Below, piece by piece: positions 1 through 64,000 of a stretch of DNA of 64,000 bases (position 1 is its first letter; the number at the start of each line of letters is the position of its first letter). A model generated the notes under the pieces. It saw only the letters and a program-made list of their open reading frames with translations, was not told where the DNA came from and ran no database searches. The translations under genes and the position numbers were made by a program. The stretch comes from Macrostomum hystrix. Lineage: Eukaryota; Animalia; Platyhelminthes. The DNA lies in contig CATNEN010000025.1 in NCBI GenBank assembly GCA_950097015.1, positions 2,542,001-2,606,000 on the forward strand, read 5' to 3'.

Positions 1-1150
1 ATAGGGCAATGACCTGCTCATTGACGAGAGGAGGGATAGGGCAATGACCTGCTCATTGGTTAGAGAAGGGATAGGGTAATGACCTGCTCATTGATTAGAG
101 GAGGGATAGGGTAATGACCTGCTCATTGGTTAGAGAAGGGATAGGGCAATGACCTGCTCATTGACGAGAGGAGGGATAGGGCAATGACCTGCTCATTGAC
201 GAGAGGAGGGATAGGGCAATGACCTGCTCATTGACGAGAGGAGGGATAGGGTAATGACCTGCTCATTGACGAGAGGAGGGATAGGGCAATGACCTGCTCA
301 TTGACGAGAGGAGGGATAGGGCAATGACCTGCTCATTGACGAGAGGAGGGATAGGGTAATGACCTGCTCATTGATTAGAGGAGGGATAGGGTAATGACCT
401 GCTCATTGGTTAGAGAAGGGGTAGGGCAATGACCTGCTCATTGACGAGAGGAGGGATAGGGAGGGATTGGGTTAGTTGACCTGCTCATTGACGAGAGGAG
501 GGATAGGGCAATGACCTGCTCATTGACGAGAGGAGGGATAGGGCAATGACCTGCTCATTGACGAGAGGAGGGATAGGGTAATGACCTGCTCATTGATTAG
601 AGGAGGGATAGGGCAATGACCTGCTCATTGGTTAGAGAAGGGATAGGGCAATGACCTGCTCATTGGTTAGAGAAGGGATAGGGCAATGACCTGCTCATTG
701 ACGAGAGGAGGGATAGGGCAATGACCTGCTCATTGACGAGAGGAGGGATAGGGCAATGACCTGCTCATTGACGAGAGGAGGGATAGGGCAATGACCTGCT
801 CATTGACGAGAGGAGGGATAGGGCAATGACCTGCTCATTGACGAGAGGAGGGATAGGGTAATGACCTGCTCATTGATTAGAGGAGGGATAGGGCAATGAC
901 CTGCTCATTGGTTAGAGAAGGGATAGGGCAATGACCTGCTCATTGACGAGAGGAGGGATAGGGCAATGACCTGCTCATTGACGAGAGGAGGGATAGGGCA
1001 ATGACCTGCTCATTGACGAGAGGAGGGATAGGGCAATGACCTGCTCATTGATTAGAGGAGGGATAGGGCAATGACCTGCTCATTGATGAGAGGAGGGATA
1101 GGGCAATGACCTGCTCATTGGTTAGATGAGGAATAGGGCAATATCCTGCT
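1..1150. repeat. Minisatellite, 35-bp unit (ATAGGGCAATGACCTGCTCATTGACGAGAGGAGGG), ~32 copies, runs off window start; decays to ~1260
   Basis: Directly visible tandem units; each has a CAATGA-n5-TCATTG inverted repeat. Confidence 0.97.
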
Positions 1151-1331
1151 TATTGATTAAAGGGGATAGACAAATGACTTGATTTGTGATGGGGCAATGT
1201 AGAGGTTTGGGGTAATGACCTGGTCATTGATGAGAGGAGGGGTGGTGTAATGACCGATTTAATGAGCAGTGGACGGGTAAAGAGTGCTTAAGATAAGGAT
1301 TTGAGTATGAGAACTGGCGAAATGTGTGCCA

Positions 1332-2318
1332 TCAGGTCTTCTTCTGCTGCTTGTCCTTCCTGCAGTCAGGGCAGTACCATTTTCCTCGCGGCTCGGATGT
1401 CAGCTTGACGCATTTGAAGTGAAACCATTCGATGGCGCATCGGTCATTGTCGCAGGCGATCATGTCGCCGAAGGAGCCCTTATTGCAGATGCAGTAGCGG
1501 AGGGTCTCATCGTTGGCCGAACCGGAGCTGTGATTCTTCTGCTGTTGCTGTTGAGTCTTGGCCGACTTCTGCGACTGCGACGCCTGCTGCCGTTGCTGCT
1601 TCCTTGAAGCGCCGGCGGGCGTCTGCTGCTGCTGCTGCTGCTGACGCAGTTTTCTTCGCTTTGGAGACAATAGTCCACCAGTCGAAGCTGCGGCAGCGGC
1701 AGCGGCAGCGTCCCGACTGCTCGAGCTGGCATTGGAGGAAGCGGGCTCGTCCTTGTCGGAGGCTACAGTGGATTGTCTCCTCTCTCCGCCAGCCGAAGCC
1801 CGATGATGTCGATGACGCTGACGATGCTGGTGCTGCTGCTGCTGTTGCTCTGTTGAAGAGGCCGGGCTGCCAGTCGATGACGCGGCGGCTGCAGCGGCGG
1901 CGGCGGCAGCAGATGCCGCTTCGATTCGAGACAGGAGGTTTCGCCTACCGGCATCCAGTTGCATCCGGCGGCCGTCGATGAGGTCCTGGATGAGGCCGGC
2001 CAGTCGCATCTTTTCCTCGCCGAGTTCCTGCAGTCGGGCCAGACTGCGCTGGACGCTGTTAGTAGCGACGGAGTCGTTAATCGGCGAGGAACCAGACGAC
2101 GCCAGACGTTCAAGATCGGCGACGGAGGCGTGACAGCGGGCGTCTAGTTCGCGATACTGCGACAGGCAGGTTTGCAGATCGCCTGGAAGAGATTCGCAGC
2201 AATCTAGGACATCCTCCAGGTAGGCAGCCAGCAGGTGCCACTCAGGTGAGCCTGTCTCCAGGCCGCCGGTGGCCGCCGCGGATAGTGCGGCTGCTTCGCG
2301 ATCAGTTGCCGCTGCCGA
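1332..2318 (-). CDS. ING1: Inhibitor of growth (ING1/ING2-like) PHD-finger protein; single coding exon, start codon not present in contiguous genomic sequence
   Basis: N-terminal ING domain ([17 protein letters not shown]...[10 protein letters not shown]) and C-terminal PHD finger ([32 protein letters not shown]...GKWYCPDC). The ORF-track start is TTG inside the acceptor TTCCATTCGTTGCAG (AG at 2320-2319); an in-frame TAG lies 7 codons upstream. ING1 versus ING2 cannot be resolved. Confidence 0.93.
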
Positions 2319-2340
2319 CTGCAACGAATGGAAAGCAGAC
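2319..2340 (-). promoter_or_regulatory. 3' splice acceptor (candidate trans-splice site) for ING
   Basis: Minus strand GTCTGCTTTCCATTCGTTGCAG|TCG GCA GCG; pyrimidine tract plus CAG, phase 0. Confidence 0.7.
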
Positions 2341-2419
2341 TAATTGGGCCGCGAAGCAATGGGCCAAGGGTTGACGGGAAAGCCAGTTGCCTAACCCATT
2401 AAAGGTTAATCAGTTAATT

Positions 2420-4160
2420 CTTCAGGGTTTGTTGGTAAGCTGCTAAATCATTCAGGGTTTGTTGGTAAGCTGCTAAATCATTCAGGGTTTGTTGGTAAGC
2501 TGCTAAATCATTCAGGGTTTGTTGGTAAGCTGCTAAATCATTCAGGGTTTGTTGGTAAGCTACTAAATCATTCAGGGTTTGTTGGGAAAGCTGCTAAATC
2601 ATTCAGGGTTTGTTGGGAAAGCTACTAAATCATTCAGGGTTTGTTGGGAAAGCTACTAAATCATTCAGGGTTAGTTGGGAAAGCTACTAAATCATTCAGG
2701 GTTTGTTGGGAAAGCTACTAAATCATTCAGGGTTAGTTGGGAAAGCTACTAAATCATTCAGGGTTAGTTGGGAAAGCTACTAAATCATTCAGGGTTAGTT
2801 GGGAAAGCTACTAAATCATTCAGGGTTTGTTGGGAAAGCTGCTAAATCATTCAGGGTTAGTTGGGAAAGCTACTAAATCATTCAGGGTTAGTTGGGAAAG
2901 CTACTAAATCATTCAGGGTTTGTTGGGAAAGCTACTAAATCATTCAGGGTTTGTTGGGAAAGCTGCTAAATCATTAAGGGTTTGTTGGGAAAGCTACTAA
3001 ATCATTCAGGGTTTGTTGGGAAAGCTGCTAAATCATTCAGGGTTTGTTGGGAAAGCTACTAAATCATTCAGGGTTAGTTGGGAAAGCTACTAAATCATTC
3101 AGGGTTTGTTGGGAAAGCTACTAAATCATTCAGGGTTAGTTGGGAAAGCTACTAAATCATTCAGGGTTAGTTGGGAAAGCTACTAAATCATTCAGGGTTA
3201 GTTGGGAAAGCTGCTAAATCATTCAGGGTTTGTTGGGAAAGCTACTAAATCATTCAGGGTTTGTTGGGAAAGCTACTAAATCATTCAGGGTTTGTTGGGA
3301 AAGCTACTAAATCATTCAGGGTTTGTTGGGAAAGCTACTAAATCATTCAGGGTTAGTTGGGAAAGCTACTAAATCATTCAGGGTTTGTTGGGAAAGCTAC
3401 TAAATCATTCAGGGTTTGTTGGGAAAGCTACTAAATCATTCAGGGTTTGTTGGGAAAGCTACTAAATCATTCAGGGTTTGTTGGGAAAGCTACTAAATCA
3501 TTCAGGGTTAGTTGGGAAAGCTACTAAATCATTCAGGGTTAGTTGGGAAAGCTGCTAAATCATTCAGGGTTAGTTGGGAAAGCTGCTAAATCATTCAGGG
3601 TTAGTTGGGAAAGCTACTAAATCATTCAGGGTTAGTTGGGAAAGCTACTAAATCATTCAGGGTTAGTTGGGAAAGCTACTAAATCATTCAGGGTTTGTTG
3701 GGAAAGCTACTAAATCATTCAGGGTTTGTTGAGAAAGCTACTAAATCATTCAGGGTTAGTTGGGAAAGCTACTAAATCATTCAGGGTTAGTTGGGAAAGC
3801 TACTAAATCATTCAGGGTTAGTTGGGAAAGCTACTAAATCATTCAGGGTTTGTTGGGAAAGCTACTAAATCATTCAGGGTTTGTTGGGAAAGCTACTAAA
3901 TCATTCAGGGTTTGTTGGGAAAGCTGCTAAATCCTTCAGGGTTAGTTGGGAAAGCTACTAAATCATTCAGGGTTAGTTGGGAAAGCTACTAAATCATTCA
4001 GGGTTAGTTGGGAAAGCTACTAAATCATTCAGGGTTTGTTGAGAAAGCTACTAAATCATTCAGGGTTTGTTGGGAAAGCTAGTAAATCATTCAGGGTTAG
4101 TTGGGAAAGCTAGTAAATCATTCAGGGTTAGTTGGGAAAGCTACTAAATCATTCAGGGGA
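2420..4160. repeat. Minisatellite, 30-31-bp unit (TTCAGGGTTTGTTGGGAAAGCTACTAAATCA), ~56 copies
   Basis: Directly visible tandem array between ARMC6 and ING. Confidence 0.97.
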
Positions 4161-4714
4161 AGGTTGAGAAGTCGCAACATTATTCAGTTTCTGGCCAGCT
4201 ATATTATAAATAGAAATCTAAATGACATAAGATTGAGACAAAGGCAAGCAAGCAAGGTGTGAAGAGCGCTGCAATGTAGACTGCAAGCTTGCCTTTGTAT
4301 TTTGAGTTAGTTACTTACTTCTGTACTTTTTGGAACTGATAGCAAAACAAAAATGCCTGGAAAAAATTGATTTGTAGGCTTAAGGGGTAAAAAAACAAAA
4401 ATTATTCGACATTTAGTATTTCGGTATGATAACTATTCAGTAACATGTCGGCATCAGATTTATCTGGAATCAAGAGTCTAAACGAAGCAAAAAAGCAGTA
4501 AGGGAGGGAATCACAAGAAAAAAGGTGTATGCAGACACATCTTAGTCTCGTCTGTATAGGATCCATTTTTAGTAGACACCGTTGTGATTTTTGTTTTATT
4601 ATCGCAGTCGAACACTGCTTTAATAAATTGTTAGGCATCAAGGCTTGCTTATTTCTGTTTATTGCTAATAAACTTGAAATATTAATAATCAATAATAAGG
4701 TTGCTATCTAGACG

Positions 4715-5378
4715 TTTATTAACGCCATCTAGATCGACGATGAGGCCATCTAGATCTACTTTGAGGCCATCTAGATCTACAATGAGGCCATCTAGATCTA
4801 CTTTGAGGCCATCTAGATCTACAATGAGGCCATCTAGATCTACTTTGAGGCCATCTAGATCTACAATGAGGCCATCTAGATCTACAATGAGGCCATCTAG
4901 ATCTAAAATAAGGCCATCTAGATGTTCAATGAGGCCATCTAGATCTACAATCAGGCCATCTAGATGTTCAATGAGGCCATCTAGATGTTCAATGAGGCCA
5001 TCTGGATGTTCAATGAGGCCATCTGGATGTTCAATGAGGCCATCTAGATGTTCAATGAGGCCATCTAGATGTTCAATGAGGCCATCTGGATGTTCAATGA
5101 GGCCATCTAGATGTTCAATGAGGCCATCTAGATGTTCAATGAGGCCATCTGGATGTTCAATGAGGCCATCTGGATGTTCAATGAGGCCATCTAGATGTTC
5201 AATGAGGCCATCTAGATGTTCAATGAGGCCATCTGGATGTTCAATGAGGCCATCTAGATGTTCAATGAGGCCATCTAGATGTTCAATGAAGCCATCTGGA
5301 TGTTCAATGAGGCCATCTGGATGTTCAATGAGGCCATCTGGATGTTCAATGAGGCCATCTAGATGTTCAATGAGGCCA
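4715..5378. repeat. Minisatellite, 21-bp unit (GAGGCCATCTAGATGTTCAAT), ~31 copies
   Basis: Tandem array containing the palindrome CATCTAGATG; source of the spurious (MRPSRCS)n ORF. Confidence 0.96.
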
Positions 5379-5461
5379 AATCGAAATCCAAACTCAAAGA
5401 ACTCGCAGATCAGTTTTCAATAAATGAAATAACCAACCTACTCAATAACTCAATAGGGTCT

Positions 5462-7674
5462 TTAATCGCCCCTAGGCAGCTGTCCGTTACGCCCTGTCCA
5501 AAGCATGGGCTCAAATTTGACATCGCAGCCAAGCGCCAGTAGGGCGGCTTTGGCTTCATCTTTGCACACAGGCAGCAGGCTATTGATCAGAGGCTCCATG
5601 CCATGTGCTAGCAGGGCTGGTCGAACAGAACCGCCAGACTCGGCGGACTCGTCGCGAGCGGCGGCATTTCGAACGCAGAGGCAGAGCTGACGCATCAGGG
5701 CCGCGTCTGAGCGGTGAAGGCCGGCGATCTGGGACAGCAGGACAGCGCCGGGCAGTTCGACTGTTAGGCGACGCGCCGTAGCCGGCTGGCGAAGGCACAG
5801 ATTTGCGGTTAGACCGAGGAACTGGTGCACAACGTGTGCCTGCTTGACGTATCTGTGCGGTGAGTGTAGAAAGGGCGTTTGTGTTGATGAATCGGAGGTG
5901 TAGAAGGGGCGGGTGTGTTCCTGAATCGGAGGTGTAGAAGGGGCGGATGTGTTCCTGAATCAGAGGTGTAGAAGTGGCGGATGTGTTCCTGAATCAGAGG
6001 TGCAGAAGGGGCGGATGTGTTCCTGAATCAGAGGTGCAGAAGTGGCGGATGTGTTCCTGAATCAGAGGTGTAGAAGTGGCGGATGTGTTCCTGAATCAGA
6101 GGTGTAGAAGGGGCGGATGTGTTCCTGAATCAGAGGTGCAGAAGGGGCGGATGTGTTCCTGAATCAGAGGTGCAGAAGTGGCGGATGTGTTCCTGAATCA
6201 GAGGTGTAGAAGTGGCGGATGTGTTCCTGAATCAGAGGTGTAGAAGTGGCGGATGTGTTCCTGAATCAGAGGTGCAGAAGTGGCGGATGTGTTCCTGAAT
6301 CAGAGGTGTAGAAGTGGCGGATGTGTTCCTGAATCAGAGGTGTAGAAGGGGCGGATGTGTTCCTGAATCAGAGGTGCAGAAGGGGCGGATGTGTTCCTGA
6401 ATCAGAGGTGCAGAAGTGGCGGATGTGTTCCTGAATCAGAGGTGTAGAAGGGGCGGATGTGTTCCTGAATCAGAGGTGTAGAAGGGGCGGATGTGTTCCT
6501 GAATCAGAGGTGCAGAAGGGGCGGATGTGTTCCTGAATCAGAGGTGCAGAAGGTCATACTTGGCAGCCACATCGATCAGCTCGGGCAGGTGTACCGCCGC
6601 GGCCCGTTTAACCTGGTCGTTTCGCGCCAGATTGCGCAGCAGTCCCATGCCGGAGGCGGGCAGCTGAGGCTCCTGACTGTGCGCGCAGACGGCGCCAACA
6701 ATGAATTCGCAGGCTCCTAGTTCCAGGGCGCGCTGGCAGAATTCGTCGCGAACAGCCAGACAGGCCAGGGTGTCAAAAACTCGGGCGACAGTCTTGCGCG
6801 ACTCCGGTCGATTGTAGCGTCGGCATAGTCGCAACAGCAGGCCCAGAGCCGGAGTATCGGACATCACCAGCCTGGCCCGTTCGTGCGCTTGACCGACAAC
6901 AGCTCTGACGTCATCGTCGAGAGTTAGCAGACGGAATAGCCGACAGACTTGACACACCAGCGCCTCCCGGCCAGGTCGGGTTCTCAATAGGCGGGCTAGC
7001 ATAGGCACTAGGTCGTTAAGAACCAACAATTGACGATTGGCTTCGTTCAGCACGCACGCACTACCGAGTACGCCCAGCAGAGCCGTCAGTTCGGATGCGG
7101 TCTCAGCTGTGCCTTCGTCTGTCTCGGCAATCTCGTCAACCTCGTCATCGCCAGCCTCGGCAACGCCATCAGAGTCGGACAGGCCAGCCAATGTCTTGGC
7201 TCTATCTAGCAGAGCAATCAACTGGTCCGATTTCAAAGCGTCCGACTGCTGCTTCAATAAGCGACGAAGGCAGCGCAGAGCGGCGCAGACAATCGTTACC
7301 CGACGACCATCGGCCAGACGGAGTAAAGCGGACGGTGAGCCAAGATTGGCGGCCAGAACTCGCTGCGGTAGACCGGCCACCAACTGGGCTGACAATTCGC
7401 CAATGCACTTGATAACATGAGCTTCCTGCTCTGGGGTTGAATCACCGGTGACTTCTGTCGCCGCAGCTTCTATCAAGGCGTTGACAGCCAGCACTAGCGG
7501 ATGCTGGCCATCTGGATACAGTGGCAGATCGCGCATGATTAGGCCAAGCGTCACATTCTGCGCCTCGAGCTGTTTAACAGCGTCCTCAACGGCCTCATCT
7601 GGCGGCATATCGAATTCGTCTATGTTCTCCCGAACTAGACTGTTGTAGGTGTCCTGCGATACTGGGCGGGACAT
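5462..7674 (-). CDS. ARMC6: Armadillo repeat-containing protein 6; join(7674..6560, 5852..5462), 501 aa
   Basis: N-term MSRPVSQDTYNSLVRENIDEFDMPPDEAVEDAVKQLEAQ and C-term AKAALLALGCDVKFEPMLWTG match the ARMC6 family termini. Donor AA|GTATGA (6559) and acceptor CACAG|A (5853) are phase-2 compatible; total 1506 nt. Acceptor TTTCAG lies 8 nt before the ATG. Confidence 0.9.
5875..6552. repeat. Intronic minisatellite, 34-bp unit (GTTCCTGAATCAGAGGTGTAGAAGGGGCGGATGT), ~20 copies, fills the ARMC6 intron
   Basis: Tandem array spanning nearly all of intron 5853-6559. Confidence 0.96.
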
Positions 7675-8473
7675 GCTGAGTGCTGAAATAGGCACCACTG
7701 TAACGGCATCAAATTTACTTGATTTGTGCGAGGGCCAAGCAAGCTTATTTGTCCCACCCTCCGCTCTCTCTCTCTCTCTCTCTCTCTCAGGAACTGCTTC
7801 AGTCAGAGAAACATCGCTCAATGCTACTAATATAAATAGGGCTAGTTTACCGTTTGCACAGATTTCTCTTAAATATGGTTCGGCAACTCCGGCCCGCGGG
7901 CCAGATGCGGCCCTTCCGACACCTACAGTATCCCTTTTCATCTTTCCCCTTCATTATCTCTCCTCGGTCTCGTCTCTCCCTTGTTTAATCTCTCCCGTAT
8001 CTTATCTCTCCCGTGTCTTATCCCTCCACTGTCTCATCTCCCCGTCATCTCTTCGATATCTCATCTCTCCCCTATCTCATATTTCTACAGACAATGCGGC
8101 CCGCCGTCGTCTTTTAGGTTCTCTCTTTGGCCAGCTAGCTAATAATTTTGCCGACCCCTGCGTCTTAAACTTAATATTTTAAGTCCACAAAGCCGTACGC
8201 ACTTAAAACACTTTTTAAATACAGACATAATTTCGGGGACACTTGTAACCAGGTGAAGCCCTAGTCTACTCATAAGTAGCATGGTAAGTGAAATTAGTGT
8301 GGAAGTGGAAGTTAATGCAAAGGTATCCAATATCCATTGAACAAACATACAATATTTTTAATTATATTTTTTGACAAATTTAAGAACATAAAAAATGCAG
8401 GCTACACACAGTCCTGATTTAGACAATACATTAACAGTGAATGCTAAGCGAGTTAAGAATATTTAGCTCCGAT

Positions 8474-9034
8474 TTAACCATCCGGGCGAAATTTTCTCTG
8501 CTCGACAATGCTGCGCAATTTCTCAGCAAAGCTAGCTCTCAGGGCGCCGATTCGTTCTCGACGCGCTTCAGCCAGAGTCGCTTTCGGCGCATTGGCACCG
8601 TTCAGCGCCAGCCGCAGCTCGGAGACTGCCGCCTTCTCGCGCCTACGCTGACGCTCTAGTTGGCGTCTGGCGCGCGATTGGCCCCGACCGAATACCAGCG
8701 CCCGGGTAGCGTCCTCCGTCTCAGCGGCGCCGGTGTTAGCCTTAGCCTGACTAGTAGCTTCACTGTTAGCATCATTGTTTGAGTCAATGGTTGCAGAAGC
8801 AGCGGCGCCGCCTTTCTTATAGCTGACAGTTACCCAGCCTTCTGAATCTGGCTGGCGCGACTGGCGCTTCTCCTCTTTATCAACAGCTTCGTAGTATCTA
8901 GCTAGCAATAGCTGGCAGTCCTGCAGTGTCTGCTCCTCCAACTGTTTAGGTATTAATTGTAGGGTCTCGCGAATGTATTCCTGACGCATGGCTTCTATCT
9001 GTGCTGAACCTGGGGTATTCAGCTTTGACTCCAT
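8474..9034 (-). CDS. RRP7A: RRP7A-like ribosome biogenesis protein, C-terminal RRP7 domain exon (possible further 5' exons at 9346..9238 and ~9996..9849)
   Basis: PDSEGWVTV and terminal QRKFRP motifs match the RRP7 C-terminal domain; tandem acceptors TTGCAG|CAG|CAATG directly before the ATG at 9034; middle part is divergent. Confidence 0.7.
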   Translation of the reverse strand: MESKLNTPGSAQIEAMRQEYIRETLQLIPKQLEEQTLQDCQLLLARYYEAVDKEEKRQSRQPDSEGWVTVSYKKGGAAASATIDSNNDANSEATSQAKANTGAAETEDATRALVFGRGQSRARRQLERQRRREKAAVSELRLALNGANAPKATLAEARRERIGALRASFAEKLRSIVEQRKFRPDG

Positions 9035-12000
9035 TGCTGCTGCAATATGTAGCAAAAATTCACTGCAATTACTGCAATCGGTAATTATATTTGTGACCAT
9101 GCAAGTTAAAACTAAATTCAAGCCTAGAATCACTACAGGAAGCATTACACTCTTCTTTGAAAAAACAATTGATTCCTTCTACTGTGCATGTTGAGCGGTG
9201 CAAATCTGTAGTTAATTTAGCAGAAATATGGTGTTACTTCTGAAAAACTTGATGAAATCGTGTTTTTGTGCCCCATCTTTATCTAACTTCTTAAAAATTT
9301 TGCAATAATCTAGCAACATTTTTGGAATATAGTTGTCAAACTGCTCCTGAATGATACCCCTCTCACTTTGCTTTCTATTACATGATTCCAAGAAACATTT
9401 ACTCAGGCAGTTTTTGGGTCATGGAACTCTACTATAAGTAGAACTGTTTGGGCATTGAGTACTTAGTGGGTGCTTTCCATTTGATTAGTTGCAATTTGAA
9501 ATGTACATTCTGAAATGCAAAGAGATAGCCTATTTAATGGGGATTTGAGTTTGACCATAGCTAATGCATTACCATGTACACAGAACAAGATATGTACAAT
9601 TGTGAAGCCTTGCTTGATGTGTACATAAAATGTATAGTATTAGAATTGTACAATTGTAGCTTTTGCTTGGTTGAAGTAAATATATATGTCTCATCTGAGA
9701 GCTTGCTAAATACCAATGCAAGATTCAGCACTGTTAAGTGAGAAGATCAACTCTTGAGTTCAGTGCCCACTTTGTCTATGTTGAGTTTACAAACAACATG
9801 ATGCACTGCTCTGCAATAATTGCAAGATATGTGGCCATTGAAAGTTACCTGCTGGCATACTTGCTCCATGAGGAGGCTAGATTTGCTGCGATAGACACAA
9901 GGCTTGTTGCACAAAGATTGGTTTAGTGAAAATAGAGGGCTGCCACTCAGCAAAAGCAGCTTGGGAAACAGTTTGGGCCTGGCATGCCACTGGCATCTAT
10001 TGAGTAGAAGAGCTCCTTGACTTATTTAACCAACTCAACACGGTTTCAGTGAACTTTGTAGGGTTTGTGGGAACTTTCTGTTTATTGAGTATTATTATTT
10101 CAAACATTTGCAAACAATGTTTGTACCAACAATTTATATGTAGCAGACTTACCAAATCAACTTAAACAATCCTAAATAAAGGATCATAATTCCCTTCAGA
10201 TTATTCTAATAAATGATTCTGGTACTTTGTATTACAAAATGGAAATGTAGAAAAGGCCAAGAATGTAGGAAACAACAAGTATAAAGCTTACAAATCTGGT
10301 ATTTAGAAAGATTACAGGAAATACATATTTGCAAGTTCTATTGCACATTATTAGACTACTAACTTAGAAATGCAAACAATAATTGCAAGTGTGTAATATA
10401 AGTCCATTCTCAATTTTTCATTCTTTAACAAATCATGCTTCATTAAATTAAAATCTTCATTAAAATAACAATGTGAAATCATTAGGTTTGTTTTAAGTTT
10501 ATCATAGACTTATCATCAACATATCATAAAAAATTAATGAAATTATTTTATTTCAGCCTTCCTTCATTCTACTCAAGCATTTTAAGTATTATACTTAATG
10601 AACATAGCATAGCAATATTTATTAAAACATGAACTTCAAAGTCTACTGTTGCCATGTCATACTTAACTTGTCAAAATTTTGAGTAGGCCTAGCTAGTCAG
10701 AAATAGTTATTAAATTTTAGTATGAAGCCTATTTAGCATAGTCTATTAATTAACTAGCCATCATTTGCTAGAGTTAAAATAGCTAGCTATGGGGTATGTA
10801 TGACAGGACTGTGCCTATGAATTAAAGTTTTAGGTCTAAAAGTGTAACTGTAGGGCCTAAGCATCAATAAAGTTGACTCGATTTATATTTATATAGACGG
10901 CGGATTATCTATAAGCTAACCATTTACTCATTCGATTCACTTGGGCCTTAGGGGCCTACTAAATACAAATTATTTCAGCAGAATCTACTACTACAGTACT
11001 AGGTCTACTAGCTTAGGCCTACTCAGTTAAATCTATGACAATGATATAAAATATAAAAAGCAATTAATAAAATGTATAATTTATATTTGGATGACGGTCA
11101 CGAGTCAAAATCGCATAATAATTGTTTGATAATAATGATTTGCGCATAAGAGCTTAGATAGAGGAACATCATCCTAAATATGAGTCATCAACATGAAACG
11201 TTCTGCTTTAGTACTGGTATGCACATCGCATTCGCATGTACATACTTGTTAGCTAGCAATTAATAATTTCAAGAATTTCCATGAAAAAATGTTTAGAAGA
11301 AACAATGGGAATAAAAAATTCTGTTAGAAAAAAAAATTTTTTTTCTATTTTGATCCATTATATTCGCAATACACCACATTCTCGCAAAAGTATTATAATT
11401 TGTTTTAAGAGGAGACTTTTGCCCGTTATATCTATCCGGAGTAAATTTCACAAATCATAAAGCCTTAAAAACCCTTTTAGCTAGCTAAGGCTAGGCCAGG
11501 CTTAATCATGATCGGCAGTCGCCTGTAATACAAAATACAAAGAATTTGAGCGAAACGCTGATCAACTCAAAGCATCGACCGAAGGTGTTTTTCTAGTACA
11601 TACAAGGACTACTATTTAGTATTTAGTTTAGTTTTCGTTTATTCGTTTATATTTATTCGTTTATTATTCGTATACTGGAATTTTTAGCAACGACAGATTT
11701 TGTTTCAAACCAAGTTTAGCGACTCGTTAGATTTAAAATGAAATATTGAAATTAATATTTAAACTATGTTATCTCGTAATTTTGTTCTGACTATAGTTTA
11801 TTGAGCCGCGGATCTTATAATTACCGCTTCACCATCGCCCCCCTGCACCCCAAGTGCAGAAATTTACAGTCGTATAATGGATGTGTAAATTGTAAGAATC
11901 AGAGTTATTAAGCAGACGTGTCCCCACAAGGCGATCTATGTGCATGTCGCGGTCCTATTATAGGTCCTTGATCTAGCTGAAGCATTGATTTTTACGCAGA

Positions 12001-12752
12001 CTGTTCGTGTGATGTGCAGCTACCAGCTATAGGTTTCAGACGGCTGAATTTTCATAAAGATGCATGCAGTTTAGACAGGCTTATTTCTCGCTTTTGTTAA
12101 CACAGTTTACACAATGTAGCGCACTCACCTATTATTTTTTACGAAGTATCGGATAAAGTCTACTTTAGTTATCCTTGATTTGACAGCACAAAATCAACAT
12201 AAAAACACGAGTAATACTTCTAATACTGGAACTTATGATTAACTCAACTTAAAAAAAATTCTGTAAATCAAGGAAAATCAAGGAAAAATGGCTTGTTCAT
12301 TTAATAGCATTGAAGATCGACACATATGGCTGGACTATTGAGCGAGTAAGCAAAACAGTAATGATGCATCAGCGATCTGGCTGGATATAGTGTTAAATCT
12401 TGAATTGAATTGAATGAATGTATTACGATATATATAGTATTGAATTTTGATCGCTTTTAAAGAGAACAGCTTGGAAAAACACGAAACGCGATAAGAAGAA
12501 ACTCAAAGACTACATAGAGCCTTAGAGTCAAAAACTTTTCCAGTTTGACGTCCAGGCCCTTAGCGCAAGCATATTGTTTATACAGTCAAAATATATTCAA
12601 TGCGCGACATTGCGTGAAACAGTAAACAAATATTTGCAATCGATTTCGCAAGAATTAGAAGCAATAGTTATGTAATTGGATGGAGGGAATTCACAAGAAG
12701 ACAAATATTCGATTTGGCGATCTAGAAAGTCTAGTTGCTGTTCAGTCATCCA

Positions 12753-14622
<1,870 letters not shown>

Positions 14623-16825
14623 CTATAACAGAGAAGTTACAACAGGCCTTCAAAACTGGTGTGCACCAGGTCGCCTTTTTTAGCCAAGGTCAGTAAGCCG
14701 ACCTTAGGGAGTTGGCTGATCGGCTGTTAATTGTCTGACTAGTTTGTCCCCACTATCCTATTCCTATTTACAATGTATTCAAAGGTTAAAATAAGTTAAC
14801 AAATCTTCGTTCCTTTTTCTCACTTGCTCTCGCAACCTGCTCACCTTCTTACCTATTCGATTAGTTTGTAATTTTCTAACTCTACTACAGCGCAACCTGC
14901 TACAGAGGTGGCGCTCTCAGTTTGTCTGCTCTGCTGCGTATCTGCCAAACCTTTTGATGCTTGGTGGCGGCAGATGGAGACACACACAGAGAGAATGGAG
15001 CTTTAGGGACGAAAGTTGACGAACTCGAGACCATATGCAGACCCCGCTACCGTACCCGCTACTAGCAGACTAAACCTGCTGCCTGCATGGCAGAACTCAT
15101 ATGGCAGCTCCATGCCAGCTCTGTCCTTCCTGTGCTCAGATTTTATTTATCTTACTTCTCGTATATAATACGTATTAATTGTTGTGACCAATTGCTGGGC
15201 CGTTTGACACTCGAATTGCAGAGACTAAAAGGCGAAGTAACGAATAGAAAGAGGCCTAATTGCTAATAGGCTAGGTTTGCGCATACTGTGGTTTGAAGAA
15301 ATAAACGACCGCCAAGCTGATGAGCGCGTGTTCTTAAACATAAGCTCGGTGAATGGCGATGGAGGAGACGGCCTCGCGGGATCCACTTGTTGCACTCTTT
15401 TGTACGCATGCGGCCGAATTAGCTCACTTGAAGGCAATTAGAACCGCATCGATTCAGTTTGTACAGCGCACGGTCTAAACAGCGTTAATTCTCTAACACA
15501 CTAGCTATAGCTAGCTCTTAAAGAGAACTCTTGAACATTGAATCACATATTCTTCGGCAAATTAAATCGGACAAAAAGTTGTTGCTATACTACTGTTTTA
15601 GTATTTTTTAGAGCATAATCAAGGCTGCTTATACTTCTTTTAATTTGAGCTTGAATACATACAGTTAGCAATTTTCACTCGTAACTCGGACTCGGCGATA
15701 TAACATCCAGACTGTCGCAAAATAAATGTAATTATAATTTTCGTGACTTTAAGTTTGTGTGTGCCAATACTAGTATTCTAGATTTAGTTGGTGTGAGCTT
15801 TGTATAGTAATTGCAATAATCATGGGAAAGCAAGTTTCGCGGACCGAGGGTCACCTTAAAAGCAGCATCAAAATCAAAAGCTTCGAAACTGTCTATATAT
15901 TAAGCATTGAAGCATTAGTAAATTGAAGATGTAAATTTTTAAAGATATAGTTTAATTGGCAACTCATCTGTAACTCTTGATGAAAATACTTAGTTCTAAG
16001 GTTCGGCACAGTACTTGGGGATTCTAGAGTTTCATTGGTTCCACTATTAATTTGATTTTTTCGGTGTTAAAATGAATTTAATATGATAACATGAATTTCC
16101 GGTATTGGCCTAGTAACATAACAAAAACGGAAGATCTAAATTACTCTACTAATTCTTTAGAAGAAATAATAAAGCGAAAAAGAAAATAATAACTATTTTG
16201 TTACTATACGTAATAGCATTATACTAGATAAAGCGCATTTCTTTCGAAAATGCACAGTCTTTTTAAGATCCTATAGTATTTACATTAATTTTCTGTTCCA
16301 ACAAATGCACATGCATGGGTAGATGCGTATGTTACATAAAAAATGTAAATATGATAAAATTATTTTATGTAATATCAGTTTTCTTGTTTTTGAGCAGACA
16401 CGGACAGTTTTTATGCTTAAAATTTACGACTTGTTAAGGAAACAATTCATTTTATTTAGGCATTTTTATCACATGTTATCTCGCTGTTTCTAACTCATAT
16501 GCAAACTCTTAAAATGGGTCTAGTCTTATTATAAATGAGATTATAATTATGCTTGATCACTAAAGATGTCATGATTTAACTTATTAATAGTTTTCAATTC
16601 CACAGAAAAAAATCGTTGCATATGTTTTTTATTACTTTCTAGAATTGTAGTCTACTAAGAAATTAAAAAGAAATGTGATAAAGCTAAGAAAACTACAAAT
16701 TAAAGTTTCTAAGAAAATTAAGAAAATTTTGTTTTCCAAGAAATTATCTTGGTAGTAACATTTTTTGCAATTATTTGTATTCAATTTTTCCTTACCAAGG
16801 TTGTATTGTATGCAATGCATCTGAG

Positions 16826-16986
16826 CAGGGGCATAGCCAGGATTTTTTTGGGGATATCGGTTTTGGTTCTATCCAGCATATCCAGAATAAAAAACAATTA
16901 ATTGATTTCTTTTGAAGAAACTGAATGCGACATTAAATTTTGGGGGTATTAGCCAATACACTGATACCCCCCACACTATGCCACTG
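16826..16986. mobile_element. 161-bp MITE, hAT-type
   Basis: TIRs CAGGGGCATAG / CTATGCCACTG (10/11) flanked by a perfect 8-bp TSD CATCTGAG (16818-16825 and 16987-16994). Confidence 0.85.
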
Positions 16987-17791
16987 CATCTGAGACTGAA
17001 ATCTCAGTCAGGGTATTGTATTTATAGTGTTTCTAGTTTAGTATTATTCTCTATAACTTTTTTGTTAGTATGATTTAGGTGCTACCAATGATCTAAGAGT
17101 TATACCTCTTGGTTATCTTTCAAGTTGTCATCAATAGTCAAACTTATTCAATAGCAACTGAACAACAGAGACAATTAGAATGTCTAGCTAAGTAACTTTT
17201 TAACTTCATGGTCATATGAGACAATGTTGCTCTTCTCTGAAATATTTATATCATCCATACCTCAATTAAGTAGTATTATAAGTAGTATGTAAATAGTATA
17301 TTAAGTATTAAGTATCAAGTATTATTTTTTGGAGTGCAACAGAACTAACAATTGAAACTGTTGGGTACAATTAAATGAAAAAATTCTGACCCAGAAAAAA
17401 TTTTATATGAAACAACCATTTAAATGTGTCTTGTCTGAAAAATTTGATCATTGTCAAGTAGTTTCTCAGAATATGTTATCTTAGATTTTTACTAGAAAGT
17501 ATAGCTACTTTGTTTGGACCTGCAAGCATGTATATGTTAATAGAAACTAAACTATCAATAACTTATAGACAACTAGTCTTGTTAATTTAATGCATTTTAT
17601 AAATTAAAGCTGACCTGTATCCAGTTTCTGCATATTCCTCTGAACTCTAGATATCTGCAAGCTGACTTGATTGCTAAAACAATCAGACAGGCAATTTAAA
17701 ACTTTTACAAGATTATTGGCATTGATGTGTGAGTCAGACTTCCAGCCTTGTTCACCCAATGCCAACTTTTTGCAGCCTTCAACGCCGTAGG

Positions 17792-18942
17792 ATGTCAGCA
17801 GCTGCAGCCACCGCCTCTAAACCGATGAGTTTCTTTCACGCGGTTGACTGGAGCGCCGTTTCTAGCAGCAATCAGGGCCGCGATGTCCAGGTTGAGAGCA
17901 TGTGCGACGTTGGCGCACTCCTAGTAGACTTCTTCGATTTGTTTGGTTTCGCATTCAAACCGGTGCGCAATGATGTCTCCGGAAATTTGCGGAAAATCAA
18001 AACCTCGTTCGAAGTTGAACCACAAGCTAGGCGAACTGTGAGTGTCGGGGTCGATTGTTGATTGATTAGCTAGCTGTACTAAACAAGCAATGGTAGCCAA
18101 ATATTACAGACTGCCCTCTTGGAAACTAAAAAAGCGGAAATCCCGACGCATACTTTCAATATGGCTGTGGGCAATGGCACATTATTTGGTGGCACTAGAC
18201 CCGTAGCCAGTGATGAGGCAATTCTGCCCATTCCGTATGACTCCTGAGCACACAGATACCGTACCCCGGAGCCCCACACTCTCTCATGGGTGCGTTAGTG
18301 CGTACACATGCCCTGACTTTGCTTCGAGCTCACGGACTTTGATCTGTGAGAGGTAAGGGCGTTAGACCGTTCAGTTGCAGTTTAATCCTCAAAATCACTA
18401 GCATGGGCACACACACAGGAAGCCAACAGAAGATTGCGAATGAAATGTGCTCATGCTAAAATAATACCCAGGTTGGCGAGTTGCTGCAGCGCGAGTTGGA
18501 CACAAACACAGCCAAGAAAGATCCCAGCGGCACTGTCGGCCTGCTGTGGTTCAAACGCGGCCTAGAGTACCTCTGCGCCCTGTTAACCCTGCTCTACGAG
18601 AGTCGGTCGCGTCAGGAGGACTTTGGCACCTCGGAGCTCTGCACCAAGGCCTACGACGCCACGCTAAAATCTCGCCACGGATGGCTGATGCGCAAGACCT
18701 TCAGCGTGGTGTCTTCCGCGGCGCCATACCGCAGCAAACTCCTGGAAAAGCTAGCCTACGGCAATACCGACCTGGCCGAAGCGCAGCTGTACGATGCCAT
18801 GCCTCCGTTCCTAGCTGGCATGCGCAGTTTTGTAGACAATATCAATAGCGTGCTCATTGGATTTAACATTGAGACGCCTCTAGCAGCCGCTGGAGCCGCC
18901 GCAGACGATAATGTGGAAGGTGACGCTGATGGCAGTAAGTAG
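17792..18942 (+). CDS. GLTP: Glycolipid transfer protein family (GLTP/FAPP2-type domain); join(17792..18037, 18472..18942), 238 aa
   Basis: FFDLFGFAFKPVRNDVSGNLRKI, LLWFKRGL and AYDATLKSRHGWLMRKTF...AAPY match GLTP domain motifs. Donor ACT|GTGAGT and acceptor CCCAG|GTT are phase 0. Confidence 0.9.
18163..18320 (-). mobile_element. Unclassified retroposon family, copy A (3' end, 5'-truncated), in GLTP intron
   Basis: Aligns by eye to 63311-63470, 42590-42704 and 45290-45515 (shared GGCAATGGCAC..., TGACTCCTGAGCACAC, CCCTGACTTT). Confidence 0.7.
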
Positions 18943-19321
18943 ACTGAAATATCCGTGTGTTAAATAAAGCGACACACTTTAATTGGTTGATAGATTCTTA
19001 TTCCTAGGCTATGGGTGGCTTGAAAAAGATCAGCTATTATCAAGGTTTTTTTTATTAATTCATAGCTTAAATTCTACATTTTTGCAAGATGAATCATTTG
19101 CAAACAGTTTGTTGTTCAGTTTTGCTGTACTGAAAAATTATGACTTTCTCTAGAACTGTGTTTGTACTTGGTTGCCTATAGCTTTTGTGATTTTTACAAT
19201 ATTTTCTGTTGTTTAAAATGGTTGAAATTTGTTTAAATCAAATATTCTGAAGACGTTTATAATGTACATTAGAGATTAAATAACACGACGACCCATAATT
19301 GTACGCTTTCTATCCCCATGG

Positions 19322-19570
19322 CAGCACCAACCCCAAAATGTACACTCTTCCTACCCCCTTGACAGCACCAACCCCAAAATGTACACTCTTCCTACCCCCT
19401 TGACAGCACCAACCCCAAAATGTACACTCTTCCTACCCCCTTGACAGCACCAACCCCAAAATGTACACTCTTCCTACCTCCTTGACAGCACCAACCCCAA
19501 AATGTACACTCTTCCTACCAACCCAAAATGTTTACTCTTCCTACCCCATGGCTTCACCCACCCCTGAGTG
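19322..19570. repeat. Minisatellite, 41-bp unit (CAGCACCAACCCCAAAATGTACACTCTTCCTACCCCCTTGA), ~6 copies
   Basis: Tandem units 41 bp apart. Confidence 0.92.
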
Positions 19571-20351
19571 TACACTCTTCAACCCGAAACCCTTACCTCC
19601 AAAAATACTAATGTATACTTTGTTTTGCGTCCGTATCCATCAATCACAAAAGTTTACTTAAAACGTATCGCCGAATACATATCGTCAATATTTCGAATTT
19701 TAAGGTCTCGACTGATTTTATTTTATTTTTTATGCATTGAACGTATACCAATAGCATTACATTTTAAAATACGAGTACATGTCACATACTTCTTTTTTGT
19801 CTCGAAATCATCATTTTATGCTGGTATTGTTGCTTTTTTACTACATTACTCCTCGCATATATATGTTATCTATATTTGACTTACTCCCTCTTCATTTAAT
19901 CCAACTGTTGTCACAATGGCATTACATTGTTACCTTTGTGTCGCCCGGAAATAATTCAACTAGAAAGCTTTGCTAATTAAACCAAATAGGTAAAGTTGAT
20001 GTTAATTTACTGGCATTCCGGAGATACAGATACTGCCCCTTTATTTATATATAGTTACCATTTTATATAGTTTACTTAATTGCCATTTGATTGCGTTCTA
20101 ATTGATTTAGTGATTTTTCCTTTTGAATCTTTTAAACTTCGGTTTCAGAGGTGTTTCTTCAAATAAATATTTGATATTCGTGTGTGCTAGATACTACTTC
20201 TTTAAGCAGTTGCGTTTGCCACCACTGGTTTATTTTGTTTGTCGTCAACAGAAATATATTTAACTATCGTTCTAATATTGTTTTAAATGCTAGAAATTAT
20301 TAGACTCAACTACTATAAATTTAACTTTGTCTCTTAAAACAATACTACTAA

Positions 20352-20575
20352 TGTGACCTCGTGAGTCGTGGCTAGAGCTTTGGATCGGTGATTGGAATGT
20401 TAGTCGGAAGTTAATTAAAAAATGATAATTTAGTGTAATTGAACAAGACCCTTCATTCCCTGGCGCTTCAGTTCACCAGCAGTAAAATGGGATCCAGCTA
20501 ATGCTGGGGTAGAAATGAGTGTCCACGGACTGAACAGCTGTACACAGCCGTTGGAATGGCCGCGCAGCTCTTTTA
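20352..20575 (+). mobile_element. Degenerate copy of tRNA-derived SINE
   Basis: CAGTTCACCAGCAGTAAAATGGGATCCAGC...GCTGGGGTA...TCCACGGACTGAACAGCTGTACACAGC matches the reverse complement of 44570-44862. Confidence 0.65.
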
Positions 20576-21029
20576 ACTAGCAAAAAAGGAACTAGCAAAT
20601 TAACTTACTTCAAGTAGTCTAGCAGATAAGACAGGCAGTGTCAATAGTACTGCGTGGAGATTTTGTGCACCTTCATTTTTAATTCAGCAGGTTATTGAAA
20701 TATTTTATTTGGGTCAAAAATGTGTTTAACAATGATTTTGTCACAACGCAGTGAAGCCAAATATTTTATATAAAATACGACCTTTAAAATCAATTGCTTT
20801 TTCGTGTATAGTGAGAAGTTTGCCACTGTAAGCTCCACAATTGATTTACACTAAACTACAACTGTCTAATTCACAACTTATGTTTTAGTGTGTACTCGTA
20901 ACTCGAACTACAGGCCATATAAGAGTAATATGTTCTTAGGTAAATGCATCCTCAAGGTAGCTTAATAAACATTCTAGTTGCTTCGTAAGGGAGAGGGAAT
21001 AGATATGGCGTTTATTGTCTCATTATTAG

Positions 21030-21490
21030 AGTACATTGGGATGGGGTTGGTTGGCTAGGGAGTGAGTACATTGGGGATGGGGTTGGTTGGCTAGGGAGTG
21101 AGTCCTTGGGGATGGGGTTGGTTGGCTAGGGATTGAGTACATTGGGGATGGGGTTGGTTAGCTAGGGAGTGAGTACATTGATGGAATGGGGTTGGTTGGC
21201 TAGGGAGTGAGTACATTGATGGAATGGGGTTGGTTGGCTAGGGAGTGTGTACATTGGGGATGGGGTTGGTTAGCTAGGGAGTGAGTACATTGATGGAATG
21301 GGGTTGGTTAGCTAGGGAGAGAGTACATTGAAGGAATGGGGTTGGTTGGCTAGGGAGTTAGTACATTGAAGGAATAGGGTTGGTTGGCTATGGAGTGAGT
21401 ACATTGGGAATGGGGTTGGTTGGCTAGGGAGTGAGTACATTGAAGGAATGGGGTTGGTTGGCTAAGGATTGAGTACATTGGGGAGTGAGC
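21030..21490. repeat. G-rich minisatellite, 35-38-bp unit (GGGAGTGAGTACATTGGGGATGGGGTTGGTTGGCTA)
   Basis: About 12 tandem units with strong strand G skew. Confidence 0.93.
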
Positions 21491-21994
21491 ACAGGGAGTG
21501 AGCACAGCACATATAAAAAAGGGTTAAAACATAATTATTCTCGTTTACAAATTGAACACAAACTAAAACACAAGCAGAGACAGCTAGAACATCTACAACT
21601 AAAAAGTCCTAGGCAAGAATTGAAGCAAAAAATTAAAAATAGCAGAAAAGAAATGTGTAAGATAGAAGCAAAATACTACGAGGTTAGAGGACACAAAACG
21701 TCAGTAGTACCTAATGTACAACAGGTGAGTACTATTATTGAGTAGCCTATTATTTTACTTATGATAATGTGATATCAAGGCCTCAATGCGAAAAGGCAAA
21801 AATTTGCATTGTACGTAAAAGTCGTTAAACAGTCAATAATTTGTCGGGGCAAAATGTGGCAGGCCTGAGAGTACAGTTTTATAGTTTAGCTGAAAGAAAT
21901 TCGCATTAAGCTTAAGCTTTAAGGAAAATAATTGTTAAAAATTCGATTTCTTAGGCAGTGCGAAATTTACTAAGAGATCAAGATCACAACACCC

Positions 21995-22450
21995 ATCTGG
22001 TATCGGAGTAGGAATCTGGGATCGGAGTAGGAATCTGGGATCGGAGTAGCGATCTGGGATCGGAGTAGGAATCTGGGATCGGAGTAGCGATCTGGGATCG
22101 GAGTAGCGATCTGGGATCGGAGTAGGAATCTGGGATCGGAGGATGGATCTGGGATCGGAGTAGGAATCTGGGATCGGAGTAGCGATCTGGGATCGGAGGA
22201 TGGATCTGGGATCGCAGTAGGAATCTGGGATCGAAGTAGGGATCTGGGATCGGAGGAGGGATCTGGGATCGGAGTAGGGATCTGGGATCGAAGGAGGGAT
22301 CTGGGATCAGGATGAGGATCTGGGATCAGGTTGAGGATCTTGGATCAGGATGTGGATCTGGGATCAGGATGCGGATCTGAGATCATGATGAGTATCTGGG
22401 AGCAGGATAAAGAACTAGACTTTGGAGTCTGGGATTATGCCTTATTGGAT
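21995..22450. repeat. Minisatellite, 19-bp unit (ATCGGAGTAGGAATCTGGG), decaying to the right
   Basis: Directly visible tandem units. Confidence 0.93.
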
Positions 22451-22670
22451 CTGGGATCGATATTGTACCTTGTACAGAGTTATGGTATGTAATTTGGTGT
22501 AACTAATTGGTTTTGCAAACAACAGTCAATAAAAATGAGTATTTTTATTATAACACAAAACAAACGCTAAGTCATGGCCAAGACTTAATAAACTATTGTC
22601 AGAAAAAATCTTAATAAATTTTAAAGTCAAAGTCAACGATACCAAAGACAATCAGGAGTTAATCATAAAG

Positions 22671-24196
22671 TTAATCAGGAAACTGAATAGACGGTTTGGG
22701 CAGGAAGGACAACTCCAGCACGTATTCCATCATGTTGGACGAGTCGAATCGAATGCGAACCAGGCGCCAGTGCAGCCGCAGTCGGTGGTACAGGTTCTGG
22801 TTCTCCCAGTCCAGGGACTTCTCTATTATGCCACGGGTCTGGGCGGACAACGTGGAGATAAAGTTACCAATGAATGATTGTCTCAGAGTCTCTGCTTCAT
22901 CTACTGGACTGTCTCACCCTGCAATCCTACAGAGCCTGCATCTACTGGACTGTCTCACCCTGCAATCCTACAGAGCCTGCATCTACTGGACTGTCTCACC
23001 CTGCAATCCTACAGAGCCTGTAACTACTGGACTGTCTCACCCTGCAATCCTACAGAGCCTGTAACTACTGGACTGTCTCACCCTGCAATCCTACAGAGCC
23101 TGTAACTACTGGACTGTCTCACCCTGCAATCCTACAGAGGCTGCATCTACTGGATATATTTGAGCAGATTCCAATCGAGAACTGACCCGCTTGTTGAGGC
23201 ATACAACTGGCCAGAAGGAGCAGCCCAATGTGCAGCAGCAGCAGAAACAGCCGAACACATACCATTTTAGATTGAGTGGCATAGTCTTGCGTAAGATGGC
23301 ATTAATTCGATCCATTGTCTGCTTGAACTCTTCTGGCGCCACCTGGAAAAGGGTAATTCTTGCTTAAGTAAAGATCAAGTTTTCTAATGTTTAGAGAATT
23401 AGAGCCATGACATAAAAATCAGAATAACATGCATACCCTTCCTTGTAGCTCAGATGGATAGTCAGAGCAAAATCTATTGTTTAGTCCAAATCTAAAAAGA
23501 AAGGGTCAAAGTAATACAATTGTTGATCAATATTATTTTAACTCATTCAACTAATGAGTCTATTCTTTTGTTAGTTTAAAGTAGGCACTAAAACATGCTT
23601 TGCTAAATACATGCTGACTAGAAAACTCTCCAATATAAATTATGAAATATTTTGTACCTTTTTAATTAAAACTGATTTGCTCTAACAAATTAACAAAAAC
23701 AAATTAAAATGGTATTTTTCAATAAGTAAAAAGAAAAATAGGAATATAATATACACAGTTTATACGATATACTATATACTATATAAAGACTAGTTAAAAA
23801 ACTCTTTTAAAAACAACAATTTCAGCACAATAGCATACATATGAACAATAAGAAGACCAATAGAAGGTAAAATAAACACATTTTTACTTTAAAATAAAGG
23901 ATATTTATCCAAAGTCAGCAATCACAATATGAATAAAAATTTAAATAATTTTTAACGCTCGGATAAAAATAGTACTTATATAAAAATATTTTTATTATTA
24001 TTGCACAGCAGATTTTGTGTAGTATAGCCAACATATTTAAAAGCATGCTCAACTACAAAAAATTTACTTACAAAGTCACATTTCCATTTCCGCGAATTAT
24101 GATTGGATCCGGTAGCGGAAGCTGTTCTAATATGACCCGGTCTATATCATCATCAACGACATCAATTGCGTCCAGATTTACATCATTACTGGTCAT
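22671..24196 (-). CDS. CHIC2: Cysteine-rich hydrophobic domain protein (CHIC1/2 family); join(24196..24072, 23491..23437, 23342..23187, 22838..22671), 167 aa
   Basis: Assembled peptide PDPIIIRGNGNVTL|FGLNNRF...|VAPEEF...GCFCCCCTLGCSFWPVVCLNKR|TRGIIEKSLDWENQNLYHRL...NMMEYVL...FPD matches CHIC2. All four junctions are GT-AG with compatible phases; total 504 nt. Confidence 0.92.
22898..23153. repeat. Intronic minisatellite, 41-bp unit (CATCTACTGGACTGTCTCACCCTGCAATCCTACAGAGCCTG), 6 copies, in CHIC2 intron 3
   Basis: Tandem units 41 bp apart. Confidence 0.95.
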
Positions 24197-25424
24197 TTCG
24201 AAAATGAATGTACAAATAAAATCATGCAAAAAGATTACGGCTAAGGTAGTGAGAAATAAATAGATTTGAATCTACGTTGCGCTAGTGTTGAGTAAACTCT
24301 TTTGTTATATATATCACATCATAGTTTAATCAATGAATATCGTGCTAAATATCCTGTGGTCGCTGCTTATTTGTTTTCGTGTAAAGTGTTATAGTTTAAA
24401 AGTCCTAGTTTTAAGGGCACAATGTTAAACAAAAACAGTGTCATAGGAGAAACCATAAGCGATGAAGGCAAATTTAATAAAAATATTTATTTTTTGTTAA
24501 TAAAAAAATTATCAACTTCATACGTGTTTGGGATTGTTTAGATGCCTTTTAATTTGTGTTTACATTAGTGTGCATTGGTTTAACTCGCTAGTTAAGCAAC
24601 ATTACAAATTTAATCTCCGCAAATCGAACAGACTTCCGGCTATAATTTTCTGGCATTTTCGTTGCCTTAAGCGGTGTAAGTTTAGAGCTTGTTACAGAAT
24701 CAGATTCAGGGTTAGTTTAATATGCCTATAACATTTAATCTATGCTCCTCCGAGAGCGAACTTTATATGTAAACCAAGTCAAACCCAAACGAGATGAAAT
24801 ATTATATAGCGTAGCAAATGCATTTCACAGCTGCAGCTTATTGCATATCTAAGCCGTTTTGTGTTGTAAAGGAGAACGTGCAACAAATTCCATGTCTACC
24901 GGCCTTGCTTTTGTAGCCAAAAATAAAACCGTATTTTTCGCTGGAAATAAGGTTGGAAAAATTCAAGTTCTGATTATTCCATAGCAAAGAAACACAAAGC
25001 ATGTTACATCCTAAACTCGTTTTAACCATAATGTATAATGATTTGTGGATTAATTCTAACTAAAAACGAGTCAAAAAATTCGAATTCGAATTATAAGTAT
25101 TTTAATTAATAAATTGATTTCTATGCAAATATTTTAACTTTTTTGTAAACTAAAAGCTAAAAGCTAATCCAATTACAAAAACTTAAGTCTAAAAAGTATG
25201 CAGATTTCCAATTTCCAGATTTTCCATCTTTTTCAGTTTTTCAGTCTATTGTGCAAGTATATGCATAAGTTTTCTATAAAAAAAGAACTAAAATTTCTTC
25301 AATTTATTTCTACCATTTTCTTTACAAAAAACTAATTTATTGAAAAAATCCAAATGCAATATTAGGCCAGATCTGTAAATGTTGTAGCTCAACACATAAA
25401 ATTTAAATTTTAAACTGCAGAGGA

Positions 25425-28400
25425 ATGAATTTCGGCCGCAGCGCGGATCCATTCGGATTTAACTCAGTCGACCAGGACGTCGGCATGGGACTGCAGCTTG
25501 GATTCGCTATTGACTTCGATGCTGCGAATTCAGCAACCTTGCAGCCGGCCAATACTACGACAACCTTCCAGACAGACGAGGAAGACTTAACCAGCTATGC
25601 GATCAAGCGATCGGACACTCCTTATCGAGTGCCGGAGAACCAGCCTGCTGGCTCTGCCGCAGGGGCTGACGACGAATTTGACTTTGAGTTGAATTTCGCA
25701 GACCAGAAGGCTCAGGAGAAGCAGCAGGCGCAGAACGTGACAAATCACCATCCTGAGCCACTCGATTTGCTTGCCGGTCTGCGCGGCGACGATGTCGACG
25801 TTGACTCGCCAGCGACGAACCAGATTCCGGAGCCGACCGCAGCGACGGACCAGATTCCAGAGCCGACCGCAGCGACGGACCAGATTCCAGAGCCGACCGC
25901 AGCGACGGACCAGATTCCAGAGCCGACCGCAGCGACGGACCAGATTCCAGAGCCAACCGCTGAGCACAGTTTTCAAGAGCCAGACGCCGCCGCTGCAGTC
26001 CAGCAGAGCGAAGCCAATATCGTCGTCCCGAAAGCTCAGGCAGCCGCTGAACAGCCGATGCCGGATTCCGACCCAGTGGATGATTGGAAAGATGTGCCCC
26101 ACGTGGCTCTGAGGGATGCAGAAAATGAGGGTAAAATAACAAAAACAATCACGTGCTCTATTGTGATTGCTACTGCGTTGCACACCATCAAACAATGCGC
26201 AATCTAACACCAAGCCGCCCACTACCGTTTGTCACTAAGTTAACCCCGCCCCACACTCTTATCCTTAGTTTATCAACCTCACAGAAACCCTAATCCTTCG
26301 TTAATCTACTACAAAGAAACCCTGCGTTAATCCGCCACAAAGAAACCCTGCGTTAATCCACCACAGAGAAACCCTGCATTAATCCGCCATAAATAAACCA
26401 TAATCATTCGTTAATCCGCCACAAAGAAACCTTAATCTGGCGTTAATACAACCCTAATTAAAACACAGTTACTTCTATATACCCACTACTGAAAAACTAT
26501 GTTTCGTTAATCAGCGTTGACAATCCACCTCTTGATCCTTAGATGACGACTCAGACGAGGAGGTCGCCGTAGCCGCCGCGGCAGCCGACTCAGCCAGTTC
26601 ATCGCCAGCCAGCGTGGCCGAATGCGTCGCCCATTTCGACGCGGCCGGTGTCCTGTCCCAGTACCGGGCCGGCATTCAGACGTGCGTGGAGCTGAAGGGC
26701 CTGGCCGCCCTGCGCCGGTTGCTATGCGGCCCACCGAGTCTCAGAGCGGCGCTTAGGGACCGGCGAGATCTCCTGTTCTGCTTGGCCTGCTGTGAGTTAG
26801 CGTGAATAAATTATGTCAGACTGATAGTGTCAGACTGATAGTGTCAGACTGATAGTGTCAGACTGATAGTGTCAGACTGATAGTGTCAGACTGATAGTGT
26901 CAGACTGATAGTGTCAGACTGATAGTGTCAGACTGATAGTGTCAGACTGATAGTGTCAGACTGATAGTGTCAGACTGATAGTGTCAGACTGATAGTGTGA
27001 GAAAAAGTGTCAGATAAATTGTGTCACTTAAATCATGTCAAACAAAGAATGTCAGAAAAATAGTGCCAGTCCGATAGTGTCTGGCAAACCATGAATGTCA
27101 AATTGTGTCAGCCGAAACTTAAGAAAAATAGTCCTTGTTTGTACCTAATTAAAACTGTCATTGACTTTTATTGTCAGGTCCGTTCGACAATAACAACGAG
27201 ATTCACCTACGCATGCTGGCTACAGTTTACCGCGGCCTGTTGCAAGAGCCGCGGCGGCCCTGTCCGCGGTTTGGCGCCCACTGGGAGTCTGTCGGCTTTC
27301 AGGTAAGCGACGATTGGGAGCAGAGCGCTAGAGCAAGTCGCCGATTTCTCAAGTCGCCGATTTCTCAGGTCGCCGATTTCTCAAGTCACCGGTGTCTCAA
27401 GTCGTCGATTTCTCAAGTCACCGGTGTCTCAAGTCGTCGATTTCTCAAGTCGCCGATTTCTCAAGTCGTCGATTTTTTAGTCGCCGATTTTTCAAGTCGC
27501 CGATTTCTTTGATCGTCGATTTCGGATATCGCCAATTTCTCAACTCGCCGATTTTTTAAGTCATCGATTTCTTAAGTCGCCGATTTCTTAAGTCGCCGAT
27601 TTCTCAAGTCGCCGATTTCTCAAGTCGCCGATTTTTAAAGTAATCGATTTTTAAAGGCATCGATTTCTCAAGTCGTCGATTTCTCAAGTCGCCGATTTCT
27701 CAAGTCGCCGATTTTTTAAGTCGCCGATTTCTCAAGTCGCTGATTTTTAAAAGTCATCGATTTTTAAAGTCATCGATTTCTCAAGTCGTCGATTTCTCAA
27801 GTCGCCGATTTTTCATATCGCCGATTTCTCAAGTCGCCGATTTCTCAAGTCGCCGATTTCTCAAGTCGCCGATTTCTCAAGTCGCCGATTTCTCAAGTCG
27901 CCGATTTCTCAAGTCGCCGATTTTTAAAAGTCATCGATTTTAAAGTCATCGATTTCTCAAGTCGTCGATTTCTCAAGTCGCCGATTTTTCATATCGCCGA
28001 TTTCTCAAGTCGCCGATTTCTCAAGTCCCGATTTCTAAAGTCGCCGATTTTTCTTATCGCCGATTTCTCGGGTCGCCGATTTCTCAGGTCACCGATATTT
28101 TTTTGCAGGGCAGCGATCCCAGCACGGATCTCCGCGGCTGCGGCATGCTGGGGCCGCTCTGCCTGCTTCACCTGGTGACGCAGCCTCGGCTGGCCTCTCT
28201 ACGCGCAGCCGCTTTCCGTCTGTCCCTCGACCCCGATCAGAACTATCCGTTCTGCGTGATGAGCATCAATCTAACCAGAGCGGCGCTCATCGCCCTGCGC
28301 CACCAGAGCTTGAACCGGCTCATTAATGCCAGCGGAGATCCACTGGCTACATTTCTAGATGTGTACACTGCTCTTCTGCAGCGGCTGCACACTGTCTGGT

Positions 28401-31001
28401 CCACTGGCGCCAAGAACATCATGGACTCCGGCTTTGTGGTGCGAGGTGAGTTTCATAGAATCTGGAATCGAACCCCCGACCTTCAAGTCGTGAGTTTGAC
28501 GCTTTAATCACTTGGCGACAACCTCTTCTATCCTATCTAGCGTAGGATAGCCTAAACATTAGTATTAAAAATGTGAATCGTTGTTGATTTGAGCCTATGA
28601 AGTGTCAGGATTGCTCAACTGAGTCTATGAAGTGTCAGGACTGCTCAACTGAGTCTATGAAGTGTCAGGATTGCTCAACTGAGTCTATGAAGTGTCAGGA
28701 TTGGTCAACTGAGTCTATGAAATGTCAGGACTGCTCAACTGAGTCTATGAAGTGTCAGGATTGCTCAACTGAGTCTATGAAGTGTCAGGATTGGTCAACT
28801 GAGTCTATGAAATGTCAGGATTGCTCAACTGAGTCTATGAAGTGTCAGGATTGCTCAACTGAGTCTATGAAGTGTCAGGATTGGTCAACTGAGTCTATGA
28901 AATGTCAGGATTGGTCAACTGAGTCTATGAAATGTCAGGATTGCTCAACTGAGTCTCTGAAGTGTCAGGACTGCTCAACTGAGTCTCTGAAGTGTCAGGA
29001 TTGGTCAACTGAGCCTCTGAAGTGTCAGGATTGCTCAACTGATTGTCTCAAGTGTCACGATCAGGCTCGGAGAACAATATTTTAGAATTCAAATAAAAAA
29101 CTGTTAACAGATTTTTTAATCTGTTCATGCTACTACAAAATTTTCGGAAAGTAGTGTGGAAAGTATCTAGAATTTAATAAGTGATCGAATTTTCTTTGAC
29201 ACTTGGAGGGCTTTTTGGTCTCCTTAAAACGTATAGCAGCTTCTAAGGCTTTTTGTATCTAAGGGCCTATCTATCTGGACCTGATGCTCCATTAAGAGTT
29301 CGCATGTACCTTCCAACATTTAGATTTATGATTAATCCGTTGTAAGGGGATTAAAGTGAGATTGTCTATCAAATTCTTTTCTAAATGCTCATGTGATTCG
29401 CCAAGACATAAGATCTGGGAATACCTCCTATTTCTATTGATCTTCTCAAAAACATTTACTGAAAATGTGGCTGATCTAGATTTCGATTAATCTCAAAATC
29501 AATTTGTCACTATTGCATTCTCATGAGACTGCACAGAATGATATACGAGTGGGTTGGATAGAAATTAAGACTATCTAGAAAGTTGTTTAGACATGTGAAA
29601 TCAAATAATCAGACAGCTGAGATTAGATAGTAGTGAAAATAGATAATGAGACAGCTGAGATTAGATAGTTGTGAAAATAGATAATGAGACAGGCAGATTA
29701 GATAGTTGTGAAAATAGATAATGAGACAGGCAGATTAGATAGTTGTGAAAATAGATAATGAGACAGCTGAGATTAGATAGTTGTGAGAATATATAATCAG
29801 ACAGCTAAGATTAGATAGTTGTGAGAACAGATAATCAGACAGCTGAGATTAGATAGTAGTGAGAACAGATAATCAGACAGCTGGGATTAGATAGTAGTGA
29901 GAATAGATAATCAGACAGCTAAGATTAGATAGTTGTGAGAATAGATAATCAGACAGCTGAGATTAGATAGTAGTGAGAACAGATAATCAGACAGCTGGGA
30001 TTAGATAGTAGTGAGAATAGATAATCAGAGAGTGAGATTAGATAACCGTTAGATTAGGTAATCAGACAGTTAAGATTAGATAACCATGGGATGAGGTTAT
30101 CAGAAAGGTGAAATTAGATAATTAGACAGGTGAGATTAGGTAATTAGAAAGTTCAGATTAGATAATCGTGAGATAAGGTAATCAGACAGGTGAGATCAGA
30201 TAATAGTGAGAATATGTAATAGTGAGATGAGATAATCTTGACAGGTGAGATTTCATAATTTGACGATTAGGATAAAGTAATCGAGAGATTAGGTAATTCT
30301 TGTCCTTAGATGATGATAAAAAAGAGGTTGATCATACAAAAATGTAGTCAAAAAGGAGCCAAAAAGGAGATCGACAAATAGCCTGGGTAGAAAGGCGAGT
30401 AGACAAAACAGACGGATAAATCTAGAAAGGAGACATCCAGATGAGTCCTTGGTTCGCCAGATATGCAGAAACGTCAGTAATTATATCAGTCTTGTTCAGG
30501 AAAATGACAGGAGGAAAACATGCACCCTATAGGCTAACATATCTTGTCCTATCCACAATCCGCAGATATGCAACTTTTTGTAAATCATTATCCGCATAAA
30601 AAGGCTGAATATTGAACGAACTACGAGCTATAGAACAATCGAAATCCCTACATCGGCTATAATTACAAGTTTAGCGCGCTATTAGTTACTATGCTAGTCT
30701 AGTCATAATATGCTTTGTCTTCGTATTTTAGTACGTATTTTGTATCAAAATAGTGGCTTTCTCGTTAAGGAAGAAGGATATGTGCCTATAAATAGCCAAT
30801 AAATCGATATTAAACAATCAACCACCAATTTCAGACTTGGAAGCGGCCTGCATAAAGGATCCGGAAGCTTTGCTCAGGGAGTTGAGCAGTTCAACGGAGG
30901 CTGTCCGGAACGGAACCGGGCAATCGAGCGGTCGTTCGTCAGTACCGACTAGCGGTGCCAAAGTGAACTCGGAAAAGTTTGTCGACTTGTGCGCCGCCTG
31001 A
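25425..31001 (+). CDS. ELMOD3: ELMO domain-containing protein 3 (Arf-family GAP); join(25425..26130, 26543..26791, 27178..27302, 28109..28445, 30835..31001), 527 aa
   Basis: GLAALRRLLCGPPSL, HWESVGFQ|GSDPSTDLRGCGML, YPFCVMSINLT and IMDSGFVV match ELMOD3. GT-AG junctions with phases 1,1,0,1 give an uninterrupted 1584-nt frame. The long acidic first exon is less certain. Confidence 0.85.
25818..25967 (+). repeat. Exonic 30-bp tandem repeat x5 encoding (D/N)QIPEPTAAT
   Basis: Near-perfect in-frame repeats inside ELMOD3 exon 1. Confidence 0.92.
26814..26998. repeat. Intronic minisatellite, 14-bp unit (GTCAGACTGATAGT), ~13 perfect copies
   Basis: Starts ~22 nt after the ELMOD3 exon 2 donor. Confidence 0.96.
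27333..28095. repeat. Intronic minisatellite, ~16-bp unit (GTCGCCGATTTCTCAA), fills ELMOD3 intron 3
   Basis: About 45 variable units ending at the acceptor TTTTTTTGCAG (28108). Confidence 0.95.
28464..28525 (-). mobile_element. tRNA-like head fragment of the SINE
   Basis: Minus strand TCGCCAAGTGATTAAAGCG...CACGACTTGAAGGTCGGGGGTTCGATTCC has A/B boxes and matches the SINE head at 44790-44862. Confidence 0.65.
28590..29050. repeat. Intronic minisatellite, 30-bp unit (GAGTCTATGAAGTGTCAGGATTGCTCAACT), ~15 copies
   Basis: Tandem array in ELMOD3 intron 4; gives the spurious (MKCQDCSTES)n ORF. Confidence 0.95.
29600..30060. repeat. Intronic minisatellite, ~38-bp unit (GATAATCAGACAGCTGAGATTAGATAGTAGTGAGAATA), decaying to ~30290
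   Basis: Tandem units in ELMOD3 intron 4. Confidence 0.9.
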
Positions 31002-31007
31002 ATCTAC

Positions 31008-33652
31008 GGATTTCCTGAACTTCAGATTCCCTGAACTTCAGATACCCTAAACTTTAGATTCCCTGAACTTCAGATGCCCTAAACTTCAGATTCCCTGAAC
31101 TTCAGATTTCCTAAACTTTAGATTCCCTGATCTTCAGATTCCTGAACTTCAGATTCCCTGAACTTCAGATGCCCTAAACTTCAGATTCCTTGATCTTCAG
31201 ATTCCCTGAACTTCAGGTTCCTAAACTTCAGATTCCTTGATCTTCAGATTCCCTGAACTTCAGGTTCCTAAACTTCAGATTCCCTGAACTTCAGATTCCC
31301 TAAACTAAACTTCAAATTCCCTAAACTTCAGATTCCCTAAACTTCAGATTTCCTAAACTTCAGATTCCCTAAACTTCAGATTCCCTGAACTTCAGATTCC
31401 CTTAACTTCAGATTCCCTGAACTTCAGATTCCCTAAACTTCAGATACCCTGAACTTCAGATGCCCTAAACTTCAGATTCCTTGATCTTCAGATTCCTTGA
31501 TCTTCAGATTCCTGAACTTCAGATTCCTGAACTTCAGATTCCCTGAACTTCAGATGCCCTAAACTTTAGATTCCCTGAACTTCAGATGCCCTAAACTTCA
31601 GATTCCCTGAACTTCAGATTCCCTAAACTTCAGATTCCCTAAAGTTCAGATTCCTGAACTTCAGATTTCCTAAAGTTCAGATTCCTGAACTTCAGATTCC
31701 CTGAACTTCAGATGCCCTAAACTTCAGATTCCTTGATCTTCAGATTCCTTGATCTTCAGATTCCTGAACTTCAGATTCCTGAACTTCAGATTCCCTGAAC
31801 TTCAGATTTCCTAAACTTTAGATTCCCTGATCTTCAGATTCCTGAACTTCAGATTCCTGAACTTCAGATTCCCTGAACTTCAGATGCCCTAAACTTCAGA
31901 TTCCTTGATCTTCAGATTCCCTGAACTTCAGGTTCCTAAACTTCAGATTCCCTGAACTTCAGATTCCCTAAACTTCAGATTCCCTAAACTTCAGATTTCC
32001 TAAACTTCAGATTCCCTAAACTTCAGATTCCCTGAACTTCAGATTCCCTTAACTTCAGATACCCTGAACTTCAGATGCCCTAAACTTCAGATTCCTTGAT
32101 CTTCAGATTCCTTGATCTTCAGATTCCTGAACTTCAGATTCCTGAACTTCAGATTCCCTAAACTTCAGATTCCCTAAAGTTCAGATTCCCTGAACTTCAG
32201 GTTCCTAAACTTCAGATTCCCTGAACTTCAGATTCCCTAAACTAAACTTCAAATTCCCTAAACTTCAGATTCCCTAAACTTCAGATTTCCTAAACTTCAG
32301 ATTCCCTAAACTTCAGATTCCCTGAACTTCAGATTCCCTTAACTTCAGATTCCCTGAACTTCAGATTCCCTAAACTTCAGATACCCTGAACTTCAGATGC
32401 CCTAAACTTCAGATTCCTTGATCTTCAGATTCCTTGATCTTCAGATTCCTGAACTTCAGATTCCTGAACTTCAGATTCCTGAACTTCAGATTCCCTGAAC
32501 TTCAGATGCCCTAAACTTTAGATTCCCTGAACTTCAGATGCCCTAAACTTCAGATTCCCTGAACTTCAGATTCCCTAAACTTCAGATTCCCTAAAGTTCA
32601 GATTCCTGAACTTCAGATTTCCTAAAGTTCAGATTCCTGAACTTCAGATTCCCTGAACTTCAGATGCCCTAAACTTCAGATTCCTTGATCTTCAGATTCC
32701 TTGATCTTCAGATTCCTGAACTTCAGATTCCTGAACTTCAGATTCCCTGAACTTCAGATTTCCTAAACTTTAGATTCCCTGATCTTCAGATTCCTGAACT
32801 TCAGATTCCTGAACTTCAGATTCCCTGAACTTCAGATGCCCTAAACTTCAGATTCCTTGATCTTCAGATTCCCTGAACTTCAGGTTCCTAAACTTCAGAT
32901 TCCCTGAACTTCAGATTCCCTAAAGTTCAGATTCCCTAAACTTCAGATTTCCTAAACTTCAGATTCCCTAAACTTCAGATTCCCTGAACTTCAGATTCCC
33001 TTAACTTCAGATACCCTGAACTTCAGATGCCCTAAACTTCAGATTCCTTGATCTTCAGATTCCTTGATCTTCAGATTCCTGAACTTCAGATTCCTGAACT
33101 TCAGATTCCCTAAACTTCAGATTCCCTAAAGTTCAGATTCCTGAACTTCAGATTTCCTAAAGTTCAGATTCCTGAACTTCAGATTCCCTGAACTTCAGAT
33201 GCCCTTAACTTCAGATTCCTTGATCTTCAGATTCCTTGATCTTCAGATTCCTGAACTTCAGATTCCTGAACTTCAGATTCCCTGAACTTCAGATGCCCTA
33301 AACTTTAGATTCCCTGAACTTCAGATTCCCTAAAGTTCAGATTCCCTGAACTTCAGATTCCCTAAACTTCAGATTCCCTAAAGTTCAGATTCCTGAACTT
33401 CAGATTCCCTAAACTTCAGATTCCTGAACTTCAGATTCCCTGAACTTCAGATGCCCTAAACTTTAGATTCCCTGAACTTCAGATGCCCTAAACTTTAGAT
33501 TCCCTGAACTTCAGATGCCCTAAACTTCAGATTCCTGAACTTCAGATTCCCTAAACTTCAGATTCCTGAACTTCAGATTCCCTAAACTTCAGATTCCTGA
33601 ACTTCAGATTCCCTAAACTTCAGATTCCCTAAAGTTCAGATTTCCTAAACTT
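31008..33652. repeat. Large satellite, 16-17-bp unit (CCCTGAACTTCAGATT) with ~940-950-bp higher-order duplication
   Basis: Begins ~7 nt after the ELMOD3 stop; rare variants recur at 31301/32238 and 31929/32881. Confidence 0.95.
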
Positions 33653-34199
33653 AGTGTACGAGCCGTAAATGGCAATTCAATTCAAGCTACAAATGGTCTT
33701 GCTGCAGACACGTGCTGCCTACTGTATTCGGGATGACGAGAAGTTATAATAATGTCTGAACCAATTTCCGGAGCACCGCTTTTAACCAGCCGCGGCATGA
33801 CACTATTCACTTTTATGCATTGCACCATCCATCCTTTCCTTCCGTCCATTTGTCTGTCTGTCTGCTCACCGCTAGCAAGCATTGTTGTTTTTTTTCTAAG
33901 AAAGCAAATCTATAAGTGAGATTAGACCCGGCCAGAAATCGTGCTTGATCCGGCAGGGGGTTAAGGAGGAATTCCCATCAGGCACGGAATATAGTTTCTT
34001 TCGTTTTTTGCACAGCTGGAAATCGTTGATTCCGATGATGTACTACTGTATGTATAAATGTTTTTCTTCTATCCTGCACATGGTTATGTGGGAGACCAAG
34101 TGTGCGGAAAATCAATACTGATTTAGCATATTTCTATTTCTCGACAGTCGATCCTGAACTCTGTTGCTAGTTGTTGCGGCATGTTCTTGAAGTCATAGT

Positions 34200-35030
34200 G
34201 AGCTGCTGATTTCTTGGAATAGGAATGAACTGCTGATTTCTAAGAATCGGAGTGAACTGCCGATCTGAAAGCAGAGTTCACAGATTATTTCCTAGAATCG
34301 GAGTCAACTACTGATTTCTAAGAATAAGGGTGAACTGCTGATTTCTAAGAATAAGAGTGAACTGCTGATTTCTAAGAATCGTAGTGAACTACTGATTTCT
34401 AAGAATCGGAGTGAACTGCTGATTTCTAAGAATCGGAGTGAACTACTGATTTCTAAGAATCGTAGTGAACTACTGATTTCTAAGAATCGGATTGAACTGC
34501 TGATTTCTAAGAATCGGAGTGAACTACTGATTTCCTAGAATCGGAGTAAGCAGCTGATTTCTAAGAATAATGGTGAACAGCTGATTTATAAGAATCGGAG
34601 TGAACTGCTGATTTCTAAGAATCGGAGTTAACAGCTGATTTTTAAGATTCGGAGTGAACTGCCGATCTGAAAGCCAGAGTTCACAGATTATTTCCTAGAA
34701 TCGGAGTGAACTACTGATTTCCTAGAATCGGAGTGAACTACTGATTTGTAAGAATCGGAGTGAACAGCTGATTTATAAGAATCGGAATGAACTTCTGATT
34801 TGTAAGAATCGGAGTGAACTGCTGATTTCTAAGAATCGGAGTGAACTGCCGATCTGAAAGCCAGAGTTCACAGATTATTTCCTAGAATCGGAGTGAACTA
34901 CTGATTTCCTAGAATCGGAGTGAACAGCTGATTTCTAAGAATAAGGGTGAACTGCTGATTTCTAAGAATCGGGGTGAACTGCTGATTTCCTAGAATCGTA
35001 GTGAACTGCTATTTTTTTAGAATCGGAGCA
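34200..35030. repeat. Minisatellite, 27-bp unit (GAACTGCTGATTTCTAAGAATCGGAGT) with periodic insertions
   Basis: Tandem units; interrupting block GCCGATCTGAAAG..AGAGTTCACAGATT recurs three times. Confidence 0.92.
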
Positions 35031-35384
35031 AACTGTTCTATCGTGAGACTATCCATAGATCTCAGTCGTATTCTCTTTCGCTTTTATATAATTTGGAACT
35101 ATTAATCACTACATAGTGCTTTTTGTGCATCATGCAGTTTATGATTATAACTAATTTTGCAATCTGACACATTTTATATCAGTGCTTTGTCTATTTATTT
35201 TCTCATCTGTGTAGTGCGCTATAAATAAAATATTTGTGAATGCGTTGTTCAGTTCAACAGGACATTATCGGCCTCACTACAATGCTTAATAATTATTCGT
35301 TACATTGATAATATATGGTTGAACTTCTACAAACCTTAAAAATTCTGTCTTAAAAATAGCGTTTCTATTTATTGCTATTGTCTT

Positions 35385-35792
35385 CATCAATGTCTGTTTA
35401 TCAATCCTATTCCATTCATCAATGTCTTTTTATCAGTCCTAATCAATTCTACAGTGTCTGTTTATCAGTCCTAATCAATTCTACAGTGTCTGTTTATCAA
35501 TCGTAATTAATTCAACAGTTTCTGTTTATCAATCCTAATCAATTTAACAGTGTCTGTTTATCAATCCTAATCAGTTCTACAGTATCTGTTTATCAGTCCT
35601 AATCAGTTCTACAGTGTCTGTTTATCAATCCTAATCTATTCTACAGTGTCTGTTTATCAATCGTAATTAATTCAACAGTTTCTGTTTATCAGTCCTAATC
35701 CATTCAACAGTGTCTGTTTATCAGTCCTAATCCATTCAACAGTGTCTGTTTATCAGTCCTAATCAATTCTACAGTGTCTGTTTATCAGTCCC
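35385..35792. repeat. Minisatellite, 32-bp unit (CTGTTTATCAGTCCTAATCAATTCTACAGTGT)
   Basis: About 12 tandem units. Confidence 0.9.
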
Positions 35793-36464
35793 TAGCCCTT
35801 CTCCCTTCATTCGTCTTTCATTTTAGCTTTATAGCTTTTGTGACGGCTCGTCTAGAATTGTTCTCGCCCAGCACGATTTATATTTTTTATATCATTTTTC
35901 TTCTAAAAAAGCAAATCAATACATAAAAAGAATTTTGCCTGTTAGCTATTCACTTCCCATTCATTGTGGCGCCTTTCAGTCTTACATATCCACTTACCTT
36001 GCCACACACTTGTGAACAATAATTGCCACGCATTCACCCTGTACAGTGCCTCTCAACTCAACAATCAAGGTATGAAGCACGTTCACCTCATGGCAACTGT
36101 ATTGTACTGAGGCATACCAATAGCCTATACAATCTAGCATCTAAATTTCTAGCCTATGAAAGAATTCTGTATGCTTTTTTAAAGAGAATCAATCTAATTT
36201 AATTTATGCAGCATCATTTAGAGCCAATTGGATTTTTATGAAAATGTAAAGTTTTTTTTTATTTCACGTTTTGATAAAAATTTCCTGCATCGAGCCATGA
36301 TTGATGGCTTTTAGAAGAATGAAATGCCAATAACGTCCTTTAGACAAGCTATCTGCTCATAGTTACTCAGGTTTTGCTACATTTGTATATGTATTAGTAA
36401 AAATACGTTATATATCATATATGGTTTGATGCATTCTGTGTTGTTAAAGTCCGGTCACTGTACT

Positions 36465-37210
36465 TAATTTGAGCCTTCGGACTTGTGCTTGGATTGAAGC
36501 TTCGGTCTTTGTGTTTGGATTGAAGCTTTGGTCTTTGTGCTTGGATTGAAGCTTCGGTCTTTGTGTTTGGATTGAAGCTTCGGTCTTTGTGTTTGGATTG
36601 AAGCTTCGGTCTTTGTGTTTGGATTGAAGCTTCGGTCTTTGTGTTTGGATTGAAGCTTCGGTCTTTGTGTTTGGATTGAAGCTTCGGTCTTTGTGTTTGG
36701 ATTGAAGCTTCGGTCTTGTGCTTGGATTGAAGCTTCGGTCTTTGTGTTTGGATTGAAGCTTCGGTCTTTGTGTTTGGATTGAAGCTTCGGTCTTTGTGTT
36801 TGGATTGAAGCTTCGGTCTTTGTGTTTGGATTGAAGCTTCGGACTTGTGCTTGGATTGAAGCTTCGGTCTTTGTGCATGGATTGAAGCTTCGGTCTTTGT
36901 GCATGGATTGAAGCTTCGGTCTTTGTGTTTGGATTGAAGCTTCGGTCTTTGTAATCAGATTGAAGCTCGGTCTTTGTGTTTGGATTGAAGCTTCGGTCTT
37001 TGTGTTTGGATTGAAGCTTCGGTCTTTGTATTTGGATTGAAGCTTCGGTCTTTGTGCTTGGATTGAAGCTTCGGTCTTTGTACTTTAATTGAAGCTTCGG
37101 TCTTTGTGCTTGGATTGAAGCTTCGGTCTTTGTACTTTAATTGAATCTTCGGTTTTTTGTGCTTTGATTGAAGCTTAAGCCATTTTATTTTGATTGAACG
37201 TTCGGTCTTT
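36465..37210. repeat. Minisatellite, 26-bp unit (GAAGCTTCGGTCTTTGTGTTTGGATT)
   Basis: About 28 tandem units, each with the palindrome GAAGCTTC. Confidence 0.95.
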
Positions 37211-38439
37211 GTACCTGGATTCAATGTTAGGTCTTTGTATTTAGATAGAGCATTCGGTCATGCTACACTGATTATACTATCTGTTATCCAATGTCACCGT
37301 GAATTCCATTACGGAGCACAGAAAAACGGTAAAGGTTAGCAGAAGATACACATTAGCTTAATTTTATGCTTTTAGCACAAGCGCAGATGCTTGATGTAAA
37401 AGACTATTTGAGTAATGGTAAACTGTTAAAAAACCTTCCCTGTTGCATATTTTTTCCCTTTCCAAATACTCTCCCTTGTCTCTCTCCAGTCTTCCCACAG
37501 CCTGATACTTATCTCTTACTAATCCTCGTCATTATTTCTATCCCAGCCAATCAGAGCGCAGGGGTACGGATTGGCCAGCAACTACACATTCAATAGCATT
37601 GCCAGCTGGCAATATTTCAAACTAAACCCGTTGCTGCTTTTTTCTTCTATAGCCCGTCAATCAATTAAACTAGCAAAGAAATTTCCTGCATGACATAAAA
37701 AAGTCTTTATAATATATTCGACTATTGGTAGGCAGATTAGACCAGTTTGGTGAGTCTCTTCATTAAATGGTGTTTTTCATTTGCGCGTGCAAGCATTTCC
37801 TGTTGGAGGGCAGGGGAAATTTGTAGAGTAAATTCCCAGGATGCTGCAGTCCCTCCATGCAGCCTAAAAGCTCCATGGGGGAGAATTCGGCAGGGCCGAC
37901 TGGGGAGCAGCAGAGGCGACACGAGTTAATGCCTAAAGGGGCTTATAATAATTTAGTTTTCGCTCTCATTCTGCCACTTCGGCCGTCATAACTCATAGGA
38001 TGTGATAGAATATGGTTTCCTGCTCAAGTATATTGGTAAACTTCTGAGCACAATAGTACAGTTTCATGTGTTCGATCTAACAGCCATAGAACTCTACTTG
38101 CTTGGGACTTGTGCAACGATAGATTTGAGAAAGTCTGCGACTCTGCTGGAAGTTTTCACACTTCAAACCTTCCCTAGGGAAAATATTCCACTAACTCATT
38201 GCTTTAAGTATTCGATCCTCGAGTATCGACTGAACCTGCAAACTTTCTTAGAAGGTGGAATATAGGCTGGGGTGCTAATCAAACAGCGTTGTGATGGAAC
38301 AAAATAGCCAGCATGAAAGGCCGAGTTCAATATTCAAGAGAAACCTTCACGTGGGACATGCAATAAACTGGGAGTTCCTAACTGTCTTAGTAAAGGTGCA
38401 AGGGTAGTTAGGAAGTAAGTAATTAAGTAAGTTAGTAAG

Positions 38440-38820
<381 letters not shown>

Positions 38821-39164
38821 CAATGACTCAATCAAAAAAATGATTTTAAAGCAAAAAAATCGTATTCGGTTTTCTGGCCCACATCTGGCTTTCCTAGAAT
38901 TCATAAAGCGCTGTTGCATTAGATTCTAATTTTACGCAAATTTCACGGATGAGAAGTGTTGAGAAGCTTTTAGCTACGATTGTTGACGTGTGAAGATGGA
39001 TTCTCCAGAAAAATGTTCTACCCGATTTCATTTCTAAGACTTCATTTTGCCTGCGTGGAGAAAGAGAATTCCATTTCCAACAAAAATTTTTTGCCAGTGG
39101 AAATGCGCTGGTGAAAAATGGCTCGTATAGTCTTAAGGCAACGACAACAGAGGTAGAGGAGGCA

Positions 39165-39690
39165 GGAGAAGCAAGGGGCATGGGAGACAGGAGGCAGGAA
39201 GCAGGAGGCAGGGGAGGCAGCAGGCAGGGAAGGCAGCAGGCAGGGGAGGCAGCAGGCAGGGGAGGCAGCAGGCAGGGGAGGCAGCAGGCAGGGGAGGCAG
39301 CAGGCAGGGGAGGCAGCAGGCAGGGGAGGCAGCAGGCAGGGGAGGTAGCAGGCAGGGGATGCAGAGGCAGGGGAGGCAGGGGAGGCAGGGGAGGCAGCAG
39401 GCAGGGGAGGCAGCAGGCAGGGGAGGCAGCAGGCAGGGGAGGCAGCAGGCAGGGGAGGCAGCAGGCAGGGGAGGCAGCAGGCAGGGGAGGCAGCAGGCAG
39501 GGGAGGCAGCAGGCAGGGGAGGCAGCAGGCAGGGGAGGCAGCAGGCAGGGGAGGCAGCAGGCAGGGGAGGCAGCAGGCAGGGGAGGCAGCAGGCAGGGGA
39601 GGCAGCAGGCAGGGGAGGCAGCAGGCAGGGGAGGCAGCAGGCAGGGGAGGCAGCAGGCAGGGGAGGCAGAGTAGGCAGCAGGCAGGGGCG
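39165..39690. repeat. Purine-rich minisatellite, 16-bp unit (GGCAGGGGAGGCAGCA)
   Basis: About 30 tandem units. Confidence 0.95.
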
Positions 39691-40057
39691 GTGGAAAAGG
39701 CAGTGGTGAGGCAGAGGAGACAATTCAAGCGGAATTGCATTAATGGCGGCTGTCGGCCGTGGCAAAAGTACAAATCATCGTCGCAGCGGAAATTGACGGT
39801 CGTGTCTCGTGGCCGCGTCATGTTTTGAGTTCGCCATGTAAAATGCTGTCTTAAACGTTAGACAAGTAAAAGGACAGGCTGTTAAATTGTCTGTGAAACT
39901 ATCTTCCTACAGGAGAGAACACGGACGTCACGAGTTAGTGAAGCCTATTCACTAGTGAAATTGAAGCATATAGTAGAATCACAGAAGGCAGTTTTTGCCT
40001 ACAATCTAGTGTCTGTCTGACGAAACCTTTCAATAGGCAATGAAAGATTTAGTCCTT

Positions 40058-40060
40058 CTG

Positions 40061-40118
<58 letters not shown>
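40058..40118. repeat. (CTG)n trinucleotide run, ~20 units
   Basis: Directly visible. Confidence 0.95.
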
Positions 40119-40119
<1 letters not shown>

Positions 40120-40424
40120 CTGGTTTGCTCCAAACGAAGCTAATTTTTTCCAAGCTTGAGATTTGCGTCAGTTTTTCAGTCGAGGGAAAGACTGGAGAAA
40201 AAAACTTTTTTGAGCCGAATGAAGGATAGGAAAAAATAATACTGAGGTGGGTTTCTCACATTTGAGGCTGACAAGATTATCTCAGTCCGCGTTTGCTCAG
40301 CCGCTGCGTCTGCTCACTGAGAACTGCTCACCTGGCCGCTTCTTCCAGTTTTCTGGGATGTGTTGAGGGTGTCGCAGTAGTTCTCCAACTGTAGCTTCAC
40401 TCCGCTTAATGGGCTTGAGGTTCT

Positions 40425-40970
40425 GGGCAAATTATCGATCGCTTTTGTTAGAAATGAGAGTGACACAGCTGGAGCATTCGGATGGGGTTGTGGGCAAATT
40501 ATCGATCGATATTGTTAGAAATGAAAGTGACACAGCTGGAGCATTCGGATGGGGTTGTGGGCAAATTATCGATCGATATTGTTAGAAATGAGAGTGACAC
40601 AGCTGGAGCATTCGGATGAGGTTGTGGGCAAATTATCGATCGATATTGTTAGAAATGAGAGTGACACAGCTGGAGCATTCGGATGGGGTTGTGGGCAAAT
40701 TATCGATCGATATTGTTAGAAATGAGAGTGACACAGCTGGAGCATTCGGATGGGGTTGTGGGCAAATTATCGATCGATATTGTTAGAAATGAGAGTGACA
40801 CAGCTGGAGCATTCGGATGGGGTTGTGGGCAAATTATCGATCGATATTGTTAGAAATGAGAGTGACACAGCTAGAGCATTCGGATGAGGTTGTGGGCAAA
40901 TTATCGATCGATATTGTTAGAAATGAGAGTGACACAGCTGGAGCATTCGGATGGGGTTGTGGGCAAATTA
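40425..40970. repeat. Minisatellite, 67-bp unit, ~8 copies
   Basis: GGGCAAATT recurs every 67 bp (40492, 40559, ...); contains the 12-bp palindrome TATCGATCGATA. Confidence 0.95.
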
Positions 40971-41949
40971 TTGTGAAATTGGAACAATTGTGAAATACAT
41001 AATTATTTTTTCAGCATTTTCCTAAACGAAAACTCATTTGTCCTGTTTACTTGTTTGAACTGTCTGAGCTTTTTATTTTACAGTTTTTTTCTAATTATAT
41101 GCCTTTCGCAAATAAGTGCTTATCCTACTACTGAGATGTGCCGATCGTGAGTAGTGTGCGAGTTTTCAGTTTCGCCACGGTGGCTAATTAAATTGAGATA
41201 TCGAATTCCTGAACTGCGAGAGATAAACAAATAGAAATGTGAGACCTCATGGATCTTGCAGAAAGTATGGCTGGATCAATATTTGATTTGGAGGCCTGTT
41301 TTGCAAAATTACCCTGAAAAAACAGTTTAGAACATAAAAAATTGGGCATTAAAGTATCCTAGACGACAGATAATAAATTTTTTACGTTGAAAGTTTAATT
41401 TCTTGGAATATTTTAACATTTTTAATGTCTCCTATTTCAATCGTATATTTCGCAATTCAATCATTTTCTTAAGGCATTTTCTAAGTATATTCTCACGTTT
41501 TATCATTTTCTCAACTTCCGGCCTTAAGAAATGATCGGATCAGTTCGAGTTAGTTGGTCATGCAGTATGCTTGTGTATATCCGAATAAGACTAAATTTTT
41601 CTAATAATCTGCGGAAATGGCTCCAAATTCTGCTAGGATTTTCTCAAACAGAATCCAGAAGGAATTTATCCTCCCGACATCTTGAGAATGGGAATCTAAG
41701 CTTCACCCTTCGCTTGCTTTCTTGCTTAGCAGCCCATTGGCCCGCACTTCCTTGAATTAGGCTTGGGGAAGCGAGATCGTAGGCTGCTAGTCGGTGATTC
41801 GCCAGACCCAAAATGAGGATCTCTGTATGACTGCTGACATAAATCATTTTCTCAGGAGGTAAATCTCGTAGATAAAACCAGCAACGAGAGAGCGATAGAC
41901 GGCAGCCTATATAGATCCTATTGAAGATCAGATACTAATCATTTTAAAT

Positions 41950-44900
41950 ATGGCTCTCTTCTCTCCGCCATTGTGGCCCCAGAATCTGACGGATACTGTG
42001 GACTATTCGCCTAGCAACTACAGCCAGATGGATGTACACAAGCTGGCCTGTCATCGGTACTGGGATCCGAGAACAGATCCGGGTAACACCGCTGCAATTA
42101 GGCGCTACCTGGTGTGCATGAATGCCACAGAATACCTGGACGCATTCGACAAGGTGACCGTTGAGCTGACTGACACTCGAGACCGAGAGCTGCCGATTCT
42201 GGCTGGCATTATCGGCGTGTACGCCGTGTTCATGCTGTTTGGAATCCTTGGCAACGGCCTAGTGATCTGCGCGGTGGCAAGGAATCGCCAGATGAGAACG
42301 GCCCGCAATCTGTTCATCGTCAACCTGGCAGTTTCTGACTTCACGCTGTGCGCGCTAACCCAGCCGCTAAACATCATGCGGATGTTTCAGACCTACCACA
42401 GCTGGAAGCACGGTATCGCATTGTGCAAAGTTGTCAATATGCTTACCGGAGTCAACATGTTTGTTTCAACCTTCTCCATCACTGCCGTGGCTATCGACCG
42501 CTTTAGGGTGAGGATGATTTTCTAATCAGTCATTCAGCGCTTGCCTTGGTCATTATCTTAGATCAATTATGAAGTACTGATTAGTGATTAGGCAATTCTG
42601 GCCGTTCCGCTGACTCCTGAGCACACATGCACACGGACACTGTACGCCAGTATACACTCACACATCTGTGTACATCTGACATGACTTTCTTATCGTCAGA
42701 CAGCACAGCTGGAGCTATTGAGCACAATCAGTACATGACCGTGAGAGCTAATCATGAGCACAATCAGTACATGACCGTGAGAGCTAATCATGAGCACGTT
42801 GTGTCGGATATATTTCCAGAAATATTCTGGAAAGCAAATAGTCATGGAAGGGGAGATTGCATCAAAGAGGGGCTGGGAAAATACAGCATATATTCGTAGA
42901 TAACGTGTGTGTATTAGGAAAATTCAATTAAGATAGCTGAGCTGAGCTACTGGACTCAAACTACCCACCCTGCCGTTGCTGCCACGTTCAGATAGCCCAC
43001 AATTTCGCCGCCCCATTGTGGGATAAACTATAGTGGGATCTGACAGCTGCCCTTCTTATCCCCACCTCTGTTGCTCCATTTCGCCCTGCCTTTCTCTCTG
43101 CCCTGTCTTCCCTCTATTCGTTCCTGTATGAAGTGCGTGAGTGTATGGAGTGTCTGACAATCGCTTGTGTATTTTACGTGAGCGATCAAGGACCCACACA
43201 ATAAAATGAGAATCAGCAACAGGAGGAGGAGTGGGGGGGGAATGAGTACGTGGGTGTTTGAAGAGACGGTCGTGTTAAAATTGAAAAAGGAATTAGCCTA
43301 TCAAAAAAATCAGGAGCATTATCTGATTTATGCGGAAAACGACCTTTTAATGGGAATGCAGAGATTTTTTGCGATTGATCTCAAGGCAAGAAATGAAAGT
43401 GACAAAATAGATTGAAAGATTTGTGTAGCTTGTTGGGTTTCTCGGCTGCCGCCAGGTCACGCTCGGCACAATGTTTCCAACGTTACCGCCGTGTCGCGCA
43501 ACCGCAAGCTCAAAGTCTGCTTCTTCGCTTCTGTTGGTTGTAGGCTCACTCTCCACCACCCTTCCTCAGAGTTTGCTAGTCAGATTGAACAAATAATCCT
43601 AATTGAATAGCGGGTGCCGGATTGACTACTGAAGCGAAATCTATTCCTAACTTATGTCTGGAAAATTCTGAAGTTTGAAATTGCGCCAAATTCTTCTCAG
43701 ATTTTTCTTAGTGAAATTGGCTGATGAAATGAACGAAGGCATTAAACCGGGGCCTAAAGTCGGGTGGGAATTTCATTTTTAAGCCTTTCTTATATTTGTA
43801 TATTCGGTCGTTTTTTTTCTATCTATCTTCAGTTGGGATCGTCAGGCCGACAAGGGATTTGCGTTGCGGGATCTGGGAAACGATTTTGGGGCGCACGTAT
43901 GGATAAATAAATCTATTTTTCTTGGGCACAATTACCTTGCCCCAATGACCATCTGCTCAGCATATAGTTCTCCCCTGGGGAGCTTGATGCCGCAAATTTC
44001 TTCCCTTCTAATTCCCATTTTCAGAATTGTGCACGATCCATTAAGCTCGCGAATAGAACAATGCTGACCTGCTTTGACTCCTCTCATTGAAACCCCGGAA
44101 CAAACTGCTCAGAAAGACAACTCTTAGAGGATATTTATCCCCCTAATTTTAAAGCCAACTCGCCTCGGGACTTCTCCAGGCTTTTCATTTCTCATTGAAA
44201 GTAAAAAAACAAAGAAGGCAATATCCGCTGTCCGCTGCATTGCGATCAGCTTATCCATCGAGATAAAGAAAGTAAGACCAATCGATTTTCTGCCTCAATA
44301 ATTCCGGTTTCTAAGCCAATTTCTTGGGATCAATGAAGTGAGACTGTCTGTTATCTTTTTCCGAGTGTCTTTGAGTCGTTCCCCCTCAGAGGAATTAAGA
44401 ATTTCATGTTACTTCATTGGAAGTGGGAAAATTTATATAAATTTTCAAACATATCGAATTTAACGCAAAATTCGGAGAAACTTTTCATGATTTGGAAACA
44501 ACTGTTTAAATTGGTTGAGGCTTTTATAGATTGATCTTAAACAATTAATAATAATGCGAATACGCTCGTAGTAATTTATTACACCTGCCCCAATTGGGCC
44601 AGGTGTGCAGCCGACAGCACAGCCGCAGCTATTGCGCGGCGCATCTGAAAGCTGTGTACGGCTGTTCAGTCCATGGACTGGGGGGACGCCACACCCACCC
44701 CCAATTACCCCAGCTAATGCTGGCACCCATTTAACAGCTGGGTGAACTGAGTCAATGCAGAGTTAAATGTCTTGCTAAAGGACACAAATTGTTCCAGTGG
44801 GAATCGAACCCCAGACCTGCAAGTCGTGAGTCCGAATCTCTAACCACAAGGCTACAATCTCCTTCAGAATTTTAGAATTTTGCAGACCCATTAAACTCGC

Positions 44901-47900
44901 GAATACAACATTGATCTTTACACAACAATGCATACTGATGTTTTGATATTATCGAGCAGATGCAGCCAGGAGGCGGAGGGACCGCCCATTTCGCTAGCGC
45001 CTGGCAACCACACGACCTCTAGTGAGGCGGTGTTGCTCGGGGGGACCCGTTGGTCTCGCCTGCTCCTCTGCACCAGCAGTTGTGGGAGAAATCGGCACGC
45101 CCGATGTCCCTGAGGTCAGAGGGCGTTGGTTTTTGGCCCAAGGTGTTCTAGCCGTTGCCCCTCGTAAAGACTGGACATTGGGCAGGGACAGGAAGTGTTT
45201 TTAGCTGGCGGACTGGCAAATAAGACAGCTCCCCTGGTACCTGGCCCTGGAGGAAGCGCTGACGAAGCGGCAGAGCGGCCGCGGCGAGGCCACATTTATT
45301 TGGGCTGCAGCCATGGAGCGAAAGCTTGTCGTGCAATTCGCGCCCTTCAGGGCCGACCGCCAAATTACAGTGAGAGTGTACACTGCCTGACGATGAGAAA
45401 GTCGGGGCAGATGTACACACCTGTGTAAGTGTGTACCTGCGTACAGTATCTGTTTGTCTGTGTGCTCAAGGGGTCAACGGAATGAGTGGAACTGCCCCCT
45501 TGCTGGCTGCGGATCGACTGACATAAAATGATGTCTTAGTGCTCACAGCCTTCATATACAAATATTCTTGAGTATTATTATAAGTAGCCTTGATTTTCAG
45601 CGGGTGAGATTTTACACTTCTTTGAATTAGAAGCATTTGAGCTACGGCAAGTGAGACTCAAGTAAGAGCTATAGATTTTCTCACTTAGTATCTTGAATCC
45701 CACACCATGCTCAAAGTCCCTGTCGTGATCTCGAGTTTGATCTTGAGTCTGCGCTCAAACGTGACACCCACTTTACTATCGGCTGACCACGAACACCCCC
45801 TCACCGGTGCATCTCATCAGAATCCCTAATTGGGAAGCTTGGTTGAAGAGGATAGCGTCTGATGCCACCGGCTGGGTGTCAAAGCATTTCCCATAGCGCT
45901 CTTCGCCCGCTGGGCGAAATCGTCGAAGCGAAATTGCAACTCAACCCGCAGCCCGCTAGCTACCCGCATTCGGAGAAACAGCAGCCTGGTTTCTAGACCA
46001 CTTTAATTAGTGCCGAATGGTGCTGCTGCTGCTGCTGCTGGATGGGGAGAAGTGACGCCAAGCAAATATATTCCGCAACCAATTCAGGCAGATAGTAGAA
46101 GAGGCACGCAGACTAAAAGAGACTAGGATGAGAAAGAGACAAAGGACTGTCAAATGTTCCCATTGCGGGGGGGGGTTCAGAGTGCGGGCTGATTCAATTA
46201 TCTGAAGCCAGCCCGTAATCAAGTTCTTCTCTGCTCACTACACTTCTTACATTCCTCTTTCTTGGGCGCAGTAAACACTTTTATTTGCCTCACGGCCAGA
46301 GTGAGTCGCTTGCTTCAATTAACAGCCTCAAATTCAGATTCTCGAATACAAAGATTGCCAATAAGCGCGCTGGGCAGTCTACTTAGATATTGCAAAACTG
46401 CATCTGAACTACTTCAAAGTGATGATAAAATTGGAAAAAATTGACACATTGTCTCAATTTTCAGCTTCTTTGTTGCTAACCAACCGATGTGCGTGTATGT
46501 ATCGCGAAAACCGATGGTTCATCCCTCTTTTTTACGAGACACAATGTCCATCAATGAAATGCCATTCAAATCCTGATCTGATAAACAAAGCACTCGCAAT
46601 CTCCCTAGGGGTTCTTTGGAACATTTTTCCCGATAGATAAGAACTGCCTTTTATATCAACTACTTAACCCAGCGTCTTATCTGCACTTTTAACTGTTCGC
46701 TACACGATGGTCTAAAGTTGAAAGAAGGTCACATAGATCTACGAGCTAGATCCCTCTTGCTAAACTCTATGAATACAATCCAGTATTCCACTTAACCTCG
46801 CTTCTACGCAAAAGTCGTCTTAATTGAGCACTATAAATGAGTACTCTTTGAGTGCTAAGTAAAATTTTAATCTAGATTCAATGAGTAATTGTAGCCACGC
46901 AAGCAGACTGAAGTTGATTTCGCGTTTGGAGCAGCTGAGAGGTAGAGCTCATCGAGATGCGCCATACAGTGTGGGATTACACCGAAGTACTTCTCAGTTG
47001 AGTCAAGGTAGCCTTAGCATTATTAGCCTTGTTGGAGGGTGACGTAGGCCTAGGGAGAGGGATAAACCCAGAGTTGTTAATAGGATATTTTTCATTTATC
47101 CCTTTAGTATCGTGTCCTATTTCTAATCAATATGTATGGCATGCAGGTGGGTTTTTCAATACTTTCGCAGTGGGAGCGGCCTTATCTGACCTCACAGCTC
47201 GGTGATGGGACAGGTGAGTGGAGTGTGTTAGCGATCCTCTCTCGAGGTTGCTCAGCTGTCCTATCAGCAGCTCACGTGACCAGCAGGTGGATTTAGAGGC
47301 ACACAGGACGAGCTCTGAGCAATGAAGTCGTTTGGTGCAGATCTCGCCAGTGGCATCTGATTCTAGCCACTGATATCATTGTGCAGTTTGGTAAGAGAAT
47401 CGAGAGCGGAGAGGCAAGGACGGAGAGAAGTAGGGCTGTATAATTATTCCGGTCCTAGATTGCAATTTCGTCTATTAGAGGCCAAATATCGGCAGCAAAG
47501 TTCAACAGAAATTACCTATAATCAAACTCAAACAGAATGCGGGTGGCATTTCAGCATTTCGATCAACCTGAAGCTTGAAAACACAACTCGTCTGCCAGTA
47601 CACATTTCTCTGACAATAATCAAATAAACCCCATCAACTGACAATATGATCAAATAAACCCCATCAACTGACAATATGATCAAATAAACCCCATCAACTG
47701 ACAATCTTATCAAATAAACCCCATCAACTGACAATATGATCAAATAAACCCCATCAACTGACAATCTTATCAAATAAACCCCATCAACTGACAATCTTAT
47801 TAAAAAAACCCATAAACTGCCAATATGATCAAATAAACCCCATCAACTGACAATATGATCAAATAAACCCCATCAACTGACAATATGATCAAATAAACCC

Positions 47901-50878
47901 CATCAACTGACAATCTTATCAAATAAACCCCATCAACTGACAATATGATCAAATAAACCCCATCAACTGACAATATGATCAAATAAACCCAATCAACTGA
48001 CAATCTTATCAAATAAACCCCATCAACTGACAATATGATCAAATGAACCACATGAACTGACAATATGATCAAATGAACCACATCAACTGACAATATGATC
48101 AAATGAACCACATCAACTGACAATATGATCAAATGAACCACATCAACTGACAATATGATCAAATAAACCCCATCAACTGACAATATGATCAAATAAACCA
48201 CATCAACTGACAATATGATCAAATGAACCACATCAACTGACAATATGATCAAATGAACCACATCAACTGACAATATGATCAAATAAACCCCATCAACTGA
48301 CAATATGATCAAATAAACCACATCAACTGACAATATGATCAAATGAACCACATCAACTGACAATATGATCAAATAAACCACATCAACTGACAATATGATC
48401 AAATAAACCCCATCAACTGACAATATGATCAAATAAACCCCATCAACTGACAATATGATCAAATGAACCCCATCAACTGACAATATGATCAAATGAACCA
48501 CATCAACTGACAATATGATCAAATGAACCCCATAAACTGCCAATATGATCAAATAAACCCCATCAACTGACAATATGATCAAATAAACCACATCAACTGA
48601 CAATATGATCAAATGAACCACATCAACTGACAATATGATCAAATAAACCACATCAACTGACAATATGATCAAATAAACCCCATCAACTGACAATATGATC
48701 AAATAAACCCCATCAACTGACAATATGATCAAATGAACCACATCAACTGACAATATGATCAAATAAACCCCATCAACTGACAATATGATCAAATGAACCA
48801 CATCAACTGACAATATGATCAAATGAACCCCATAAACTGCCAATATGATCAAATGAACCACATCAACTGACAATATGATCAAATAAACCACATCAACTGA
48901 CAATATGATCAAATGAACCACATCAACTGACAATATGATCAAATAAACCCCATCAACTGACAATATGATCAAATAAACCCCATCAACTGACAATATAATC
49001 AAATAAACCACATCAACTGACAATATGATCAAATGAACCACATCAACTGACAATATGATCAAATAAACCACATCAACTGACAATATGATCAAATAAACCC
49101 CATCAACTGACAATATGATCAAATGAACCACATCAACTGACAATCTTATTAAAAAAACCACATCAACTGACAATATGATCAAATGAACCACATCAACTGA
49201 CAATATGATCAAATAAACCACATCAACTGACAATATGATCAAATAAACCCCATCAACTGACAATATGATCAAATAAACCCCATCAACTGACAATATGATC
49301 AAATAAACCCCATCAACTGACAATATGATCAAATGAACCACATCAACTGACAATATGATCAAATGAACCCCATAAACTGCCAATATGATCAAATAAACCC
49401 CATCAACTGACAATATGATCAAATAAACCCCATCAACTGACAATATGATCAAATGAACCACATCAACTGACAATATGATCAAATAAACCACATCAACTGA
49501 CAATATGATCAAATGAACCACATCAACTGACAATATGACCAAATGAACCACATCAACTGACAATATGATCAAATGAACCACATCAACTGACAATATGATC
49601 AAATAAACCCCATAAACTGCCAATATGATCAAATAAACCCCATCAACTGACAATATGATCAAATGAACCACATCAACTGCCAATATGATCAAATAAACCC
49701 GAGAAACGGACAATATCATCAAATAAACCCCATTCCACTGACAATCTTATCAAATAAACCCCATTCCACTGACAATCTTATCAAATAAACCCCATTCCAC
49801 TGACAATCTTATCAAATAAACCCCATTCCACTGACAATCTTATCAAATAAACCCCATTCCACTGACAATCTTATCAAATAAGCCCCATTCCACTGACAAT
49901 CTTATCAAATAAACCCCATTCCACTGACAATCTTATCAAATAAACCCCATTCCACTGACAATCTTATCAAATAAACCCCATTCCACTGACACTGATCGAA
50001 TATTCCCCATTTCAATAAGAATGGGGTTTATTCCCCACCCTAAAGAAGTAAACTCCATCCGCTGACACCATTCCATTGTATCCGACCCGCATAGCACAAA
50101 TCACACACCAGCCACAACCGCACTCAACCCGCAGGTGATCATGTACCCGACCCGCACTCAAATCAGCAAGGCCAAGCTGGTGTTCAGTCTGCTGTGCATC
50201 TGGGGGATGGCGTGTCTCGTCGCCAGCCCCCTAGCCGTCTTCGCCACCATCGGAGTGAACCGCCTGATGATCCCGCCAGTGGAGCTGTGCATCGAGAGCA
50301 CCGGGAGCTTCGCCATTCGCCTGGCCAAGGTGATCTACAGCACCGCAGCAATGCTGCTGCAGTACCTGTTGCCGCTGGGCATTGTATCAGCAGCCTACGC
50401 TGTCATCTATCGCCGCATGCAGGAGCGAGCCAGACAGACTAAAGAGCGGCGAGCACTGACTGTTCCAACCGGCGTTGTAGCCGAACGCATCGCCGCTGAA
50501 GCCATTCGACAGCGTCGAGCCACCAACCTGCTGATCGCCATCAGTGTAGCCTTCGGTCTCAGCTGGTTGCCATTGAGTGTCGTGAACATTGTGCACGATT
50601 GGCGCGTCCTTCACGTGCCGATGGAGGCTAATAAGGACGCAGCCGGGGCTTCCTCTGAGCCGCCAGTAGGCAAGATGATGCAATTCCAGACGTCGCATAA
50701 TTCCAGCGACAGCACCTTCTTGATCGTGGCCTCGCAGTGTATTCCTCTGCTGCTAGTGCTGGTGTCAGCCTGCCTAAATCCAGTGTTCTACGGCTGGTTG
50801 AATGAAAACTTTCGCACAGAATTTCAGCAAATGCTCTGCTCCGGTCGATTTGCTATTGCCAAATTCAAGTTCAAGCCT

Positions 50879-50913
<35 letters not shown>

Positions 50914-51058
50914 TCCAAAAGAGCAGGAAGAAGTACCGCTAGCTGTCTTGCCAGTAGTCGAAAGCAAAGAAAACAGCACAGCTGCAGTCGTGGCTAACGG
51001 AGCCAAAGTCCTGACGGTCGCGGAGGTCGAGCGGTCTTTTGAGAGTGGCTTCGTGTGA
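41950..51058 (+). CDS. Neuropeptide F/Y-type rhodopsin-class GPCR; join(41950..42507, 50135..51058), 493 aa, 7.6-kb intron
   Basis: GN..VI..V.RN..MRTARNLFIVNLAVSD (TM1-2), C in ECL1/TM3, DRFR|VIMYPTR, F..SWLP (TM6) and ACLNPVFYGWLNENFRTEF (TM7) are typical of NPF/NPY receptors. Donor AGG|GTGAGG and acceptor CCGCAG|GTG are phase 0. Confidence 0.9.
42590..42704 (-). mobile_element. Unclassified retroposon family, copy B (internal fragment)
   Basis: AGGCAATTC...CTGACTCCTGAGCACAC...TGACTTTCTTATCGTCAG shared with copies A, C, D. Confidence 0.7.
44570..44862 (-). mobile_element. tRNA-derived SINE with CORE-like central domain, apparently full length (~290 bp)
   Basis: A box TAGCCTTGTGG and B box GGTTCGATTCC, then GTGTCCTTAGCAAGACATTTAAC...CAGTTCACCCAGCTGTTAAATGGG resembling the MIR CORE domain; AT-rich tail; two more partial copies in the window. 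Confidence 0.78.
44955..45515 (+). mobile_element. Unclassified retroposon family, copy C (longest; GC-rich 5' extension)
   Basis: 45290-45515 is the reverse complement of 63350-63590; extends a further ~330 bp of GC-rich sequence; the 5' boundary is approximate. Confidence 0.65.
47612..49990. repeat. Intronic minisatellite, 30-bp unit (CAATATGATCAAATAAACCCCATCAACTGA), ~70 copies, switching to a 31-bp variant at ~49725-49990
   Basis: Tandem array in the GPCR intron; gives the spurious 640-aa hydrophobic ORF. Confidence 0.97.
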
Positions 51059-51134
51059 AATTCAGATCTTTACAGACATTTTTTACCCTCGTACAGTTTG
51101 GCTTTAAGCTGGTCCAATAAACAAGGTAAAACCT

Positions 51135-52790
51135 ATTAGGCATTGGAATGACTAATCTACTAGATCTCAGGCATTTGAAATACTAATCTACTAGATCCGA
51201 GGCATTTGAAATACTAATATACTAGATCTGAGGCATTGGAATGACTAATGTACTGGTTCTGAGGCATTGGAATGACTAATCTACTAGATCTCAGGCATTG
51301 GAATGACTAATATACTAGATCTCAGGCATTGGAATGACTAATCTACTAGATCTGAGGCATTGGAATGACTAATCTACTAGATCTGAGGCATTGGAATGAC
51401 TAATCTACTAGTTCTGAGGCATTGGAATGACTAATATACTAGATCTGAGGCATTGGAATGACTAATGTACTGGTTCTGAGGCATTGGAATGACTAATGTA
51501 CTGGTTCTGAGGCATTGGAATGACTCATATACTAGATCTGAGGCATTGGAATGACTAATATACTAGATCTGAGGCATTGCAATGACTAATATACTAGATC
51601 TGAGGCATTGCAATGACTAATATACTAGATCTGAGGCATTGGAATGACTAATCTACGAGCTACTAGATCTGAGGCATTGGAATGACTAGTCTACTAGATC
51701 TAAGGCATTGTAATGACTAATATACTAGATCTAAGGCATTGGAATGACTAATATACTGGTTCTGAGGCATTGGAATGACTAATATACTGGTTCTGAGGCA
51801 TTGGAATGACTTAATATACTAGTTCTGAGGCATTTGAATGACTAATCTACTAGATCTCAGGCATCGGAATGACTAATCTACTAGATCTGAGGCATTGGAA
51901 TGATTAATCTACTAGATCTGAGGCATTGGAATGACTAATGTACTGGTTCTGAGGCATTGGAATGACTAATGTACTGGTTCTGAGGCATTGGAATGACTCA
52001 TATACTAGATCTGAGGCATTGGAATGACTAATATACTAGATCTGAGGCATTGCAATGACTAATATACTAGATCTGAGGCATTGCAATGACTAATATACTA
52101 GATCTGAGGCATTGGAATGACTAATCTACGAGCTACTAGATCTGAGGCATTGGAATGACTAGTCTACTAGATCTAAGGCATTGTAATGACTAATATACTA
52201 GATCTAAGGCATTGGAATGACTAATATACTGGTTCTGAGGCATTGGAATGACTAATATACTGGTTCTGAGGCATTGGAATGACTTAATATACTAGTTCTG
52301 AGGCATTTGAATGACTAATCTACTAGATCTCAGGCATTGGAATGACTAGTCTACTAGATCTAAGGCATTGTAATGACTAATATACTAGATCTAAGGCATT
52401 GGAATGACTAATATACTGGTTCTGAGGCATTGGAATGACTAATATACTGGTTCTGAGGCATTGGAATGACTTAATATACTAGTTCTGAGGCATTTGAATG
52501 ACTAATCTACTAGATCTCAGGCATCGGAATGACTAATCTACTAGATCTGAGGCATTGGAATGATTAATCTACTAGATCTGAGGCATTGGAATGCCTAATA
52601 TACTAGATCTGAGGCATTGGAATGACTAATCTACTAGATCTGAGGCATTGGAATGCCTAATCTACTAGATCTGAGGCATTGGAATGACTAATATACTAGA
52701 TCTGAGGCATTGGAATGACTAGTCTACTAGATCTGAGGCATTGGAATGACTAGTCTACTAGATCTGAGGCATTGGAATGACTAATCTTAC
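51135..52790. repeat. Minisatellite, 31-bp unit (GGCATTGGAATGACTAATCTACTAGATCTGA) with nested 473-bp and 187-bp block duplications
   Basis: Starts ~75 nt after the GPCR stop; marker variants recur at 51654/52127 and 51808/52281/52468. Confidence 0.96.
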
Positions 52791-53374
52791 TGCATGTGAG
52801 GATACTATAATATTTATATTACGGTCAGTAAAAATGTCAAACAATCAGTTAGCGACGCGTGACTGTATTACTGTATTAGTACTGTATCAATGCATAATTG
52901 CTGCATTCTTTTAATTGTTATTTTATCTCTATGCCCAAATGCAGTTCTCATAGCTTTTCCGTCTAATTTTTTGTATCACAGTTGCTAGTACCGATGTCAC
53001 AAATGTAGAAAAGTCCACAATTTCATCTTTTAGTGGAAAGCTACATAAAATAATATGTACGAGCACGTAGTTAGTTTCTCTACTTTAAGTTAAGACCGTT
53101 AAATTCGGGATTGTTAAATTTGTAGCTATTTTAAACAAAAATTTGAAAAAAAAAGTTTTTGATCAGCTGCTATTTTTTGCCTATATTCCAATCGAGCGAG
53201 AAAACGCACGCCTGAGTTATCTCAGTAATTTCCTCATTATTTGAGCAGTTTCAAGCCAGATGTTCCGCTAATTTTTCTAAACTAGATCCAGACTTTTATT
53301 TTGTTTCGTCATTCACTCTCTAATTTTCATATGCACACTTCACTTTTCTGCTATTTTTATTAGGACTAATAAGG

Positions 53375-54190
53375 GACTTCAGGGTAGACTGCCTGAAGGA
53401 TTTGAAGTTCAGGGTACACTGCCTGAAGGATTTGAAGTTCAGGGTACACTGCCTGAAGGATTTGAAGTTCAGGGTACACTGCCTGAAGGATTTGAAGTTC
53501 AGGGTACACTGTCTGAAGGATTTGAAGTTCAGGGTACACTGCCTGAAGGATTTGAAGTTCAGGGTAGGCTGCCTGAAGGATTTGAAGTTCAGGGTGGACT
53601 GTCTGAAGGATTTGAAGTTCATGGTAGACCGCGTGAAGGATTTGAAGTTCATGGTAGACCGCGTGAAGGATTTGAAGTTCATGGTAGACCGCGTGAAGGA
53701 TTTGAAGTTCATGGTAGACCGCGTGAAGGATTTGAAGTTCATGGTAGACCGCGTGAAGGATTTGAAGTTCATGGTAGACCGCGTGAAGGATTTGAAGTTC
53801 AGGGTGGACTGTCTGAAGGATTTGAAGTTCAGGGTAGGCTGCCTGAAGGATTTGAAGTTCAGGGTAGACTGCCTGAAGGATTTGAAGTTCAGGGTAGACT
53901 GCCTGAAGGATTTGAAGTTCAGGGTAGACTGCCTGAAGGATTTGAAGTTCAGGGTAGGCTGCCTGAAGGATTTGAAGTTCAGGGTGGACTGTCTGAAGGA
54001 TTTGAAGTTCATGGTAGACCGCGTGAAGGATTTGAAGTTCAGGGTGGACTGTCTGAAGGATTTGAAGTTCAGGGTGGACTGTCTGAAGGATTTGAAGTTC
54101 AGGGTAGGCTGCCTGAAGGATTTGAAGTTCATGGTAGACCGCGTGAAGGATTTGAAGTTCATGGTAGACCGCGTGAAGGATTTGAAGTTA
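53375..54190. repeat. Minisatellite, 30-bp unit (TTTGAAGTTCAGGGTAGACTGCCTGAAGGA), ~27 copies
   Basis: Tandem array, open in one frame on each strand. Confidence 0.96.
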
Positions 54191-54539
54191 TGTAATAATA
54201 TAGGAAACTGGGGTATAGAAGCATTTTTGTTATTCTAGAATTTGCTTATCAATTTAAATGGTTTTGTTTCCCGAAGCCGTCACAATTCTTTGAATGTGGT
54301 CCTCTCACTGCCGATGTAAAACTCAATATTTTCTGTCATCATCGGAAAATTTTCTAAAGGATATGGTATAGCACAAGTACAAGTAATTTTATTCGAATGT
54401 ACATATTTTTTTGAATCTTTTGCACAAGTGTTTACAACATTTTTGTTAACTTATTGCAAAGCTCGTATTTTGTATTCGAAAAAAAATTAAACATTTATTT
54501 TTGTTTGACAACTATAGTTAAGTAGTTATTGATACCACT

Positions 54540-55490
54540 TACGAGGGCTATCCCAAAAATAAGTTTCGCTGCATTATAAATTTTCTTAAGTACATTTTTG
54601 GCAAACGCGGTTAGTCATTCCTGAATCTATATGTCTATGGCAAAAGGCACCAAAAGTTTTAAAGCAAATGCAGTCTCACAAGCTGCAGGGCATCAAGTTA
54701 AACACAGTTTCGTTTGCAAAGATGGCCACTTCGGCTTCGTTCACACGATACGACGTCAGAAACATCATCAAGCTTTCAGTTTTGGCTGGCAAATCAACAT
54801 CAGAGATTCATGAAGAGCTCCATCAATTCGAACGGTTCGGAAATGGGTCCGTGAAGTTCAAGGAGGCAGGCTGTCGATGGAAGACAAAGAGCGGTCTGGA
54901 AGGCCAAGAACAGCCACCACTGATGCAAATGCAGAGCGTGTCAAAGCTGCAGTCACTGTGGACAGCAGATTGACTTGCAAGGAGATCGAGGACCTCCTGG
55001 ACATTCCTCACAGCACAGTGTATCGCATTCTTACTGAGCAGCTGAACATACAGAAGATCTTCGCAAAGTGGGTGCCTCATCTCCTGACTGAGGACCAAAT
55101 GAAGGAGAGGGTGACCCTGGCGCAAGAGCACCTTCGACGGTTTAATCGAGAGGGAAGCAACTTTCTCAGCAGAATTGTGACAGGAGACGAGACATGTCAA
55201 ACGCGGTTCAGACTCAGACTCAGACTCAGACATGTCAGACTCGAGACAGGTCTACGAGTGGGATCCTGAGCTCAAGCGCCAGTCAGCACAGTGGCTTCCA
55301 AGGGAATCAGCGAGTCCTGAGAAGGTTCAACGGAAGCAGAGCTCCTTGAAGGTGATGCACATAGTCTTCTTTGACATCCATGGGGTCCTGGTGGACTGGC
55401 CAGTGCCAATCGGCACCAAGGTAAATGCAGAATATTACCGATGGGTACTGCAAGAAAAATTGAGGCCAGCCATCAGGAAAAGCGGCCTGG
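54540..55490 (+). mobile_element. Decayed mariner (Tc1/mariner, irritans-like) transposon: left TIR plus broken transposase, 3'-truncated
   Basis: TA|CGAGGGCTATCCC TIR start. Transposase pieces: MATSASF...IHEEL, frameshift, ERSGRP, KWVPHLL, IVTGDET, insertion, VYEWDPELKRQSAQW...KVMHIVFFD...VNAEYY...LRPAIRK. The D34D second and third Asp and the right TIR are absent. Confidence 0.9.
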
Positions 55491-55514
55491 TTTTTTTTGT
55501 TCCAAAAAACTGCC

Positions 55515-55610
55515 TAGAACTGAGCAGTCCCGAATTTCGGAGTAGAACTGAGCAGTCCCGAATTTCGGAGTAGAACTGAGCAGCCCCGAATTTCGGAGTA
55601 GAACTGAGCA
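55515..55610. repeat. 28-bp tandem triplication (TAGAACTGAGCAGTCCCGAATTTCGGAG) at the mariner break point
   Basis: About 3.4 copies immediately after the transposase truncation; contains the CCGAA-T-TTCGG inverted repeat. Confidence 0.88.
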
Positions 55611-56034
55611 TGCCGAAGCAAGTGCACGCCAGGAAATTTAATAGCCAACATGAACAAGCCAGCAGTCCCGGCAAAAGCACTAGAAGATTCTGTCTATTAA
55701 TATGCAAATTTGTCAATCTTTCCGCACTTCTTATTGCACTTTGTCGGCGAACGAGTTTGACGGCAGCTCAGCGCGGGCTCGCTTGTCGATATAGCTGAGA
55801 TTAGGGGCTACATGGACTCATGCGGCGAGTCATTCTTCAAGGATGCCGAGCCAGGAAAGGAGAATACTTCGTTTGAGAGAATTACAGACATTGAGACTTC
55901 GTGGCTATGACAGCCGTGCATTAATAAACAGGATTTTTCTGTTTGAACGCATCTTCTGTGTCTTTCCAGAAGAATTTGCCTGATATTGGCTCTGTTCTGC
56001 CCCTCCTTCTGAAGTTTGACGCGCCCTCCAATGT

Positions 56035-56370
56035 CAACACTGCCTCTCCTGAAGTCCGGCACTGCCTCTCCTGAAGTCCGGCACTGTCTCTCCTTGAAGT
56101 CCGGCACTGCCTCTCCTGAAGTCCGGCACTGCCTCTCCTGAAGTCCGGCACTGCCTCTCCTGAAGTCCGGCACTGCCTCTCCTGAAGTCCGGCACTGTCT
56201 CTCCTTGAAGTCCGGCACTGCCTCTCCTGAAGTCCGGCACTGCCTCTCCTGAAGTCCGGCACTGCCTCTCCTGAAGTCCGGCACTGTCTCTCCTTGAAGT
56301 CCGGCACTGCCTCTCCTGAAGTCCGGCACTGTCTCTCCTGAAGTCCGGCACTGCCTCTCCGGCACTGCAT
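56035..56370. repeat. Minisatellite, 22-23-bp unit (GAAGTCCGGCACTGCCTCTCCT)
   Basis: About 15 tandem units. Confidence 0.95.
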
Positions 56371-56909
56371 CTGCAGAAGGCTATCTGCACCGATGCCCAT
56401 TCGCAACGCAATCAGAGCGCGCTGACAGTAGAACAGAACCGTCTCTTCTTTGATGGAGCATAGCGGACTTAAAATTTGACAAAGCATTTTCAATGAGTGA
56501 ATAGCAATTCCTTCCGCTGCCCCCAGTCTAGAACTGGGAGAAAATGAGAATGAATGAGGACAGTCATCGACAAAGCCGCCCCGATACACCCTCAGGGATT
56601 TAGTAAAAGAGGGCTTCTCTTCCGTAAGTGATGAGAGACACGATTGAATGGACAAAAGCAGACCGCACAGATTTCTTACTCAATCCTGGATTCCCTCTCC
56701 ATCACTCAGCTCTCAAACTCCCAACTGTCAGTGAAAGGCTGAGAGTGAGTGTTTTGTTAAATTCACACTTTCCGCAGATTCCCAATGACGTTGGTTGGGC
56801 TGTCAGGGCTAAAGAAAATGGAAAAATTTCTGATTTCTGGGACAAAACGTGGTTCGTAGCCATGATTGATTATGCTCTGATTTGCACTCTAGTCAAACAG
56901 ATAAATCAA

Positions 56910-56995
56910 CCATCCCTCCAACCAACCAACCAACCAACCAACCAACCAACCAACCAACCAACCAACCAACCAACCAACCAACCACCAACCAACCA
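56910..56995. repeat. (AACC)n microsatellite
   Basis: Directly visible. Confidence 0.93.
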
Positions 56996-57519
56996 ATATA
57001 TTGATTTTACCAATATAGTTACCATTATTTTGCTTGATAGAGCTTTCCTTCGTTTATATTTTAATTGTCTCTTTATAGAAGAATTCGGTTTATAAAAAGA
57101 CTAACAGGACTATGTTTCTGAAGGCTTATGCTCTTTTCTCAAATATTTGACCTGACAACGAATTGTTAAAAAACCTGCAAAGTAAGAATTTCAAACAGCA
57201 ATAATCGATGTCGCTTTTTAGCTAATTGAAGGCCTTTGAAAAGGAGGCATTGTGAACAGCTGGGCCGCTTCGTGCAAAGTTCATTAGGGATTTAAGCAAT
57301 TACCGGTTTAGGGAGAGCGACTTGCTTTCTTTAAAACACTTCAATTGAAGGCCGCGTGAATTCAATTTCAACAACGAGAATAAAGTCGCCCCAGCGGCCC
57401 TTGACGCTGCTAAGCGTAGTTCAATCGATCTGCAGAGCATTGAGCAGGCAGGAAGATGCGCTGCACTCTTAGACTCTAATTGCTCAAATTTTCGTCACCT
57501 TAAAGCTCTTGCGTGCCCT

Positions 57520-58400
57520 CCTATGTAGGGAATCCGCCCTCTGGATTCCTGTGTAGGGAATCCGCCCTCTGGATTCCTGTGTAGGGAATCCGCTCTCTGG
57601 ATTCCTGTGTATGGAAACCGCCCTCTGGATTCCTGTGTAGGGAATCCGCCCTCTGGATTCCTGTGTAGGGAATCCGCCCTCTGGATTCCTGTGTAGGGAA
57701 TCCGCTCTCTGGATTCCTGTGTAGGGAATCCGCCCTCTGGATTCCTGTGTAGGGAATCCGCCCTCTGGATTCCTGTGTAGGGAATCCGCCCTCTGGATTC
57801 CTGTGTAGGGAATCCGCCCTCTGGATTCCTGTGTAGGGAATCCGCCCTCTGGATTCCTGTGTAGGGAATCCGCCCTCTGGATTCCTGTGTATGGAATCCG
57901 TCCTCTGGATTCCTGTGTAGGGAATCCGCCCTCTGGATTCCTGTGTAGGGAAACCGCCCTCTGGATTGCTGTGTAGGCAATCCGCCCTCTCTGACACCGG
58001 TGTAGGCAATCCGCCCTCTCTGACACCGGTGTAGGCAATCCGCCCTCTCTGACACCGGTGTAGGCAATCCGCCCTCTCTGATACCGGTGTAGGCAATCCG
58101 CCCTCTCTGACACCGGTGTGGGCAATCCGCCCTCTCTGACACCGGTGTGGGCAATCCGCCCTCTCTGACACCGGTGTAGGCAATCCGCCCTCTCTGACAG
58201 CGGTGTAGGCAATCCGTCCTCTCTGACCTGGTGTAGGCAATCCGCCCTCTCTGACACCGGTGTGGGCAATCCGCCCTCTCTGACACCGGTGTAGGCAATC
58301 CGCCCTCTCTGACACCGGTGTAGGCAATCCGCCCTCTCTGACACCGGTGTGGGCAATCCGCCCTCTCTGATACCAGTTTAGGGAATCCGACCTCTGACTA
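57520..58400. repeat. Compound minisatellite: 28-bp unit (GGGAATCCGCCCTCTGGATTCCTGTGTA, ~57520-57975) then related 29-bp unit (GGCAATCCGCCCTCTCTGACACCGGTGTA, ~57975-58400)
   Basis: Two abutting homogeneous arrays sharing AATCCGCCCTCT and GTGTA. Confidence 0.95.
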
Positions 58401-60243
58401 GTTAACGTGTGAATTTGGGAATCCACCTCTTCACAATTATTGTTTGCCTGCTTTAAGATTCTGCCAATATGTATTGGTTAAATGCTCAATATTGATGCGT
58501 TTCGTTAAATGTAAAATCCATGTGGCCAACCAGATATGACAGCTAACATTTGAATGAGCTGTTTCTAAGCACTCTATTGTTGCTGAAGAAGTGGTCATGC
58601 ATCTCTACCACTGACAGGGACACGCAGTGTCCGATAAATTATTCATTTATATATCCATGTCTCTAGCTATATAGTCCCGTTGACATGAGATTAACAACCA
58701 TCGTCTCATGGGTGAAACTCAGGAATGTCTTTCCTGTTTGATCCTGGCTGTCCAGTTTGAGCATATAATAGTATGTGTTAAGCTGGTTGCTCAATAATCT
58801 AGTAAATTGCTGTGACTTGGTATATGCAGCTGGGTTTTCGATTTTCATGGCTAGCTACTTTTCCTGAGACTGTCCAGTGGGTTTAGAGATTATAGTGCAC
58901 TCTAAACGAATAAAAGATTTATAAGTCGAAAATTCTCGCTATAACCTATATATTCTAAGAGCAAACTATATTCAAGGAAACAGCTATGATGTAGCCAAAA
59001 GGTCAGGACTATGCGTGTGGACGGCTCGAGTTTTGGAGATGACTAGATGAGGCCTGACAAGTCTGCTGCACGCGACATTTTAAGCAGAGTTTGCACACGA
59101 TGAAAATATATACAGTGCAGTGTTGCATTAAATATTGGCAACTTATAAAACTGCGTACTAAGGAAAGGCCAAAGTAGCCAAAGTAGTGTAGCATGCTTGT
59201 TTTGCGCGGAAGTGCATATTCAAAAGTCCGAAACTAAACTAATTGTGAAGTGGATATTTCTTGCAATGAGAATTAATTTTATCAAAATTTTGTCTAGTTT
59301 TTTGGCGGCATAATAACACTATGGTGACTATGACAAATGAGATACAATCCTACAATGAGCAGAAAATCGATTGCGAATTTTCTGCTTTTATAGTTTTATA
59401 GCTTTATTATCCCTTTATAGCTTATAAATATTTGTATAATCACGCGCCTGTATAAAAAGTATGGCCACTTTCTTTTTTTTTAATTTTTGTGAAATAAAAA
59501 AAAGTCGCGTCAGGCATTTAAAATTAAAGACATCTTAAAACTGAATACAATTTACAAAGTAATCGTTGTTTTCGATTTTTTTCTAGCAGATTGATTACGT
59601 TGAGTAATCGGCCTAACTGAGCTAATCAATGACCCATCATATTATAAGATGACCTCTTCTTTCGTTTTCGTATGCAAGTGTCCTTAAATTATTTTTGCAT
59701 TCGAGAAAAAAGTAGATTGCTTCCTAAAATTTAATTTTTACTTCCTAAAATTATCAAGACAATTTAGAATGTTTTTAATGCAATAATTGCATACTTCTGT
59801 TTAAGTCTCTTACTTCGTGATGCTCATTTAAAAAACAAGCAAACGTTTCTTCGAAATGTCTTGCCTATATACATGCATGATTGGATGGTATGTCAGTCTG
59901 CTCCGTAATTTTAGTAACCATATAAAATTTATATAGTGTTATTTTTAGCCAGATTTTTAAGCGTGACTCTTATTTTCATTTTAACTAGTCTCATTCATCT
60001 ATAATATATTGATTTTCTATTTATGATTAGGTTGCTACTATACTAAGTAATACTAGTCTGAACCAATTTCGAGCTTAAGAGGCAGTACCATAATAAGTTT
60101 ATTTTGTAGGCCTAGTAATAAAATTTCCTAAAGTAAATACAGATATTTATTCATTATTTTTTTTGTTAAATAAACTGTTTAAAGTTTTACTAAAAATCTA
60201 CTTTTAGAATCTATATAGTAGTTGGTTGGTTGTTAGTGTAAAA

Positions 60244-63210
60244 ATGGCACAAAATTCCCCTATGTATAATGTATCATATGCAATAAAACAAGAGATACAA
60301 AGATTCGAAAGTGTGCATCCCAGTATCTATGCTATTTATGATTTGATAGAGTCTATTCCTGACAAAGAGCTACAAGACAGAATTCATAACTATGTTGTAT
60401 GCATTGAAGGTAAGAGTATTTTTCTCTTTTTGGCAGTTTGTTTGTTTTGTTATTTGCTTTCAAACATTATTATTTGCTTAGCTAATTATATAAAATAATA
60501 TGATATCATAGATCATATCATAGAAATATTTTGTGATCCTTAGTGATACCATTTTTTCTTTGAATCTAAATGATTTAGCCTACTTTAGATTTAGTTAATT
60601 AAGCTGGGCCTAGCTTGCATATGGCTTCTTTTTTTCATTTTAGCAACAATTCATACCATGTATTGCATACAGAATTGTTATTAACAATGAAGTGCTCTAA
60701 TATCAAAGAGATTTTTATTATAACAAAACTAGCAACCAAGAAACCCTTTGGGGAGGGAAGAAAATCACACTTTATTGCCCTAAGAAAAAGAAGAATTTAA
60801 AATATGCAACTTCAATACTATGCATATATTTTCTTGATATCTCCTTGCTAAATTATGCTACCCATTGGATATATCATGCTATCCCATGATAAAGCATGCA
60901 ACCCTATATATAAAGCTTGCTACCCACTTAATAATTTATGCTACCCCTTAGTAAATCATGCTACTCTTACCATTTGATGAAGTTCCCTCAATAATACTTG
61001 GTGTTCCCTTAATATTTTATGCCGTTGGGTCAATAATTCATGCTATACCCTTAACTAATCATGCTATCCCTTGTAAAATCATGTTACTGCACTGAGAAAG
61101 CATGCTACTATCTCAATATATCATGCTACCCCCTTGATAAACCCCTCAAAAGTGTCTCATAAGTGAAAGATATGTATACATGCTTTTATATAATCACTAT
61201 ATTCTTAAAATGCTTTACTTGGGTAACTGAACTAGCCCCTATTGCAGCCAAGGGTTAAAATGTGTTAGACACCATTATCAAGCAATTATCAACCACTACC
61301 CATTCCTACATATTATCTAATATTATTATTATATCACTACAGCAGCAAAAACGTTTTTTTAATGAACTATCTACTGACACCAGAGTATCAAATGAAACTT
61401 GTTTAAAAAAGTTTTTACTGGTACAATACCTATTATCCAATAGTGTTTTGTTGTAAAATATATTTATCTTTTATGTTTTTCTTTCAAATTAGATAGCCTA
61501 TGATATAGCTTATATCATGCCAAAAAATGTCTCTATGTGTGTTATGTGTAACTATGTGTACCAGCTGCATATTATTATTATATTCGCTATAAACTGTTGC
61601 TGCCAGTAAGTGTAAGGACAAAAGTTTGAACAAATTCACTAACTCGAACTATTGAACTCAATACAATCAGATTCGTTTGTAAACAGCCAAGAATGGACAC
61701 TAAATCGTAGCATCCCAGAGCTTCATTTGGTAAGAGAAAATCAATTATTTTCCTGATCTCAAATTAGAATATTTTATTGTGAACTAATACTTTGATATTA
61801 TTAATTTCCATTTATAACTGCAGGGTGTCCTTGGCACACCTCAGTCAGGCAAATCGGCATTAGTGCATCGCTACCTCACTGGCTCCTACATGCAGGACGA
61901 ATCACCTGAAGGTTAAGGGCGTGCTGGACTCGTTTAAACAATCATTTCTGGGCTGTTAATATCTATATCTATATCTATACACAGAAGTTTTGGAAATAAA
62001 TATACATTTTCCTTTTTACCACTTATTATCAAAACAGTAAATACAGGCATAGTTATTCTGTTAATCAATAATGAAAGTACTCGAAAGTTAATGCTAAATC
62101 CAGAATGCAGTGTCCCAAACCAAATGAAGTGTGGAAGAAGTTTTAGGTAAAAGCATTCTATTTGTGCAGCGGATAGCTGTGCTATGCTGTTTTAAGCTTC
62201 GGGACTAAATTGTCACTTGGAGGGGGGAAGAATAGTAGAAAGATGTAGTTTAATCCAGAAAAATCTTTCTGTAACTGAAAATCTCTTTATCCGGAAAATA
62301 AGATTCTCTCATTGAGTCATTACTTAAATTAGAATATCCTTACTATTAAACCACAATCCCCTATCCTCAAAGCATTATCAGTCATCCTCAAAACATAATC
62401 CCTCATGCCTTCCTTAAACCCGAATCCCTATTCTCAAACTCGAATCCCCATACTCAAATCTGAATCCCCATTCTAAATCCAGAGTCCCCACTCTCAAACC
62501 CGAATCCCTAATCTCGAATCCTAATCCCCCGATCCTCAAATTCTCATACCTAATGCCCCGATCCTCAAATCCTCATCCCTATTCCCCCGATCCTCAAATC
62601 CTCATCCCTAATCTCCGATCCTCAAATCCTCATCCCTAATCTCCGATCCTCAAATCCTCATCCCTAATCCCCCGATCCTCAAATCCTCATCCCTAATCTC
62701 CGATCCTCAAATCCTCATCCCTAATTTCCGATCCTCAAATCCTCATCCCTAATCCCCCGATCCTCAAATCCTCATCCCTAATCTCCGATCCTTAAATCCT
62801 CATCCCTAATGCCCCGATCCTCAAACCCTCATCCCTAATCCCCCGATCCTCAAATCCTCATCCCTAATCCGCCGATCGTCAAACCCTCATCCTTAATCCC
62901 CTGATCCCAAACCGGAATCCCTCATCCCTCACGCCCGAATATCTAATCCACAAACCGGAATCCTCTGACTTTAACACAGGCGGCCGCTTCAAAAAGGAGG
63001 TGTCAGTGCCAGACGTTGGCAGTTGTCTGTTGCTCATTCGCGACGAAGGCGGCCCGCCGGACGCACAGTTCGCTGCCTGGTGCGACGCCTGCGTGTTCGT
63101 GTTTGCGTTGGATTGCGCCGAAAGTCTAGATGCGGTTTATCAGTACTACGGCCGTGTGGCCCAGTGCCGCAGCCTAGCGGACCTGCCACTGCTGCTGGTG
63201 GGCACCCAGG
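60244..63210 (+). CDS. AGAP1: AGAP/centaurin-gamma (GTPase-like domain, ArfGAP) 5' part; join(60244..60409, 61671..61729, 61824..61911, 62980..63210), continues beyond window
   Basis: [20 protein letters not shown]...VCIE|[20 protein letters not shown]|GVLG...[22 protein letters not shown]|GGRFKKE...[14 protein letters not shown]...LLLVGTQ matches the AGAP1/3 N-terminus. GT-AG junctions with phases 1,0,1,1. Paralog assignment uncertain. Confidence 0.92.
62500..62900. repeat. Intronic minisatellite, 27-28-bp unit (CCGATCCTCAAATCCTCATCCCTAATC)
   Basis: About 14 units in AGAP intron 3, degenerate flanks from ~62340. Confidence 0.92.
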
Positions 63211-63310
63211 GTAAGCTCGGCATTTGCACTTGAGCTGTTGGATCCTCAGTTTGCAATTCTTTCTCAGATCCTCTGTATTGGGTTCAGTCTCTTAATAATA
63301 ATAATAATAA

Positions 63311-63590
63311 TTGCAGGAGGGCTGCGGGCAATGGCACACCATTTGGTGACACTAGTCCCGCAACCAGCCAGGAGGCAATTCAGCTCATTTCGCTGACTCC
63401 TGAGCACACACGCACAAAGATACTGTACGCAGGAACACACTCACACAGGTGTGTACATCTGCCCTGACTTTCTCATCGTCAGGCAGTGTGCACTCTCACT
63501 GTGCCTTGGAGGTTGGCCTTAAAGGGCTTCTTTTGCTCGACAATGCCACAAGCCTTCTCTCCGCTGCTGCGCCCCAAATGAAGATGTGCA
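63311..63590 (-). mobile_element. Unclassified retroposon family, copy D (3' end with (ATT)n tail, 5'-truncated)
   Basis: Matches copies A-C; abuts a (TAA)n run at ~63292-63310, read as an (ATT)n tail on the minus strand. Confidence 0.72.
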
Positions 63591-64000
63591 TTTAGGCTCT
63601 TTCTCAGATTCTCAGGTTTGGGTTCAGGCCTTTTCTTAGATCCTTTATTCAACCTTTCTATTGTTTATTTCTTTCTAATCTCTTCTGTTGGATTCCTGGG
63701 ATTAACTGGATATATTGCATTACATATTAGCACTGTAGGCTACTTTATCACTACGAGTGATTGTTCAAACTACGTATAAACAGGTACTAAATTTTATAAA
63801 CTTTAATTTTTGTTGCATCACTCGTCCTTCCCTAGCAAGTGACTGTCTCGTAAACTGAATAAAATGATTATACATAGTGCTAGGACTGAGTAGGATGTCG
63901 AGGTTGTTGCTGTACTTTTTTCAAGAACTAAAAACCTATTTTATTTGGCTAACGTAACTGACTAAATTATTTTCTTAGAAACATAACAACCAAATAGAAT

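Follow-up and report, generated by a model that had tools for sequence, protein, structure and literature searches.

A Macrostomum hystrix ING1/2-like gene that opens at a splice acceptor and probably takes its start codon from the spliced leader

The window, meaning the whole stretch of 64,000 nucleotides analysed here (G000:C25:2542001-2606000 of the 220-Mb Macrostomum hystrix assembly), contains an ING1/2-like gene whose whole coding part is one minus-strand exon of 328 codons, 2318-1335 (Table 1). The ING N-terminal domain of the predicted protein scored 49.3 bits against a Pfam cut-off of 23.9 and covered positions 1-98 of the 102 in the profile, while the PHD finger scored 25.6 bits against a cut-off of 24; the linker between them is basic and rich in Q, A and S. 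The exon opens in phase 0 at TCG, directly behind a 3' splice acceptor that reads ttccattcgttgcag/TCG GCA GCG (slashes mark splice junctions here and below); the AG occupies 2320-2319, and exon sequence starts at 2318. The TTGCAG of this acceptor matches the [T/C]TNCAG motif of M. lignano trans-splice acceptors (motif from PMC8629364). An in-frame TAG closes the frame seven codons upstream, and an in-frame scan found no ATG between this TAG and the acceptor. The earliest in-frame genomic ATG is codon 104 (in the sequence EEKM), which comes after about 78% of the ING domain, so that a start at Met104 would delete most of it. Both the closed frame at a phase-0 acceptor and the late first Met had been claimed in a preliminary description of this DNA, and both were confirmed. 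Within the first 330 nt of the exon, the sole other ATG belongs to an out-of-frame ATG TCC TAG. A start at TTG 2324, taken by the list of open reading frames, was rejected because its position is 5' of the acceptor and it is missing from the transcript contigs described below.

Table 1. Features of the ING1/2-like locus in window coordinates, and the spliced-leader gene loci of the assembly
Feature	Position	Strand	Basis
Single coding exon, ING1/2-like; no ATG before codon 104	1335..2318	-	ORF, Pfam and homologues
Stop codon TGA	1332..1334	-	Sequence
3' splice acceptor ttccattcgttgcag	2319..2333	-	Sequence, motif, contig breaks in X2, X3 and X4 at 2319
In-frame TAG closing the ING frame, 7 codons upstream of the acceptor	2340..2342	-	Sequence
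First in-frame genomic ATG, residue 104	2007..2009	-	Sequence
Out-of-frame mini-ORF ATG TCC TAG	2204..2212	-	Sequence
ING N-terminal domain PF12998, residues 33-124	1947..2222	-	Pfam, E = 8e-13
PHD finger PF00628, residues 276-319	1362..1493	-	Pfam and solved structures
32-codon N-terminal extension SAAATDRE..., without ATG	2223..2318	-	Coding-type conservation in M. lignano
31-bp minisatellite, 56 copies, presumed outron or intergenic	2421..4158	.	Repeat search
21-bp minisatellite, 32 copies, just 3' of the ARMC6 stop	4706..5378	.	Repeat search
Last coding exon of the upstream same-strand gene ARMC6; stop 5464-5462	5462..5858	-	ORF and M. lignano alignment
Spliced-leader gene loci L012-L014	rDNA-type arrays on C17, C15 and C42		

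The best named homologues of the window protein in a word-based protein search were ING1-like proteins of Lingula and Polistes, and the solved structures closest to its PHD finger were ING1-like (E = 2e-22) and ING2 (E = 4e-22). Only one ING1/2-type locus was found in the assembly, three further loci matching chiefly via the PHD region, and judging from the sequence the window gene is most likely the Macrostomum orthologue of ING1/2. ING1/2 proteins are PHD-finger readers of histone H3K4me3, and in ING2 this mark is caged by Y, S, M and W residues, all four of which were found in the window PHD finger by alignment. As in human and mouse ING1/ING2 (2g6q, 2qic, 1wes), the ING domain is N-terminal, the linker after it is basic and of low complexity, and the PHD finger is C-terminal; unlike vertebrate ING1/ING2, whose genes possess ATGs of their own as well as alternative first exons, the window gene is a single ATG-less exon. 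The ING4/5-like paralogue L007 (G000:C38:10786812-10789976) has its own genomic ATG right at its ING domain (MMYFEDYMEMIEGLP), so the ATG-less state appears to be specific to the ING1/2-like gene. When the N-terminal 145 aa served as query in a word-based protein search, there were no matches, and thus no transcript-derived fragments spelling residues encoded by a spliced leader (SL).

Of the 3143 nt between the ARMC6 stop and the ING acceptor, 2411 (77%) consist of two minisatellites, as the preliminary description had held in calling this region mostly minisatellite. The identity of ARMC6 was taken from its M. lignano counterpart, which carries PF27652 and to which window positions 5858-5466 and 6894-6542 align. 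When the region was compared by blastn with the two M. lignano loci, the conserved parts were the ARMC6 exons and the ING exon only, with no conservation between the ARMC6 stop and the ING acceptor. The spacer contains two large minisatellites in both species, with unrelated units; those of the M. lignano locus L009 lie at 2502-3278 and 3859-4934 and have units of 30 and 21 bp. Arrays at this site appear to undergo turnover, with the acceptor and the exon remaining in place.

One explanation for the missing start codon is that a cis-spliced exon, between ARMC6 and the acceptor or farther upstream, holds the real ATG. Between the acceptor and position 5600, eight GT sites are preceded by a phase-0 frame that reaches back to an ATG without a stop, with contexts that include CCT/GTGTGC, AAT/GTCGAA and TTA/GTAGCT, but the GT[A/G]AG donor motif of M. 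lignano (PMC8629364) was found at none of the eight. The GTAAGT donor at 4318-4313 is, as had been noted before, preceded by a phase-0 stretch that is not ATG-open. Taken together, the GT-site scan and the blastn comparison point to no convincing upstream ATG exon for ING. A bacterial promoter and terminator scan, of a type not meant for eukaryotes, returned no matches.

The M. lignano orthologues show the same arrangement. Two proteins of this species, BOX15_Mlig033326g4 and Mlig015258g3, are labelled "partial" in NCBI (76% identity over the best local match), and the RNA-based ING gene models are likewise 5'-partial. In both M. lignano loci (L009, L010) the order is ARMC6, ING, MIP on one strand, and a MIP gene was also found downstream of the window by tblastx. 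The 5' ends read ...cctgtcactccgcag/TCG GCG ACT GTG GCA GAC CGC..., with the acceptor position and phase 0 common to the window gene and both homeologs, an in-frame TGA 14 codons upstream and no ATG. The preliminary description had asked whether related species also lack an ATG at this acceptor, and both orthologues do. Similarity between the species begins exactly at the acceptor (ccgcag/TCG GCG): sequence upstream of the AG could not be aligned, and TCG GC follows it in both.

The gene was matched in five sequencing sets, none of them on record as RNA. Four of the five come from one 2020 study and have contig sets of 43-50 Mb. The data sets behave as transcriptomes, their data type being a guess. 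When the contigs were aligned over window positions 1170-2420, one contig each in the sets X2, X3 and X4 fitted 1883-2319 on the gene strand, with record positions 22-458, 22-458 and 11-447, respectively, so that 21, 21 and 10 letters past 2319 are unlike the genome. Contig depth at 2346-2420, upstream of the acceptor, was zero. The orientation follows from three records, of which record 9 overruns the 1170 end and records 17 and 25 have surplus beyond the masked CAG repeat at 1610; in minus-strand records the record start therefore corresponds to the higher coordinate, and the surplus letters lie 5' of 2319. Because the G at 2319 is compatible with the acceptor AG as well as with the final G of a leader ATG, the junction can be read as AG/TCG. 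We infer that the surplus letters are the SL from their shortness and the zero depth upstream, not from the letters themselves. That two runs end at 21 letters is as would be seen when a k=31 graph meets sequence common to many mRNAs.

These contigs also bear on the cis-spliced upstream exon, of which the 21 foreign letters would be the 3' end. It is favoured by the eight ATG-open GT sites and by the fact that the identity of the junction letters is deduced, but a unique cis exon should assemble beyond 21 nt, whereas two runs stop at an identical 21 nt, and the RNA-built M. lignano models are equally 5'-partial. Given in addition the lack of a donor motif at the eight sites, the high minisatellite content and a conservation that covers the N-terminal extension and not the region upstream of it, we regard such an exon as very unlikely. 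A second explanation, that the ATG was lost by mutation from a decaying or non-functional copy, would fit the absence of a genomic start codon and is hardly credible: 328 codons are open, both domains score above the Pfam cut-offs, the gene is transcribed in at least three samples (X2, X3 and X4), the assembly has no second ING1/2-type copy, and the ATG-less state is found in both M. lignano homeologs alongside many synonymous changes.

At least one contig (X2, record 9) extends out of the ING 3' UTR, beyond 1170, in the direction of a 35-bp array. This minisatellite of 35-bp units occupies most of the 2.6 kb that separate the ING stop from the next same-strand gene, MIP/aquaporin (window 1-1169 and L011, G000:C25:2534001-2542000).

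The 35-nt SL of M. lignano (PMC8629364) occurs in 23 exact copies in the M. hystrix genome, most of which belong to arrays on C15, C17 and C42 that repeat about every 11.6 kb. SL RNA gene copies (L001, L012) read ...TTGCATG/GTAAG, and the array SL genes read gccgtaaagaCGGTCTC...TTGCATG/GTAAGacacc..., followed by an Sm-like site, ATTTTTAG. As the gene copies read ATG/GTAAG, the leader ends in AUG directly before the donor, and no stop codon was found in the 35-nt SL in the frame of this terminal AUG. The SL letters just before a junction would read ...AATTTATTGCATG, and the leader letters matching the reading at 2319 would end ...CTCAATTTATTGCAT(G). A search of Rfam 15 (E <= 1) gave no family matching the Macrostomum SL RNA gene, which is thus missing from Rfam. 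The exact SL copies L002, L003 and L004 (G000:C3, C7) have ccgtaaaga before them and unrelated non-GT sequence after them, and look like cDNA-derived SL relics, not SL RNA genes.

To what extent the exon is translated upstream of the ING domain can be read from the 32-codon extension. Compared with M. lignano, it has 12 identical, 10 synonymous and 10 non-synonymous codons and one in-frame 3-nt indel. Codons 1-16 are merely loosely conserved, while across codons 17-32 the two species share 13 of 16 residues, with the synonymous changes GGC/GGG, CTG/CTC and ACA/ACG. The synonymous changes, the in-frame indel and the residue identity together argue that the extension is translated and that the start lies upstream of codon 17. 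No near-cognate codon precedes the CTG at codon 20 in the window, and codon 20 is CTC in M. lignano, where near-cognates are found at codon 4 (GTG) and codon 13 (CTG), none of them common to both species. The sole initiator that both species would share ahead of the conserved stretch is accordingly, on this comparison, the putative leader AUG.

Alternatively, the mRNA could be trans-spliced and the SL AUG skipped, with a shorter protein started at a CUG (codons 29, 30 or 34, kept in both species) or at Met104. The context of the SL AUG is weak, with U at -3 and U at +4, which makes leaky scanning possible, and a start at the conserved CTG CTG of codons 29-30 would still yield a complete ING domain. 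Nevertheless, the 11-residue stretch upstream of the CUGs is invariant despite the synonymous changes listed above, as expected of translated sequence, the CTG at codon 20 is not kept in M. lignano, and a Met104 start would remove most of the ING domain. Moreover, ribosomes normally use a first AUG that stands about 35-45 nt behind the cap, and its function in schistosomes was shown by Cheng et al. 2006, as cited in later work. We therefore consider skipping of the SL AUG unlikely. The mini-ORF ATG TCC TAG holds the first AUG that would be met after a skipped SL AUG and before Met104.

Since the exon begins at an acceptor and has no start codon of its own, the protein most likely starts at the SL AUG. 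The pre-mRNA would carry a long, repeat-rich outron, maybe produced by read-through from ARMC6, that is removed on splicing, and trans-splicing would join ...UUGCAUG to UCG GCA GCG. The SL AUG would then be in frame, with no intervening stop, and would be the first AUG met by the scanning ribosome as well as the only one ahead of the ING domain. The predicted product is M-SAAATDRE..., a protein of 329 aa made up of M and 328 exon-encoded residues. Initiation of the ING1/2-like protein at the SL AUG after trans-splicing at 2318 is in our judgement probable; both the identification of the foreign leader with the SL and the use of its AUG by ribosomes are steps that we infer. Without trans-splicing, an AUG-started full-length ING cannot be made. 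The SL-AUG interpretation of the preliminary description, together with its length of 329 aa, thus stands, supported by SL genes ending in ATG/GTAAG, by the contig breaks at the acceptor and by the M. lignano arrangement. Of the objections that it had itself foreseen, an organism without SL trans-splicing is countered by the SL RNA genes and the 23 SL copies, and an upstream exon with an in-frame ATG by the eight GT sites, which all lack a GT[A/G]AG donor.

The gene order raises the question of whether ING is expressed from an operon. The raw distance between ARMC6 and ING is 3.1 kb in the window and 2.5 kb in M. lignano; adjusted for repeats it is 732 nt and 661 nt, respectively, which is below the 1-kb operon threshold (PMC8629364). 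ING is possibly an SL-resolved operon gene, perhaps transcribed by read-through from ARMC6. A more far-reaching version, in which ING, as gene two of a conserved ARMC6-ING-MIP polycistron, depends strictly on trans-splicing for its production and leaky scanning to Met104 adds a PHD-only isoform, is in our view quite unlikely. If true, one mRNA would give rise to two antagonistic readers, in an animal for which trans-splicing of 85% of stem-cell genes has been reported.

The mechanism is known, and this gene is probably a real, ordinary further example of it. Its particulars are that the product is a nuclear chromatin reader and carries no targeting presequence, that there is no alternative full-length isoform and that the state is kept in two Macrostomum species. 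The finding does not open a new question, and its value lies mainly in annotation: such genes remain "partial" in the output of gene finders and in the NCBI M. lignano record, or are given an internal Met as their start, which here would cost most of the ING domain, whereas treating exons that open in phase 0 at an acceptor as SL-AUG genes would give the correct 329 aa. It would also add a free-living flatworm case, conserved in two species, to a mechanism mainly documented in schistosomes.

That a flatworm SL AUG can serve as initiator was reported by Cheng, Cohen, Ndegwa & Davis 2006 (J Biol Chem 281:733), as cited in PMC12582326 and PMC9851317. According to PMC12582326, a terminal ATG is a key feature shared by all parasitic flatworm SLs that have been reported, and in S. 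mansoni 28% of trans-spliced transcripts have the SL AUG in frame, with more than 40 cDNAs that need it ('slORFs'; PMC9851317). Like the downstream genes of SL-resolved M. lignano operons (PMC8629364), the window gene belongs to a same-strand ARMC6, ING, MIP order kept in two species; by raw distance it is unlike them, and its match by adjusted distance is a classification and not a demonstration. Unlike the published S. mansoni cases, it concerns the free-living Macrostomum and an ING1/2 chromatin reader, with SL-AUG translation deduced here. Like the S. mansoni SL-AUG mRNAs, however, it combines an SL ending in AUG, a phase-0 acceptor and the absence of a genomic AUG before the domain with a second-species orthologue of identical arrangement.
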